From Rubripirellula sp. (GTDB lineage Bacteria > Planctomycetota > Planctomycetia > Pirellulales > Pirellulaceae), in assembly GCA_965216875.1 (NCBI GenBank), contig OZ244207.1, positions 768,001 through 832,000 on the forward strand: DNA of 64,000 nucleotides, in the 5' to 3' direction. The notes beneath the pieces were generated by a model. It had not been told where the DNA came from. It was given only the letters and a program-made list of their open reading frames with translations, and searched no databases. This document shows, piece by piece, positions 1-64,000 of this stretch (its first letter is position 1; every line of letters begins with the position of its first letter). The translations under genes were made by a program, and so were the position numbers.

Positions 1-150
1 CCCTTTCTCTAGGAATGCCACTGCAGCGACTTGTTCGTAGACTCGATTGAGAAAGAAGCCGATCACGATGCAGCAGATCGTCGTCACCACGAACATTGTT
101 CGCAGGCTGACTCGAAACCATCGTCGCCCTGTTTTCTTCTGATCACCCAT
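1..150 (-). CDS. N-terminus of a membrane-anchored protein paralogous to the adjacent LRR protein (runs off the window edge)
   Basis: Not in the ORF track. Manual translation from ATG at 150 gives MGDQKKTGRRWFRVSLRTMFVVTTICCIVIGFFLNRVYEQVAAVAFLEKG, clearly similar to the N-terminus of 381..2099 (GRRWLRTSLRTMFIVVTASCLVMGLYLKDVFEQRAAVAFLEES). Confidence 0.85.
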   Translation of the reverse strand, partial: MGDQKKTGRRWFRVSLRTMFVVTTICCIVIGFFLNRVYEQVAAVAFLEKG

Positions 151-225
151 TTCTGCAATCTAGCACAGATCGATCGATTCGCGCCAAAGTCGCCGCTTGC
201 TTCGGCGAAAGTTCACCGTTTGGGC

Positions 226-246
226 GTCATGCGGAGCATGACCTGC
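226..246 (-). repeat. REP-like palindrome family A (GCAG variant)
   Basis: GTCATGC-GGA-GCATGAC hairpin followed by CTGC; other copies at 364-384 and 21331-21351. Confidence 0.75.
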
Positions 247-313
247 GGGGCGGCTGATGGTTGATCGCCGCTGACAACGGAGCGCCAAGGTGCTCGCCGG
301 TGTTTCGCACACA

Positions 314-340
314 GGCCCGACGCTAGCGCGTTCGGCTCAC
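314..340 (-). repeat. REP-like palindrome family B
   Basis: Reverse complement is GTGAGCCGAACGCGCTAGCGTCGGGCC; identical or near-identical copies at 13462, 21012, 21183 and 34033. Confidence 0.8.
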
Positions 341-363
341 AATACGAGCGGCAAGGTTTGGTT

Positions 364-384
364 GTCATGCGGAGCATGACCTAC
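364..384 (-). repeat. GTAG-type REP palindrome family A
   Basis: Minus strand reads GTAGGTCATGCTCCGCATGAC; its TAG is the stop codon of the LRR gene. Confidence 0.8.
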
Positions 385-2099
385 GGGGCGGGAGCATCAA
401 ATGGGAAGGGACCAACGGGGCCAACGCTCGACAACACCCTTTTGTACGGGGGAGCGTTGCGCAAGGCTTCGATTTTCTGGGGCGTGACCTCGGTTCCATG
501 CAAACTCACGACGGTAAGACGCGGCATCTGTAAGAGGATGTCGATGTCGGTCACGTCCGTCCCTTGAAGGTTGAGTTTGGTGAGCATTGTGCATGCGCGC
601 ATGGGAGTTATGTCGTCGACCGACGTACCAGCAAGACTCAGCGATTCCAGGTTCACAAGGTTCGCGAGTGGAGTGAGATCGGTGACCTTTGTGCCATCAA
701 GGATGAGACTCTTGAGTTGTTTGCAGGACGCGAGAGGGGAAAGGTCGGAAATGGCCGTTTCACGCAAATCAAGTTGCTCGAGAGCTTGCAGCTGCGAAGC
801 GAACAGTACGTTTTCGAGTGGGTTGTTTGCGATGGTCAGTTCCTTAACGTTCGCACATGCCGCTAGCCACGACGCATTGGTCATTCCATTTTCTGAAAGT
901 GAAATGAAGGAAAGACGTTTCGGCAGAGCAAGGCCCGTCGCGTCAATCGCGGCGATGGGAGTGCCAACAACCGATAGACGGGCAAGTGATCTGGCTTCCG
1001 AGATCTGCCTCACGTCGAAACGTTTCGCATTCGTCACTTCCAGGTCGCGAAGGTTCGTGAGGCTTGACGCAAACGACCAATCAGTCACTGGCAATCGTTC
1101 AATCGTCAGCTCGAGAAGTTTGGGTTTATCGGCAAGAACGCTCAGGTCGCTGGCCGACATTCGATTGAGTCTCAATTCGGCTAGCTCTGTCAAGTTTGCG
1201 AGTGGGCTGACGTCGGACACTTCGTGGCCACTGAGACTTAGCCGCTCCATTTGCTGCAAGTTCCTAACGAACTCGAGACCCTCGATCGGGCAGGCATCCG
1301 CGTAGAGTTGACGCAGATTGTTGAGCTTACTGAGAGGTGCGAGATCACCAATCGCACAGTCGCTGACGTCGAGACTTCGCAATTTGCTTAAGCCATTCAA
1401 CGGGCTGACGTCGGTGATGCCAGTGCCCTTGAGCCAGAGTCGTTCCAGCTGACGCATCTCGGAAAGTGGCGCCACGTCGGTGATGGGGCATTCCTGACAA
1501 TTCAACTCGACCATGACTGTTGATTCACGCAACGCTTCGAGCGACGTGATCGGTCCGCTCAGTTCAATTTTGGTCAAATGCCTCTTGGAGCGTAGACCTT
1601 CGATGTCTTTCAGGTTTGGTCCGCCAATACCAACCGATTTGAGATGGTGCATTCCTCGCAGTGCGTCCAAATCGGAAACTTCTGAAATGCTGATGTTTAG
1701 CGTTTCAAGGTTTCTCAAGCCTTTAATGGGCTCGAGGTCGTCGGCGTTGAGATAGGTGCAGGCAAGTAACTTGAGACTGCCCAGTCTCCCGATGGCGGCA
1801 AGGTGAGCCTGATCGATTGTAGTGTTGGACACACTTTCGACGTTGAAGAAACAGTCGGGACCGAACCGCTGTGCCGCGCGTTGACGCCACGTCTCAGGTT
1901 GCTGCCCCAACGGAACTCGGGCCGCTTCTTCGTAGCTCAGCGATAGCGACGACTCCTCAAGAAATGCCACCGCCGCTCGCTGTTCAAAGACATCCTTGAG
2001 ATAGAGTCCCATCACAAGACACGATGCCGTGACAACGATAAACATCGTTCGCAGGCTCGTGCGGAGCCATCGTCGACCTGGTTGGTTGCTCGTGCCCAT
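381..2099 (-). CDS. Leucine-rich repeat (internalin-like) protein with an N-terminal membrane anchor
   Basis: Many LxxLxLxxxxIxDLxPL repeats; planctomycete-type RRW..SLRT leader followed by a hydrophobic helix. Confidence 0.9.
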   Translation of the reverse strand: MGTSNQPGRRWLRTSLRTMFIVVTASCLVMGLYLKDVFEQRAAVAFLEESSLSLSYEEAARVPLGQQPETWRQRAAQRFGPDCFFNVESVSNTTIDQAHLAAIGRLGSLKLLACTYLNADDLEPIKGLRNLETLNISISEVSDLDALRGMHHLKSVGIGGPNLKDIEGLRSKRHLTKIELSGPITSLEALRESTVMVELNCQECPITDVAPLSEMRQLERLWLKGTGITDVSPLNGLSKLRSLDVSDCAIGDLAPLSKLNNLRQLYADACPIEGLEFVRNLQQMERLSLSGHEVSDVSPLANLTELAELRLNRMSASDLSVLADKPKLLELTIERLPVTDWSFASSLTNLRDLEVTNAKRFDVRQISEARSLARLSVVGTPIAAIDATGLALPKRLSFISLSENGMTNASWLAACANVKELTIANNPLENVLFASQLQALEQLDLRETAISDLSPLASCKQLKSLILDGTKVTDLTPLANLVNLESLSLAGTSVDDITPMRACTMLTKLNLQGTDVTDIDILLQMPRLTVVSLHGTEVTPQKIEALRNAPPYKRVLSSVGPVGPFPFDAPAP

Positions 2100-2142
2100 G
2101 GCTGCATTGAACGCCTTTGATGGCTCGGCGGATCTTTGGTGC

Positions 2143-3768
2143 TCACACTCTTCGGATTCGGAACAGGGCGATCGACGTACACGTCATGGCGGTGATGAAG
2201 CAAACGCTCGCGACGAGGTAGAGAAACGATTGGATATAGAGAATCCATTGCGCACTTTCGCGTTCGAATTCGATCAGCGCTAAAACCGCAAGCACGATGG
2301 CCACGGGAAGGTAGATCCCCAGCGCAATAAAGCTGGTTTTCGGCAGCTTCGATGCGGCTACTTTGATTTGCTTTAGTCCCGAGGCCGCAATCAATGCGAC
2401 GAGCAGAACGGTCAGAATGTAGACGATTTCAATCAGGATCGAGAGGGCGATGCGTCCCGTTTGAGGGCCGAAGAATCCACCTCGCATGAGATAGAACTCG
2501 GCACCGACTTTTTCATTCAACGTCGGATAAATACGAAGTGGCACGTCAAGCAATAGGGCAACGCATGCAATTGTCAAACAGGCGATCGCGAGTCCGCGCA
2601 CAGGACGCACGACAACGCTGAATCCACAGCCGATGATGAGGCCCAGTACGCCGATGCTCATCGTCAGTCGCCCGTACCGGTACATTCGGGGTACCCAAAC
2701 CGCGACGAATTTTCGGACCTCTCTCTGATCGTCCATCAAGTTGAATTGTTTTTCGACGAGTCGAGAATGTTCTTCTGAACCCCAACGCACACCTTCACTC
2801 TGTGACGACAGCATCTTGGCACGCATTTGAAGCTGGATTAGCGACAGACTGAACATTGCGTTGCCAACGCCGACGACAACAAGCCCCGTCGTCATCACAC
2901 ACATACTGACGAAGGCGATCATCAGTCCCGCCCGTACGCCGCCACGTGGGCGTTTGCGAGCAGGCGAATGTGGAGAAGCGAATGACGGTGGCGCGGGATC
3001 CGAGGGAAGTCCAAGAGGTTCGGCGGGGACGTTGGGATCCGCAACCGGCGCGATCGGAGTGGCGACAACCGGCTCGTTTGGCACTGCAGGAGTTGTCGGC
3101 GCAGCGGCCTGACCCACTGGCATCGCAACCGGTACGGCAACCGGTGTTGCGGGCGCCACAGGATTTGCGGGTGCGACTGGAGAGCCCGTCCCAGGAGTGC
3201 CCGGCGCCGGGCGCTGGGCTGTTGGGCTTTGGGCAGTCGTTTGGCGTTGGGCAGTCGTTGGGCTCGCATTCTCTTCAGGCAAAAGGCTGACGGTTACTGA
3301 GCCGGTCGACTTGCCGCCTGGACCGACGCCAGTTGTTGGGGTGGCCGTCTGCTTTTGCGGACCATCAATCGCTTTGGCGACGGGAACGACATAGGGTGCG
3401 GATGGACGCTCCGGCACCTTCATCTTTGTGTTGCACTTCGGGCAAGAGACCACGGAACCAGCGGCCGCCGAAGACTTCATCTTTTGGCCGCACGGACATT
3501 TGAAGAAGAGTGCGTCAGGTTGTTTCGAGACGTCCGAGGAGGGCTTTGGTGCGCGAGGCGTTGCCGCCTTTTGGGAGGGCGGGGTTGGCTTGGCAGTCGG
3601 TTTGTTTGGTTTGGCAGGCGGTTTTCCGGCCGCTGGCGAGTTGGGATTGGACGGATCCGATGGGACCCGCAGCTTCTGTTGGCATTTCGGGCAGGTAACG
3701 GTGCGGCCGGCAGCGGATGCGTCGACACGCATGTTGGTCCCGCACGGGCACTTAATCACTACCTTCAT
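2143..3768 (-). CDS. Membrane protein with two zinc ribbons and Pro-rich linkers
   Basis: Two CPCG...CPKC motifs, a long Pro/Ala/Thr-rich region and several C-terminal hydrophobic helices. Confidence 0.8.
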   Translation of the reverse strand: MKVVIKCPCGTNMRVDASAAGRTVTCPKCQQKLRVPSDPSNPNSPAAGKPPAKPNKPTAKPTPPSQKAATPRAPKPSSDVSKQPDALFFKCPCGQKMKSSAAAGSVVSCPKCNTKMKVPERPSAPYVVPVAKAIDGPQKQTATPTTGVGPGGKSTGSVTVSLLPEENASPTTAQRQTTAQSPTAQRPAPGTPGTGSPVAPANPVAPATPVAVPVAMPVGQAAAPTTPAVPNEPVVATPIAPVADPNVPAEPLGLPSDPAPPSFASPHSPARKRPRGGVRAGLMIAFVSMCVMTTGLVVVGVGNAMFSLSLIQLQMRAKMLSSQSEGVRWGSEEHSRLVEKQFNLMDDQREVRKFVAVWVPRMYRYGRLTMSIGVLGLIIGCGFSVVVRPVRGLAIACLTIACVALLLDVPLRIYPTLNEKVGAEFYLMRGGFFGPQTGRIALSILIEIVYILTVLLVALIAASGLKQIKVAASKLPKTSFIALGIYLPVAIVLAVLALIEFERESAQWILYIQSFLYLVASVCFITAMTCTSIALFRIRRV

Positions 3769-4053
3769 TGACCGCCTGCCTTTGAATCAAATCCCTGTAC
3801 GCATTGGAATGCGTCAAATCGCCGAACGCAAACCAACAAGAATTCTAATCAACTCTCCCTCATCTGTTACTGGCGTGTACCACGCCTGTAACCAGCTCTT
3901 TTGGCGGATGCAGGATGATTGCGCGGCTTATTTCAATTGACGCGCGCCAGCCAGGCGTTGGTTTGGGGCCTGCGCCGACCTGTCACGTAGGCAAGGTTTG
4001 GGCGTTCGTCCATAATTCAAAGACCACTTCAACAATGGATTTGCCACCACCCA

Positions 4054-4848
4054 ATGACACGACTGACATCGATCTTCTTGTGCCTCCTTGCGGTCACACT
4101 GCCGACTGCTTGGTTTGTCGGTAACCCCGCGTCTTCTTTTGCCGTCGACACCCTTACTCCGGCCGACAACAGCAAGAAGGGCCAATCGCAGGCCGACGCA
4201 AAAAGCACAGGCGAAAAAAACACAGGCTCCAAGAACACGGACCAAGGGCAACCGATCAGTGCCGAGCAAGCACTTGAGATCCTCAAGGCTGGTAACGAGC
4301 GGTTTATCAAAGGGACGCCCAAGCATCCCCACGAGGGCAAACGGTGGCGCGAAAAGCTCGCCGCTGGGCAGCATCCGATCGCAACGGTCCTCGGTTGCAG
4401 CGATTCGCGCGTGACCCCTGAGTTGATTTTCGACGAAGGCCTCGGTGACCTGTTTGTGATCCGCGTTGCGGGCAACATTGTCGACGAAGATGTCACGGCG
4501 AGTATCGAGTATGCGGTCGAGCATCTCGACACGCACTTGATCGTTGTCCTGGGACACGAAAATTGCGGCGCCGTCACGGCTGCCTTAAAACATGTCGATG
4601 ATGACGAGCCACGCGAACTTGAATCGTTGGTTCAGCGTCTTCATGATACGATCTGCACGCACCATGATGGCGAACCCGATGTCGACGAGAATACGGATAT
4701 CGCAACGGCAGTTTGCAAGAATGTGCTGTGTGCCGAACGCCAACTCAAGAGTTGTGATGACCTTTGCGAGTGCATGAAACGGCATAAAGTGAAGGTTGTC
4801 GGTGCAATCTACGATCTCGACACCGGCCGTGTTCGTTGGTTGGAATAG
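4054..4848 (+). CDS. Beta-class carbonic anhydrase, exported
   Basis: Zinc-ligand motifs GCSDSRV and GHENCGAV, plus RVAGN; hydrophobic signal peptide. Confidence 0.92.
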   Translation: MTRLTSIFLCLLAVTLPTAWFVGNPASSFAVDTLTPADNSKKGQSQADAKSTGEKNTGSKNTDQGQPISAEQALEILKAGNERFIKGTPKHPHEGKRWREKLAAGQHPIATVLGCSDSRVTPELIFDEGLGDLFVIRVAGNIVDEDVTASIEYAVEHLDTHLIVVLGHENCGAVTAALKHVDDDEPRELESLVQRLHDTICTHHDGEPDVDENTDIATAVCKNVLCAERQLKSCDDLCECMKRHKVKVVGAIYDLDTGRVRWLE

Positions 4849-4910
4849 CCCGCCATCGCCGCGGCGTCGAATCGTTTTGATTGCGATTCACGAAGGATGA
4901 CTGCAGCGAC

Positions 4911-5705
4911 GTGTCTCACGAACAACCTATCGACGCCAATCGCAAGCTCTGGGATGTGCGCACGGCACTACATCTCGATTCCGACTTCTACGACGTCGAC
5001 GGTTTCCTGGCAGGCAAGTCTTCCCTGTGCGGGATTGAATCGGACGAGCTTGGGGACATTGCCAGCAAGTCTGTCTTGCATTTGCAGTGCCACTTTGGGC
5101 TCGACTCGCTCTCCCTCGCGAGGCTTGGAGCGCATGTTACTGGTGTCGACTTTTCGCAAGTGGCGATTGATGCTGCAAATGAATTGGCCGACCGAGCCGA
5201 ACTGAATGCCCGGTTTCTTTGTTGCGACGTTCTGAAACTCAGTGAGCACCTTAACGAGCAGTTCGATATTGTCTTTACCTCGTTTGGTGTGCTGGGTTGG
5301 CTTCCCAGCATGCGCCAGTGGGCATCGGTCGTGGCCCGTTTTCTCAAGCCCAGCGGGTTGTTGTACCTGCTTGAATTCGACCGACACTTCATTCAGCTCA
5401 ATGAAGGTGGCTTCATCGCCTATGACTACTTTCATCGCAATCAACCTGACAAAGAAGTCGTAACCGACACCTACGCGGATCAGAAAACACACGAGCCGAT
5501 GGATGAGTTTTGGTGGAACCACAGCATGGCTGACATCCTCAACGGCCTCATTGAAGCGGGTCTGCGCATCGAATCGCTTGCCGAGTTTCCGTACTCACCG
5601 TACCGCTTGCACGACGGTATGGTCGAAGCGGGACCGGGCCGCTGGGTGCATCGAGAGATTGGTGAGAAGATTCCCTACATGTTTTCGATACGAGCCACAA
5701 AATGA
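4911..5705 (+). CDS. Class I SAM-dependent methyltransferase
   Basis: VLHLQCHFG motif I variant, VTGVDFS, FDIVFTS; the GTG start at 4911 is inferred. Confidence 0.88.
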   Translation: MSHEQPIDANRKLWDVRTALHLDSDFYDVDGFLAGKSSLCGIESDELGDIASKSVLHLQCHFGLDSLSLARLGAHVTGVDFSQVAIDAANELADRAELNARFLCCDVLKLSEHLNEQFDIVFTSFGVLGWLPSMRQWASVVARFLKPSGLLYLLEFDRHFIQLNEGGFIAYDYFHRNQPDKEVVTDTYADQKTHEPMDEFWWNHSMADILNGLIEAGLRIESLAEFPYSPYRLHDGMVEAGPGRWVHREIGEKIPYMFSIRATK

Positions 5706-6238
5706 ACGCGACGACCATTCATGGCGACTTCAAGCGACTCGACGAAGTTGAATCGAAAACGGCGTTTCACGTTTGCCAGTTAAACGTTGAACGCGAAGAT
5801 GCCCGCACCTACTTTGGCACCGCGCCGCAGACGGTCTTCGTCGACGGACTCGGCGAGGCGGACCATTGGGCAGTCGAGCTAAAATGTGGGTTGGTGATCG
5901 CATTCCAATTTGTCCACCAACTTGAGGTTGGATCGGTGTTTACCGATGTTCCCTGTGTCCAGCACGTGCGACGCCACCTCAAACATTGGGATGACGAACT
6001 GGTTGAGGTCGCCGGCGAGCAGTCTTCTCGAGAGCATCAAGTATGGATCGAAAGACTATCGCCTTCGAATCCAATGCTGCTTGAGCTGACGTCGCATCAA
6101 GTTTGGCGTCAGGGCGACGACGGGAATCAGGTGAAGATCGGCTCACCAACGACCCTGCGCGATGCCGAGTGTTGGGTCGCAGAGTTTGAATCGCATCACC
6201 ACAAGCAGATCTATTGGGTTTCGCGCTGCAAAGGCTGA
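5702..6238 (+). CDS. Hypothetical protein with a small SPOR-like C-terminal module
   Basis: ATGA overlap with the upstream gene; the C-terminal VWRQGDDGN...HKQIYWV resembles a small conserved bacterial module. Confidence 0.65.
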   Translation: MNATTIHGDFKRLDEVESKTAFHVCQLNVEREDARTYFGTAPQTVFVDGLGEADHWAVELKCGLVIAFQFVHQLEVGSVFTDVPCVQHVRRHLKHWDDELVEVAGEQSSREHQVWIERLSPSNPMLLELTSHQVWRQGDDGNQVKIGSPTTLRDAECWVAEFESHHHKQIYWVSRCKG

Positions 6239-6356
6239 CACCTGGCAGAGAGACTGTGGTCTTTTTGCCGCCAGTTCGTAGTACCGAGCTTTAGCCGGAA
6301 TCGTCTCACAGACCGTCCAAAGGCTGGACGACAACCGGCGCGACTTGGCAGAGACG

Positions 6357-6387
6357 AAAAGACAGACGCCGTGCGAGGCGGCGTCTG
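6357..6387 (-). terminator. Probable intrinsic terminator
   Basis: CAGACGCCG/CGGCGTCTG stem with an adjacent A-run, just downstream of the 6399..6845 stop. Confidence 0.5.
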
Positions 6388-6398
6388 CGCGGTGCCGA

Positions 6399-6845
6399 TT
6401 AAGATTTCGGCTCGTTTCGAGTTGCGTTGACGACGAGGGCGATCATCGTCAATTGCAACATGCCGATGATGATTGGCGAAACCTGTCGGATGTGGTCGAA
6501 GGTGCCTCGAATCCACTTCGGTTCTGCAGCTTCCTGCTCTTCGATCCAGTCGTTCAACGATTTCGTTGGCATGTTCCATGTCGAAACATGTTCCCAACCG
6601 TCCGCTGTCTTTCGCCATCCTTGGGGTGCGACGGCAACCAACCGAGCCATCGCTTCGTCGTCGAGCACTTCGACTGCGGGGGCGACTTCATCGGCAGTGG
6701 CCGAATCATTTGTTGCGACCCGAAAATTCGGCTGAGCTGCGGCAACCAACAGCAGGGTTGCGATGATACCGGTTACGGTCAAATTGGAACGCAACCATCG
6801 TCGTAGCCACTTGGCGTCTTCGGCAGTGAGTTGGAATCTTTTCAT
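6399..6845 (-). CDS. Hypothetical membrane protein
   Basis: ATG start, N- and C-terminal hydrophobic segments, GWRKTADGWE motif, hairpin downstream. Confidence 0.7.
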   Translation of the reverse strand: MKRFQLTAEDAKWLRRWLRSNLTVTGIIATLLLVAAAQPNFRVATNDSATADEVAPAVEVLDDEAMARLVAVAPQGWRKTADGWEHVSTWNMPTKSLNDWIEEQEAAEPKWIRGTFDHIRQVSPIIIGMLQLTMIALVVNATRNEPKS

Positions 6846-7230
6846 AACCCAACATCAATGCAACGGCTGGTCCAACGCCCGATTCGGGCGTCTCTGTTGT
6901 GTCGCAAGCCAAGGCGTGTCAACGACTTGCGATGCATGCCGCCAAATTGGCCCCATCGGCGATGTTGCGATTTGGCAACGTACGATTCTGGCGGAATCAA
7001 CACGTGTTGTTTTTGGGCAACATTGCTTCGAGACGCGACGCCGTGGGGGCCGAATCGACAGCAGACGTTTAACCGTTACAGGCGTTCGCCGATGGGCCGA
7101 TCGTGACCGCGGTCTGAATTGGGAAATGTCTTTGCCGCAGGGGACGATGCGTCCTAGGTTTCAATCGGGTCGCAACATAGCTTGTGAATCAGGAGATGCC
7201 CGGGCGGCCCAGACGAGACTCTCAACCTCT

Positions 7231-8148
7231 ATGGACCACAACTCGATCGAGACTATGACGACCACATCTACAAAATCCCTGGAAGACGTCTTTCACGCAG
7301 AAGTTCTTCCCGCCCTGCCGCACAGCGCGATTTCGTTGCTGCAGTTGTCACAGAATTCCGAGTCGGGGCCAAACGACTTTGCCAAGCCAATCGAAGCCGA
7401 TCCGGGCTTGATGGGGCAAGTCTTGAAGTTCGTCAACTCGTCGTACTTCGGATTCAGCCGTGAGATCATGAGCATCCACCAAGCCCTGACATTGGTGGGA
7501 ACGCGGGCGATCACGAACTTTGCATTGTGGAACGCCGTCTTCAGCGTGATCCCCAATCCGAAGTTTGGTCCCTTCGATCTCAAGGCGCTCTGGCAAGACT
7601 CGCTGCGTCGCGCGTTGTTCGCCCGCGTGCTCGGTCGCAAGCTTGACTTGAGCACTGCCGAGGACTTGTTTGCGGGTGCTCTGTTGCAAGACATGGCGAT
7701 TCCGCTGTTGCTCAAAGAATTGCCCGAAGAGTACACCGATCTCGTCGAACGTCGTGCAGCGGAAGGTCGACGCCTGAGCGGATTGGAAAAGGAATTGTTC
7801 GGTTGGGATCACGCCGATGCGGCCGCCATGTTGGCTCAACGTTGGAACCTGCCCGAAGAGTTCGTCACGCTGATCGCACAACACACACAACTCGAAGACT
7901 TGCTCGCCGGTGGCGAGAAGGACCGCGGCGCGGCCTGTGTCGCCTTGGCCTCCCTGCTGCCTAGCTGCAGTGATTCTGATTGGGGTGAAAAGGAAGAGTT
8001 CACCGAGGGCTTCAAGAAACTCTCTGGCCTTGGAGATGCGGACCTTGCCGAGCTGTTTGGCACCGTCGATGATGCCACCAACGAGTTCGCTCCAATGTTG
8101 AAGCTGCCCATTCCGCAGAAGTCTCTGCGAGACAATTTGGAAGGCTAG
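7231..8148 (+). CDS. Stand-alone HDOD domain signal transduction protein
   Basis: LPALP, IEADPGL..QVLKFVNS, FAGALLQD, GWDHA, WNLP motifs; start is ATG 7231 or 7255, not 6763. Confidence 0.88.
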   Translation: MDHNSIETMTTTSTKSLEDVFHAEVLPALPHSAISLLQLSQNSESGPNDFAKPIEADPGLMGQVLKFVNSSYFGFSREIMSIHQALTLVGTRAITNFALWNAVFSVIPNPKFGPFDLKALWQDSLRRALFARVLGRKLDLSTAEDLFAGALLQDMAIPLLLKELPEEYTDLVERRAAEGRRLSGLEKELFGWDHADAAAMLAQRWNLPEEFVTLIAQHTQLEDLLAGGEKDRGAACVALASLLPSCSDSDWGEKEEFTEGFKKLSGLGDADLAELFGTVDDATNEFAPMLKLPIPQKSLRDNLEG

Positions 8149-8221
8149 TCGCAAATCGCTTTGACATGCCATTGCATTGGTCCTGCTTTGGCACAGTCAT
8201 CAAACAAGCAACGACAGATTG

Positions 8222-8264
8222 GCGGTGCCGGCGTCCCCTTGTGGGTGCCCGCACCGCTTTTTTT
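8222..8264 (+). terminator. Intrinsic terminator
   Basis: GCGGTGC...GCACCGC stem followed by a T-run, downstream of the HDOD gene. Confidence 0.65.
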
Positions 8265-8460
8265 GTGCGAATATCGCTCACGGCACGGTCGATTTTCGCA
8301 AATCTCTGTCGTTGCTTGTCGACTCTCGAGTGCTTGGCACGTTTAATCGGGCAGCGGCTCTGCGCTACGTCGAAGATCCGTTCTTATCCAAGTCACTCCT
8401 CATTCGATGCCGCGGCGGGTTGTTTGCCAACGTGCCAGAGGCGAGCGCGAGAGTCGATCC

Positions 8461-10359
8461 ATGTTGCAACGATTGCCCCGTCTTATTTGTTGTTCTGCCT
8501 TTCTAGCATTGACCCTCGCAGCGCCGGCGGCCAATGAGGCACAGGCGGACAACATTTTGTTGTTGATTGCCGATGACTATGGAGTCGATTCGTGTGGCCT
8601 CTACTCAGGAGTTGGCGCAGCACCCACGCCGAACATCGACGCGCTCGCATCATCGGGTGTTCGCTTCACCAATTTCTGGGCCAACCCGATTTGCTCACCA
8701 ACACGTGCCGCGATCCTCACCGGACGACACGGGTTTCGAACGGGCGTTGGAAGTCCAACCGGCAACTCTGCCATTGGGCTCGACGAATACTCGATCGCCG
8801 CTGCACTGGGTGAAGCCGGATATCACACGGCGTGTATCGGCAAGTGGCATCTTCAAGGACCCAACAATGGTCGCGGAATGAATCCCAACTTGATGGGATT
8901 CGACGACTACATGGGCAGCCTTGGTGGCGGTGTGCCCGATTACTTTGCCTGGACAAAGAACGTAAACGGCACCTCTTCGCCCGAATCGGATTACGTCACC
9001 AGCGTCACCGTCGACGATGCGATCAATTGGATCGGTGCCAAAGGAACCGAGCCTTGGTTTTGTTGGGTGGCCTTCAACGCGCCCCACACACCCTTTCATT
9101 TGCCGCCCACCGATCTTCACAGTTACGACACACTATCCGGTGATGCGGCTGACATCAGTGCGAATCCGCTGCCCTACTACCAAGCGATGGTCGAATCACT
9201 CGACACCGAAATCGGACGGTTGCTTGGGTCGATCGATTCGAATGTTCTCGCCGAGACAACAGTTATCTTCATTGGTGACAATGGCACGCCAGCGCAGGTT
9301 GCCACCGACTTTGAACGCGGCAACAAAGGGCAGCTGTTTCAAGGTGGCGTCCATGTTCCTTGCATCATGTCGGGTGTCGGTGTGATGCCACCCCTTAATC
9401 GTACGCACGATGCTCTTGCGCACGTGGTCGATCTCTTCGACACGATTGCCGAGCTAGCGGGAATTGATACCACCAATGAGTTGCCAGGCGGCGTCCATAT
9501 CGATTCCAAATCGATGGCGGGTTATTTGCTCGATGCAAACCTCCCGAGTGCCCACCACATCGCATTTGCCGAACGTTTTACCGTCGATGGAGCAAACCAA
9601 GATGGCAAGGCGGTCCGAAACGAGCGCTACAAATTGCTAAGGCTCGATAACGGCAATGAACGGTTTTATGACTTGCAAAGCGATCCGTTGGAGTCCACCA
9701 ATTTGCCGATCGGCAATCAGGGTGGCGACCGCGCCTTGAACTATGCAGAACTTTCGGCGTTTCTTGACAACCTCTTGGCGTCTCCGGCTGCACCCACGGT
9801 CGAGCACGTTGCAATCAATCAGGACGACGCTCAGCGATCGGTATTGACCGAGCTGACGCTTCATTTCGATAGTTCGGTCGGCATTGACGATTCCGCCGGT
9901 TCGCCATTCTCTATAGTGAATCGAGCGACCGCCGAAGTGGTCAATCATGAGATGGTCGAGACACGGGATGATGGAAAAACCGAAGTCACTCTTTCGTTTA
10001 CGGCTGGTCCCTCGGTAATCGAACGCGGCGCAATGCCCGCGACGCTGGCCGATGGGGAATACGAAATCTCAATCGACGGAACGTTGATCAACCGCGACAC
10101 GAAAACACTTGACGGGGATGGAGATGGTGCCGAAGGGGGCACGTTCGTCTTCGGGAATCTCTCGACGGACAATTTCTTTCGCCGATACGGTGACGGTAAC
10201 GGCAGCGGTATCGTCGACCTGTTTGACTTTGCGATGTTCCGGAGCACGTTTGGACGCGTTGCCAGCGATCCAAATTTCTTGCACTACTTTGACGCTGATG
10301 GATCAGGACGCATTGACCTGTTTGACTTCGCCGCGTTCCGCGCAAATTTCGGCAACTAG
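8461..10359 (+). CDS. Secreted Cys-type sulfatase with a C-terminal dockerin-like extracellular domain
   Basis: NILLLIADD, CSPTRAAILTG, GKWHL, GDNG; C-terminal paired Ca-binding repeats GDGNGSGIVDLFDF and DADGSGRIDLFDF. Confidence 0.9.
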   Translation: MLQRLPRLICCSAFLALTLAAPAANEAQADNILLLIADDYGVDSCGLYSGVGAAPTPNIDALASSGVRFTNFWANPICSPTRAAILTGRHGFRTGVGSPTGNSAIGLDEYSIAAALGEAGYHTACIGKWHLQGPNNGRGMNPNLMGFDDYMGSLGGGVPDYFAWTKNVNGTSSPESDYVTSVTVDDAINWIGAKGTEPWFCWVAFNAPHTPFHLPPTDLHSYDTLSGDAADISANPLPYYQAMVESLDTEIGRLLGSIDSNVLAETTVIFIGDNGTPAQVATDFERGNKGQLFQGGVHVPCIMSGVGVMPPLNRTHDALAHVVDLFDTIAELAGIDTTNELPGGVHIDSKSMAGYLLDANLPSAHHIAFAERFTVDGANQDGKAVRNERYKLLRLDNGNERFYDLQSDPLESTNLPIGNQGGDRALNYAELSAFLDNLLASPAAPTVEHVAINQDDAQRSVLTELTLHFDSSVGIDDSAGSPFSIVNRATAEVVNHEMVETRDDGKTEVTLSFTAGPSVIERGAMPATLADGEYEISIDGTLINRDTKTLDGDGDGAEGGTFVFGNLSTDNFFRRYGDGNGSGIVDLFDFAMFRSTFGRVASDPNFLHYFDADGSGRIDLFDFAAFRANFGN

Positions 10360-10375
10360 TCCTGCGCTCCAACAA

Positions 10376-10420
10376 TCACCCTCCCGCTTGCGGGAGGGTC
10401 GGACGCAAAGTCCGGGGAGG
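10376..10420. repeat. Intergenic double-hairpin REP-like element
   Basis: ACCCTCCCGC-TT-GCGGGAGGGT followed by CGGAC...GTCCG and GGGAGGG, between convergent genes. Confidence 0.55.
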
Positions 10421-10456
10421 GAATAGCGGTTGCGGGGGGCGTTGTTTTGAGCCGCA

Positions 10457-10529
10457 GGGACTCGTGGCCTCGTCCACGACGAGGTGCACTCGAATTGGGG
10501 ACTCGTGGCCTCGTCCACTACCAGGTGCG
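10457..10529 (+). repeat. Short direct repeat (about 31 bp, two copies)
   Basis: GGGACTCGTGGCCTCGTCCAC(G/T)AC(G/C)AGGTGC at about 10457 and 10498; degenerate third copy near 10543. Confidence 0.7.
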
Positions 10530-10571
10530 TTTGAATTTCTGGGGGGCTCGTGGATTTGTCCGCCACGCGGG

Positions 10572-12389
10572 CTAGAGCGACTTGAGGTATTCGATCAGGT
10601 CGGCAACTTCAGCGTCTGTCAGCTTGCCATCTCCGTTGACTTTCTCGGGAGCATGCAAATCGGTGACGACACGATGTAACGTCTTGGCCCGACCGGTGTG
10701 AAGCAACCGGCGTTTGCGATAGACGCCGACCAAAGTTGGTGTGTTGTAGCCTTCGTAGTAGTCGTCGACCGAACCGAGGCCGACATCATGTATCTGGCCA
10801 TCGCTATAGAACTTGCCGTGGTGACAGTCGGCACATCCGGTCTTGGAGCTTTCAAAAAGTAGCTTGCCACGTTTGGCTGCCGCTGAAAGCTCGCCCGATT
10901 CTAGAAAAGGATTGGGCGGCACTTCGAGGGAATCGAGAAAGGCGATCAGTTCCTTCTTTTCGTTGGCCGTGGGAGCCTTGCCGATCATCGTCGATGTGAA
11001 CGACTTGTGCATCGCATCGTCGAGGTTTTGCTGCCAGCCGTGCCAGGTCCACGGTCCTGTCTTGCTGACGTTGTGAAGAGGCAACACCGTCTTGAGTGTC
11101 ATCTCCGTGCCGTCGTTCATCGTGTCCATCGGCCGTGAGTTGATGCCGCCATTTTGGTGACAGGAATGGCAGCTGTACCATTGATCGAGGCTTCGAGTGC
11201 CATCGTAAAACAATGCCATGCCTTTGCGGTCAGGCGTTTGGGCACCAGCGCCTAGAGAGATCTCATTGACAACCGATCCACTTTCGATGTCAACCTGCTG
11301 CACGGAATTACGCAAGTAGTTTGCCACGAACACCGTTTGATTGTCCGCAGCATGCGCAAGCCCCATTGGGCGGCCACCCACGGGAACTCGGCGAAAACGA
11401 TTGCGATCGTTTTCGAGGCGGCGATCAATCAAATCGCCAGGACCGCCGGTGGAAACAAAGGGAAGATCCGGCAAGCGATACACCAACAGTTCGTGCGTTC
11501 CCGATGCCGAGGCGACGAGCGATTGGCCATCGGGACTGATCGACAGACCAAGCGGGTCGGCGACCGCTTTGCGAGGCACATCAAGAGAAATCGCTTCACG
11601 GTACGAAGGACCATCCAAGCGGACTCGCCCAATACGGCTCGCCAACACCCAACCGCGTCGGATGTTGCCGACGGTGATTGGATTGGTTCGATAGACCATC
11701 CATGTGAAATAGGCGTATTGCCCATCCGCGCTGGTCAACATGTGACCAAGATTGATTCCGTTGGCCAGCGGTTCGCTGTAGAGTTCTTCGCCCGATTCTG
11801 TATCAAGCACGACGATGTCGGCATCACCACTGCAGCCAACGGCGAGACGGCGACCATCCTTTGAAAGGGTAAGGTACTTGGGCCAATGGCCAACATCGAT
11901 GTAACGACGAACCGTTGCCGATCCCCAGTCAATTTCTGCGACCTGGCCGCTGGCGACTAAGCCAACAAAGGCCGTATGACCTTTGGACGCAACAGCGATT
12001 CCAGTTGGCTCGAACCCCACATCGACGTCCGCGACCTTGGCCAACTTTTTGTCGTCAATTCGCAACACGTGAAGCTTGCCGTCCCACGCCGTCGTTACCA
12101 ACACATGCTGCCCGTCGGGACAGCACACGATGTCGGCGGGGTGATCGCCGAGACGGATCTCATCGACCACTTTGCCTTGGGCAGTGCCAACCAAGCTGAC
12201 GCTGCCGGAGGTTTCATTTGCGGTGACGAGCCAGCGGCCGTCTTGCGAAAGTGCAAGATCGACCGGCGAACGGTGGATGTCTGCGGCGAGTGGACCAGAT
12301 CCTGCTCGGCTGCGTGGTACCGGCATCACTGCCATCGCGAGCAAAAGGAAGCAGACCAGACGTGGACTTCGAATCATGTTTTTCTCCAT
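10572..12389 (-). CDS. YVTN-type beta-propeller fused to a di-heme cytochrome c (cytochrome c peroxidase-like)
   Basis: Signal peptide, repeated propeller blades, two CxxCH motifs (SCHSCH, GCADCH), TGPWTWHG, DLIEYLKSL; start is 12389 or 12377. Confidence 0.85.
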   Translation of the reverse strand: MEKNMIRSPRLVCFLLLAMAVMPVPRSRAGSGPLAADIHRSPVDLALSQDGRWLVTANETSGSVSLVGTAQGKVVDEIRLGDHPADIVCCPDGQHVLVTTAWDGKLHVLRIDDKKLAKVADVDVGFEPTGIAVASKGHTAFVGLVASGQVAEIDWGSATVRRYIDVGHWPKYLTLSKDGRRLAVGCSGDADIVVLDTESGEELYSEPLANGINLGHMLTSADGQYAYFTWMVYRTNPITVGNIRRGWVLASRIGRVRLDGPSYREAISLDVPRKAVADPLGLSISPDGQSLVASASGTHELLVYRLPDLPFVSTGGPGDLIDRRLENDRNRFRRVPVGGRPMGLAHAADNQTVFVANYLRNSVQQVDIESGSVVNEISLGAGAQTPDRKGMALFYDGTRSLDQWYSCHSCHQNGGINSRPMDTMNDGTEMTLKTVLPLHNVSKTGPWTWHGWQQNLDDAMHKSFTSTMIGKAPTANEKKELIAFLDSLEVPPNPFLESGELSAAAKRGKLLFESSKTGCADCHHGKFYSDGQIHDVGLGSVDDYYEGYNTPTLVGVYRKRRLLHTGRAKTLHRVVTDLHAPEKVNGDGKLTDAEVADLIEYLKSL

Positions 12390-12765
12390 AGCCAAATCAT
12401 CGTACTTGATTGGCGACAGAGCAGAAGGTTCCGCCTCGATTGAATCGTTTGGTATCAGGAAGAGTTGAACGAGCTCGCATAACGGCGCAAAACGTCCTCA
12501 TTTCGGGTGGGTGAAGAAAACGAAAAAAATCCGATTTTCGCTCCGCAGTTGCGGCGGGCTTGTTTGCGATCCGTCTATCATTCCCGTAGCATGACGCGGA
12601 GAATTTGCGGACCAATGTCGCCGACGGAACACTCAGCTGAGGCTCGCTCAGCTTTTTCAAATTCAACCGATCCATCAGCCCATTGACGCGGTTCTATCGA
12701 GATGCCTTCCTGAATTCATGCATGTGGCATGATTTGAACCCAAACTCTCCTGAAAAGGACCTCCC

Positions 12766-13344
12766 GTGAAGAATCTTTCTCTTTCTGTTTTGAGCTTGTC
12801 GCTGGCGTTCGCGCTGACTGCATCGGCTACGGTTTCGGCGGACGATGGCTTGAAAAGCGGTCCGCAAAGCGGCGACAAGATTGGCGCTTTCTACGTCACC
12901 AAGATTGCTGGTGCCGAAGAGGATGGCGTGAAAGAAGGTAAGAACCTTTGTTATCGCTGCAAGAATGGCCAACGCCCACAAGTGATGGTCTTCACTCGCT
13001 CGACCGACAAGAAGGTGCAAGAACTGCTCAGCAAGTTGGACAAAGCCATCGACGAAAACGAGTCGTCGCAGCTTCGCGTGTTCGTCAACGTTCTTGGCGA
13101 AGACAAAGACGATGTTGCTGATTCGTGCAAGAAACTCGCTTCGAGCAGCAAGGCGAAGAACATTCCTTTCGTTTTGCCCAACGAATTCGAAAACGGTCCT
13201 GACAACTACGGCATCAACGCAAAAGCTGACGTGACCATCACGATGGCAAGCGAGTCGAGCGTCAAGGTGAGCCACGCGTTCGCCAAAGCAGGCGACCTGA
13301 ACGTCGACGGCGTCATCGAAGATCTCACAAAGATCCTCAACTAG
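12766..13344 (+). CDS. Exported hypothetical protein, probable thioredoxin-like fold
   Basis: AAGGA RBS, signal peptide, CYRC (CxxC) motif, strong terminator downstream. Confidence 0.78.
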   Translation: MKNLSLSVLSLSLAFALTASATVSADDGLKSGPQSGDKIGAFYVTKIAGAEEDGVKEGKNLCYRCKNGQRPQVMVFTRSTDKKVQELLSKLDKAIDENESSQLRVFVNVLGEDKDDVADSCKKLASSSKAKNIPFVLPNEFENGPDNYGINAKADVTITMASESSVKVSHAFAKAGDLNVDGVIEDLTKILN

Positions 13345-13370
13345 ACCCGAAGTCTTCTGAGATCCAATCG

Positions 13371-13404
13371 AAAACGCGGTGTCAGATTTGACACCGCGTT
13401 TTTT
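13371..13404 (+). terminator. Intrinsic terminator, likely bidirectional
   Basis: AAAACGCGGTGTCA-GATT-TGACACCGCGTTTTTT. Confidence 0.85.
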
Positions 13405-13420
13405 CGTTGAGTTGCGACTC

Positions 13421-13488
13421 GTGAGCCGCTGGCCGCCAGGCCTCGGGCCCTTGCCTTCGCCGTGAGCCGAACGCGCTAGCGTCGGGCC
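13421..13488 (+). repeat. Two family-B REP-like elements
   Basis: Variant GTGAGCCG...CGGGCC at 13421-13449 and canonical copy at 13462-13488. Confidence 0.7.
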
Positions 13489-13517
13489 CTTGGGAATCCT
13501 GCTCAGCGCTCGACCGA

Positions 13518-13590
13518 CGGTGCGTGCAAGCACACACCCTACTTGTTAGCGCTTCGGTGCGTGCAAGCACACACACCCTACTTGTTAGCG
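13518..13590 (-). repeat. Tandem pair of GTAG-type REP elements
   Basis: CGGTGCGTGCAAGCACAC(AC)ACCCTACTTGTTAGCG occurs twice; the minus strand reads GTAGGGTGTGTGCTTGCACGCAC. Confidence 0.75.
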
Positions 13591-15651
13591 TCCGATTGAA
13601 TCGGCGAGTTTGTTGGCGCCGTAGATCGAACGCAGCGCCTCGATGATGCCGACTCCCGAGACGCTGACCGCGCGACCTTGAATGTCGGAATAGACATAGT
13701 CGCTGGTCAAACTTTGGATGTTTCCATCAAAGATCAAGCCAACGAGTTTGCCCTCGCGATCGACCACGGGCGAACCGCTGTTGCCGCCAATGATGTCTGC
13801 GGTGCAAACAAAGTTCAGCTGAGTGTCGAGATTGACGCTCGACTTGGCGGCCATCCAGGATTCGGGAAGGTCAAAGTCCTTTTGCCCTTTGTGAGCCTCG
13901 GCGTGTGTGTAGGCGCCCGCAAAGTTGGTGGTCGGTTCGATTGTCTGCCCGTCTTCGACATAGCTCTTGACCGTTCCCAATGCCAATCGCAAAGTAAACG
14001 TCGCGTCGGGGTAACCTCCCGTGCCTTCGACTGCTGTGATCGCCTTGGTGATTTCGGCATAAGCTTGCCGTTCGCGTTCTTCGAGCTGTTCCGAAACGGC
14101 GCGGAGTCGACGGTACTCTTGTTCGACCATGATCGCGAGCTTGATCATTGGATCATCGCTGCCGAGCGTCGCGTCATGGCCACCATCGACAAGCGCCTTG
14201 CGGGTGTCGACGTCGGCAAGTTTCGTTCCGTTGACCAATTCGGCGGCCCGTTCACGTGGGCCTTTGCCAGCCAAGACGGCTTGGACCAATTCGTTCTCGG
14301 CCCCACGCAGTTCCGCAAAGCGTGACAGTTCGTCGGCGAGCTTCACTTGTTCCATGTCGGTGTAGATCGGCGCGGGACTCAACAATCCTTGCAGGAGTGA
14401 ATCGCGTCCGGCCGTTGTGTAGCCGCGAAGTCGCTCGGCATCCGGCTTCTGATCCTCTTGAGCGATCAGCAGGATTTGCATTGCGGTGTCAAAAAGCGTG
14501 CTTCGGAAACTGACGGTTTGTCCCAGCAGTTCACGTTTTTCATCCTGGATCTGCTCGATCTCTTTCCACGCGCCTGCCAAGTCGGCGAGTTCTGCGTTGT
14601 CTTTCAACTCGCTAAGGATGTGCTGTTCACGCTTGGCCTTGCCTTCAATCGCCTCGGGTGATTGCAAACCAGCCAGCATGCCTGAATAGGCTTTGCGTGC
14701 GTTTTGAATCCCGAACAATTCATCGCGAGCGCGCCGTGTCGCCTCAACGCCACCAAGGCTGAACTGTTGCATCAAGATCTCTTTACGACGCAAATAGTCG
14801 AGGACATAAGGGATACGATGATCGCGCAAGTACTTCAGCGCTGCGACGGTGTAGATGCGTTGTGTGCGCCCCGGGTTGCCCGAAACGAAAACGAGCTCGC
14901 CTTCGGTCAAGGGTTGGTCGTTCCAGCGAAGGAAGTTGTCGAGTCTGGCCGGTTTGCCATCCTCGTATACCCGCATGATGGTGGCGTCGAGGTTGTAGCG
15001 AGGGTATTCGAAATTGTCGGCGTCGCCCCCAAAGAATGCGGCTGCCGTTTCAGGTGCCCAAACCAATCGAACATCGGTGTATTTCTTGTAGCGATAAAGG
15101 TGATATTGGGCTCCGCCAAAGAGAGTGACGACATCGCTTCGTAGGCCGGTTTGATCGAGCGATTCCTTTTCGATTGTTGCGATCACCGCTCGACGTTGCT
15201 TGGCCGATTCTTCAGCCGACGCGTCGCCACTGACCGCCGCGTTGACTCGATCGGTCACGTTTTCGATCGAGACCAGTTGGTTGAGCTCCAAGTCGGGAGC
15301 CTTCAATTCATCTTCGAGCGATTTGGCCAGCCAGCCGTCATCAATCAGATTTCGCTCCGGTGTGCTCAACTTGTGCAGCGTGTCGCTGGCGACGTGATGG
15401 TTGGTCAACACCAGACCGTCACTCGAAATGAACGAGCCACTGCCGCCGCTGTTAAAGCGAACCGACGACAGACGAAGCTGGTCGGCCCATTCTTGCGTCG
15501 GCTCAAACTGGTGACGTTCTTTGAGCAGCTTGAGCGGCAGGTCGTTGAAGAGGTACATCCCCTCGTCGCCTTGGACGAAGGGGGACGAAAAAGTGGTGAG
15601 CGATGCAAGCATTGCAACGGTAGCCAGTAAACGGTTCATGAGGTGTAACAT
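13585..15651 (-). CDS. S46 family dipeptidyl peptidase
   Basis: DEGMY, LTNHH, DNFEYPRY, YPDATFTLR, catalytic DIIGGNSGSP, FDGN; signal peptide. Confidence 0.93.
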   Translation of the reverse strand: MLHLMNRLLATVAMLASLTTFSSPFVQGDEGMYLFNDLPLKLLKERHQFEPTQEWADQLRLSSVRFNSGGSGSFISSDGLVLTNHHVASDTLHKLSTPERNLIDDGWLAKSLEDELKAPDLELNQLVSIENVTDRVNAAVSGDASAEESAKQRRAVIATIEKESLDQTGLRSDVVTLFGGAQYHLYRYKKYTDVRLVWAPETAAAFFGGDADNFEYPRYNLDATIMRVYEDGKPARLDNFLRWNDQPLTEGELVFVSGNPGRTQRIYTVAALKYLRDHRIPYVLDYLRRKEILMQQFSLGGVEATRRARDELFGIQNARKAYSGMLAGLQSPEAIEGKAKREQHILSELKDNAELADLAGAWKEIEQIQDEKRELLGQTVSFRSTLFDTAMQILLIAQEDQKPDAERLRGYTTAGRDSLLQGLLSPAPIYTDMEQVKLADELSRFAELRGAENELVQAVLAGKGPRERAAELVNGTKLADVDTRKALVDGGHDATLGSDDPMIKLAIMVEQEYRRLRAVSEQLEERERQAYAEITKAITAVEGTGGYPDATFTLRLALGTVKSYVEDGQTIEPTTNFAGAYTHAEAHKGQKDFDLPESWMAAKSSVNLDTQLNFVCTADIIGGNSGSPVVDREGKLVGLIFDGNIQSLTSDYVYSDIQGRAVSVSGVGIIEALRSIYGANKLADSIGR

Positions 15652-15929
15652 TCAAAGTGGGTGTTGAACGCAAAACGAGAAGGCTCGTTTTTACCGCAAT
15701 CCCCGTTCGCCGTCAGCGACGCGGGAGAGATTGAGCAACCTCTGCAACGAAAAAAAGATTCTAGAGTCGCTGTCGGTTTGCTAGCAAACATCATCTTCAC
15801 GGATCTCAACCGATCTGGCGGTCGCGATTCGACCGCCAGTAAACTCCGAGCTGACCAGTCGACTTCGTGCTGGCCAGCAGATTCCACGCTGGCCGCACAG
15901 CAGACTTTGAGAGCGAAGGATCGCCGAAC

Positions 15930-16964
15930 ATGAACCAGGAAGATGGGCCTCGCATTTTGATTTCGCGCATGAGTGCGATTGGCGACGCGATCCTAACGTT
16001 GCCAGTGGCATGCGCTCTGCGAGAAGCGTTTCCCAATGCCTACATCGGTTGGGTTGTCGAGCAGAAGGCGGCGCCGATGGTGCGCGGCCACAAGGCGGTC
16101 GATTCGGTGATCGAACTTGAACGCGGTTGGTTCACTTCGCCGTCGGGAATCCGTCATGCACGTGGCCTGCTGCGAGAGCATCGATTCGAAATCTCGGTTG
16201 ACTGTCAAGGAAACACAAAATCGTCGCTGGCCGGTTGGTTGTCGGGGGCGACAAAGCGCATTGGCTACGCTGGTCGTCATGGTGGCGAATTGAGTCGTGT
16301 GCTCAACAACACCGCCGTCGCACCTGTTTTCACTCATTTGACCGATCGCTCGCTCGAGCTGTTGATTCCGCTTGGAATCGAGACACCAAAGGTTAAGTGG
16401 CACTTGCCTCTAAGTGATGTATCGCGTAGTTGGGCGGCGCGGTGGCGACGCACACTTCCCTCGCCACAGCTTGCGATCTTGAATCCAGGTGGAACGTGGG
16501 ATTCGAAGCTTTGGGAAGCCGATCGGTTTGCCGTGACGGCACGTTACCTGAACGACAACTACGGCTACCAAAGTGCCGTTGTTTGGGGGACGCCCAAGGA
16601 ACGGGAGATGGCCGAGCAGATCGTGAGTCGGTCCAACGGGACGGCAGTGCTCGCACCTGACACAGATCTACACCACTTGGCGGCGATGATCGAAACGGCC
16701 GACTTGTTTGTCAGTGGTGACACTGGTCCGTTACACATGGCGGTTGCTGTGGGAACGGCGACCATTGGTCTTTATGGAGCAACGCGGCCAGGCGATAGCG
16801 GACCCTACGGACAAATCGCGTTGCAAAAAGCGTATGAACAGGGCAGTCGACGCCATCGTCGCAGCGCCGACAACTCGGCGATGCGCGCGATTGAAGTCGA
16901 GCATGTTTGCGAGGCGATCGATCAAGTCGAATCGCGCCGCCGGCTGATGCGTGCAGCGGCTTAG
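15930..16964 (+). CDS. GT9 family glycosyltransferase (ADP-heptose:LPS heptosyltransferase-like)
   Basis: SAIGDAILTLP, DCQG..KS, DTGPLHMAVA motifs. Confidence 0.9.
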   Translation: MNQEDGPRILISRMSAIGDAILTLPVACALREAFPNAYIGWVVEQKAAPMVRGHKAVDSVIELERGWFTSPSGIRHARGLLREHRFEISVDCQGNTKSSLAGWLSGATKRIGYAGRHGGELSRVLNNTAVAPVFTHLTDRSLELLIPLGIETPKVKWHLPLSDVSRSWAARWRRTLPSPQLAILNPGGTWDSKLWEADRFAVTARYLNDNYGYQSAVVWGTPKEREMAEQIVSRSNGTAVLAPDTDLHHLAAMIETADLFVSGDTGPLHMAVAVGTATIGLYGATRPGDSGPYGQIALQKAYEQGSRRHRRSADNSAMRAIEVEHVCEAIDQVESRRRLMRAAA

Positions 16965-17518
16965 CGCGAATGTGGTCGGTGACTTAGGAAGCCTGCGTGG
17001 CCTCGTTTTGCGTCACCTGCGGGCGTCATTCAAGGATCGCTCGCTTCCGTTGCTCGCCGATCGGCTTTCATTATTTGTCAGCCAACGTTAACTATGGTTG
17101 TGTGTTGAGAGCAATTCACCGAAGTTCGATTGTGGACTCACGCAGTTTTGCGAGTTAGTGCGTAACCACCCCTGGTCAATTTGGCGACAGATTATCAAAG
17201 TGCCTGCGTCTGACCTTTACCCCCCAAATGCACGGGGATCGTTGTCGTTTCCCCGTAAGTTCTTTTGCAACAGACGTTGTTGCGAAACGTTTGCAACAGC
17301 GAAGCAGATTCTTTTTTGCTCTGCGGTTGCGGGAAACCACACGCTGGTTGGTTTGATCGGTTAGAATCTTGGCCCTAACGAGCGAATCACTTGGATTCAC
17401 AGGGCGCAGCTCATTAGCCAGAGCACTCCGAGGCGGAAAACGAGTGCGAAGGTTGATGCGTGACCTACCGATTCGGTCGTGAGTTACAACGTCTGCTTGA
17501 ATTTGAGTGTGGGCAGTC

Positions 17519-18130
17519 ATGTTCGAAAACGCCACTGTTTTTGTTGTCGATGATGATGACCAGGCGCGCGATTCCGTCTGTGCGTTGATTCGATCCATGA
17601 ATCTCAAGGCTGAATCTTTCGCTTCTGGCGAAGATTTCCTTGCGGCATATACGGATAACCGTCCTGGGTGTCTGGTGACCGACCTCCGGATGCTTGGAAT
17701 GAGCGGTCTGGAGTTACAAGAAGAACTCATACGGCGAGGGGTGACCCTGCCGGTGATCGTGATTACGGCGCACCCGAGGACGTCTTTGACCGTTCGGGCG
17801 ATGCGCCATGGCGCAGTCACGTTGCTGGAAAAGCCGTACGAGGACAATGACCTTTGGGATGCGATTCGCGAGGCGATTGTCCGCGATGAGACGCAACGAG
17901 CCGAGAGCGTCAAACGCCAAGACGTCCTTCAGAAAATTGAATCGCTCAACGACAAAGAAAAGGTCGTGATGGATCTGATCGTCGAGGGCTTGGCCAACAA
18001 GGTGATTGCCAAACGCCTGGATGTCTCCATTCGCACCGTCGAAAGTCGCCGTCACGACGTCTTTGAGAAGATGGAAGCCGACTCGCTTGCCGACTTGGTC
18101 AAGATGGCCGTCCTAGCGCGCGGCGATTAG
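17519..18130 (+). CDS. FixJ-type response regulator (receiver plus LuxR HTH)
   Basis: VFVVDDD, CLVTDLRM, ITAH, LLEKP, NKVIAKRLDVSIRTVE; no cognate kinase in the window. Confidence 0.92.
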   Translation: MFENATVFVVDDDDQARDSVCALIRSMNLKAESFASGEDFLAAYTDNRPGCLVTDLRMLGMSGLELQEELIRRGVTLPVIVITAHPRTSLTVRAMRHGAVTLLEKPYEDNDLWDAIREAIVRDETQRAESVKRQDVLQKIESLNDKEKVVMDLIVEGLANKVIAKRLDVSIRTVESRRHDVFEKMEADSLADLVKMAVLARGD

Positions 18131-19228
18131 TCGGCGAATCTCTGGTTCGAGCGCGTCAGCTTGGCGAAAAAAGCCAAGGTCCGAGGGATGGGATCCGTCG
18201 GTCGTGTCGTCGCGGTCAAGCCCCAGCATGGTCTCACCATCGACGTAGCCAAGTCGCTTCTCGCCGTCAGCCACGAGTGCATCAAACGCTTGACGGAGTG
18301 CCGCGCGACTTTGCGTATGTCGCTGCTGCCGATCGGGAAGAAACGGCGTGTTGGCGTACGTCCGGTCTTCAACCAACAAGATCGGTGTATCGGGTCGGGC
18401 TTTTCGTATCTGTTGGACCAATGGTTTGGCACGTTCCGCGACCTCTTTTCCGACCATGTTGGGAAGGCAGTCGATCACGTAAAGGCACGGATCGAGCTGG
18501 CAGAGCAACGCACCGACTTCGGGTTCCATTCGACCGTTACCGGAAAAGCCAAGATTGATCACGGGGCGGTCAAGTCGACGACCAAGGATTGCCGGGTGAG
18601 GCATCCCGGGACGCGAAGCGCACGCGCCATGAGTGATCGACGTGCCGTAGAACAAGATTGGCTTCTTTTTCCTCGGAGCGATCGGTGCAAACGTACGGCC
18701 GCGTGGAACGCCGATCTTGAGCGACTCCGTTCCGTTATAGAGTGGAAGGTACGCGGTGTAGGCGCGGCGCCCCGGTTTGATGCCAGAGATCAATTGGGTG
18801 CGGGTGTGCTTTGCGGTTGGTCTCGACACGGCAAGCCAACTCCAGTCGCCTTGTTCGTTTTGAGCGTACAGGTCGATTCCGCTGACACCGGTTGCTGGCA
18901 TGTGAGGCATGGCCAATCGGTCCGATGTCACCGTATGGTCGATCCAGATCTCTTGCGCATCGGTTTCGAACCGTGTTAGCATCCCGGCCGAATGACGACT
19001 CAGGTTCCAAACGGGATCGCGAACCACCCCTTTGGCTTCCTTGGGCAGTCGATCGAAATACTTGAACGTCTCGGATTCCGACCAACCCTTTCCCTCGACG
19101 CCCCATTCTTGAACATCGTGCCACTCGATGGGGGCTGGTTCCGTTTGGGCAGCCAGCGGCAAAGCAGGTAATGTAGCGGCGGCGCCGGTGACGGCAAGGA
19201 AGCGTCGTCGATCAAGGAAGCGGTTCAT
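18113..19228 (-). CDS. Tat-exported SGNH/GDSL hydrolase (GxDLY subfamily)
   Basis: DRRRFLA Tat motif, GIDLY, YGTSIT, NLGFSGNG, DGSHP. Confidence 0.88.
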   Translation of the reverse strand: MNRFLDRRRFLAVTGAAATLPALPLAAQTEPAPIEWHDVQEWGVEGKGWSESETFKYFDRLPKEAKGVVRDPVWNLSRHSAGMLTRFETDAQEIWIDHTVTSDRLAMPHMPATGVSGIDLYAQNEQGDWSWLAVSRPTAKHTRTQLISGIKPGRRAYTAYLPLYNGTESLKIGVPRGRTFAPIAPRKKKPILFYGTSITHGACASRPGMPHPAILGRRLDRPVINLGFSGNGRMEPEVGALLCQLDPCLYVIDCLPNMVGKEVAERAKPLVQQIRKARPDTPILLVEDRTYANTPFLPDRQQRHTQSRAALRQAFDALVADGEKRLGYVDGETMLGLDRDDTTDGSHPSDLGFFRQADALEPEIRRLIAAR

Positions 19229-19393
19229 GGCAGAGGTCGATTGGGAAGGCAGGACGGGGAGGGAAGGTTTCGCGAAAGAAGCCGTCAGCCTTGCGGCTGT
19301 TCGCGTCGCGGGCTGCTAGTATAGTGCGTCGCGGCGCCGCCAACCGGTGTCCCCTACCCGCCACCTCCTTCCCTCCTATCGACGTCCAGCACA

Positions 19394-20953
19394 ATGAATC
19401 GAGACCTTCTTTCCGATGCAGCGTCGCCACTTGGTTTGCTCGCCGCCATCAAACGAACGCTGTTGCCTTGTCTAGCTGCTCTGGTGTGCGTCGCATCCGC
19501 AATGCCGACGTCGCAGGCTGAGACGCGCCAGCCCAACGTGGTCTTCATTCTCGCAGACGACCTTGGCTATCGAGAACTTGGTTCGTTTGGACAAGAGAAG
19601 ATTCGCACGCCACATCTCGATGCGTTGGCCAAGCAAGGGATGCGTTTGACGCAGCACTACAGCGGCAACGCGGTCTGTGCTCCTTCACGTTGCGTTTTGA
19701 TGACGGGCAAGAATCCTGGAAACGCATACGTTCGCAACAATCGATCGACGCCCCCAGAAGGCCAGCAACCGATCCCTGACAGCGAAGTCACACTGGCCGA
19801 ATTGATGAAGGCTTCGGGTTACGTCACGGGTGCCTTCGGCAAGTGGGGACTCGGCGGTCCAGACTCCACTGGCGAGCCGTTGCGTCAGGGCGTCGACCGC
19901 TTCTTCGGATACAACTGCCAAGCCCACGCGCACAGCTACTATCCGTCCTACCTATGGGACAACGACCAGCGCATCACACTGAACAACAAGCCCGAAGTCC
20001 CTGGGCACGCTTCGCTCGCCAAGGGCGCCGACAAGAACGATCCGAAAAGCTACGACGTTTTCAAAGGAGCTGACTACGCGCCCGACCGGATCAATGATCA
20101 AGCGTTGCAGTTCATTCGTGACAACAAAGAGAAGCCTTTTTTTCTTTACTATCCCACGATCATTCCTCACGTCGCTTTGCATGTTCCGGATGAAGAGCTT
20201 GAGCCCTACTTGAAGCTCGGCTGGAACGATCCACCGTTCACCCGTGAAAAGGGTTATGGGTACACGCCGCACTTCACACCACGCGCCGCCTACGCAGCGA
20301 TGATCACGCGAATGGATCGCTACATCGGTAACGTGCTCGATCTGCTCGAGGAACTTGGGCTCGATGACAACACCATCGTCGTCTTTACGAGTGATAACGG
20401 AACCACTCATCTTGGCCAAGAAGTCGACTACGAATTCTTCAAGAGTGTCGGCGAGCTTCGTGGGCTCAAGGGCTCACTTTATGAAGGTGGTGTACGTGTG
20501 CCGACAATCGTTCGCTGGCCAGGCAAGGTTCGAGCGGGATCTGAAAGTGACCGCATCAGCGGCTTTGAAGACTGGTTACCAACCCTTTTGGAAGCTGTGC
20601 GAAGCGAAGTTGACGTTCCTGAGGACATTGATGGAATCTCATTAGTCAAGACGTTGCTGGGCGAGTCGCAATCGGAACGTCCCTACTTGTACCGCGAGTT
20701 CGCATCCTATGGCGGCCAACAAACGATTCGGGTTGGCGATTGGAAAGCCGTGCGTCAGAACATGTCCAAGGGAAATCTGAACGTCGAGCTCTACAATATT
20801 GCCAACGACATCAGCGAGTCCAACGATGTTGCTGGCGAGCATCCCGAGTTGGTTGCGAAGTTGACCAAGATGATGGAGCAGGCGCGAACACCCTCACAAG
20901 TCTTCCCGCTCGTGCCACTTGACGCCCCAGTGAAAAAGAAACGCAAACGCTAG
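19394..20953 (+). CDS. Arylsulfatase (Cys-type)
   Basis: PNVVFILADDLG, CAPSRCVLMTG, GKWGLG, SDNG, KGSLYEGG; the true start may be slightly downstream. Confidence 0.93.
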   Translation: MNRDLLSDAASPLGLLAAIKRTLLPCLAALVCVASAMPTSQAETRQPNVVFILADDLGYRELGSFGQEKIRTPHLDALAKQGMRLTQHYSGNAVCAPSRCVLMTGKNPGNAYVRNNRSTPPEGQQPIPDSEVTLAELMKASGYVTGAFGKWGLGGPDSTGEPLRQGVDRFFGYNCQAHAHSYYPSYLWDNDQRITLNNKPEVPGHASLAKGADKNDPKSYDVFKGADYAPDRINDQALQFIRDNKEKPFFLYYPTIIPHVALHVPDEELEPYLKLGWNDPPFTREKGYGYTPHFTPRAAYAAMITRMDRYIGNVLDLLEELGLDDNTIVVFTSDNGTTHLGQEVDYEFFKSVGELRGLKGSLYEGGVRVPTIVRWPGKVRAGSESDRISGFEDWLPTLLEAVRSEVDVPEDIDGISLVKTLLGESQSERPYLYREFASYGGQQTIRVGDWKAVRQNMSKGNLNVELYNIANDISESNDVAGEHPELVAKLTKMMEQARTPSQVFPLVPLDAPVKKKRKR

Positions 20954-20955
20954 TT

Positions 20956-21351
20956 GGTAGCTCTGTTCGTCGTACCGCCTTCAGGCGGACTCTTTAGGCT
21001 ACAAACGGCCCGTGAGCCGTACGCGCTAGCGTCGGGCCCTTTGGTCATGGTTCATCGTCGCGACGCTCGCCAGAGCGTGGGGTTTGCTGCGACGCGGTCA
21101 CCCCATTCGTTCCACCTTCTGGCGAAGGTAGCTACGTTTGTCGTACCGCCTTCAGGCGGAATCTTTAGGCTTCAAACGGCCCGTGAGCCGTACGCGCTAG
21201 CGTCGGGCCCTTTGGTCATGATTCATCGTCGCGACGCTCGCCAGAGCGTGGGTTTGCTGCGACACGGCCATCCCATTCGTTCCACCTTCTGGCGAAGGTA
21301 GCTACGTTCGTCGTACCGCCTTCAGGCGGTGTCATGCGGAGCATGACCTAC
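20956..21351. repeat. BIME-like mosaic: about 171-bp unit repeated about 2.2 times, built from several REP families
   Basis: Units start at 20956, 21127 and 21297. Each contains CGTACCGCCTTCAGGCGG, a family-B REP and an inverted pair ACGCTCGCCAGAGCGT / ACCTTCTGGCGAAGGTAGCTAC. The array is capped by a family-A REP. Confidence 0.88.
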
Positions 21352-21352
21352 G

Positions 21353-21390
21353 AAAAAAGCCTCGCATGCTTTTGCATGCGAGGCCTTTGT
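21353..21390. terminator. Bidirectional intrinsic terminator
   Basis: AAAAAA-GCCTCGCATGC-TTTT-GCATGCGAGGC-CTTT between convergent genes. Confidence 0.8.
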
Positions 21391-21418
21391 TGTTCTCGAA
21401 ACCACCTTCATTCGAAGG

Positions 21419-22729
21419 TTAGCTGCCCGATGGCATTTGGAAGCCGGTTGGCAATCCAAATGGAACCGATGGACCTTGCGATCCCGCTGATGGCGATCCC
21501 GTTGCGGGCGCAGTGGCCGCGGGTGGCGGAGTCGTCGGTGCGGTTGCAGCAGGTGGAAGTTCAGCCGAAGGCGTCGTCGCTGGTGGCGTGACATGAGGTG
21601 CCTTTGGTGCGGTCGGTTGCGACGAAATCGTCGTCCACGCGTTGCCCGGGGTTTGCTTTGGCGGTGCAACCTGGTTCGCGGTCGCGACACCTTGAGCGTA
21701 AGCGGGCGTGCCCGATTGACTCGTCTGCTGGATCGGTGCCTTGCTTGGCAGAGCAGCGACGGTTGCTTGAGGTGCGGCTTGCGCGATGGGCGAAATGCTG
21801 CCGTTGATCTGAGCAAGCATGTCGCGTGATCGGTCAACAGCACGTTTGACTGCAGCGTCCTCGCCAGCTTGCGATTCGAATTGAACCGCGTGGCCAAGGT
21901 GATTGCGAGCCTCGCCGAGTTGGCCCTTCTTGAAGTGAAGGTAGGCCATATTGAAGTGGGCGACGGCTGCCTTGTTGTTGTCAGCCAGGACTTTGTAGGC
22001 CGAGTTGGTATCGCCCGATTCAAACTTTACGCTTGCCAGGTTGTTGGCATAGCGTGACGTGCCGGGCGAGATTTGCAACGCGGTTTCCAAGCACTGAGCG
22101 GCTGCAGCGTGGTTGCCAATCTTGCTGAAGGTCAAACCAAGGTCGTTATGCAGACCTGCATCTTTGGGATTGGCCGAGATCGCCTTTTGGAAGAACTCGA
22201 TCGCCTTTTGATGATTGCCTTGACGGAAGTGCAGCCGAGCGATGCTGGTCAATGCCGGAGCGTTGTTTGGCTCGCTCTCGAGAGCTTTGACGTAACTTTC
22301 CATCGCTTTGGGGAAGTTACCGGTTGATTCCCATAGTTGGCCGTTGGCAACGAATACCTCAGGGCTAACGCTCTGTGGCATGTTGTCCAAGCGAAGTGGG
22401 TCAGGTTCGGACCCTTGTGGCACTTCGTCGTCGCCACCGCCGAACAGGCCAGTGACGGCACCCGTCGACTTGGTCCAGGCACTCTTGACGGTGGTGCCCA
22501 TCGTGCTGAATTGGTTACGAGCGCCGCCAGCAGTCGAAGCGATCGACTCGGTCAGTTTTTGAGTTGTACTTGGCTCTTGAGGTGCCAGGACACCTGGCTC
22601 GGGCGACTTCGAGAACGGGTTCATCGATGCCAGCGACATTCCGCCGGTCGAGCACCCAGTGCCCAGCATGGTCGAGCTTGCCAGAAACGTTGCCAGCAGC
22701 GCGCGACGCGCTTTGGTTGATGGTTTCAC
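21419..22729 (-). CDS. TPR-repeat lipoprotein with a Pro-rich tail
   Basis: Lipobox-like GTGC, several TPR helices (AGLHNDLG, YANNLA, AHFNMAY). Confidence 0.85.
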   Translation of the reverse strand: MKPSTKARRALLATFLASSTMLGTGCSTGGMSLASMNPFSKSPEPGVLAPQEPSTTQKLTESIASTAGGARNQFSTMGTTVKSAWTKSTGAVTGLFGGGDDEVPQGSEPDPLRLDNMPQSVSPEVFVANGQLWESTGNFPKAMESYVKALESEPNNAPALTSIARLHFRQGNHQKAIEFFQKAISANPKDAGLHNDLGLTFSKIGNHAAAAQCLETALQISPGTSRYANNLASVKFESGDTNSAYKVLADNNKAAVAHFNMAYLHFKKGQLGEARNHLGHAVQFESQAGEDAAVKRAVDRSRDMLAQINGSISPIAQAAPQATVAALPSKAPIQQTSQSGTPAYAQGVATANQVAPPKQTPGNAWTTISSQPTAPKAPHVTPPATTPSAELPPAATAPTTPPPAATAPATGSPSAGSQGPSVPFGLPTGFQMPSGS

Positions 22730-22877
22730 AGTCTAACTTCCCCCCCGCATCAACCTCATGCTTTCAACTTCGAGCGAGGGATGCAGATATTGTGGATTGA
22801 TCCAACGGTTCCGATTATGAGGATCGGCAGCTCGAATTCAGAACTTCAGCTTGATCGCACGAAGATATCCCAAAACG

Positions 22878-22910
22878 AAAAAAGGCGACTTCGATCTCTC
22901 GAAGTCGCCT
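22878..22910 (-). terminator. Intrinsic terminator
   Basis: AGGCGACTTCGA-TCTC-TCGAAGTCGCCT with a minus-strand T-run, downstream of 22940..23509. Confidence 0.8.
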
Positions 22911-22939
22911 CGTTCGATGTATGATAGCGAGCCAGTCGC

Positions 22940-23509
22940 TTATTCGCCGCCACCGGTTGGTGTGGTGATGCCTTGAGCACCACTGCTGCTGCTGTTGGGC
23001 AGCTTCGGAGCGGGCAATTGCTCAAGCCAATTTCGGCTGATTTTGTTGGCCCAGGCACCGGAGGCTTCCGGTGGTGCAACGTCGGTCACGAGCACGGTTG
23101 GCCGGGGACCTTCGAAGTAGAAGTTGGCAAGCGATTCTCGAACCGAAGCGACGCGTGCATCGGTTTCCGCTTTGCTTCCGCCACGCAGAACGTAGACGGT
23201 GCGGTGAGTCGCTGGTGCTTTGGTCGCGATCCAATGCACTTTGTTGTTGCCCGAAGCGAGCAACGCACCATCGCCACTGCGGAATTGCTCGTGGCCGATG
23301 GTGTTGTTCATCTTCCAGCCCTTCATCTTCATCACTTCGAAGGGAGCAATCACGTCACGAGCGTCGGCTTCGTTGAACGGATCGGGCCAAGCGTTGTTTC
23401 TGTAATATCCGACGTGAATGCCGTGCCAAAACTCATCCCACCAATCGTCCCCGGCGGGAGCAGTGGAGGCACAGCTGACGAGCAACAAGAACGCTACGAT
23501 TCGTTTCAT
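22940..23509 (-). CDS. Exported conserved hypothetical protein
   Basis: GAAGGA RBS, signal peptide MKRIVAFLLL, YYRNNAWPDPF motif, terminator downstream. Confidence 0.78.
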   Translation of the reverse strand: MKRIVAFLLLVSCASTAPAGDDWWDEFWHGIHVGYYRNNAWPDPFNEADARDVIAPFEVMKMKGWKMNNTIGHEQFRSGDGALLASGNNKVHWIATKAPATHRTVYVLRGGSKAETDARVASVRESLANFYFEGPRPTVLVTDVAPPEASGAWANKISRNWLEQLPAPKLPNSSSSGAQGITTPTGGGE

Positions 23510-23777
23510 GACAGGCAGTTCCTTCCGCCGATGACGCAGACCCTTTGAAAAGTCCGCAAAGTGATTCACGAGAGTTCACCGTCTGAATGATTCAAAACAG
23601 AGCTGCCGAGCATCCAAGCGATCGGGCAGCCCCAAAAGAGACGGTCATTGAAACTCCATCGACCATTCTGCGCGGTGACTTCGTTCGTGGGGGAAACAAT
23701 CGCACCACTGTGACAAAAGGCACAAACGGTACAACCGGCAAAGTCGTGTCTGTCTCGATCCTTGCGGCATGGGGCGG

Positions 23778-24164
23778 GAGGAAGAGGGACAGAAAAATGG
23801 GTGACAGAAAGATGGGAGTAGGGGTGGGGCCAGGAAGGGCAGAAAGATGGTTGGCAGAAAAATGAAGTGCGAGAGGAAGAGGGACAGAAAAATGGGGGAC
23901 AGAAAGATGGGAGAAGGTGTGGGGCCAAGAAGGGCAGAAAGATGGTTGGCAGAAAAAATGAAGTGCGAGAGGAAGAGGGACAGAAAAATGGGGGACAGAA
24001 AGATGGGAGTAGGGGTGGGGCCAGGAAGGGCAGAAAGATGGTTGGCAGAAAAATGCGGTGTGGGAGGAAGAGCGACAGGAATATGGGTGACAGAAAATGG
24101 GAAGATGCAGCTGTGGAAAAGTGAGAGGAGCTCACTTCATTTTTCTGCCAACCATCTTTTTGCC
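23778..24164. repeat. Purine-rich 95-96 bp tandem array (about 3.5 units) with an inverted 32-bp cap
   Basis: Units start at 23778, 23873, 23969 and 24064; 24133-24164 is the reverse complement of 23838-23869 (31/32 match). Confidence 0.9.
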
Positions 24165-24216
24165 TATACCTACGCGCACTCGGCGACATACCGCGTTGGC
24201 AAAGATTGGGAGGGGA

Positions 24217-24438
24217 CTAGTTTTCTTCGGCGACGACGAGGGTTTCGCCGATCACTTCGACCACGTCGCCAGGAAAGAGTTGTTTGCGACGCCGCGTTTC
24301 AACTTCACCGTTGACGGTCACTTCGCCCGATTGGATTCGGATCTTTGCTTCGCCCCCGGTTCCGACCAAACCGCTACGTTTGATGAAGTCATCGAGTCGG
24401 ATCATCGTCTCTTGAGGTTGATCTTCGTTCATCGCCAC
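24217..24438 (-). CDS. Stand-alone S4 RNA-binding domain protein (YbcJ/YaaA-like)
   Basis: IRLDDFIK..GLVGTGGEAK..IQSGEVTVNGEVETRRRKQL..GDVV. Confidence 0.9.
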   Translation of the reverse strand: MAMNEDQPQETMIRLDDFIKRSGLVGTGGEAKIRIQSGEVTVNGEVETRRRKQLFPGDVVEVIGETLVVAEEN

Positions 24439-24446
24439 GCCTTCCT

Positions 24447-25574
24447 TTACTTCACCTCAAACGTCGCGATCACCGGATAGTGATCACTCAAATCACGCTG
24501 ATCGTCGCGTTGTTTCCAATAGGCATCCCAATGTTGGGACGCCGTGTCGGGCGGACCTTGAATGGCCAAGTCTGCCCGCACTTCGATTGATTGAAAGACC
24601 AAGTTTGGTTTCCCTGGAATGTCCTTCATCAGCGACGGTGAGCAGAAGATGCGATCGAATTCGCGGCCGGCCAACAAATGTGTTTGCCGCTGATGTCGCG
24701 CCAGCGTGAGGTTTAGGTCGACCAAGTCGTCTTTTTTGTCTCGCGTCTCACTGCCACTCAAGATACCCAAATCGCTATCAGGGTTCGTCTTGGAATGGCC
24801 GCGCTGTTCGGTATTCAAATCGCCAAGCACGATGACGTGTTCGCCTGCGGCAACGGCCGAGCCGATCCAGTGGTGGACAAGTCTTGCTTGACGCCGACGC
24901 AACGGTTCCGCATCGGCGCCACTTCGCAAATGGAGCGTGAACACGATGACGCGTTCGAAGCTGTCACCCACCGGGAATTCGAAGACCGCCATCAAGTGCT
25001 TGCTGACATCGTAATACTGCTCTGTCTTTCGCATGCGATCGGTCATCGCATGTTGCACGGTGTTCAATAAACTGGCCGGCGAGCGAAACAACATCCCGAC
25101 ATCTTGTTCGGTGTAATGGTCACGACCTTGAATGCCAAGCTCGCGGTAGTTCTGTTTGTGATTTCGTTCCAACGCGCGGGCGAGGTACCAAAGGACGCGA
25201 CGGTTTTCCGCCTCCTGCACCGCAACGATGGTGGGATTCGCTTTTGCGATGCTCGCGGCGATGGCGTCTCGTCGCCAATCCCACTGAGCTCGCGAGGGAG
25301 TCGACTTTTCTCGCGCGAGTTTGCTGTAGTTGTCTCCCGTCTCGTTATCGAAGAACCACTCCAGGTTCCATGTCATGACGGTAAGCGGCTCGCCGGCGGT
25401 CGCTCGGGCAGATGGTGTTGAACCCCCAGCCAGGACGTGGAAGGTGACAACGGACACAAGGGCCAGTAGGCGGGCGGTGTGTCGCTTGGGGGCGCCTTTG
25501 GCTGCACAAGGTCCTTTGGCTGCACGAGCTTTTGAGTTCGTGTTCGCGAAGGTGGGATCGCTATCTCGATTCAT
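24447..25574 (-). CDS. Endonuclease/exonuclease/phosphatase family protein
   Basis: TWNLEW, VAVQE, HLRS, LGDLN, FDRI, SDHYPV; start uncertain. Confidence 0.88.
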   Translation of the reverse strand: MNRDSDPTFANTNSKARAAKGPCAAKGAPKRHTARLLALVSVVTFHVLAGGSTPSARATAGEPLTVMTWNLEWFFDNETGDNYSKLAREKSTPSRAQWDWRRDAIAASIAKANPTIVAVQEAENRRVLWYLARALERNHKQNYRELGIQGRDHYTEQDVGMLFRSPASLLNTVQHAMTDRMRKTEQYYDVSKHLMAVFEFPVGDSFERVIVFTLHLRSGADAEPLRRRQARLVHHWIGSAVAAGEHVIVLGDLNTEQRGHSKTNPDSDLGILSGSETRDKKDDLVDLNLTLARHQRQTHLLAGREFDRIFCSPSLMKDIPGKPNLVFQSIEVRADLAIQGPPDTASQHWDAYWKQRDDQRDLSDHYPVIATFEVK

Positions 25575-25898
25575 AGGGGCACTGAATGAGAGTGAGGGGA
25601 GCTGGCCCGGCGAGGCGGGGCAACGGTTTGGTTTGAAGGATGCGGTTCGCAGACACGCGAAATGCGTTTGCAAATCAAGTTTGCTACCGCGGTTGAGTGA
25701 TTCTCGAAAAGCACAAACATTGCATGCCCCGGTTCGTGCGATTCTACTCGAAGGGGCAGTTTACTCGGCAATCGGCTTTGATGTCAGGCCGCGGTGTTCC
25801 CTCCCCAACTCCTGGTGGTCAGAACACGGTGGCGATTGGGATCGCTACCATGCTGAATCGAATTTGCGCCGGTTCCGGACGAAAAGCAAAGGTTTTCA

Positions 25899-27068
25899 AT
25901 GTCGCCTCAAACGACAACTCAATGGGCACAGGTCGAATCGCTTGACCCACACAAAGATGACTTCGCAGTCGAAGTCGTCGACCAGATACTTCGCATAGCA
26001 CTGCAGGCGGGGGCGAGCGACGTTCATCTTCAACCACGCGAGGTTGGTTGGGAGATCCTGGTTCGTGTGGATGGTGTTTTAACCAGCGTCGCCAAGGTTC
26101 CCGGTGGTGGTCCCAACAACCCCGTGACTCGCTTGATGGTTCTTGCGGGCTTGCCGACTTATCGAAGCGGCCAGCCAATGGAAGGTCGACTGCAGAGTGA
26201 CGGTGACGCACTACCGATGCGGTTGGGGATCTTTCCAACCGTTCACGGGCCGCGCGGCGTGATTCGATTGCTTGGGACGGGCGATACGTTTGAAAACCTT
26301 GAGTCGTTGGGGCTTCCTGAAGACGTCGAGAGAACGCTGGTCGAAACGAGCCAGCAAACCGACGGTGCGGTCCTGCTAAGTGGGCCGGCTGGTAGTGGTA
26401 AAACGACAACGTTGTATGCGCTGTTGCGCCGTATTGCGTCGTCAACGCCACGCCGCAGTGTGATGACGATCGAAGACCCGGTGGAATCGGTGATCGATTG
26501 CATCAGCCAAAGCGAACTCGATTCAAGCAGCGGATTGACGTTGGCGGCAGCGCTTCGAAGTGCGGTGCGACAAGACAGCGAAGTCTTGTTGGTTAGTGAG
26601 ATTCGCGATCCCGAAACTGCCGAAGCGGCGATGCAAGCTTCGCTGACGGGGCATTTGATTTACAGCTCGCTTCATGCCAGCGATGTGGCGGCTTCACTGC
26701 GCCGGTTGATGCAGTTTGGTGTACCGATGCATGCGATGCGAAGCGGGGTCCGCGCGATCGTGTCGGTGCGTTTGTTGCGGCGCAAGTGCGAACCGTGTGA
26801 AGGCGACTTGGCGGATTGCGATCGCTGTATGGGACTTGGGTACCGAGGACGCTTGCCGGTCGCACAGGCCGTGCGGTTGGATGGAAGTGATCCTGTTGGC
26901 GAATCGTTGATGAATTCGCTCGAGCAAGGGGCCTCTCTGACGCAGATGCGCGACCAGGCACTCGCCGCGGGCGGAATCGACCTGCTCGGTTGCGCTCAAG
27001 CCTACGTCGATGCTGGCCTGACCGACCCCGCCGAGGTGTATCGGGTGCTTGGCCAGAAATGTCGCTAA
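25899..27068 (+). CDS. GspE/PilB/ComGA-family secretion ATPase, short form
   Basis: ASDVHLQP, RVDGVL, Walker A GPAGSGKTTT, TIEDPVE, Walker B LLVSEIRD, TGHLIYSSLH, CxxC..CxxC, GYRGR. Confidence 0.92.
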   Translation: MSPQTTTQWAQVESLDPHKDDFAVEVVDQILRIALQAGASDVHLQPREVGWEILVRVDGVLTSVAKVPGGGPNNPVTRLMVLAGLPTYRSGQPMEGRLQSDGDALPMRLGIFPTVHGPRGVIRLLGTGDTFENLESLGLPEDVERTLVETSQQTDGAVLLSGPAGSGKTTTLYALLRRIASSTPRRSVMTIEDPVESVIDCISQSELDSSSGLTLAAALRSAVRQDSEVLLVSEIRDPETAEAAMQASLTGHLIYSSLHASDVAASLRRLMQFGVPMHAMRSGVRAIVSVRLLRRKCEPCEGDLADCDRCMGLGYRGRLPVAQAVRLDGSDPVGESLMNSLEQGASLTQMRDQALAAGGIDLLGCAQAYVDAGLTDPAEVYRVLGQKCR

Positions 27069-27171
27069 TCTTTCCCTCACATCGGGTCTGAGGCTTGCGA
27101 ACGGACCGCTCGATCTCTAATATAGAAGGAATGTCTTATCTTGCTTCTCCTCGGTTTTAGCACGGCCACCG

Positions 27172-28107
27172 ATGGCGAAACTCTCTGATCTGCAGCTTGC
27201 TTCGGTCCTGGAAGAAGTCGCTTGTGCGATTCGTTCCGGCACGCCGATCGTCCAGTCGATGGAACGGTTGTCGGATGGACGTCTCGGCCGCGTCGCGGTT
27301 GCCGCACGTTCGATTGCGGGCGACCTTTCCATGGGAAAATCACTGGGGGATGCCTTTGGGGCGATCGAGTCCCCGCTCGCCGTCGAGGCGGGCAGCGCGG
27401 TTGAGGCTTGTTCGAAAAGCGGCAACAGCGGATTGCTTGATTCGATTGCGAGTCACCTTCGACAGCGCACCGATTACCAGCAAGTCAGCCGGCTCGCGTG
27501 GTTGTATCCGATCGTGCTGATATCGCTTGCCTATTTGATTGCGATCACGGTGTTTGCACCGATCGTAAGGATGCACCAAGGTCGAGATTTTTCTTGGTCT
27601 CCAGCGGTGCTTGCCGTCTCGCAATGGCTGGCAACCAATTGGATGATTCCGCCAATCGTCTTTGCGGTGGTTGTCGTTGTAATGCTGGTGTACTGCTCTC
27701 GAGGCGGCCGACTTCCTCGTTCGGTTCGGATGCGTTTGTTCACGTTGTCGCTAGCTGACCAATTGGCCAATGACATTCCGGAACGCGAAGCCGTTTCGAG
27801 TGCGGCCAAGCTATCGGGCGATACGGAACTGTGCCGCATGGATTCGCCGGGGCTTGATTCGCCGGCGGTCAAGTCGCTGCTGCGGGAAGCCCATTTGGAA
27901 AGTGTAGACGGCGTGGACCAGCAGGCGACGTTGGTTGCGAGACTGAGGTACGTGTCGAGTTTGTATGCCGGCCGGGCTCGGCGCCACAACTACTTGATGT
28001 CGCGATTGATCCCGCGCGTGGCGATGTTCAGCATTGGGGGCAGTTTGATCTTTGTTTACGCCTTCTGGGTGATCGCCCCCGTCTATCAGCAGGTGGCTAA
28101 ATGGTAA
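27172..28107 (+). CDS. GspF/PilC-like inner-membrane platform protein 1
   Basis: AIRSGTPI...GKSLGDAF, LYP followed by a TM helix, three hydrophobic segments; follows the ATPase gene. Confidence 0.78.
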   Translation: MAKLSDLQLASVLEEVACAIRSGTPIVQSMERLSDGRLGRVAVAARSIAGDLSMGKSLGDAFGAIESPLAVEAGSAVEACSKSGNSGLLDSIASHLRQRTDYQQVSRLAWLYPIVLISLAYLIAITVFAPIVRMHQGRDFSWSPAVLAVSQWLATNWMIPPIVFAVVVVVMLVYCSRGGRLPRSVRMRLFTLSLADQLANDIPEREAVSSAAKLSGDTELCRMDSPGLDSPAVKSLLREAHLESVDGVDQQATLVARLRYVSSLYAGRARRHNYLMSRLIPRVAMFSIGGSLIFVYAFWVIAPVYQQVAKW

Positions 28108-28889
28108 GCAACGGTCTCGATCCGGTTGCCCAGCGATTAGCAGCCTCGGGCGAGCAAAACAGTTCGATGGTGCTTGAGTGGATTGAGCATCAAGAGCAGC
28201 GCCGTGCGATGAATCGCCAGGCTTCGTGGTGCAGTTTCAGTGGCTGGCTGTTGGTGACGGCTGCGGCGATCGTTAGCAGTTTCGTCGCATTCATGATGGC
28301 TCAAGATGCCCAGGAGCTCTACGACGAGGACTTCATCACTGCCGCGATGCCTTGGTCGGTCTCGTACCTGCCGTTTTTCATGCTGGCCGTCACGATCCTG
28401 TTGCTTGGTGGTGGTTTGGTTGGCTGGCTCTGTGAGATGATTCCTGGACTAAGTTCCTTTCGGTCGGCCAATGATTGGGCATCGGCCGGGGATGCCATGA
28501 ACCGCTTACTTTCAGTGGGGTGTACGTATCCCGAAGCGTTTCGGACGACGGCCAAGGTGATGAAGACACGTGGCAGCAGACGATGGTTTGATCGCGCAGC
28601 GTCGCGCGTTGAGCGAGGGGGTGACGACGTGGTGGTCGCCGACGTGCCGGAAGGTGACTCGACCGTTCTTGAACTGATGATCGAATCATCCGAGTCGGAA
28701 CCGGGCGATCGTTGGTCGGTCGCTGCGTACCATTTTTTTGAGGTCGCACAGAGGCGATTGGCTTTCCTGTTGGGGGCTTCGCCGATTTTGGCAACGATCA
28801 TTGCCGGGCTTTTGGTCTGGCTGTCGATTGCGGCCACACTTGGGTGGATGTGGAAAGCGGTTGCTGACATGGTGGTGGGTTTGCAATGA
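28101..28889 (+). CDS. GspF/PilC-like platform protein 2 (shorter)
   Basis: LLSVGCTYPEAF...RVERG domain pattern, three TM helices, overlaps both neighbours. Confidence 0.68.
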   Translation: MVSNGLDPVAQRLAASGEQNSSMVLEWIEHQEQRRAMNRQASWCSFSGWLLVTAAAIVSSFVAFMMAQDAQELYDEDFITAAMPWSVSYLPFFMLAVTILLLGGGLVGWLCEMIPGLSSFRSANDWASAGDAMNRLLSVGCTYPEAFRTTAKVMKTRGSRRWFDRAASRVERGGDDVVVADVPEGDSTVLELMIESSESEPGDRWSVAAYHFFEVAQRRLAFLLGASPILATIIAGLLVWLSIAATLGWMWKAVADMVVGLQ

Positions 28890-30034
28890 GCGATGCAGCA
28901 AGAACGATCTATGTCACTGTCAAAGTGCTCCTGATCATTTTGGTCGTTGGGTTCTTTGTCTTTATCTCACCGTCGTTGATCGGTCTGTTGATTGGTGCGA
29001 TTACAGTCGTTTCCATTTTCGATGTCACCAAGCGTCGTCGTCGGATTGCTGCGAAAACATTCAATTCAGCCGTTCGAGCGGTTTGTCAACACGAAGGCGC
29101 GGTCGGAAAGTTGGCGGTTGCCTACTCACGTGGTGGTCCGCTCGCCGGACCCTGCTACGAATACGCGCGTCGATTAATGATGGGGGAACATCCCGTCGAC
29201 GCCGCCGCGATTGCCCGCGTGCCGCTTCAGCTTTCGACGGCGGTTGCACTGGAAACATCGGGGGCGGTCGACCCAGCCAAGCTCTCGTCCAAGCCCGCGC
29301 TTTCGGGTGGCGTGGTCGACTTACCATCGAATCGAGATTTCTCGGGCATGCCAGCTTATGCCCAGTTGATGTATCTCGCGCTGACGGCGTGTGCCACCTG
29401 TTTGGTGATGACATTCATGACCGTATTTATCGTGCCGACGTTCGAAGCGATGTTCGACGAATTCGGATTGGACTTGCGGCATTCTGCTCTCCTTTCAGCT
29501 GGCCCAACCTTTTGGCTGATCGGGATCGTCTTGCTGTTGATCATGGGCACGGTCATCGTCGCGAACTCGAGTCTGTTTGGGTTGCGTCGGTTCGCTTCCC
29601 TTCCCATGACCCCTGCTGTGAGCGAACGCAAAGCCGAGCTGCTGCTCGGCCTTGCCGATGCGGTGGAAGCGGGCTGGCCGATTGGACGTGCTCTGGCAAT
29701 TGGACACACGATCGCCTTGCGAACCGATCAGCGGGTCGCAATGGAAATTGCGATGCGAATGATGGAACAGGGGCGAAGTGCTGATGAGGCGTTGTGTCGC
29801 GCGGGCCTCGTCACGGTTAAGGAAGCAACGTGGCTCAAAGGGGCTTCGCCACAACGAACTGCGGAGATTCTGCGAACCATTGCAGAACAGATCGTTCGGG
29901 ATGCCCAAGCGAATGTTCGGTGGCTGATGTCGATTCTGTTTCCTGTCATCGTCGTTGCATTGGGGATGGCTGTCTTGATGTTCGCGTTCGGGTTCTTCGC
30001 AACCTTGATGGAGTTGGTGAATGGTTTGTCATAA
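28886..30034 (+). CDS. GspF/PilC-like platform protein 3
   Basis: FIVPTFEAMFDEFGLDL, AVEAGWPI, MEQGRS, LFPVI..; ATGA overlap with the upstream gene. Confidence 0.8.
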   Translation: MSDAARTIYVTVKVLLIILVVGFFVFISPSLIGLLIGAITVVSIFDVTKRRRRIAAKTFNSAVRAVCQHEGAVGKLAVAYSRGGPLAGPCYEYARRLMMGEHPVDAAAIARVPLQLSTAVALETSGAVDPAKLSSKPALSGGVVDLPSNRDFSGMPAYAQLMYLALTACATCLVMTFMTVFIVPTFEAMFDEFGLDLRHSALLSAGPTFWLIGIVLLLIMGTVIVANSSLFGLRRFASLPMTPAVSERKAELLLGLADAVEAGWPIGRALAIGHTIALRTDQRVAMEIAMRMMEQGRSADEALCRAGLVTVKEATWLKGASPQRTAEILRTIAEQIVRDAQANVRWLMSILFPVIVVALGMAVLMFAFGFFATLMELVNGLS

Positions 30035-30482
30035 ACATCATTGCCGACGGCGACGCGGTAGCGTGATTCTGGAGGCGGTCATCTCGGTGGCGATCCTTGC
30101 CACAGCGATGGTGGCCCTGACGAAGCTCGCGCAGATTTCGTCGGCGCTTCACCAAGAATCGGATAGCCGATTGGCTGCAGCGCTCGCCGCCGAAAACGTC
30201 ATGACACGCCTCGATGCGGTTGCGGTTGATCAGCTTTCGGACGAAATCGAAAAGGCCGTTGTCGTGGTGGAAGAGGCAAGCGGTTGCGAGATCACTCCGA
30301 AACTTGTGCCGTTTGAAGTGAATGGACGCAAGGCCGTCCATGTTGAGCTTGAGGTACAAGCCGCCGAAGGGCTGGGCGTGACCATTCACAGGTGGATCGC
30401 GCAAGAGGCAAGTGAATCCTCTGCGAGCGAAACGGGCGAAGACCAGAGCGACCCAGCCGAGGAGGAAAGCGATGAGGCGTAA
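30021..30482 (+). CDS. Minor type IV pilin/pseudopilin (GspI/PilV-like)
   Basis: Basic leader RRRRG|SVILE with E+5, then a hydrophobic helix. Confidence 0.75.
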   Translation: MVCHKHHCRRRRGSVILEAVISVAILATAMVALTKLAQISSALHQESDSRLAAALAAENVMTRLDAVAVDQLSDEIEKAVVVVEEASGCEITPKLVPFEVNGRKAVHVELEVQAAEGLGVTIHRWIAQEASESSASETGEDQSDPAEEESDEA

Positions 30483-30939
30483 ACATCGTGGCAATACCTT
30501 GGTCGAACTGCTCGCGACGCTAAGCGTGTTGCTGATGATCGGACTCTCGGCAGCGACTCTGTTGGGGAAAGTGGCCAAGATTGGTCGTGACGCCAATCGT
30601 GATCGGCAGGGCCGTCAGGCGATCGTGAGAATCGCAGAACAGCTCCGTGCTGACACGCAACGGGCAAGCGGCGTGTCATTGGACGACACCTCACTCGTTT
30701 CGATCGATTTGGACGACGGTGATGTCATCTATCGTTGGGACCAAGCTTCACACTCGATCACGCGTCATGAACAAGGTCGCACGGGCGGGGCAGCCGACCA
30801 TCAAGCGGTTGCCCATGACCGTTACCTTCTACCTGAGGGTTGCCAACCGACGGCAACCCAGACCGATGGCATCCTTTCGATCAACTTCGGCAGCCCCAAT
30901 CAGTCGAGTCCTTGGATCGTCGAGGTGAAATCTCCATGA
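30472..30939 (+). CDS. Minor type IV pilin/pseudopilin (GspJ/PilW-like)
   Basis: GGAGG RBS, MRRKHRG|NTLVELL. Confidence 0.8.
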   Translation: MRRKHRGNTLVELLATLSVLLMIGLSAATLLGKVAKIGRDANRDRQGRQAIVRIAEQLRADTQRASGVSLDDTSLVSIDLDDGDVIYRWDQASHSITRHEQGRTGGAADHQAVAHDRYLLPEGCQPTATQTDGILSINFGSPNQSSPWIVEVKSP

Positions 30940-31283
30940 GAAAACATCCGGGCAAACCGTCGGGCCGTCGTGGCGCAGCCTTCTTGATGTTGGTCGTTGT
31001 GGTCGTGTTGGTGGTGATCGCCGCAACCAAAACGCTCGTGACCAGCGAAGTGGTCGCTCGCCGTGGCGAAAACACCGCATTGGAAACGAGCGATCTGCTC
31101 GCCGCGATCCAGTTCGCAAAGAGTATCGACCTTTCAAGTGGTCAAGCGATCGAGCTACCGGTCTCGGAAGGTCAATCGGTTTTGATCGAAGAACGCGTCG
31201 AAGTGCAGCGGCAAGATGGAAACTACACCGCGAAGTTGTTTCGCGGTTCAAGCGTCGTGGCCGAAGTGTCGCGAAGTCAATAA
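30936..31283 (+). CDS. Minor pilin lacking E+5 (GspK/PilX-like)
   Basis: GRRG|AAFLMLVVVVVLVV; ATGA overlap with the upstream gene. Confidence 0.7.
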   Translation: MRKHPGKPSGRRGAAFLMLVVVVVLVVIAATKTLVTSEVVARRGENTALETSDLLAAIQFAKSIDLSSGQAIELPVSEGQSVLIEERVEVQRQDGNYTAKLFRGSSVVAEVSRSQ

Positions 31284-31362
31284 CGGCAATCGACACAGCA
31301 AAGAAGGCCGTGTTTAGAAACGCAAACGTACAACTCCTTTTCATTGGTAACGAAACGGGTTC

Positions 31363-32454
31363 ATGATGTCTTCCAAGTCACAACGTCGCGCATTCACCTT
31401 GGTTGAGCTACTTGTCGTGATCGCCATCATCGGCGTCTTGATCGGTATGGCCGTGCCAGCGATGCAAAACATGCGTGAGCTGTCACGTCGTAGCACGTGC
31501 CAACAAAACCTGATGCACGTCTCGCTGGCCCTGTCGACCTATTCCTCGCGTTACGGCCACTACCCGGTCGGGTCGATCAACGCCGATGGGCCCATCAAGT
31601 CGGAAGCCAAGGGGTACCATCACAATTGGCTCTCTGGAATCTTGCCGATGATGGATGCGCAAAACGTGTACGACAACATTGACCGCAATGTGAGCGTCTA
31701 CCACAAGAACAATGATCCGGTCCGCCTGTTGCGAATTCCCACATTGCGTTGTCCATCGGGATCGGATGTGCATGAGTACACAACGGCCTATGCGGGAATC
31801 ACTTCCTCGAAAGAAACGCCGATCGATGCGGGGAACGACGGTGTCTTTGTTCTTAATCGAGCGGTCAGCGATTCGGATATCAAAGACGGACTTGGCTACA
31901 CCGTCTTTGTGGGTGAGCATCTGACAGCCTTCACCGAAGAACTGGGCTGGATCAGCGGCACTCGCTCGAGTTTGCGAAGTGCGGGGCACGCGATCAACGC
32001 CGAGCGAGAGCGAGTTCGCAAATCGATCGACCCTAAGAACACGGTCGACGCGCTTTATGTTGGTGGTTTGGCAAGCGACCATCCGGGCGGGGCCTACATC
32101 TTGATGGGAAGCGGCGAGTACGAATTCCGAAGCGTTTCGATGGACCTCCACGTTTTGCAACAGATGGCAAGTTGTGCCGATGGTGCCATTCCCAACGACT
32201 GGAAACCATTCGATTCGTTGGAGGATCGGCCGGCTCCAAAACCTGGGCAGCCGGGGGATGACCAAAAGCAGAACGCGGCGGCGCCAAACGGTGATCAAAC
32301 AGAGGGCGACTCGGAGCTTGATGGCGACTCGGAGGCCGATGGCAATTCGGACGCTGATGACGGTGAGGCTGCAGCGGATGCGGACGACAGCGAGTCGGAG
32401 ACTGGGGAAACCGGCGGCGACACATCGAGCGAAGACGTGGGAGCGGACAAATGA
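31363..32454 (+). CDS. DUF1559 family prepilin-like protein with an acidic tail
   Basis: RRA|FTLVELLVVIAII, CQQNL, RCPS, DIKDG, degenerate HPGG...SG. Confidence 0.9.
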   Translation: MMSSKSQRRAFTLVELLVVIAIIGVLIGMAVPAMQNMRELSRRSTCQQNLMHVSLALSTYSSRYGHYPVGSINADGPIKSEAKGYHHNWLSGILPMMDAQNVYDNIDRNVSVYHKNNDPVRLLRIPTLRCPSGSDVHEYTTAYAGITSSKETPIDAGNDGVFVLNRAVSDSDIKDGLGYTVFVGEHLTAFTEELGWISGTRSSLRSAGHAINAERERVRKSIDPKNTVDALYVGGLASDHPGGAYILMGSGEYEFRSVSMDLHVLQQMASCADGAIPNDWKPFDSLEDRPAPKPGQPGDDQKQNAAAPNGDQTEGDSELDGDSEADGNSDADDGEAAADADDSESETGETGGDTSSEDVGADK

Positions 32455-33518
32455 GTGTCGGCCAACGGTCGGGATTCACTCTGATTGAAGTCTTGGTGGT
32501 TGTCTCAATCATCGGAGTCTTGGTCGGTCTTTTGCTGCCTGCGGTTCAGGGCGCTCGAGAGGCCGCGCGGATGACACTGTGTCAAAACAACATGGTGCAG
32601 ATTCACCTGAGCGTGCAGGGCTATCACACCGCGTTCGATCGTTTTCCAGCGGGAACCGTCACCGACCGATTGCCCGCCCGCCTCTTTCCTGACGGAAAGG
32701 ACCACAGTTGGCTCGTCCAGACGCGGCCGTTTCTCGCTGGCGGGAACGCGTTTGAAGAAACTTGGTCTTCCGACCACTCAAGCTACCACCCCACCAATTG
32801 GCCGCTCGTTGCGATGGCATCGACCGCGATCGCTTGCCCATCAAACCCATCGTCATTCCGTTCTGATGTGGTGCCGTTGTGCTATGCCGGTGTGCATGAT
32901 GGACGCGATGTTCCCATTGACCATGACAACCGCGGTTTCTTTGTCGCCAATCGGTATTTGACCATCGGCGACGTCAACGACGGCCTGTCTTCGACTCTTC
33001 AGATTGGCGAAAAGCCTGTCGACATTGGCGGGAGTTTCTTCTGGACCAGTGGCAATCAGTCGTCACTTCGCTCAACTGCAATCGACATGAAAGTTCCAGG
33101 TGCGGAGCATTTTCGACTGCGCGGAGGGACTCGTCTTGGCACGCCTTATGGGATGTTTGCCGATCCACCAGGCCGAAGCTACGACGAGATCTCGAGCGAA
33201 TTGGCAGAAATGGATGGTGATCTCGAGTCCGACCTCATTTTCCTGCTTGGGGACGAGTTTGGAATGGCAGAGGTTGGTGCGCGCAGCGAGTATCACGCTG
33301 AGTTTGAGATACTGGATTATCCAGTGCCTGTGATCGGTGACCGATCGACAGCAGCATTGGGTTTCGCTTCGGTCCATTCGGGCAAGGTCAATTTTGTTTT
33401 TGCCGATGGCCGAATCGCGACGATCACCAATTCGATTGACGCCCAGCTCATGCGTCAATTGGCGATTCGAGATGACAGCCTACCGCTGTCCAACCCTCTT
33501 CTTGGCGCAACGCCCTAA
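32451..33518 (+). CDS. DUF1559 family prepilin-like protein
   Basis: RSG|FTLIE..GLLLPAVQGAREAAR..CQNN, DGLSST, H-X9-DG motif (HSGKVNFVFADG). Confidence 0.92.
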   Translation: MSVGQRSGFTLIEVLVVVSIIGVLVGLLLPAVQGAREAARMTLCQNNMVQIHLSVQGYHTAFDRFPAGTVTDRLPARLFPDGKDHSWLVQTRPFLAGGNAFEETWSSDHSSYHPTNWPLVAMASTAIACPSNPSSFRSDVVPLCYAGVHDGRDVPIDHDNRGFFVANRYLTIGDVNDGLSSTLQIGEKPVDIGGSFFWTSGNQSSLRSTAIDMKVPGAEHFRLRGGTRLGTPYGMFADPPGRSYDEISSELAEMDGDLESDLIFLLGDEFGMAEVGARSEYHAEFEILDYPVPVIGDRSTAALGFASVHSGKVNFVFADGRIATITNSIDAQLMRQLAIRDDSLPLSNPLLGATP

Positions 33519-33679
33519 CGCGAGCGAAACCGTCGCCGCGGGATGCCGTCAGCCGATCGACCTCTGGCAGAGCGATGCTCGCTCGCCTAGTCTTCGCATT
33601 ATCATGCCGTGTTACGGCAAGCTTGGCATCTTGATGAGCTTCTTTGTGTGCAAGAACGATTGGTTGGGGGACCCCGAAC

Positions 33680-33946
33680 GTGCTAACGGAACTAATAGGC
33701 TATTTCGCAGGCTTCTGCTCGGCACTTTGCTTTCTTCCGCAAGTCACCAAGACTTGGCGAACGAAAGCGGCCGAGGATGTCTCGATGGGAATGCTGGGTC
33801 TCCTGCTTGCCTCGGGGATCGGCTACGAATGGTACGCATTTCGGCTTGACCTGATGCCAGTCGTTGTCATGAATGGAATTTTTACGGCGTTTGTCCTGTT
33901 TGAAGTGGCGTTGAAGGTCAAGTACGACCTAATGGCCAAGCCGTAG
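33680..33946 (+). CDS. SemiSWEET (PQ-loop) transporter
   Basis: IGYFAG....FLPQV.KTWRTK.A.DVS, three TM helices, 88 aa; GTG start inferred. Confidence 0.85.
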   Translation: MLTELIGYFAGFCSALCFLPQVTKTWRTKAAEDVSMGMLGLLLASGIGYEWYAFRLDLMPVVVMNGIFTAFVLFEVALKVKYDLMAKP

Positions 33947-33948
33947 CC

Positions 33949-33989
33949 GCAGGCCGGATCAAGGAGCAACAGCGACACAGATCCGGCAC
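33949..33989 (+). repeat. 41-bp REP-like element (second copy at 42602-42642)
   Basis: GCAGGCCGGATCAAGGAGCAACAGCGACACAGATCCGGCAC; 37/41 identical to the second copy. Confidence 0.78.
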
Positions 33990-34032
33990 AGCGGTGAGCG
34001 GCCGCCGGTAATGCAGCAGGTCATCCCATCAA

Positions 34033-34059
34033 GGCCCGACGCTAGCGCGTTCGGCTCAC
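34033..34059 (-). repeat. REP-like palindrome family B
   Basis: Identical to 314-340. Confidence 0.8.
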
Positions 34060-34069
34060 AAAGGTGGCC

Positions 34070-34363
34070 TTAGGATGTCGCTTCGACCACCCAGCCGTTG
34101 ACTTCTTTGCCTTCGATCCAGTCGCCAGCAGTGTTGTAGAAATCAGCCATGTGAGCCGAGGCTCGATGCGCCTCAACGGCAGCCTCGTCTTCATAAAGCT
34201 CGTACAAGAAGAATCTAGAAGGGTCTTTGGGGTCGCGCCCAACGTCAAATCGCAAACAAGCTCGTTCGATTTCGAGTGTGCGGGCTGCATGACCAGCGAT
34301 CACCTCGGCAAACGATTCGATTTTGTCCTGCTTGATGGTCAGGATCACGGAGAGGGCGTGCAT
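34070..34363 (-). CDS. ABM-family putative quinol monooxygenase (LsrG-like)
   Basis: E..CLRFDV......FFLYELY.DEAAVEAHR.SAH. Confidence 0.85.
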   Translation of the reverse strand: MHALSVILTIKQDKIESFAEVIAGHAARTLEIERACLRFDVGRDPKDPSRFFLYELYEDEAAVEAHRASAHMADFYNTAGDWIEGKEVNGWVVEATS

Positions 34364-34574
34364 TGGCGGGCCTTAAGAAAAACGGTTGGCGTTGGAGTTT
34401 CGAATGAGTGTGCGGTAACCGTGAAACGCGGGGAAGGCGGCGTTTTATTCAAAAAACTTTCTTTTCCTGAATAAACTGCTACTCTCAGCCCGTCTTAATG
34501 CACCCAACGGGATACCGACCTCCCCCGAAACTCGTTGGCCCACCTTACCCTCAAGTCCCACCGAGATCCGCGGT

Positions 34575-37526
34575 ATGAATCGCAGATTCCTGCTTGCTCC
34601 TGCCACGTGCATCGCTCTGTTGTCGAGTTTGGTTGTCTGCGTTGGCGACGAAACCGACGCGCCCCTTCCTGGTGCTCGGGCAGCAATCGAGAGCCGGCTT
34701 CCCGATGGTTTTCAAGCAACCTTGTTTGCCGCTGAACCCGATGTACGCCAGCCCATCGGGTTTTGCATCGACGATCGTAACCGACTTTGGGTTGCCGAAG
34801 CGTACAGCTATCCGCGCCACACGGACCAGAATGCGAAAGACCGAATCGTCATCCTGGAGGATACCGATGGCGACGGCAAACATGACAAGCGAACGGTCTT
34901 TTATGAAGGCCTCAATTACGTTACCGGGATCGAGAAAGGTTTTGGCGGCGCGTGGGTGATGAGCCCACCCTACTTCTATTTCATTCCGGATCGAGATGGC
35001 GACGACGTTCCGGACAGCAAACCGCAAGTGTTGTTGGACGGGTTTGGAAATCACGACAACGCCCACAACTTGGCCAATGGTTTTGCTTGGGGGCCTGACG
35101 GATGGCTGTACGGCACTCATGGGCGAACCAATTGGTCCATGATTGGAACGCCTGGCAGCAAAGACAAAGACCGGCGGCGATTTGATGGAGGCGTCTACCG
35201 ATACCATCCTCTCACGCACGTTTGGGAACCCTACGCTGACGGAACGACCAATCCGTGGGGCGTCGATTGGAATGACTACGGACACGCGTTCATTTGCAAT
35301 TGCGTGAACCCTCATCTGTTTCAAGTCATTCAAGGTGCCCACTACGAGCCCTGGCGAGGGCGGAAGAGCAGTCAGTATGCGTATCAACGAATCGATACCG
35401 TCGCCGACCATCTTCACTTCACGGGTTTGAGCGACATTCGCCACGGTCATGGCACGGCCGAAGAAGACGCTGCCGGCGGCGGGCACGCGCATTGTGGCAC
35501 GATGATCTATTTGGGTGACAACTTTCCCCCAGAATATCGCAACACGCTTTTCACCAACAACGTCCACGGGCGCCGTATCAACAACGACCATCCGAAACGA
35601 AGCGGATCAGGTTACATCGCTTCGCATCTTCCCGACCTGATGCGGTCAGCGGACCCATGGTTCATGGGCGTCACTCTTGCCTACGGACCGGCGGGCGAGG
35701 TCTATGTCAGCGATTGGTCCGACACAGGTGAATGTCACAGTACTCGCAACACACGCAAAGCGACCGGACGCGTTTATCAGATCTCGTATGGTGAGCTGAA
35801 AAAAGAAACGGTTGATGTTTCGACGCGAACAAGTCTCGAGTTGGCCCAGCTGCAGTTGCATCGCAATGACTGGTGGGTTCGTCATGCACGCCGGCTCTTA
35901 CAAGAACGGTTTGCCGCCGGAGAAGACCTTGCGGCCGCACGCACGCGTTTGTTTGAGATCTTTGCAAATCACAACGAAGTTCCACGCAAGCTGCGGGCGC
36001 TTTGGACGCTGCACGTTACGGGGGGACTGGAAGAATCGTTTTTGAGCGACGCACTGTCACACGACAGCGAAGACGTACGTTCTTGGGCGATCACGCTCTT
36101 GTGCGAAAGCAAACGGCCTTCCGATTCCGTTTTGCAACGCCTTGCGCACTTGGCTCGTTCCGACTCGTCACCCCTTGTGCGGTTGAGCATTACCAGTGCC
36201 TTGCAGCGGCTCGAGCATTCACAGCGTTGGGAAATTGTCGAAGCACTCGCAAGCCACGGCGAAGACGCGGAAGATCAAAACTTGCCGCTGATGGTTTGGT
36301 ATGCGGCAGAGCCTCTTGTCACGCACGACCTGGAGCGTTTTGCAGACCTGTCTCGTCAATCGCAGCTATCGCGGATTCGGATCAATGCGGCTCGGCGGAT
36401 GGCCGATGCAGGCGAAGTCGAACGCGGCCTTGAACTACTTGCCGCTCATCTCGCCGATGAAGACGTCACCGCTGAGGTTGCCGAAGACATGCTTGATGGC
36501 ATTTTGCAGGGCGTCGAAGGCAAGCGAACGCTCGTCATGCCGCCTGCGTGGCGCAAGGCTTACGACCGGTTGGCGACGATCGAGAAGCCGGAACTACAAG
36601 ACAAGATCGTTCGTCTGGCTGTGATGTTTAACGATCAAGAGGCTCTCCGTCGACTTCGGTCCATTGCCAACGACGAGTCGGAATCGGCAGGTCAACGAAC
36701 ACGAGCGATCGAAACGCTTGTTGATAAACGAATCTCTGGATTCGATGACGATTTGATTCTTCTCATTGGTGACGCGGCCGTACGTTCAGCGGCGCTCCGT
36801 GGGCTTGCTTCCTATCAATCGCCAGGCACGGCAAATGCCATCTTGAGCCTTTACGCATCGATGGACGCCTCGGACAAGCAAGATGCTCAAATGACCTTGG
36901 CATCGAGAAAGTCTTGGGCTGTCAGCTTGCTTGATGCGATCGAGGGGAAACGAGTCGACGCCACGGAGTTGACCGCCTTTACCGCGCGGCAAATTCGAGC
37001 ACACGGTGATGACGAACTGAGTGATCGTTTGGCCGCACAATGGGGCAAAGTCCGTGAGACGCCCAAAGAAAAAGCCAAGCAAATCAGCCGACTGAAGAAA
37101 TGGCTGCCAAAACGAATCGACGAAGCCGATTTGGAACGGGGCGCGGCGCTATTCAAAAAGCAGTGTGGCAACTGCCACAAGTTGTTCGGCGAGGGCGGAG
37201 CGATCGGTCCCGACATCACGGGCGCTCAGCGACATAATCTCGACTACATGCTCGAAAACATCCTCGATCCGAGCGCGGCGGTCGCAAAGGACTACCAAAT
37301 GGAGTCGGTGCTGACGGTTGACGGCCGAGTCCTAACGGGGCTGGTTGTGACCGAGGATGAACAAACCTTCAAAATTCAAACCGTCAACGAGTTGATCGTG
37401 CTGCCTGCGGATGATGTTGAACGCCGCACCAAGTCGACCGTCTCGATTATGCCAGAAGGTCTCCTAGAACCGCTTGGTGAAGAAGAGATTCGCGATCTGA
37501 TGGGCTACCTGCGGCGGACGGAATGA
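34575..37526 (+). CDS. PVC-type heme-binding CxxCH protein (putative membrane-bound dehydrogenase)
   Basis: Signal peptide, LPDGF..TLFAAEP, DTDGDGK, WGPDGWLY propeller, HEAT-like repeats, CGNCH..GPDI, ILDPS, SIMPEG. Confidence 0.92.
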   Translation: MNRRFLLAPATCIALLSSLVVCVGDETDAPLPGARAAIESRLPDGFQATLFAAEPDVRQPIGFCIDDRNRLWVAEAYSYPRHTDQNAKDRIVILEDTDGDGKHDKRTVFYEGLNYVTGIEKGFGGAWVMSPPYFYFIPDRDGDDVPDSKPQVLLDGFGNHDNAHNLANGFAWGPDGWLYGTHGRTNWSMIGTPGSKDKDRRRFDGGVYRYHPLTHVWEPYADGTTNPWGVDWNDYGHAFICNCVNPHLFQVIQGAHYEPWRGRKSSQYAYQRIDTVADHLHFTGLSDIRHGHGTAEEDAAGGGHAHCGTMIYLGDNFPPEYRNTLFTNNVHGRRINNDHPKRSGSGYIASHLPDLMRSADPWFMGVTLAYGPAGEVYVSDWSDTGECHSTRNTRKATGRVYQISYGELKKETVDVSTRTSLELAQLQLHRNDWWVRHARRLLQERFAAGEDLAAARTRLFEIFANHNEVPRKLRALWTLHVTGGLEESFLSDALSHDSEDVRSWAITLLCESKRPSDSVLQRLAHLARSDSSPLVRLSITSALQRLEHSQRWEIVEALASHGEDAEDQNLPLMVWYAAEPLVTHDLERFADLSRQSQLSRIRINAARRMADAGEVERGLELLAAHLADEDVTAEVAEDMLDGILQGVEGKRTLVMPPAWRKAYDRLATIEKPELQDKIVRLAVMFNDQEALRRLRSIANDESESAGQRTRAIETLVDKRISGFDDDLILLIGDAAVRSAALRGLASYQSPGTANAILSLYASMDASDKQDAQMTLASRKSWAVSLLDAIEGKRVDATELTAFTARQIRAHGDDELSDRLAAQWGKVRETPKEKAKQISRLKKWLPKRIDEADLERGAALFKKQCGNCHKLFGEGGAIGPDITGAQRHNLDYMLENILDPSAAVAKDYQMESVLTVDGRVLTGLVVTEDEQTFKIQTVNELIVLPADDVERRTKSTVSIMPEGLLEPLGEEEIRDLMGYLRRTE

Positions 37527-39610
37527 ACATAAAGACTTTCGCACGTTTGGATTCAATGGAATTGCTTGACGACAGAATGGCCCAGTCCCGTTTTACCGCG
37601 ATCGCGTCGATTTCACGCGTGGCATTGCTCCTGGTTGCATTGGTCCTTGTTACGTTGTGCTGTGCAAATGCCTTTGCGGATGATCTGGATTTCAAGCAGA
37701 AGATCGAGCCTATTCTTGAACGTTACTGCTACGATTGCCACGCATACGGCGGTGACGAAGGTGGTGTTTCCTTCGATCGCGACGATGCCGATGCGACTCG
37801 ACCACACGACGAAGAGTTTTGGTTGGCCGTTCTCGACAATGTTCGCGCAGGCTTGATGCCTCCGGGTGACATTGATGATCGTCCAAGTGACGAAGAAATT
37901 GAACAGCTCGTCGATTGGATCAAGTTCGATGTGTTCCAAGCCAGCGTTGCCAATCCAGATCCAGGACGCATTCTTCCCCGGCGACTCAATCGTGTTGAAT
38001 ACCAGAACACGATTCGCGACCTGATGGGCTACCGATTTCGGGCACACCTCGAATTCCCGCCCGACGACTCAGGTGGCGGGTTCGACAACAACAGCGATGC
38101 ACTTACTCTGTCGATGCTGTTGATCGAAAAGTACTTGGCCGCCGCCGAATCGATCGTCAATCAAGCAGTACCGCAGTCGGCCGACGCCTTTTCGAGCGAC
38201 GACGACCGCGAGCAGTATCTGCGGTTCTTTCCCGATGGGCCGGCTCCCGCGGGCAGTGATGAAAAAGAGCAGTACGCCGAACGCATTTTGCGACGCTTTG
38301 CTTCACTCGCTTTTCGCCGCCCCGTCGAACAAACCAAGGTCGATCAACTTGTCGCCGTGGCGGAAGAGGTTTATTCAAGCCCAGAGAATACGTTCGAGCA
38401 GGGGGTCAGCCGCGCGATGATGGCCGTGCTTGCTTCACCCCGCTTCCTGTTTCGCATGGATGTCGCATCGCAAGCTGTCGAAGGCGGCGTCGCGGCGGTC
38501 GATGAGTACTCGCTCGCTTCCCGGCTCTCCTACTTCCTTTGGTCGTCGATGCCCGATGAACAGCTAATGGAACTCGCCGGCAAGAAACAGCTGCGCCAAC
38601 AGCTCGCGAACCAAGTCGCGCGGATGTTGGATGATCCGAAAGTCCGCAGCGGCTTGGTCGAAAACTTTTCGGGGCAATGGCTGCGAACGCGCGACATCGA
38701 CAGCGTCGAAATCAACGGCAAAGCAGTCTTGCGGAAGGGACGCGCCAACGGGAATCGGCGAACAAAATACGACTTTGACAACAAGATTCGCGCAGCGATG
38801 AAAAGGGAAACGGAAGAGTACTTTGCCTATATCCTCAAGCACGATCGTACCGTCCTTGAGTTCATTGACAGTGACTATGTCATTGTTAACGAGCGACTTG
38901 CGGATCAGTACGATCTTCCTGATGTCGATGGTGATGAGTTTCGACGTGTCGATTTGCCCGATGACAGCTATCGCGGCGGCGTCTTGACTCAGGGGAGTGT
39001 GCTTGCGGTGACTTCGAATCCCACGCGAACGTCACCCGTCAAGCGAGGCGTCTTTATCCTCGAGAATATTCTTGGCACTCCGCCCCCACCTCCGCCGGCC
39101 AACGTCGCGGAACTCGAAGAGGTCATCGAAGAGAGCGAGGGTGAAAAACCGACGCTCAGTCAAGCACTTGCCAAGCACCGCGAAGATGCATTGTGCAGTT
39201 CCTGTCACAACCGAATGGATCCCCTTGGTCTAGCATTCGAGAACTTTATCCCGATGGGCAATTGGCGCGATGATGAAGAGGGACGTCCGATTGATCCGGC
39301 CGGCCAGCTCATCACCGGTGAACACTTCAAAGACGTCCGCGAGCTCAAACGGATCCTTGCAACCCAGCGACGAACCGACTTTTACCGTTGTCTCACCAAA
39401 AAGCTGATGGCCTATGCGATTGGTCGGTCGCTCGACTACCGAGACACACAAAGTGTGGATGCAATCGTCGACAAAATGGAACAAAACGGCGGGCAAATAT
39501 CGGTGCTGATTCATTCGGTCATCGAGTCGGCACCGTTTCAAAAGATGCGCCGTCCAGATGCAATTGCCACCACGGCGGACACCTACACGAACACCCCGAG
39601 CAATCGATAG
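37523..39610 (+). CDS. DUF1592/DUF1588/DUF1587 planctomycete cytochrome-domain protein
   Basis: CYDCH, RRLNRVEYQNTIRDL, SPRFLFR, LASRLSYFLWSSMPD, TSPVKRG, CSSCH; start may be 37577. Confidence 0.92.
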   Translation: MNIKTFARLDSMELLDDRMAQSRFTAIASISRVALLLVALVLVTLCCANAFADDLDFKQKIEPILERYCYDCHAYGGDEGGVSFDRDDADATRPHDEEFWLAVLDNVRAGLMPPGDIDDRPSDEEIEQLVDWIKFDVFQASVANPDPGRILPRRLNRVEYQNTIRDLMGYRFRAHLEFPPDDSGGGFDNNSDALTLSMLLIEKYLAAAESIVNQAVPQSADAFSSDDDREQYLRFFPDGPAPAGSDEKEQYAERILRRFASLAFRRPVEQTKVDQLVAVAEEVYSSPENTFEQGVSRAMMAVLASPRFLFRMDVASQAVEGGVAAVDEYSLASRLSYFLWSSMPDEQLMELAGKKQLRQQLANQVARMLDDPKVRSGLVENFSGQWLRTRDIDSVEINGKAVLRKGRANGNRRTKYDFDNKIRAAMKRETEEYFAYILKHDRTVLEFIDSDYVIVNERLADQYDLPDVDGDEFRRVDLPDDSYRGGVLTQGSVLAVTSNPTRTSPVKRGVFILENILGTPPPPPPANVAELEEVIEESEGEKPTLSQALAKHREDALCSSCHNRMDPLGLAFENFIPMGNWRDDEEGRPIDPAGQLITGEHFKDVRELKRILATQRRTDFYRCLTKKLMAYAIGRSLDYRDTQSVDAIVDKMEQNGGQISVLIHSVIESAPFQKMRRPDAIATTADTYTNTPSNR

Positions 39611-39617
39611 AAGCCCT

Positions 39618-40979
39618 ATGAAGAATCGAGCGAACCAAGCCAGCCGACGAAACTTCTTGCGCGGTGTTGGCGCCTACATGGCTCTACCCGCACTCGAGTC
39701 GTTGCAAGCCCAGTCGGTGATTGCAGGGGGATCTGACGCGCGACTTGCGACAACAGCGTCGGGCGCGCCACTGCGAGCCGCATTCATTTTCTTTCCCAAT
39801 GGGGCGCACCAGGAGAACTGGTTCCCAGCCGAAGGTGCCCACCTGGGCAAAACGATGGAACCGCTCGAGTCGCTGAAGGATTCGGTTCAAATCCTGGGTG
39901 GGCTCGATCATCAAAACGCGATGCCTGGTCATGATGGTGGTGGCGATCACGCCAGGGGCACAGCCACTTTCTTGACCGGTGCTCGCGCCCGCAAGACCGA
40001 TAGTGCAAACATTCACCTTGGCGCCTCGGTTGACCAACTGATCGCTCAACGCGTTGGCCAGCAGACAAGGTTCGCGTCGCTCGAACTTTCCTGCGATGCC
40101 GTTCGCAAATCGGGCAGTTGTGACAGTGGCTATTCGTGTGCGTATCAGTACAACATTTCCTGGCGCACCCCGACGCTTCCCGCCGCTTCGGAAACGAATC
40201 CGCGGCTCGTCTTTGAACGTTTGTTCGGATCAGGCGCTCCCAAGGATCGCCGTCGCAATTTGGAAATGCGACGACAGACGCAGCGTTCCTTGCTGGATGC
40301 CGTGATCGGTGATGCACGCGATCTGAAAAAGGACCTGAGCAGTGCGGACCATGGCAAATTGGATGAGTATCTAACGGGCGTCCGCGAGATCGAACAACGC
40401 ATCGAACGTGCGGAACGTTTTGGTGACCTTCCGGTTCCCGAGATGCAATCGCCCGAGGGCACGCCGGAAGACTACGGCAAACATATGGACTTGATGTACG
40501 ACCTGATGGCGGTCGCGTTTGAGACCGATTCGACGCGCGTCAGTTCGTTCATGCTGGCTCATGACGGATCCAATCGGTCGTTCAAGCAGATCGGTGTTCC
40601 CGACGGACACCACGACTGTTCGCACCATGGCAACCGCAAAGTGAAGCTTGATAAGATTGCCAAGATCGATCGCTACTACATGGATCACTTTGCCAGATTC
40701 CTAAAGCGGCTTGAAAGTAAAAAGGATCTGGATGGGCGATCGGTGTTGGACAATTCGATGATCGTCTACGGTGGGGGCAATGCAGACGGCAACAAACACT
40801 CGCACGACAATTTGCCCGTGATTTTGGCTGGCGGCGGTGGTGGCACACTGTCAGCCGGACGCTACGCCAAAATGGGCGGCGTGCCGATGAGCAATCTGTT
40901 TCTGAGCATGGCGACTCGGATGGGCGCGACCGATGTCGTCGAGATTGGCGATTCCACCGGACCGCTAAAAAACCTTTAG
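39618..40979 (+). CDS. DUF1552 family Tat-exported protein
   Basis: SRRNFLRG Tat motif, FFPNG, GDHA, SVDQ, CDSGYSCAY..NISW, HHDCSHH, H...NLP..LAG. Confidence 0.92.
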   Translation: MKNRANQASRRNFLRGVGAYMALPALESLQAQSVIAGGSDARLATTASGAPLRAAFIFFPNGAHQENWFPAEGAHLGKTMEPLESLKDSVQILGGLDHQNAMPGHDGGGDHARGTATFLTGARARKTDSANIHLGASVDQLIAQRVGQQTRFASLELSCDAVRKSGSCDSGYSCAYQYNISWRTPTLPAASETNPRLVFERLFGSGAPKDRRRNLEMRRQTQRSLLDAVIGDARDLKKDLSSADHGKLDEYLTGVREIEQRIERAERFGDLPVPEMQSPEGTPEDYGKHMDLMYDLMAVAFETDSTRVSSFMLAHDGSNRSFKQIGVPDGHHDCSHHGNRKVKLDKIAKIDRYYMDHFARFLKRLESKKDLDGRSVLDNSMIVYGGGNADGNKHSHDNLPVILAGGGGGTLSAGRYAKMGGVPMSNLFLSMATRMGATDVVEIGDSTGPLKNL

Positions 40980-41035
40980 AAGCACGTACAACGACCGATT
41001 AGCTGTCGGCGACAAGCCACACGTTTGAGACGCCG

Positions 41036-41521
41036 ATGCCGTCGATCAAGAAAGACCTTGCGGAGCTATACGATGATGTAGGCCAACAGCTTTTTCACTG
41101 TGCGCTCGCGGTGACGACATCGAGTGATCTTGCTGAGGACGCCGTGCACAACGCGTTCACAAAAGCACTGCAGCTTGCCCAGAGGCCCGACAACCTGAAA
41201 GCCTATATGTTTCGGGCGGTCCGCAATTCGGCCGTCGACATTTCGCGAAAGCAATCACGACACGTCCAGGCGAACCCCGAGCAATGGTTCGAAGTTGGCG
41301 AGGCAACAAAACCAAACACCCCGTTTGATTTGGAAGCGATCTCGTCAGCGATCGGCGACCTACCCGACGATCAACGCGAAACGGTGCTCGAGCATTTGGT
41401 GGCTGGACTGACTTTTCGCGAAATCGCTGAGTTGCGAGATCGTCCGATTGGCACCATTGCGACCTGGTACCGCAGAGGTATCGAAAAACTACGCTCTCGA
41501 TTTGACAAGCACTATGAATAA
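41036..41521 (+). CDS. ECF RNA polymerase sigma factor
   Basis: AEDAVHNAF, YMFRAVRN, LPDDQRE, GLTFREIA...GTI. Confidence 0.9.
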   Translation: MPSIKKDLAELYDDVGQQLFHCALAVTTSSDLAEDAVHNAFTKALQLAQRPDNLKAYMFRAVRNSAVDISRKQSRHVQANPEQWFEVGEATKPNTPFDLEAISSAIGDLPDDQRETVLEHLVAGLTFREIAELRDRPIGTIATWYRRGIEKLRSRFDKHYE

Positions 41522-41870
41522 CATCGAAGACGATCTCTGTGATTTGGCGTGGAAAGATGCATCGCCAGATCTTCGTGAACGCATTTTTGGCGACGAAGCC
41601 GAAGATGCTGCAACGCCAAAGCGCCGCAACGGCATGTCGGTGCGCTGGTCGGCCCTGATCGCCGTCGCCGCAGGTGTCGGCGGATTTCTCGTCGGGGTGA
41701 CGCGTGGACCTGATGAGAACGTTCCGTCGATCGCCAGTGCCGAGACCGATTTGCGTGTCGTGGAAACCTACAGTTCTCACAACTCTTTTGATTTCTCATA
41801 CGGTGCAGTACAGATCCTGCCGGGTGAGTTGCGAGCGTCGATTGATGGCGAGTTGGAGCCGTTGAAATGA
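41514..41870 (+). CDS. Putative membrane-anchored anti-sigma factor
   Basis: Overlaps the sigma stop codon; SPDLRERI cytoplasmic segment followed by one TM helix. Confidence 0.65.
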   Translation: MNNIEDDLCDLAWKDASPDLRERIFGDEAEDAATPKRRNGMSVRWSALIAVAAGVGGFLVGVTRGPDENVPSIASAETDLRVVETYSSHNSFDFSYGAVQILPGELRASIDGELEPLK

Positions 41871-42592
41871 AGAGCGTCGTGATTGGATTGGCGTGTTGCC
41901 TAATTGCTGGATTGGCGACGCCAAATAGCGCCACCGCCGATGAGTTGCACTATGAGCTGCAGGTCTTTCGTCTTGATGGTGCCTTTCGTACCGAGACCTC
42001 TCTTGCACCAGAGATCATCAAAGATGACAGGGCTCAACTCGACAAAATCAAATATGCCGTCACTTTGTTCAACGCAGGCAGTTTCCATTGGGAAAGCGAC
42101 GAATTGCAGCTAAATCACCGCGGGTGTTTTTGGAATGGCAAGAAACTGACGTTCGAGGAAGGCTACCGTGAGCCGCTGCCGGTTGAAAAGTTGACGATGA
42201 TCTATTCACCGGCCGTCACCATGAAAGCGGGCAAGACCGTACGGCTCAAGATCGAGTCGGATGCTCCCGTCCAATACATGCAACGCAAAGCCAACGGGGA
42301 TTTCAAGTTGCTCGAGCAGACCATGCCGGTTGGAATGGATCTTGAAGTCCAGGCGGTGAGGCGAGCCACCGAAGGTTTTCGCATCGAGCATTTGGAAATC
42401 GAACTTCGTAGCGTGGGCAGCCGCGAGAAGATCCCGAATGTGAATCTACCGATCGGCAAGCCGAATGTTCGCGAGTGGAAATACACTTTCGGTTTCAATG
42501 TCGAGCCACGAAAGGGCTACGGGATCCTGGTTCGTCCCGAGGGCACGGCGGGAGCAATGCTGATTCGTATCGCAGTCTCCGACGCAAAGTAG
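41867..42592 (+). CDS. Exported hypothetical protein resembling a minimal secretin-core domain
   Basis: Signal peptide; SPAVTMKAGKTVRLKI...VGMDLEV...LEIE...KPNVREWKYTFGFNV..G...MLIRI beta-strand pattern. The CDS is well supported; the fold call is tentative. Confidence 0.65.
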   Translation: MKSVVIGLACCLIAGLATPNSATADELHYELQVFRLDGAFRTETSLAPEIIKDDRAQLDKIKYAVTLFNAGSFHWESDELQLNHRGCFWNGKKLTFEEGYREPLPVEKLTMIYSPAVTMKAGKTVRLKIESDAPVQYMQRKANGDFKLLEQTMPVGMDLEVQAVRRATEGFRIEHLEIELRSVGSREKIPNVNLPIGKPNVREWKYTFGFNVEPRKGYGILVRPEGTAGAMLIRIAVSDAK

Positions 42593-42601
42593 CCTGTCGT
42601 C

Positions 42602-42642
42602 GTAGACCGGATCAAGGAGCGACAGCGACACAGATTCGGCAC
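42602..42642 (+). repeat. 41-bp GTAG REP-like element
   Basis: GTAGACCGGATC...GATTCGGCAC; matches 33949-33989. Confidence 0.78.
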
Positions 42643-42964
42643 GATCGGCATCGTAATCTTTGTCGGGTTATGCCCGACCGCCCGGCGGAAGGTTATTGTC
42701 ACTTTTTGTCGTCCGTGTTCCCGTGTCACTTCCTATTCCTCGCCGCCAGCGTGGTACGATAATCGCTCCAGCGACTTCGCATTGAAGAGACCGGTTTGAG
42801 CTTCCTAAAACAGAGCGGACGAGTCTTCTTCGGTGTGTTGGCGTTGGAATCCAATAGGGAAACGTGTTCGCGGAAGTGATCTGCATCTTTGACCAATGGC
42901 GGGCGACACGTCGATAGGGATTGCACCTCTTTTCTAGTCACACTTTGTACGGGGATTCGACATC

Positions 42965-44500
42965 ATGCGGATGAAAAGCCTAACCCTTCTGTCAGCCTGG
43001 CTCGCGATTGCTTTCGCTGCCACAAACTTATCGGCTCAAGAGAAACCAAACATCGTTGTCATCTGGGGTGACGACGTCGGCTGGAACAACCCCAGCTGTT
43101 ACAACCGGGGCATGATGGGATACCGAACGCCCAACATTGACCGGCTTGCCAAAGAGGGCATGTTGTTCACCGACTGGTATGGTCAACAGAGTTGCACGGC
43201 TGGGCGATCGACCTTTGTGACGGGGCAAAGTGGTTTTCGTACCGGACTGTTGAAGGTGGGGTTGCCGGGCGCCAAGGAAGGGCTTTCGGAAAAGGATCCA
43301 ACGATCGCAGCGCTGTTGAAAAACCATGGCTACATGACAGCCCAGTACGGCAAGAATCACTTGGGCGATCGTGACGACCACCTGCCGTCGAATCATGGTT
43401 TTGACGAGTTTTTTGGCAACCTCTACCACCTCAACGCCGAGCAAGAACCGGAGCATCCCGACTATCCCAAGGACCCCGAGTTTCGAAAGAAGTTCGGTCC
43501 GCGTGGTGTGATCAAATCGTCATCCGACGGTAGTGTGAAAGACACCGGACCATTGACGATCAAACGCATGGAAACGGTTGATGAAGAAGTCACCGCAGGG
43601 GCGCTTGACTTTATGGATCGCGCGAAGCAAGCGGACAAGCCATTCTTTTTGTGGTGGAACTCCACCCGCATGCACATTTGGACGCACTTGAAGGAAGAGT
43701 CGAAGAACAAAACCGGCTACGGCGTTTACGCTGATGGAATGGTCGAACATGACGGTCACGTTGGTCAACTCCTTGATAAGCTCGATGAGCTCGGGTTGGC
43801 CGAGAACACGATCGTGATGTACTCGACCGACAACGGTGCCGAGTGCTTCTCGTGGCCCGACGGCGGGTCGACACCCTTTCGCAATGAGAAGAACTCGAAC
43901 TGGGAAGGCGGCTACCGCGTTCCTTGTTTGATTCGTTGGCCCGGCAAGATCGAAGCAGGCAGCGTTAACAACAACATTTGCTCACACGAAGACATGTTGC
44001 CAACGTTGATGGCCGCAGTGGGCGAAGCGGACATCAAGGAAAAGCTGCTCGAGGGTCATTCGGCGATCGGACGTGACTACAAAGTGCACCTCGATGGCTA
44101 CAACCTGCTTCCCGGCTTGACGGGCAAGGTGGATGATTGGCCGCGAAAAGAGTTCTTCTACTGGACCGATGACGGCGACCTGTGTGCGCTGCGTTACAAC
44201 CGCTGGAAGCTCGTTTTTATGGAGCAGCGTCAACATGGCTTTCATGTTTGGGAGGAACCGCTCGTGACGCTGCGTGTGCCCAAACTGTTCTGCCTTCGCA
44301 GCGATCCGTTCGAACGGGCTGATCACGAAGCCAGTGATTACGACCGATGGCGCGTCGACCACCTTTTTGTGGCCGTACCGGCACAGGCGTTCGTGGCCGA
44401 ACACCTGGCGACCTATCAGAACTTCCCGCCTCGACAGAAGCCGGGCAGTTTCTCGCTCGATCAAGTCCTTAGCAAACTGCAAGAGGCAGGTGTCGAATAG
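42965..44500 (+). CDS. Arylsulfatase (Cys-type), exported
   Basis: KPNIVVIWGDD, SCTAGRS, GKNHLG, FGNLYHLNA, TDNG, WEGG. Confidence 0.93.
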   Translation: MRMKSLTLLSAWLAIAFAATNLSAQEKPNIVVIWGDDVGWNNPSCYNRGMMGYRTPNIDRLAKEGMLFTDWYGQQSCTAGRSTFVTGQSGFRTGLLKVGLPGAKEGLSEKDPTIAALLKNHGYMTAQYGKNHLGDRDDHLPSNHGFDEFFGNLYHLNAEQEPEHPDYPKDPEFRKKFGPRGVIKSSSDGSVKDTGPLTIKRMETVDEEVTAGALDFMDRAKQADKPFFLWWNSTRMHIWTHLKEESKNKTGYGVYADGMVEHDGHVGQLLDKLDELGLAENTIVMYSTDNGAECFSWPDGGSTPFRNEKNSNWEGGYRVPCLIRWPGKIEAGSVNNNICSHEDMLPTLMAAVGEADIKEKLLEGHSAIGRDYKVHLDGYNLLPGLTGKVDDWPRKEFFYWTDDGDLCALRYNRWKLVFMEQRQHGFHVWEEPLVTLRVPKLFCLRSDPFERADHEASDYDRWRVDHLFVAVPAQAFVAEHLATYQNFPPRQKPGSFSLDQVLSKLQEAGVE

Positions 44501-44532
44501 TCGTCGTCTTGTTGCGTCGAAATGAATGATCG

Positions 44533-44577
44533 AAAACCAGGCATCTGTGCAAACTCACAGGTGTCTGGTTTCTTTTT
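44533..44577 (+). terminator. Intrinsic terminator
   Basis: AAACCAGGCATCTGTG / CACAGGTGTCTGGTTT stem (with G-U pairs) followed by a T-run. Confidence 0.7.
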
Positions 44578-44656
44578 GCGCTTCCCCCAACCTCCTTGAC
44601 GCAAAGCCTAGAATAACGACTCTGCACGCACACGGCCTTTGACACGGGGAAGAATC

Positions 44657-47119
44657 ATGAGTGCCACGGTTGCATCGAGTCGTCATGGACACACCGTCGA
44701 AGATTTCGAACAGCTGGTTGTCGACAACCTTTACCACACTCACGGTGAAGCGATCCCAACGGCAACCAAACATGACCTCTACATGGCACTCTGCTATGCC
44801 GTTCGCGACTATCTGATTGATCGGTGGCGACGCACGACCGATGCGCGGTACGAAGCAAACCCCAAATGCGTCTACTACTTGTCGGCCGAATATTTGCTCG
44901 GCAAACAGCTCTCACAGAACCTGCTCTACTCGGGTACGGACGAACTTGCGCGTCAGGGATTGGCGAAGCACGGTTTTGAGCTCGACGACTTCCTGAAGAT
45001 GGACGTCGAACCGGGACTAGGTAATGGTGGGTTGGGGCGACTGGCTGCATGCTTTATTGATTCGTTGGCCACCCTCGATGTTCCAGCGGTCGGCTACGGC
45101 ATCCGCTATGAGTTCGGGATTTTCAGGCAAACCTTCCGAGATGGTTGGCAAGTGGAAAAGCCGGACGAATGGGCGTTGCGAGGAAACCCGTGGGAATTCA
45201 TTCAACCGGACGACATGGTCGAAGTCGGCTTTTACGGCCGCACCGAGCACGTTGTCGACGAGGCCGGGGAATTGCGAGTGCAATGGCACCCGGAACACAA
45301 GGTCTTTGGTGAGCCCTGCATGACGCCTGTTCCTGGATACGGAACGGAAACGGTCAACATTCTTCGGCTGTGGCGAGCGCGTGCGACCGAAGAATTTGAT
45401 TTTGAATTGTTCGATGTTGGCGACTACACCCGAGCTGTGGAACAAAAAGCTCGCTCCGAGAATATCAGCAAAGTTCTCTATCCCAACGACAACACCGACC
45501 AAGGCAAAGAACTGCGTCTTCAGCAGCAGTACTTTTTTGTTGCCTGCTCGCTGCACGATATTATCTTGCGATTCAAGCTTCGCAATGACGACTGGGACGA
45601 TTTCCCAAACAAGGTTGCGATCCAACTCAACGACACCCATCCGAACGTCGCGATTCCCGAGTTGATGCGGTTGCTGGTCGATCAGTATCAAGTCGGCTGG
45701 GATCGGGCTTGGTCCATCACCCAAAAAACGTTTGCGTACACCTGCCATACGCTACTTCCCGAGGCGCTCGAGGTCTGGCCGATCGATCTGTTCGGTAACT
45801 TGCTTCCGCGTCATCTCGAGATCATTTTCGAAATCAATCGTCGTTTTCTTGACGAAGTGCGTGAGCAATTTCCGGGCGATGATGCGCGCGTCGAGCGAAT
45901 GTCGATCATTCAGGAAGGCCACAAGCGAGGCGTGCGAATGGCGAACCTTGCCACCGTCGGTTCACACGCTGTCAATGGCGTCGCCGAGCTTCAGTCTCGC
46001 TTGCTACGCGAACGGACACTGGCCGATTTCGCCGAAATGTGGCCCGAGAAATTTCAGAACAAAACCAACGGGGTCACGCCGCGTCGATTCATGCGGATCG
46101 CCAACCCACAGCTTGCCGATTTGATTTCGTCCAAGATTGGCAACGATTGGTTGACTGATTTGGATCAGCTGCGTTTGCTCGAGAAACACATTGACGACTC
46201 GGCATTCCTGGAACAATGGCGAGAAGTGAAGCAGCAGAACAAAAAGGAGCTCGCACAGCTACTGCTCGACGAAACGGGCGTCGAACTCGATACCAATTCG
46301 ATCTTTGACGTGCTGGTCAAACGATTGCATGAATACAAGCGACAGCTGCTCAAGGTGTTGCATATCGTTTGGTTGTATCACCGCATCAAAGAGAACCCCG
46401 AGAGTGTCACTGTGCCACGGACGTTTCTCTTTGGCGCAAAAGCGGCCCCCGGTTATCACATGGCAAAGCTGATCATCAAGTTGATCCACAGCGTTGCCGA
46501 GGTGGTCAACAACGACCCCGACGTCAAGGATCGGCTGAAAGTGGTCTTTCCTGCAAACTTCAACGTCTCGCTGGCCGAACGGATTTATCCGGCGGCGGAC
46601 GTCTCAGAGCAGATTTCGATGGCTGGCAAAGAGGCATCTGGCACGGGGAACATGAAGTTTGCGCTCAACGGCGCTGTCACCGTTGGCACGCTCGATGGCG
46701 CGAACGTCGAAATCCGCGAGCGCGTCGGCGAAGATAACTTCTTCCTGTTTGGTCTGACCGCCGAGGAGGTCTTTGCAACCAAGGAAAAGGGATATCATCC
46801 GGGCGGGATTTACGAGTCGAATCCGGAACTTCGACGTGTGCTCGACAGCATCGCTGGCGGACAGTTTTCGCATGGAGACGATCAGTTGTTCCGCCCGATT
46901 GTCGATTCGTTACTCCACCACGACGAGTACTTGTTGCTTGCCGATTTTCACGCCTACGTCGAATGCAGCGAACGGGCCGCTCAAGCGTATGAAGACCAAG
47001 ACGAATGGACACGGATGTCGATTTTGAATTGTGCACGTTGCGGGTTCTTTTCATCCGATCGTTCGATGCAGCAATACTGCGACGAGATTTGGGATGCCAA
47101 GCCGCTACCGATTCAATGA
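44657..47119 (+). CDS. glgP: Glycogen/alpha-glucan phosphorylase
   Basis: [41 protein letters not shown]-binding [10 protein letters not shown]. Confidence 0.97.
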
Positions 47120-47124
47120 GTCGC

Positions 47125-48369
47125 CTAAATCGTCAAGTTCGCACCGACATGAATACGCGATAGACCGGCGCGCCCGACGCGCCGAATCGCGAGCACAAAT
47201 GCAGCGGTCCGCATGTCGACATCGTGTTGGTTCGCCGTTTCACGCACCGCTTGATAGGCCCGCGACATCTTCTTGTCCAGTTCCTGGTTGACGCGTTCTT
47301 CGTCCCAGCTGAACTGCTGGATGTTCTGAGCCCATTCGAAATAACTGACGGTCACCCCGCCGGCGTTGGCAAGAATGTCGGGCACAACCAGGACGCCGCG
47401 GTCAACCAGGATTTGATGAGCATCCGGTGTCGTCGGTGCATTTGCGCCCTCGACAATGATGCTCGCTTTCACACCATCGGCATTGCTTTCGTCGATCGCA
47501 TCCTCCAGTGCAGCAGGAACCAAAACGTCGGCGTCCCAAGTGATGATCTCGGGGCCATCGAAAGCGTCACCGTTTGGGAACCCCTTCACGCCGCCGTTTT
47601 CAGCCGTCCATTGAATCAGTGCTGGGATATCGAGCCCCGCTTCTCGCGCGACTCCGCCGGTGTGGTCGGCGACCGCAACGATCGTCGCCCCGCGTTCGGC
47701 GATCAGTCTTGCAGCATGGCTGCCCACGTTTCCAAAACCTTGAACGGCGACGGTCACTTCGTCGAACGTCTTGCTTTTTTCGCGCAACGCCTCGGCGAGT
47801 GCATCCATCACGCCGCGTCCGGTAGCCGCGTTGCGTCCTTCCGATCCAAACAGGTCGAGCGGTTTGCCAGTGACCACGCCTGGCGAAAAGCCTGCGTACT
47901 TCGAATACTCGTGCATGATCCAGCCCATCACCTTGGAGTTGGTGTTGACATCGGGGGCCGGAATGTCGGTCATCGGTCCGATCACTTCCTTCATATGCTC
48001 GACAAACTGGACCGTCACCTTGTAGAGGTCACCTTCGGAAAGCGTCTTAGGGTCGCAATTGATTCCGCCCTTGGCTCCACCAAACGGGACATCGACGACA
48101 GCCGTTTTCCAGGTCATCAAGTTTGCCAGAGCACCCGCGTGATCCTCGTCCATCGCAGGATGAAAGCGAAGCCCACCTTTCATCGGACCGCGCGCCATGT
48201 TGTGCTGGACACGATAGCCCTCGAAGGCATGCAATTGCCCGTCATCACCTTCGATCGCGATTCCCACTTTCACCGTGCGATGGGGCGTCAAGAGAATCGT
48301 GCGAACCTTATCCGACAGTCGTAGAACATCGGCGGCCTTGTGGAAGTAGAGATGACTTGCAGCGAGCAT
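47125..48369 (-). CDS. gdhA: Glutamate dehydrogenase (Glu/Leu/Phe/Val family)
   Basis: RGPMKGGLR, MTWK, GGAKGG, PAPDV, QGFGNVG, EGAN, NAGGV. Confidence 0.93.
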   Translation of the reverse strand: MLAASHLYFHKAADVLRLSDKVRTILLTPHRTVKVGIAIEGDDGQLHAFEGYRVQHNMARGPMKGGLRFHPAMDEDHAGALANLMTWKTAVVDVPFGGAKGGINCDPKTLSEGDLYKVTVQFVEHMKEVIGPMTDIPAPDVNTNSKVMGWIMHEYSKYAGFSPGVVTGKPLDLFGSEGRNAATGRGVMDALAEALREKSKTFDEVTVAVQGFGNVGSHAARLIAERGATIVAVADHTGGVAREAGLDIPALIQWTAENGGVKGFPNGDAFDGPEIITWDADVLVPAALEDAIDESNADGVKASIIVEGANAPTTPDAHQILVDRGVLVVPDILANAGGVTVSYFEWAQNIQQFSWDEERVNQELDKKMSRAYQAVRETANQHDVDMRTAAFVLAIRRVGRAGLSRIHVGANLTI

Positions 48370-48428
48370 GGTTTCCTCGGGGGGCGAACGTGGAGCGAAT
48401 CAACAGAGTAGCAGATTCGCTTCGCGCG

Positions 48429-48484
48429 TTGGTTTCGCAATGCTCGGGCGCTTGTTTTGGTTTCGCAATGCTCGGGCGCTTGTT
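48429..48484 (+). repeat. Exact 28-bp tandem duplication
   Basis: TTGGTTTCGCAATGCTCGGGCGCTTGTT at 48429 and 48457. Confidence 0.9.
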
Positions 48485-49282
48485 TTAGAAGACGCCCAGG
48501 ATCCAGCCTTCAAGACTGGCGAGCGCGCGCTGTTCTGAGTTGAGGGGTGGATCGAAATAGCGGGCGAGGATGTGTTGCCGATCTGATTCCGACAACCATC
48601 TTGAAACACTGTACGCATCCTGTTGGTCACAGAATCGCTGCTCTCGCTCATAGCGGTTCCGAAAGACCGACGGATAGACCTCGGCAATCACCGATTTGTC
48701 ATCGGGGAATGTCCATCCATCAAAGGGCCAAAAATGGAGACGGTCACCATTTTCGTGTTTCAGTTTTTGAAGCCACGGGATTCCGGCATGCGTCGATTTC
48801 GCGACGCTACCCTGGACGTCAAATTGAAACACTGATTTGGCCGAACTCGTCCAGCGTTCGGTCAATCGGAATTCAGAGTTTGTGCCGGACCGATAGGAAG
48901 CAGGACCGCCGGCTTGCAGACGCAACGCTTCGATTTCGATATCATCGAGATGCGCCGGCCAGTGCTTTACGAAATCGTCAAGGAAGTGTTGCCACGAGGT
49001 TATGCCGTGCCTTTGGAAATAAGTGATCGGAAACGAAAAGCCATGGTCAATTCCAGCGACAAATCGTTTGCCATCGTTCAATTGACTGGTTAGCCATTGG
49101 GCGATTTCTTTGCGACACCAGTTTCGTCTCGCCGAGACAGATGTAGCCGGTTTGACAAGCAGTGGATCGCCCATCCCATCGCACGCGTAGACCTGAAGCG
49201 TGCGGCTTCGAGACAAGGGGGTTTTTGCTCCCGAGTAGTCGATGCCTATGTAGCGATCAGAGATCGTTGTGGATGTGATCAC
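48485..49282 (-). CDS. DUF429-like predicted RNase H-fold nuclease
   Basis: YIGIDYSG, GIDHGFSFP, AEVYPS, DQQDA, EGWILG motifs. Confidence 0.72.
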   Translation of the reverse strand: MITSTTISDRYIGIDYSGAKTPLSRSRTLQVYACDGMGDPLLVKPATSVSARRNWCRKEIAQWLTSQLNDGKRFVAGIDHGFSFPITYFQRHGITSWQHFLDDFVKHWPAHLDDIEIEALRLQAGGPASYRSGTNSEFRLTERWTSSAKSVFQFDVQGSVAKSTHAGIPWLQKLKHENGDRLHFWPFDGWTFPDDKSVIAEVYPSVFRNRYEREQRFCDQQDAYSVSRWLSESDRQHILARYFDPPLNSEQRALASLEGWILGVF

Positions 49283-49309
49283 TTGCGCAAGAATCTAAGA
49301 GGGGGATTG

Positions 49310-51766
49310 TTAAAACATTAGCATTTGCGTCTGGTTTGCCGCGTCATGAGGTACCGTGCTGGCAAGTTTGCCGAGCACGCGTCCAGCTAAAGCGACGCCA
49401 CTTGAGAAGGCATCCTCGACGCGATCGCCCCCGCACCAATCACCGCAAGCTCCAAGCATCAACTCATCATCAAGCAAACACTTGGCATCGATTGGCGTGT
49501 TGGGGATTGCATATCGCCAGCGATGCGTTTGGATGTATCGCGATTGAAGAGACTCGCATCCGACGAGACGACAAAACTCATCCATCAAATCCCGCTGAAC
49601 CGAATTTGGTGAATCCTCGACATGACGTTGAGACCATTCGTGTGTCGCATGTACGACCCAATTGTCGACGACGCCGATTCGGCCGGGCTTGCTGTCGTTT
49701 TTCGCAATCCATCCGATCGGAGATTGTTCGACGAACGCGCCGTCGAATTCAGCCTCGAGCGACTTTTCAAGCGACAGCATCATCGCCCAACAGGGTGACA
49801 TTTCTGCCATGCGGGCTTGGGCGGCGAGGTGAATGGCGCCCGACAAAAGCGACTTGGCTTGATTCGCTGGCGTCGCAATCAAGGCCACATCGAACTCTCC
49901 CAAGGGATTCTCATCAGCGTCCGTTAACGCCCAGCGATTGCCGTTGCGAACGGGTGGAGAAACTCTTATTTCAAGCCGAACGTCAAGATCGGTCGCGAGG
50001 TGTTTGCCGAGTGCATTCATTCCCGGAACCGCAACAAATCGCTGCCGCTGGGACATTCTTGCTTGAGTCCCACGATCCCCGATCGTGACGATACGTCCAG
50101 TCCAGGGGGCAACGATTCCATCGTCGACCCAAGATTGAACATGGCGTTTGAATAGGTCACTTCTCGCGGTAAAAAACTGAGCACCGTGATCGAAAAGCAA
50201 GTCATTGTCCGCCAGGCGTGTTGCCATTCGGCCACCAAACCCGCGGCTTTTTTCAAAGACTGTTACCTGACAACCCTGGTCCGCAAGTGTCCGGCCGCAG
50301 ATCAGCCCCGAGATTCCCGCACCAATGATTGCTACTTTCGGAGCAGACCGCCAAAGACAGCGTGTCGCTTTGCGTCGAAACACGCTCGGATCGAGTCGCT
50401 TTGCGTGTTGTTGTGTCGTTCGCGGACGCACCGTGCCAATGACAGGTTGCTCTGGGGTAAACGGACGGTCAAATTGGCCGAGGCACCACAAGATACCGCC
50501 ATAAGAGGCTGGGTCGCTTCCGTCGAGCGCGTAACGATGATTCAAGTCGATCAATCGATCCAACGCATCCGCTGCATTCGCCGTCCATTGCAAGACTGAC
50601 TTACCCCACGTCATTCGGACATTGTTGTGAAGTTCACCATGAATCAGGAGTGAACGTTGAGCCGAATCCCATAGCGAATCGCCGGTTCGCCCTCGAGCCA
50701 TCGTTTCCCACGAATGCAATTCCCTTTCGTCGCGTTCGTGTTCTTTTAGCGTCGCCTGGGCCCATGTGGGGATCGCCGAGATCGTTTCGTGGTCCCGACG
50801 AAAATGACAGAAGACGTACGCTAGCTCCCGCCAAATCAATAGTTCGTCAAGGAATTTCTCGGCCCCGCGATGATCGAACGCAGAAGCTTCGCGTGCGATT
50901 CGCATCGGTGCGACCATCCCATAGTGAAGGTAAGGCGAAAGCCGGCTGACACCATCGATCAAAGGGTCGTTGCGTCGCCGATCGTAGGTTGAAAGCCCAT
51001 TTTCCTTGAATTGGTTCCACCGCTTGTACCCCGCAATGAACCCTCCGACGGTGTGCGGTATTGGCCCAATCGAATGATCAATCTCACATTGACTGACTAA
51101 GTCAGCGATGTCGCAGTTTTGAAGATCGACACAATCAAAGGGGACGTCGATCGACCGCTGAAGCAATTGATCGAGTCTCCGGCATGTCGGTTCTCGCTTC
51201 ACCCGATCTGCGAACATCTTTGTTGTTGCGTTGCGAAAAGCGAATGCTCGGTCATAGCTATCGCCAACCAATTGCATGGGCACGATGCATGCGGTGTCGA
51301 CCGCCAACAAGCTGCAGGGCAAATCTCGTTCTAGCTCGATCGTGGATGATCGCATCGGTTCGGTTGGCATGTCCTCGGTGATGACAACCGCGGCACGCCG
51401 AGCAAGCGTCTTGAGGTGAGAGCCCCGATTTCCGGCGCGCTCGACATGCAGCAGGTAGTTGACATGCTTTCGAGCAAATTCACTCTGAACGTCGCGAGCG
51501 CCCTGCAAGATAAACGTATGGTGTCGATCAGAAGCGAACGGATAGCTGCTCGAGACCTCCTGGTAGACGACGACAGGAAGCTGCAAACGAGTTGCGCATT
51601 CGGCTGCAACGTCAAGAGCTTGGTTTTCCTCGGTCCGAATGGCCGACCGCATCCAATACAAGACAAACTCGCCAAGTGGGTTCACATCCGCTCTGCTGGC
51701 GGGTCGAATTCGTTCAACGAGATCAACCGGCAATGATTCGACCAGCTCTTCGCAATCCATGATCAC
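49310..51766 (-). CDS. Class II CPD photolyase-like domain fused to a renalase-like FAD-dependent oxidoreductase
   Basis: N-half: [57 protein letters not shown]-half: [37 protein letters not shown]. Start is GTG 51766 or ATG 51760. Confidence 0.9.
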
Positions 51767-51927
51767 TCCGGCGATTGAGAGGGCTTTCGTGGCCTATTTC
51801 GGCGACAACGCTGGCTACAGTACCGCACCTCGTGCCAACAGTTCTTCCACTTTTTCCGCCACGAAAACGGCCTGCCGCACACGATGCAGATCTTCGACAG
51901 AGTGTCGTGTTTTCCGGACTTTGGCAT
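51763..51927 (-). CDS. DUF2256 small zinc-binding protein
   Basis: [30 protein letters not shown]; its stop overlaps the photolyase start. Confidence 0.9.
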
Positions 51928-52147
51928 GAACGAGAAGGAGATAGGTGAGAAGACTTGGGTCGCTCGGCACATCGAACTCACAATTTGATCGCCCTCTCGT
52001 CGGAGTGTGCGGCGTGAATATCGAGACCTGTCTTACGTTAGTCCCCTGGCAAGCTCAGCCGAAATGGCGGAAAAGATGCGTCGTTCGCCCTTTCCATCGC
52101 AGCCGAATTGTCATCTCAAAGACGTTGATCTCAGAGGAGCAAAACCG

Positions 52148-52846
52148 ATGATCGATATTCGACGGGCCGATGATCGAGGTCACGCCGACCACGGTTGGCT
52201 GAACTCCTACCACACGTTTTCTTTTGGCGAATACCATGATCCGCGGCACATGCACTTTCGCAAGCTGCGGGTGATGAACGAAGACCGCGTTGCGCCCGGC
52301 CAGGGATTTGGCACTCACGGACATCGTGATATGGAAATCGTTTCGTACGTCCTTGAGGGTGCGCTCGAGCACAAAGACTCGATGGGCAACGGCGAAGTCT
52401 TGAAGCCCGGTGAGTTTCAACGCATTACTGCCGGGACGGGAATCACGCACAGCGAATTCAACCCGTCCGAGACCGATCCGACGCACTTCTACCAAATTTG
52501 GCTCTTTCCCGAACGAAAAGGGATTGAGCCAAGCTACGAGCAGAAGTCGTTCGATGAAACGGGGCGAATCAACCAATGGCAACTCGTCGCCTCGCGAGAT
52601 GGAGACGATGGGTCGCTCGTCATTCATCAGGACGCCAAGATCTACTTGGCAAACGTGAAGGCGGGTCAGGACCTCCGATTTCAACCTGCGTCCGGTCGTT
52701 ACGCATGGTTACAGGTCCTCCGCGGTAACGTGAGCCTAGCGGGCAACTCGCTGCAAGCCGGCGACGGAGCCGCCGTCAGCGAGGAGCCGGAAATCGTGGT
52801 TTCTTCCAGTCGCGACGCCGAATTGATGCTGTTCGACCTGGCGTGA
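52148..52846 (+). CDS. Pirin family protein (YhhW-like)
   Basis: GAGGAG RBS; RGHADHGWL.SYHTFSF, GFGTHGHRDMEI, AGTGITHSE, QIW. Confidence 0.93.
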   Translation: MIDIRRADDRGHADHGWLNSYHTFSFGEYHDPRHMHFRKLRVMNEDRVAPGQGFGTHGHRDMEIVSYVLEGALEHKDSMGNGEVLKPGEFQRITAGTGITHSEFNPSETDPTHFYQIWLFPERKGIEPSYEQKSFDETGRINQWQLVASRDGDDGSLVIHQDAKIYLANVKAGQDLRFQPASGRYAWLQVLRGNVSLAGNSLQAGDGAAVSEEPEIVVSSSRDAELMLFDLA

Positions 52847-52958
52847 TCGGGGCTGGATGCAATTCGAATGGATTGAGGGTTGACCTCTTGGAATACTTCA
52901 CTGCCCCAAGCATTTGCCGCAGGAGCGGCGAATCCCACCACCACGAGGGAGCAGGAAT

Positions 52959-53168
52959 ATGAAACCAAGCCCACCCATCAAAAAGCCAATCGACTGTCCG
53001 AACATGCAAGGCGTCGTCAAGTTGCTACGTCTGACGCAGCGTTACCGAAGTTTGGCAAAAAAGGCCGTCGACGAAACGCTGCCTCCCAATAGTGATCGTT
53101 CCGTATTGGTTTCGTTGATCGGTTCAGACGCATGTCTCGACCGAAATGCGGTTCGTCTTTCCGCCTAG
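52959..53168 (+). CDS. Possible small protein (69 aa)
   Basis: AGGA just upstream of the ATG and it fills an intergenic gap; no recognisable motif. Confidence 0.25.
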   Translation: MKPSPPIKKPIDCPNMQGVVKLLRLTQRYRSLAKKAVDETLPPNSDRSVLVSLIGSDACLDRNAVRLSA

Positions 53169-53197
53169 GTCTGCGGTTCTATTTGCGGCGTCCGTTT

Positions 53198-53914
53198 CTA
53201 AGCTCGAATCGTCGACAAGCCGCCGTCCACTCGCACCACCTGTCCCGTCATCCAAGCAGAGCGGTCGCTGATTAAGAATTCTGCCATGGAGGCGATGTCG
53301 TCGATCGTGCCTATCCTTTTGAGCGGATGACGTTCGGCCATCGCCGCTCGCTTTTGATCGCTGGAAAGAAGGGAAGCGGCTAAAGGCGTGTCGGTAAGCG
53401 AAGGGGCAACGCAATTGACACGAATGTTGGGCGCAAGCTCCGCGGCGAGGGATCTCGTCAATGCCTCGATCGCTCCTTTCGACGCGGCAATGCTCGCATG
53501 CATCGGAAGCCCCTGGGAAGCTGCCACCGTGCTGAACAAAACGATGGCCGGTGGTGCGGTCATCGCGGAGGCCGCTTTCATCGCAGGTAGCGCTGCTTGC
53601 AGGCACCTGATGGCACCAACTACGTTCAGCTCGAAGTCGTTGATCATCTTGTCTGGTTTGATTCCGCGCAGGGGACCGAGGTTGATGGAACCAGGGCAGT
53701 AGGCGAGACCGTCGATCACCGACGGCAACATGTCGGGTGTGATTTCATCTGCGGTCACATCTGCTTTGATGTGAGTGACACCTGGCATCGTGTCGACATC
53801 GCCGGCGTGGCGTGAGATGACGGTTGTTTGGGCACCGGTCGATGTCAGTCGCTTGACCAAGCCGAATCCGATCCCACGGCTTCCGCCAACGACGACATAG
53901 GATGAGTTTTTCAT
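53198..53914 (-). CDS. SDR family oxidoreductase (atypical, catalytic Tyr apparently absent)
   Basis: GGSRGIG, FSTVA, SIAASK in place of YxxxK, RVNCVAP, VDGG. Confidence 0.9.
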   Translation of the reverse strand: MKNSSYVVVGGSRGIGFGLVKRLTSTGAQTTVISRHAGDVDTMPGVTHIKADVTADEITPDMLPSVIDGLAYCPGSINLGPLRGIKPDKMINDFELNVVGAIRCLQAALPAMKAASAMTAPPAIVLFSTVAASQGLPMHASIAASKGAIEALTRSLAAELAPNIRVNCVAPSLTDTPLAASLLSSDQKRAAMAERHPLKRIGTIDDIASMAEFLISDRSAWMTGQVVRVDGGLSTIRA

Positions 53915-53917
53915 GTT

Positions 53918-55444
53918 CTAGAAAAGCCTTTGACTTTGATTTTGACTTGGGCGAGTCTTGCGACTCGATCTTTTGCGACTGCCATGTTTTTTGACGACGC
54001 GTTGGGCGTCGGCCTTCGCAGCCTCGTTTTTTCGGACCGCGTAAATCCGTTCACGAGCCGCTTTGTAGGCGACCGAGTGCTCGACGATCGGGGCTGGATA
54101 GTCGACGTCGATTCGACAGCCCGATTGGGACTGTTGGTCGAGTGACATCTTGTGGGGCTCGGCGAGGTGCTCTTCTGCCACACCACGTAACTCGGGAACA
54201 AACTTGCGAATGAATTCACCCGAAGGGTCTTGGTCCTTGACTTGTTTGATCGGCGAGTAGATCCGGACCGTGTTGATGCCCGTCGTCCCGGACTGCATTT
54301 GAAACTGCGAGAAATGAATCCCTGGTTCAAAGTCCAAGAAATGTTTGGAGAGGAATAGTGAGGTTGGTCGCCAATGCAACCAAAGATGGTAAGACGCGAA
54401 CGAAACGAGCATCGCTCGCATGCGGAAATTGATCCAACTGTGTTGATGCAGAGCTCGCATGCAGGCGTCGACCATTGGATAGCCCGTGCGACCGTGGCAC
54501 CAAGCGTCGAAACGATTCTGGTTAAACTCATCTTCGCGAAGGCCATCGTAGACGCGGCTCATGTTTTCGAACTCAAGCGAGGGCTCATCTTCAAGCTTCT
54601 GCATGAAGTGACAGTGCCAGCTCAGACGAGACTCGAAGGAACGCAGTGATTTGAGCCAACTGCCGATCGGCTCGCCCATGCCTCGAAGTTCTCGCAGTTC
54701 GCCCTGTCGTTGATGCAATTCATAAGCAACTCGTTTGACTGACAGGCAACCCCAGGCAAGGTACGTGCTCAATCGGCTGCAGGATTCGCCCGCCGTCACG
54801 GGACTCGACATTTCGCTGCTGTAGTTTTGCCCACGCTCATCGAGGAATGATTGGAGTGTTCTGTGTCCGGCCGCTTCCCCACCTCGCTGCAGCCCCGTTT
54901 TGCTGGTTGGAGCGATCCCTAGATCTTCTGCTTGCTGAATGCGAGCGGACTCGATCCCCGGCGGGTGCCTAATCCTCTTTGGCCGTGAAGCGATTGGCTC
55001 TTTCAAAAACTCGTTGCGCCGATTGGACCATCCATCACGAGTGTCCAGCTGGCGAATGACCCCGTTTTGCGGGATCTCGTGCCAAAGGATGCCACGCTCA
55101 TTTGCCCAATCGCTAACTCGACGATCGCGATCGTAGGTGATGCGATTTCCGGTTTCTTGGTGGCTCCAGATGGATTCAATCCGCTGTGAATCATTGAGCC
55201 TCGAAAGGACTTTGGTCATTTCGCCGACGCGCAAAGTCAACTCGCCGCCAAGATCGCTCAGTTGGCCTGCCAGCTCCTCGAGTGATTCGTTGATGAACTG
55301 CAGGTGAGAAGCATCGAATTCGTCGGATGTCAGAATCTCGGGCTCGTAGACATACAGGCACAGGCAAGACGCATGCTTGGACGCCATCTCAAGCGGTCGG
55401 TGATCATCGATCCGCAAATCACGCTTGAACCAAACGACATGCAT
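53918..55444 (-). CDS. Photolyase/cryptochrome family protein
   Basis: VVWFKRDLRIDD, SRLSTYLAWG, WHCHFMQKLE, GRTGYPMVDACMR, WINFRMRAML, DFEPGIH, DQDPSGEFI. Confidence 0.92.
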   Translation of the reverse strand: MHVVWFKRDLRIDDHRPLEMASKHASCLCLYVYEPEILTSDEFDASHLQFINESLEELAGQLSDLGGELTLRVGEMTKVLSRLNDSQRIESIWSHQETGNRITYDRDRRVSDWANERGILWHEIPQNGVIRQLDTRDGWSNRRNEFLKEPIASRPKRIRHPPGIESARIQQAEDLGIAPTSKTGLQRGGEAAGHRTLQSFLDERGQNYSSEMSSPVTAGESCSRLSTYLAWGCLSVKRVAYELHQRQGELRELRGMGEPIGSWLKSLRSFESRLSWHCHFMQKLEDEPSLEFENMSRVYDGLREDEFNQNRFDAWCHGRTGYPMVDACMRALHQHSWINFRMRAMLVSFASYHLWLHWRPTSLFLSKHFLDFEPGIHFSQFQMQSGTTGINTVRIYSPIKQVKDQDPSGEFIRKFVPELRGVAEEHLAEPHKMSLDQQSQSGCRIDVDYPAPIVEHSVAYKAARERIYAVRKNEAAKADAQRVVKKHGSRKRSSRKTRPSQNQSQRLF

Positions 55445-55593
55445 TCCACTTAGGCTCGTCTCGAGTAACCCGCTATACTTCTACAGGTTCCATTGTTAGC
55501 CCTAGGCAATGCCCTCTCGTTTAGGACTGGTCTTTCCTTTACGACAGAACCTTCTCAGTTAGCACTGGCCCATTTAGGACTGGCAACACTCAA

Positions 55594-56649
55594 ATGCGCC
55601 TTCGCGATCTCCACCGACCGATCGTCTCTTTGGTATTGTTTGCGATCGCCACAAATGTCATCGCCGACGAGCCCGGATCGGACCAAAACCCGACTGTGCT
55701 CGATCGGTTTGAGCAAGCTGACAAAGACGGTGACGGAAAACTGAGCCGAAAGGAATTGCCGCGTCCCATTCTCTTTCGGCGTCTCGATCGAAATGGGGAC
55801 GGCGTGATCACAAAGAATGAACTCCCCGATGATCTTGCGTCTCTGAAGCGTCCCAATGCCGCCTACACCTTCACCGGTGACCTCTCGTACGGTGAGCACT
55901 CGCTTCAAAAACTCGACCTCTACCGACCCAAGGGTGGCAAAGAAACGCCGGTGATGGTCTACGTGCACGGCGGTGGTTGGCGGAAAGGCGACAAAAAGAG
56001 CATCGGCGAGAAGGCTAAGTTCTTCTGCGGGCGAGGGTGGCTTTTGGTTAGCGTCAATTATCGATTGCTTCCCGATGGCAAGCATCCAAGCAACGTCAAC
56101 GATGTTGCAAAGGCAATCGCTTGGGTTCACGATCACGCCGAGGAGCATGGAGCCGATCCGAACAAGCTCTTTGTCATGGGGCATTCGGCTGGAGCGCATT
56201 TGGTCGCGCTGGCGAGTACGAACCCGGCACCGCTCGAGAAAGCTGGCAAGTCGTTGCAGATTGTCAAAGGAACGGTCGCTCTTGATACGAACGTTTATGA
56301 CTTGGTGAAACTTATGCGGCTGACATCCTCGACAACGTACCGTCAAGTTTTTGGGGATGACGAACAGCTTTGGACAGAGGCTTCGCCCGCCTTGCATGTG
56401 AAGCCAGGCCAGAATGTTCCGCCATTTCTAATCTGCTACAGTCGCGGCCTGCGCGCTCGCGTCAATCCGGAACGATCAAAGCAGGCCAATGGCTTCGCAA
56501 CCGTGCTTCGCAATGCCGGGGTAGATGCCAAGGTCGTTGATGCGAGTGATCGAAGTCATGGTGAGATCAACGCTTGGTTTGGAAAGGCCGACGACGAAAA
56601 AGTGACCGGTGCCGCCATCGCGTTTTTTGACGAGGTTCTCGGTCGCTAA
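55594..56649 (+). CDS. Exported EF-hand-containing alpha/beta hydrolase (esterase)
   Basis: Signal peptide, EF-hand loops DKDGDGKLS and DRNGDGVIT, HGGGW, GHSAG. Confidence 0.88.
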   Translation: MRLRDLHRPIVSLVLFAIATNVIADEPGSDQNPTVLDRFEQADKDGDGKLSRKELPRPILFRRLDRNGDGVITKNELPDDLASLKRPNAAYTFTGDLSYGEHSLQKLDLYRPKGGKETPVMVYVHGGGWRKGDKKSIGEKAKFFCGRGWLLVSVNYRLLPDGKHPSNVNDVAKAIAWVHDHAEEHGADPNKLFVMGHSAGAHLVALASTNPAPLEKAGKSLQIVKGTVALDTNVYDLVKLMRLTSSTTYRQVFGDDEQLWTEASPALHVKPGQNVPPFLICYSRGLRARVNPERSKQANGFATVLRNAGVDAKVVDASDRSHGEINAWFGKADDEKVTGAAIAFFDEVLGR

Positions 56650-56815
56650 CGCTGCATACACTCGTCACAGACGCGAAATTCTCTCTCGAGTCTGTTAATT
56701 CCAAGTCTGTCTTGCGGTTACCAAAGCTGTGGTCGGACGCGATCGACGCTCGCCTGGAGTCACTTGCGTCGTCGTTGCCGTTGCTGGTCGATCATTGGGG
56801 GCCGAATGGAGAAAG

Positions 56816-57787
56816 ATGAACGATCTCAAAGACAAAAAGATAGTCATCGCTGGCGGGAGCGGGTTTCTCGGCCGGTCGATGACCGAGGCTTTTTCGAGAT
56901 CCGGTGCATCGGTGACTGTCTTATCGCGATCAGACATGCCATCGGCAGAGGCGGTCACCTACGAAAAATGGGATGGTAGAACACTGGGGGCGTGGGTTCG
57001 ATCGCTCGAAGGTGCCGATTCGGTTGTGAATCTTGCTGGGCGGAGCGTAAATTGCATCAAAACACCTGACAACCAAGACGAGATCTTAAGGTCTCGTGTC
57101 GCGTCAACCGCGGTGCTAGGAAAGGCAATGCGGGAGTTGTCCGCACCACCGCCGGTATGGGTTCAGATGAGCACGGCGCACATCTACGGCGATCCGCCTG
57201 AGGTGGTGTGCACTGAAAACTCGGATCTCGGGATTGGGTTTGCGCCCACAGTCGGACAAGAGTGGGAACGAGCGTTCTTAGCCGGCTTGCTTCGCGATCA
57301 AAGAGGTGTCGTGATGCGAACGAGCTTCGTCGTTGGTCGAGATCGGGGCGCTGGAGGCGGTGCACTCGAGACGCTGCGGATGATCGCGAGGATGAGACTC
57401 GGCGGGCGCGTTGGTCGTGGCACTCAAGGCATGTCTTGGATCCATGAATCCGATCTTAATCGGTTGTTCATCAAGGCAACGACCGATCCGTCGATGCAAG
57501 GTGTGTACATCGCATCGGCACCCAACCCTGTTTCTCAGTCCGAATTCATGAGCGTTCTTCGAAAAGTGATGGGCATTCGAATCGGACTTCCGGCGACAGA
57601 GTGGATGGTCCGCATCGGCGCTCCACTCGTCATGCGGACCGATCCCGAACTCGCTCTCTATGGTCGGTACGTGGTCTCGAGTCGCTTGCGAGACGAAGGT
57701 TTTGAGTTTGAGTTCCCGGGACTGCAACAAGCGTTGACGGATCTGCTAGGCCAAGCGTCAAACGTCGCGGCAACGTCCGTTGGGTGA
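56816..57787 (+). CDS. TIGR01777/DUF1731 family NAD-dependent epimerase-like oxidoreductase
   Basis: [37 protein letters not shown]. Confidence 0.88.
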
Positions 57788-57988
57788 ATCTTTCGCGTCT
57801 GAACACAGCCGGGGCAACGAAGCTCGCCCCTCGCCCTTTCTCGTTCATTGGGGCATGAGAGAACACTACGTGTTCACCTGATGTGTACGCACGTTCTTGG
57901 TTGTTGGGTGTTTGCAATTCAAATACGTTCTCAGTATCAAACATGGCGCTCGGTTTTAGCACCGAGTTTTGATACTTGGGGACACACA

Positions 57989-59869
57989 ATGCAAATCAAC
58001 GTTAACTACAAACTTGAACACCTCCCGTCCGAGCCTGGTAACTGGCTTCCGGGTTATCCGAATCCAGCAGACTTTCGTTTCGACTATTTCAAGCTGCTTG
58101 AAAACGCTCCGGAAGGTCTTGCTGCCATCGACGATTCGGTTGGTCGGCGGGTCGCGATCGTTGGCGCTGGTTGCGCGGGGATGACAGCGGCGCGTGAGTT
58201 GCATCGCTGCGGGTTCGATGTGACGATCTACGAGGCGAGTGAGCGAATTGGTGGTCGCCTTTTCACACGCGACAATCCGACCGGGCCAGAGCAAACGGGA
58301 ATGGAGATGGGCGCCATGCGGATGCCCTTTTTCAGTTTGCCGGGGTCAAAAAACAGCATCCTCGAGTATTACATGATGCATGAGGATCGAAGTCACGCGG
58401 CCGCGCCGGTGACCTTTCCGAACCCCGGATCCGCTCCCGGTGGCACCGGGATTTATATGAACGGCGGGCTCGGTCCAAAGGGGAGTTTCGACAAGCCCAC
58501 AATGATTGATTGGCCAGCTGGTACGGCGCCCGACAACAAGACGATCGCAAGTCTCGCAAAAAAGGCCACAAAGTTCATTGGCGCATTCGAAAACAACACA
58601 AAGAACATCTATACAGCTGACGACGATCGATGGGAAAAGCTGTGGGCCAAGATCGTCGAGTTTTATGAACCGATGACCTTTGGTGATTTGGTAAGACTTG
58701 CGTCAAAGAAGAAGCCCGATCTCGAGACGGGCGACTTTGGCGGGTTCGGCATGAACGAAAGCGAATCGAACCTGCTCTACACGATCGGTACCGGTGACGG
58801 CAGTTGGGGCGCCTTCTACAGCGTCTCGGCACTATGGTTCATTCGCTGCACGATGTTCGGCTTTGGCGGAAGTGAGCTACAAACGGTAGCGGGTTACTCA
58901 GACCAAGTTGGCATGCCCCACTACGGCGATTCCGTTCAGGATTCGGATGGGCGGCCGTTACCATCGCCAAGATTCCGCGGCATTCAGTCGCTCGTCGAGT
59001 ATCTCTATTTCGTACCGGCGCCCGGTTCACCGTCCTCGCTCTACGATGCTGACAACGTCCAACTTTATTCTCAGTCGCACGTTTCAACGATTGCGAAACT
59101 GCAAAACGGTAAAACACAGATTCTCGCCGAGAATCAGCCAGCCAAGTATTTTGACCACGTCTTTGTGACCTCTGGTCAATGGGCGTCGCAAATGTCGTTT
59201 CAACTCGAAGGCTTTTCGCAAGACGAATTGCCTCTGCTTAAGACGACCGCCGAACATGTCCAGCACAATATTTCGAGTTGCAAACTTTTCTTTCCGTTGA
59301 AAACCAAGTACTGGAATCTTCCCGGCAATCGGATCCCTCAGGTCATCGTCACTGATACCTTCCTGCAAGATGCCTACGCGCTCGACTGGGATGAATGCGA
59401 AGGGGATACCGGCGTGATGCTTGCGAGTTATACGTGGGAAGACGACTCGCTCAAACTGCTGCCCTTTTCTGAGGAAGAATTGGTGGCGAAAGTGATCGAA
59501 AAGATTCGCGAAATTACAGTGTCGACCGTCGGCCAAGACGTGACGCAGCACTTCGTTGCCGACAAACCGGTGACGTTGCAGTGGATCCTGCAACCGAGTT
59601 ACGACGGGTGTGCAAAGCTTTATCGTCAACGCAATGAATCGTTCAATCAGATCGACTTGGCATATAATCAGTATTACGGCGGCAAGTCAAACCTGTACTT
59701 TGTCGGCGAGAACTACTCAGTCGAAGGCGGCTGGACGGAACCGGCGCTTCGATCCGCACTCGATGGTGTCCTGCGTTTGCTAGACCAGAATGGAGCGGAG
59801 TTTAAGGTTCGAGATTTCGATTTTACGCGTGACTACCCAAGTTGGCCTGAACCGACCGAGTCGAGCTAG
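57989..59869 (+). CDS. Flavin-dependent amino acid 2-monooxygenase (tryptophan/lysine 2-monooxygenase, IaaM/DavB-like)
   Basis: DF.FDY, VAIVGAG..G..AA.EL, IGGRL, EMGAMRMP, FPNPG, SYTWEDD, GGW.E.A. Confidence 0.82.
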   Translation: MQINVNYKLEHLPSEPGNWLPGYPNPADFRFDYFKLLENAPEGLAAIDDSVGRRVAIVGAGCAGMTAARELHRCGFDVTIYEASERIGGRLFTRDNPTGPEQTGMEMGAMRMPFFSLPGSKNSILEYYMMHEDRSHAAAPVTFPNPGSAPGGTGIYMNGGLGPKGSFDKPTMIDWPAGTAPDNKTIASLAKKATKFIGAFENNTKNIYTADDDRWEKLWAKIVEFYEPMTFGDLVRLASKKKPDLETGDFGGFGMNESESNLLYTIGTGDGSWGAFYSVSALWFIRCTMFGFGGSELQTVAGYSDQVGMPHYGDSVQDSDGRPLPSPRFRGIQSLVEYLYFVPAPGSPSSLYDADNVQLYSQSHVSTIAKLQNGKTQILAENQPAKYFDHVFVTSGQWASQMSFQLEGFSQDELPLLKTTAEHVQHNISSCKLFFPLKTKYWNLPGNRIPQVIVTDTFLQDAYALDWDECEGDTGVMLASYTWEDDSLKLLPFSEEELVAKVIEKIREITVSTVGQDVTQHFVADKPVTLQWILQPSYDGCAKLYRQRNESFNQIDLAYNQYYGGKSNLYFVGENYSVEGGWTEPALRSALDGVLRLLDQNGAEFKVRDFDFTRDYPSWPEPTESS

Positions 59870-59924
59870 GGACTCGAGTCGGCCGTTGGAATCACGTCTC
59901 TTGTCCTCGCGTCCCAGCGGTGAA

Positions 59925-60920
59925 ATGTCGATGATTCGAAAGCCTTTTCTTTATGCTTTGGCAGCGACACTTTGCGTGACCTTTGCGTTCGTGTTTTGGC
60001 AGAGCACACTGAGTTCACAGCAGGATGGTTTCATTCCTCCGGATGCCGCCGCACGCAAAAAGGCCGTTGGTGACACGATTGACCTCGAGCTAAACCTTCG
60101 GGTCGCGTTCGATTCGAGCGACCAAGCATTTGCGCCGATCCCTGCCCTTGGACCGTCGAGTTGGCTGACGTCACAACGTGAGTCTGGGCAGACGTTTGAA
60201 GACTATCGAATCAGCGTTCCGAATCGACCTGATCAAATGAGGTCGACGATCTACATAGTTCCTTTGGGAAATTTCCCGGAAGAGCTTGCTCCGGACCTGG
60301 ACGAAGTCTCTGAGTTTGCGTCGGCCTATTTTGAGATGCCAGTGAAGAGGCTCGCGGGCCAGCGGATCGAGGATGTGCCCTTTCGGAGTCGAAGCCGCGC
60401 TCATGGCACGCAAATACTCACCGGCGATGTACTGAAGTGGTTACGAACTCAAGTACCTGACGACGCCTATTGTTTGCTCGCAGTCACGATGACGGACCTT
60501 TACAACGACCCCAGTTGGAATTTCGTCTTCGGTCAGGCTTCACTGCGAGACCGCGTGGGCGTGTACAGTTTCGCGAGATACCTCCCGCGAACGAGCGACA
60601 TTGGCATCAGCGAGGAAGACTGGCGATTGCTGATGCTGCGAAGTTGCAAAGTGCTTGCGCATGAAACGGGGCACATGTTCGGGATCAAACACTGCGTTCA
60701 CTATCACTGTTTGATGAATGGTTCCAACGGCCTCGACGAAACCGATGCCGCTCCCGTTCACTTCTGTCCCGTCTGCCTGCGAAAGTTGCACTTCGCCAAG
60801 CCGTTCGACATTCAAGGACGCTACGAAAACCTTCAATTGCTCAGCGAACGGTTCGGCTGGGACGAAGAAGCAAACTGGTATGCCGGCCGATTGCAGGTCC
60901 TCAACCGCCAACAAGATTGA
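59925..60920 (+). CDS. Archaemetzincin (peptidase M54) with an N-terminal anchor
   Basis: DLY....NFVFG.A, HETGHMFGIKHC, CLMNGSN, CPVC. Confidence 0.92.
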   Translation: MSMIRKPFLYALAATLCVTFAFVFWQSTLSSQQDGFIPPDAAARKKAVGDTIDLELNLRVAFDSSDQAFAPIPALGPSSWLTSQRESGQTFEDYRISVPNRPDQMRSTIYIVPLGNFPEELAPDLDEVSEFASAYFEMPVKRLAGQRIEDVPFRSRSRAHGTQILTGDVLKWLRTQVPDDAYCLLAVTMTDLYNDPSWNFVFGQASLRDRVGVYSFARYLPRTSDIGISEEDWRLLMLRSCKVLAHETGHMFGIKHCVHYHCLMNGSNGLDETDAAPVHFCPVCLRKLHFAKPFDIQGRYENLQLLSERFGWDEEANWYAGRLQVLNRQQD

Positions 60921-60978
60921 TCGAAGCTTCTGTTCCTGCTCGATCAAGATGATGATCCGGCATCACCTGCCTACCTCT

Positions 60979-63900
60979 TCACCGAATATCACTCGCATGG
61001 GAATCGACATCCAAAGTTGATGTTCGCGACTGGTTTTGTTTGCCGGTGCCGATCTGCGCAAAGAACAGGTCCGATGCCGTGACGCTTCGGGCAGGCCGAA
61101 AACGCGTATCTTTCACAAGCTTTTTCTCGGTTGCGTCGATTTGTTCAGGCACTCGCTCGTCCACCACAGTGGATACATCAGGCGACGTGGGCACTGGCAA
61201 GACGCCAACGATTGATTCGGCTTCCGCGCTTACTGCATTGATACGCCCCAGTTCGTTGATGACACGCAGTGCGTCCAGTGCTGTTGCGTTGTCGTCGCCA
61301 TTTTGGTCGTAGTACTTCCCCGGCCACGCATCAACTTGCAGCGGGTCGAGCAATCTTGCGTCTTCACGATTCGAGAAAGCTCGCGTCCCCAGTTCGTTGA
61401 TGATGGCCAATGCGTCGAGGGATGTCACTTCACCGTTGTTGTTGACGTCACCTGCTTGAACGATGTTTTGCCATGGCCGAGACAAGTCCGCATCGATGCT
61501 GTCGGCAGTGTCAATGTTCTCGATGGATCGGATGAATCGTCCGTCAACAATGGACGTCTCGCCCATGCGCCAATCGCCCGGGTCATCAAATCGGAGGTCG
61601 TCTTCTTCTCCGCCGCGAATTCGCAGCCGACTTGATGTGATTTGTGACACCGCCGTCCGGTCGAGTACCAAGATCTGCTGAGAAGAGTCTGTGAGATCAA
61701 TCGTTTCGATTTGGCTTGCGTTTAGGTTCCCGTCGCTGGTCAGATCGACTGACGTTGAAGGCCCCAGAAGCACAATCGCATCATCGCCTAAACCTCCATC
61801 GACCTGGACGGCATTTTCGGCCAAAGCGCTCACGTCGATAAGAATGTCATTTTCTATCGCATTGCCAAGAATGGTAATGCCGGGAAGGCTACCGGAGGGT
61901 GCCGAGAAAAGTGTTCCTGTCGAGTTGCCGATGGTCACACGATCGTCGATGACTTCCAGAATCGCGTCTTGATCCACGAGCGAAACGATCGGAGATTGGC
62001 TTTGATCGATGATCACCAATCTGTGATCTTCCACCTCGCCATCGTCTGCGAGTCCGGTGGGTGAGAGCCCGCCCGCACTGCTCAATCGAAACCTCGCATA
62101 CGTTCCACCGATCGTCGTGCCGGCAGGCACAGAGAATGCCAATTGGTTTGTGCCTTGCGAGAGATTGACGGAGTCGAAAACTTGTTCACTTAAACTCCAG
62201 GTCCCGTCTTGGTCAAAGTCGATCCAACCATCCAGCTTGCCTTGGGCTGATGCATTGATCAACAGGCTGGAATCGGTTGCGGAAGCAGGCAAGCTGACAA
62301 CGGATGTGCCTAGGGTCAAACCATCTTCATCCGCAACGTCGGTATTGTCGTCTCCTCCGGCCGTGTCCGTCCCGGCGAGGTCATCGGGTAGCCCGTCAGG
62401 TTCGTAATCGAGTTCACTGCCGAGTCGCAGTGCACTGCTCTGTGCGTGTCTTGCCCCGTCCTGGTCAAGTGTTACGGGATAGCTGTTCGCAAAACCTGAC
62501 TGGCTTGCCGCCGGCGCATCGCCGAAATCAAAGAGCGCGTCGTCGTTCAGAATCGTTGCCGTTGCTACCGAGGCCGTTCCGACGTCGTAGTTTCCGCCAT
62601 CGGTCACCGTTACAACAATCGTCTCATCAGGTTCAACGTGGTCATCATCGTTTGGATCGATCACGACCGACGCACTACTTGCACCGGCCGCAATAGTGAT
62701 TGTCCCGGCGAGGGCGGCGTAGTCATCACCGGGGGTCGCTGTTCCGCCGACATCGTACGTGACTGCGAGCTCTTGCGAGTCATCGCCAACGCGGGTGAAT
62801 GTGTAGGTCAGAGTTTCGACGCCGTCTTCGTTGACGCTTGATGGCGAGACCGCGACCGAAACGGTTGGATCGGAATCGTCATTGACAATCGTGCCCGAAG
62901 CAGATGCAGGCGTGCCGACGTCGTAGTTTCCGCCATCGGTAACCGTAACAACAATCGTCTCATCAGGTTCAACCCGATCGTCGTCGTTCGGATCGATCAC
63001 CACCGACGCACTACTTGAACCGGCCGCAATGGTGACCGTTCCGGCCAGAGCAGCGTAATCGTCACCAGGTGTTGCTGTTCCGCCAACATCGTATGTGACA
63101 GTCAGCGCTTGCGAGTCGTCGCCGACGCGCGTAAACGTGTACGCAATGCTGTTCGTGCCGTTCTCATCAACCGAAAGCGGCGACGCCGAGACGGTAACGG
63201 TTGGCAACGGCTCGTCGTTGGTGATCGTTCCGGTTGCTGATGAGAGGGCACCCAACGTGTATTGACGGCCGAAGGCCAGATTCACAACGACAGTCTCATC
63301 GGGCTCGAGCAAATCGTCGTCGGTAGGATCAATGACGAGAGTGGCTTCGAGCGAACCAGCTGGAATCGTAATGGTCCCGGACAACGCCGGGTAATCGACT
63401 CCGTTCATTGCTGTTCCGGCTACCTCGTAGTTCACGGCGAGATCAAGCACGGATTCTCGCTCGCGTGCGAACGTGTAAACGAGCGTGCCCGAACCATCCT
63501 CGTTTGTCTGCGGGGAAGTTGCTGTGACCGAAACTTCGAAGGGATCGACCGGGGCGTCAAAGTCGCGATCCGTGATGTCATTCGCCGTTAACAATAACGG
63601 GTATTGAGAAATCGAAATGTCGTCCGAGTATTTCAAACCAAGCTGTGGACCAAAGGGGTCTGCGTCTTGGCTTGGTGCTGCGATCGCGATTCGGTCGGTC
63701 GATTTTCCGTTTAGCTGAAACTCACCAGTAAAGACGGGGATTCGCCGAGTTGCGCCATAGAGCACATTGATCTGAAAAACCTCCACGTTGCCGCCAGTGT
63801 CAAGGACTTGCACCGATGCGACCACGTTGTTGTTGACAGGTGTTGTGGAGGTAACGACCAAGCTTCCAGTGCGATCGTTGTACGTAATGTCATTGACCGC

Positions 63901-63999
63901 GCCTCTTGGGTTTCCGCTTCCAAAACCTTCGAGCGTCTCCAATTCCGCAAAACAGTTATCCACGACCCCACTCGATTCGACGTTGCAAAAGAACACGGT
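60979..63999 (-). CDS. Large surface protein with Calx-beta repeats, a GEVED domain and a dockerin-like domain (5' end beyond the window)
   Basis: Three Calx-beta units (GTA..G.DY...EPDET...TI.ND), DFGDAP, WIDFDQDG, GEVEDH, GDVNNNGEVTSLDAL..INEL; frame open to the window end. Confidence 0.9.
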   Translation of the reverse strand, partial: TVFFCNVESSGVVDNCFAELETLEGFGSGNPRGAVNDITYNDRTGSLVVTSTTPVNNNVVASVQVLDTGGNVEVFQINVLYGATRRIPVFTGEFQLNGKSTDRIAIAAPSQDADPFGPQLGLKYSDDISISQYPLLLTANDITDRDFDAPVDPFEVSVTATSPQTNEDGSGTLVYTFARERESVLDLAVNYEVAGTAMNGVDYPALSGTITIPAGSLEATLVIDPTDDDLLEPDETVVVNLAFGRQYTLGALSSATGTITNDEPLPTVTVSASPLSVDENGTNSIAYTFTRVGDDSQALTVTYDVGGTATPGDDYAALAGTVTIAAGSSSASVVIDPNDDDRVEPDETIVVTVTDGGNYDVGTPASASGTIVNDDSDPTVSVAVSPSSVNEDGVETLTYTFTRVGDDSQELAVTYDVGGTATPGDDYAALAGTITIAAGASSASVVIDPNDDDHVEPDETIVVTVTDGGNYDVGTASVATATILNDDALFDFGDAPAASQSGFANSYPVTLDQDGARHAQSSALRLGSELDYEPDGLPDDLAGTDTAGGDDNTDVADEDGLTLGTSVVSLPASATDSSLLINASAQGKLDGWIDFDQDGTWSLSEQVFDSVNLSQGTNQLAFSVPAGTTIGGTYARFRLSSAGGLSPTGLADDGEVEDHRLVIIDQSQSPIVSLVDQDAILEVIDDRVTIGNSTGTLFSAPSGSLPGITILGNAIENDILIDVSALAENAVQVDGGLGDDAIVLLGPSTSVDLTSDGNLNASQIETIDLTDSSQQILVLDRTAVSQITSSRLRIRGGEEDDLRFDDPGDWRMGETSIVDGRFIRSIENIDTADSIDADLSRPWQNIVQAGDVNNNGEVTSLDALAIINELGTRAFSNREDARLLDPLQVDAWPGKYYDQNGDDNATALDALRVINELGRINAVSAEAESIVGVLPVPTSPDVSTVVDERVPEQIDATEKKLVKDTRFRPARSVTASDLFFAQIGTGKQNQSRTSTLDVDSHASDIR

Positions 64000-64000
64000 C

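Follow-up and report, generated by a model that had tools for sequence, protein, structure and literature searches.

A photolyase-renalase fusion in Rubripirellula sp. that belongs to a conserved family of class II photolyase-like proteins

The closest described systems are the class II photolyase of M. mazei and the renalases of Pseudomonas and human. For the M. mazei enzyme, whose residues binding the cyclobutane pyrimidine dimer (CPD) have been named (accessible part of PMC6126647), Tyr345 lies 3.8 Å from Trp388 and is the fourth member of the photoactivation chain, and the in-cell reductant of the photolyase flavin or of its Trp radical is called controversial (both in the accessible part of PMC5885780). 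The 1,2- and 1,6-dihydro isomers of NAD(P) are stated to arise when NAD(P)+ is reduced non-specifically, photochemical reduction included (accessible part of PMC7660482).

The window, a stretch of 64,000 nucleotides from a Rubripirellula sp. (contig OZ244207.1), encodes an 818-aa protein without internal stops that unites both enzyme types (Table 1). Residues 35-466 and 35-463 match the M. mazei class II photolyase (8OET, E 1.1e-49, and 2XRY, E 1.8e-49, respectively) and residues 477-801 match the Pseudomonas renalase 4ZCC (E 1.6e-66), in agreement with a preliminary description made from the sequence, and the motif residues quoted there (W366, W387, W394, R384/D415, N409 and HNNVRMT) were all found. 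The gene call in the database is 816 aa long, consistent with a start at the ATG at 51760 behind GGAG. The whole stretch is covered with zero differences by one contig, which is possibly the source sample itself, and in the run of an independent study a contig from an independent strain crosses the photolyase/renalase junction without an indel; the ORF differences listed for that strain, 30 in 28 codons, contain no stop. An assembly artefact is ruled out by the database gene call and the independent contig bridging the junction, and the fusion ORF is confirmed as one real gene. A promoter scan at the locus gave 0 sites, terminators were at chance level, and plasmid sequences contained no full-length match to the fusion.

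Table 1. Features of the fusion gene and its surroundings (positions within the window).
Feature	Position	Strand	Remarks
Photolyase-renalase fusion gene	49310..51766	(-)	818 aa from GTG; 816 aa from ATG 51760
Class II CPD photolyase-like half (residues 1-468)	50363..51766	(-)	Retains CPD pocket, FAD ligands and Trp triad; chain-end Tyr and water-cluster ligands substituted
Photolyase interface patch, residues 219-237	51056..51112	(-)	Covariation and predicted contacts
Photolyase interface patch, residues 350-360	50687..50719	(-)	Flanks M. mazei Tyr345 position; holds clade-specific W353
Inter-domain linker (residues 459-476)	50339..50392	(-)	Length fixed across family; predicted ordered
Renalase-like FAD oxidoreductase half (residues 477-801)	49364..50338	(-)	38% identical to 4ZCC, TM 0.95
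Renalase interface helix, residues 538-549 (S545, W546, D549)	50120..50155	(-)	Covariation and predicted contacts
Renalase interface helix, residues 791-805 (G795)	49352..49396	(-)	Predicted contacts
DUF2256 small protein	51763..51927	(-)	4-bp overlap with fusion start; frequent, not fixed, neighbour
DUF429-like protein	48485..49282	(-)	27 bp downstream; local passenger outside conserved unit
Pirin	52148..52846	(+)	Divergent neighbour
Short-chain dehydrogenase	53198..53914	(-)	Matches recur beside fusion: 14/80 and 11/80 loci
Second photolyase/cryptochrome-family gene	53918..55444	(-)	PF00875 + PF03441, not class II; kind recurs at 11/80 and 4/80 loci

The N-terminal half scores 305 bits (E 1.2e-90) against the TIGR00591 phr2 profile, which is under the curated cut-off of 550 bits, and has the two-domain class II photolyase fold, with class II as the best match (target TM 0.85-0.91 against the M. 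mazei enzyme). Residues were counted across the family in 467 fusions and compared with 25 canonical class II enzymes. CPD-binding residues are kept in nearly all fusions (R178 in 455, R265 in 467, N266 in 427, E308 in 463, W312 in 465, M385 in 464, W427 in 461, D433 in 465, R434 in 457 and R447 in 464), and the pocket positions R164, R256, N257, E301, W305, M379 and W421 (M. mazei numbering) are conserved 7/7 in the 818-aa protein and in 427-467 of 467 across the family. The pocket is almost invariant, unlike that of sensor cryptochromes. The same holds for the FAD ligands R384 (467/467), N409 (466/467) and D415 (466/467) and for the Trp triad (467, 462 and 462 of 467); the equivalents of M. 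mazei W381-W360-W388, of R378/D409 and of N403 at the flavin are kept in 462-467 of 467. Among the bubble-intruding residues D428, R429, W431 and R441 three of four are kept, and DNA-contact positions are altered, W431 being Phe in 436/467 fusions and Trp in 0/467 and YM having become xR. Four conserved cysteines, C160, C227, C320 and C428, were considered as an Fe-S site, C227 being found in 417/467 of the wider set. M. mazei R411, a residue with a presumed antenna role, is replaced by S417 at a variable position (Arg in 277/467). Of the fusion-bearing genomes examined, 7/8, 4/5 and 3/5 encode a canonical class II photolyase as well, and the photolyase half is therefore not simply the CPD enzyme of those cells.

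The end of the photoactivation chain is built differently. Residue 351 of the fusion takes the position of M. mazei Tyr345, and Tyr occurs there in 134/467 fusions as against 25/25 canonical enzymes; the corresponding counts are 5/467 against 25/25 for Lys384, 36/467 against 21/25 for Glu387, 14/467 against 24/25 for His356 and 0/467 against 6/25 for Tyr380. The 818-aa protein retains only D357 of the set Y345, Y380, K384, E387, H356 and D357, and when Tyr345 and the water-cluster ligands are taken together, 353/467 fusions retain 0-1 of 6 and canonical enzymes 4-6 of 6 in 25/25 cases. A Trp at position 353 is found in 355/467 fusions, in 0/9 unfused clade members and not among the listed residues of the 25 canonical enzymes; Trp/Tyr at 353 and Tyr/Trp at 351 are both missing in 89/467 fusions. 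The remodelling is also seen in the unfused clade members, 9/9 of which have A390 and T386, and on the tree W353 and the renalase substrate site showed no tendency to be lost together (median p 1). To judge from these residue counts, the fusion clade has mostly lost the Tyr and the water-cluster ligands at the chain end while keeping the CPD pocket.

The C-terminal half superimposes on known renalases with TM 0.94-0.96 and rmsd 1.3-1.6 Å and carries the GR2-type fold and FAD-binding motifs, with GxGxxG in all 428 tabulated rows. In a comparison with 4ZCC Y57, F204, W212, H232, R308 and R280, which we take to have roles in the substrate site, the 818-aa protein has F531, F678, W686, H706 and R782, and I754 in place of R280, presumably the Arg that stacks on the nicotinamide; 101/467 fusions have Arg there. 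While 6-7 of 7 substrate-site residues are kept in 350/467 fusions, the site is degenerate in 78/467, which keep GxGxxG, D526, G775-D776 and W750 at 87-100%, and degeneration arose many times independently (35 changes on a tree built from the photolyase half alone; 65-77 when shuffled). Since 3/16 distant stand-alone gammaproteobacterial renalases score equally low on the same seven residues, such a site may be ordinary subfamily drift, which weakens it as evidence. R492, D496, H497 and W546 had seemed specific to the fusion against 16 distant renalases and were dropped, as they are also retained among 80 closer stand-alone renalases (R492 in 73, D496 in 62, W546 in 77). The only clear difference is G795, present in 436/467 fusions and 24/80 stand-alone renalases.

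Several lines of evidence bear on how the halves sit together. The linker measures 63-65 residues in 421/438 family members, AlphaFold gave pTM values of 0.93/0.95, and prediction with split domains scored 0.93 against 0.00 for the best control. Covariation falls on the same contacts as the predicted interface, the strongest inter-domain coupling, 352-545, ranking second of all pairs. The predicted interface includes residues 350 and 352-355, with W353 on 541/544/545/548 and 352 on W546, and D80/T84 of the antenna domain are predicted to touch the renalase; W394 and residue 351 are absent from the listed contacts, and neither active site falls within the interface. Among the covarying pairs listed, a tree test gave p 1 for 232/791 and a median p of 0.125, short of significance, for 234/497; three control pairs were null. 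In the models the halves look rigidly docked, with a co-evolved interface beside the terminal Trp of the photoactivation chain (W394). The evidence supports more than a loose tethering of two domains, and given the fixed linker and an interface of this kind near the chain end, redox coupling stays a live option.

The fusion is widespread in bacteria and conserved rather than sporadic: 126 of the best 150 matches to the photolyase half carry a renalase, and it marks its own photolyase clade. Fourteen clade proteins without a full renalase fall inside the fusion clade, 80 close stand-alone renalases are interspersed among the fused ones (45 changes), and each half also occurs alone. Literature searches, which lay mostly outside subscription papers, turned up no account of the fusion (clade members could be present in the sequence table of PMC7736829); as far as they reach, the class II subfamily is undescribed and the gene has apparently never been studied.

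The tight spacing reported for this locus is real, with the DUF2256 gene (PF10013, E 8.9e-20, 71 bits against a cut-off of 25) and the GTG-initiated fusion ORF sharing 4 bp (GTGA) and 27 bp separating the fusion from the gene downstream. That gene had been described as a DUF429-like nuclease. Its 265-aa product has no Pfam match at E 0.001, PF04250 included; the likeness to DUF429 stands on an Atlas feature match of 0.98 to a cluster auto-named 'putative DUF429 domain-containing protein' (PF04250 is on 11% of a further Atlas cluster), and 'nuclease' is a label for a putative activity. We surveyed 160 fusion loci in two sets of 80, with flanks of at least 6 kb in 63 and 30 of them. A DUF429-like gene was found at 1/160 (1/80 and 0/80), DUF2256 at 28/160, immediately 5' of the fusion and co-oriented with it in 5 and otherwise varying in side and strand, and other photolyase/cryptochrome genes at 41/160 (27/80 and 14/80). 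The conserved three-gene operon and the nuclease partner of the preliminary description do not survive these counts. A photolyase-family gene also lies within 6 kb of 3/16 stand-alone gammaproteobacterial renalases, one of which (L145) has a MerR gene on one side and an amine-oxidase/DUF1365 pair on the other; the MerR protein had no match near any of the 160 fusion loci.

We regard the fusion, with about even chances, as a bifunctional repair enzyme of light stress whose two catalytic cycles are separate. The N-terminal half would bind FAD, be photoactivated through W387-W366-W394 and split CPDs like other class II photolyases, and the C-terminal half would bind a second FAD and oxidise 1,2- and 1,6-dihydro-NAD(P), which are inhibitory, back to NAD(P)+; rigidly packed but with neither active site covered, each half might run its own cycle, so that DNA repair and metabolite repair would be delivered together within light-stress gene clusters. 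We infer both activities, the light induction and the independence of the two cycles from an observed ORF, its homologies, residue conservation, clade and neighbourhood, and from a predicted interface. The conserved CPD pocket, FAD ligands and Trp triad, the renalase fold (TM 0.95) with a mostly kept substrate site, the position of both sites outside the interface, the survival of each half alone and the photolyase-family genes near fusions and some stand-alone renalases argue for this. Yet plain co-delivery needs neither a fixed linker, nor a co-evolved interface beside W394, nor the loss of Tyr345, Lys384, Glu387 and His356, and the co-present canonical enzymes, degenerate substrate sites, altered DNA-contact positions and I754 also count against it. 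Light-driven redox coupling, with the renalase flavin as a built-in donor for photoactivation, is the main rival, which we hold to be clearly less likely. Dihydro-NAD(P) isomers or NAD(P)H might give hydride to the renalase FAD, and the hole on light-oxidised W394 might be filled via position 351, W353 and W546, replacing a soluble reductant and perhaps maintaining reduced FAD in the photolyase during oxidative light stress; the clade could thus tentatively be seen as having swapped its Tyr/water-cluster chain end for a docked renalase to which damaged or ordinary NAD(P)H supplies the electrons. Both the 352-545 coupling and the predicted interface flank residue 351, the position of the fourth chain member (accessible part of PMC5885780), and the losses at the chain end, where canonical enzymes mostly keep the first four of Tyr345, Lys384, Glu387, His356 and Tyr380, fit this reading, as does the presence of W353 in most fused but in 0/9 unfused members. 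However, neither W394 nor residue 351 is a listed contact, 89 fusions lack an aromatic relay at both positions, the unfused members retain the remodelled site, W546 is also common in stand-alone renalases, and loss of W353 did not go with substrate-site loss. Moreover, reduced renalase flavin reacts fast with O2.

The other readings are weaker. The second flavin might be a photolyase antenna or a structural cap, or the two halves might form a light sensor, renalase activity being adjusted across the interface by the redox state of the photolyase; we think either option rather unlikely: fusions that lost substrate-site residues in many separate events yet kept their FAD motifs, the D80/T84 contacts, the co-occurring canonical enzymes and the lack of any CofG over the cut-off in the genome, hence no sign of 8-HDF antenna synthesis, speak for it, but the site may reflect the drift noted above, the CPD pocket is not that of a sensor, and oxidised-FAD emission overlaps FADH- absorption poorly. 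Gating by blocking of a site is not favoured, as both active sites lie outside the predicted interface. It is improbable that the renalase serves as a self-cleaning device, removing at source the dihydro isomers made when excited FADH- at times reduces NAD(P)+ entering the dinucleotide pocket; photochemical reduction of this kind (accessible part of PMC7660482) and the unfused renalases near photolyase genes would agree with it, but it leaves unexplained why fusion is confined to this clade and why the docking should be rigid. The earlier proposal that NAD(P)H reduces the photolyase FAD in the dark through the renalase flavin draws on the fixed pose predicted for two flavins and is very improbable. 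Three Trp probably stand between the photolyase FAD and the docked surface, and with the renalase contacts 791-803 lying, as we take it from the fold, at least two helical turns beyond the flavin-facing start of the helix, the flavins should be well over 14 Å apart, each one or more structural layers from the interface; hopping over Trp, besides, requires a photo-generated hole. The idea of a DNA/cofactor repair system with DUF2256 and the nuclease as working partners had the tight spacing here, a further locus (L003) with a DUF429-like gene just downstream and one relative with such a gene ~19 kb away on the same contig in its favour, but homologues occur in 3/40 relatives, none adjacent to the fusion, and with the survey counts it is already largely refuted and barely credible. 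Of what had been proposed, the pairing of DNA repair with metabolite repair is the best reading.

To our knowledge the origin of the substrates of bacterial renalases is an open question, and the fusion brings it together with that of the photolyase reductant in one soluble protein, ties renalase to light stress and offers sharp tests at the interface and relay residues 352/545/549, W353, W546 and G795. If the flavins are coupled, this would be, within the range of our literature searches, the first photolyase to carry its own reductant domain, and disposal of toxic cofactor isomers would power readiness for DNA repair within one polypeptide. If they are uncoupled, it would still represent an undescribed, widespread class II subfamily that apparently manages without the water cluster regarded as a general feature of class II enzymes.

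With the M. mazei class II photolyase the fusion thus shares the fold, the CPD pocket, the FAD ligands, the W381-W360-W388 triad and the bubble residues D428/R429/R441; it differs in being 25-27% identical and under the TIGR00591 cut-off, in having HNNVRMTW where that enzyme has HGYMRMYW, in Phe for W431, in the new W353, in Y345, Y380, K384, E387 and H356 being mostly replaced, and in the added C-terminal renalase domain. To the renalases of Pseudomonas (4ZCC, 4ZCD, 5KRQ, 3KKJ) and human (3QJ4) it is linked by 38% identity, the FAD motifs and the equivalents of Y57/F204/W212/H232/R308, but R280 is I/L in most fusions and in the closest stand-alone relatives, and the domain is joined to a photolyase on which it is predicted to dock through three helices. 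The light-inducible LitR/PmlR clusters of Pseudomonas, with phrB, a short-chain dehydrogenase, an FAD-dependent oxidoreductase and cryB, resemble the neighbours at fusion loci (photolyases, including an FeS-type photolyase, SDR and flavoproteins), but these are separate genes, unlike the fusion, and the accessible parts of the sources nowhere equate that oxidoreductase with renalase (PMC9758184, PMC11417400).

The fusion of a class II photolyase half with a renalase half is a single open frame of 818 aa that aligns with class II photolyases over its first 466 residues (E 1.1e-49 for 8OET, 1.8e-49 for 2XRY and 9.3e-47 for rice 3UMV, but 1e-8 at best for class I enzymes) and with the Pseudomonas renalase 4ZCC over residues 477-801 (E 1.6e-66). 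An assembly error at the junction was ruled out by database relatives and by a contig from an independent study that spans it without an indel, so that the uninterrupted frame of the preliminary description stands; alignments to the best 120 database proteins span 79-100% of it. A second contig of lower depth in the same sample (records 2 and 7 of runs X1/X4) aligns to the photolyase half in two short stretches whose spacing is almost unchanged; apparently another organism in that sample has a relative. Public annotations read 'FAD-dependent oxidoreductase' or 'photolyase PhrII'. Full-text searches, which mostly do not reach subscription papers, returned no description of a photolyase-renalase fusion, nor is one mentioned in the available main text of a family-wide network paper (PMC7736829) and of dbCRY (PMC4016680). 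The fusion is real and, as far as searched, undescribed.

Both halves lie in one frame at 80 of the 80 best genome loci, a set ranked by full-length score and thereby biased to fusions, in which some frames are truncated N-terminally or by the end of a contig; record titles name Planctomycetota foremost, and also Gemmatimonadota, Acidobacteriota, Pseudomonadota, Myxococcota, Bdellovibrionota and Rhodothermaceae. With the photolyase half alone as a less biased query, 126 of the 150 best representatives at 50% identity carry a renalase domain, always C-terminal, and the other 24 include one unrelated repeat protein and many fragments. A FastTree phylogeny of the photolyase halves groups 467 fusions with 14 proteins lacking a full renalase in a single clade (support 100); the 25 canonical class II enzymes in the tree, which are all from the window's phylum, fall outside it. 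These counts argue for a conserved rather than a sporadic fusion. Its occurrence is patchy (5/300 other genomes of the phylum; 7/40 relatives; neither of two genomes from the same genus, with a completeness of 84% and 97%). The fusion does not replace the canonical class II enzyme: of the fusion-bearing genomes in three sets, 7/8, 4/5 and 3/5 have a gene for it too, against 20 of 33 fusion-free relatives. Besides the fusion, three more photolyase-family genes lie in the window's genome, four in all (the others are a canonical class II, an FeS-type and a 508-aa gene), and no second renalase was found in it. Three unfused clade members (P0250, P0270, P0258) group together, the first two with 300-residue N-terminal extensions and insertions and possibly eukaryotic; in two fusions (P0132, P0202) the renalase half is shortened and barely recognisable, yet ends in the interface helix motif. 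The 4593-aa protein P0126 has numerous class II photolyase-like repeats in tandem, with matches in 14 stretches, and could be an artefact of assembly or gene calling.

The fusion start overlaps the DUF2256 gene by 4 bp, and 27 bp downstream of the fusion follows the gene of a 265-aa protein without Pfam match or solved relative, whose DUF429 label is an Atlas lead. The preliminary description had proposed these neighbours as operon and nuclease partners and suggested a genome-neighbourhood survey. Run on 80 genome and 80 metagenome loci (flanks of at least 6 kb in 63 and 30), it places the DUF429-like gene beside the fusion at 1 and 0 loci, DUF2256 at 12 and 16 (of these 28, 5 have it immediately upstream in the same orientation and 10 immediately downstream), other photolyase/cryptochrome genes at 27 and 14, an SDR at 14 and 11, and DUF2805 at 9 and 2. 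Because DUF429 co-occurrence is low and that of DUF2256 variable, the conserved unit across the 160 loci is the fusion itself, which roams among light-stress clusters with the nuclease-like gene as a passenger; neither proposed partnership is supported. According to the available parts of PMC9758184 and PMC11417400, in which the word 'renalase' does not occur, Pseudomonas light-inducible clusters contain phrB, an SDR and an FAD-dependent oxidoreductase. Among 17 further gammaproteobacterial renalase loci, one is another fusion and 16 are stand-alone, 3 of these with a photolyase-family gene within 6 kb. The family of the 508-aa gene and the SDR recur near the fusion in other genomes; the amine-oxidase and epimerase genes showed no recurrence beside it (at most 1/80 loci).

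Features of the window, of the genome's contig C1 and of surveyed loci around other fusions (L-handles; counts are loci beside the fusion, genome + metagenome, of 80 + 80)
Feature	Position	Strand	Remark
Photolyase-renalase fusion	49310-51766	-	818 aa
Glutamate-dehydrogenase-family gene	47125-48369	-	beyond the repeat from the DUF429-like gene
Repeat, ~29 bp, head to tail	48428-48486		just past DUF429-like gene stop; short-read contigs end there
Photolyase/cryptochrome-family gene	53918-55444		508 aa; 3 bp from SDR gene; below all NCBIfam cut-offs; NewCRY-like?
TIGR01777-like epimerase gene	56729-57787		5-8 kb from fusion
Flavin amine-oxidase-family gene	57848-59869		673 aa; 5-8 kb from fusion
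Canonical class II photolyase gene	C1:8025.3-8026.8 kb		HNYLRMLW motif
Family of about 380 aa	L068:8502-9644		no Pfam match; 6 + 7
Family of about 154 aa	L053:2315-2779		no Pfam match; 5 + 4
Family of about 158 aa	L066:4847-5323		no Pfam match; 5 + 2
Fpg/Nei-type DNA glycosylase	L056:7129-7929		5 + 2

Aligned to M. mazei photolyase (numbers are 2XRY chain numbers minus 18, from the alignment; 4ZCC keeps its chain numbers), the fusion has 7/7 CPD-contact and 3/4 bubble residues among those named in the available text of PMC6126647. Apart from W431, which is F, 427-467 of the 467 non-redundant fusions retain these residues, and 462-467 retain the flavin ligands and the Trp triad. The change in the clade concerns the distal end of the photoactivation chain, where, in the available text of PMC5885780, Tyr345 is the fourth member, 3.8 Å from Trp388, and a water cluster described as general to class II is held by Tyr380, Lys384, Glu387, Ser342, His356 and Asp357. 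Fusions keep Tyr345 in 134, Tyr380 in 0, Lys384 in 5, Glu387 in 36, His356 in 14 and Asp357 in 312 of 467 cases; the corresponding counts for the 25 canonical enzymes are 25, 6, 25, 21, 24 and 25. A Trp at position 353 is gained in 355/467 fusions.

The C-terminal half superposes on 4ZCC with a TM of 0.95 and is a renalase by predicted fold and putatively by activity. It keeps what we take to be the substrate-site residues except R280 (I754 in the fusion), a change common to the closest 80 stand-alone renalases (L in 45, I in 27). In 78/467 fusions the FAD motifs are kept and the substrate site is lost, which may point to a function other than renalase catalysis, but equally low scores on these residues occur in 3 of 16 distant stand-alone renalases.

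Four lines of evidence, partly dependent through a shared family alignment, agree that the halves are probably docked. NxRxALDG and GxGxxG lie 63-65 residues apart in 421 of the 438 fusions that allow the measurement, and AlphaFold2 gives the whole chain a pTM of 0.93 and 0.95 with two alignments, values that freely tethered halves should not reach. In a mean-field covariation analysis of 467 sequences, the pair 352-545 takes second place overall, and 232-791, 352-549 and 234-497 come at ranks 18, 23 and 24; inter-domain noise begins at about rank 57. On a tree built without these columns, and for pairs chosen post hoc, 352 (D/S) and 549 (R,K/D,E) co-change (6.9 of 8 independent pairs alike, none opposite, p 0.016), and the same holds for 352 and 545 (11.8 vs 2.1 of 18 independent pairs, p 0.013); 234/497 was not significant, and 232/791 and at least three control pairs were null. 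Folded as separate chains with two FADs, the halves score 0.93 against 0.00 for the best control, a mark reached by 116/157 solved complexes and 2/215 mismatched pairs, rates only approximate for a run with its own alignment and ligands. Between runs, 95% or more of the contacts agreed, and the partner pLDDT was 92 or higher. Split-gene halves are prone to pass this test, although PDB searches returned no solved protein with both halves. The predicted contacts join photolyase residues 80, 84, 219-237, 350-360 and 371-375 to renalase residues 493-498, 538-549 and 791-805, including residues of all four covarying pairs. In nine unfused clade members the photolyase side has decayed (W353 0/9, E354 1/9, R358 2/9), and G795 is present in 436/467 fusions vs 24/80 close stand-alone renalases. 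The earlier proposal of a two-flavin protein thus gains halves that appear more than loosely joined.

As the listed interface contains no CPD-pocket or renalase substrate-site residue, both active sites look open in the model. We give about even chances to a rigid bifunctional enzyme with separate cycles, in which the photolyase half would repair CPDs and the renalase half would oxidise 1,2/1,6-dihydro-NAD(P). Photochemical reduction can make these isomers (available text of PMC7660482). That the renalase cleans up after a side reaction of the photolyase itself is improbable. An antenna, cap or sensor role of the second flavin seems unlikely, though somewhat less so. A three-gene system with DUF2256 and the DUF429-like nuclease is barely credible given the survey counts.

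Alternatively, the renalase flavin might be a built-in donor for photoactivation, filling the light-driven hole, a reading that we consider less probable. Its best support is that the predicted interface brackets residue 351, the Tyr345 position, so that the renalase would sit next to the end at which electrons enter the chain, the very site remodelled in this clade. However, W394 of the triad and residue 351 are absent from the listed contacts, 89/467 fusions lack a Trp or Tyr at both 351 and 353, unfused members retain the remodelled site, W353 is unlinked to the state of the renalase site, and stand-alone renalases arise repeatedly inside fused ones, although broken fusions may account for some of them. 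The length of the chain and the positions of the helices suggest that the flavins lie far more than 14 Å apart, so that only light-driven hole filling is plausible and single-step dark reduction of the photolyase FAD, raised in the preliminary description, is very unlikely.

The fusion would work like a class II CPD photolyase plus a renalase. The N-terminal half resembles class II CPD photolyases in homology, CPD pocket and Trp triad but differs in two class II features tested, scoring below the TIGR00591 cut-off and missing Tyr345 with its water cluster, and we call it a class II-derived subfamily.
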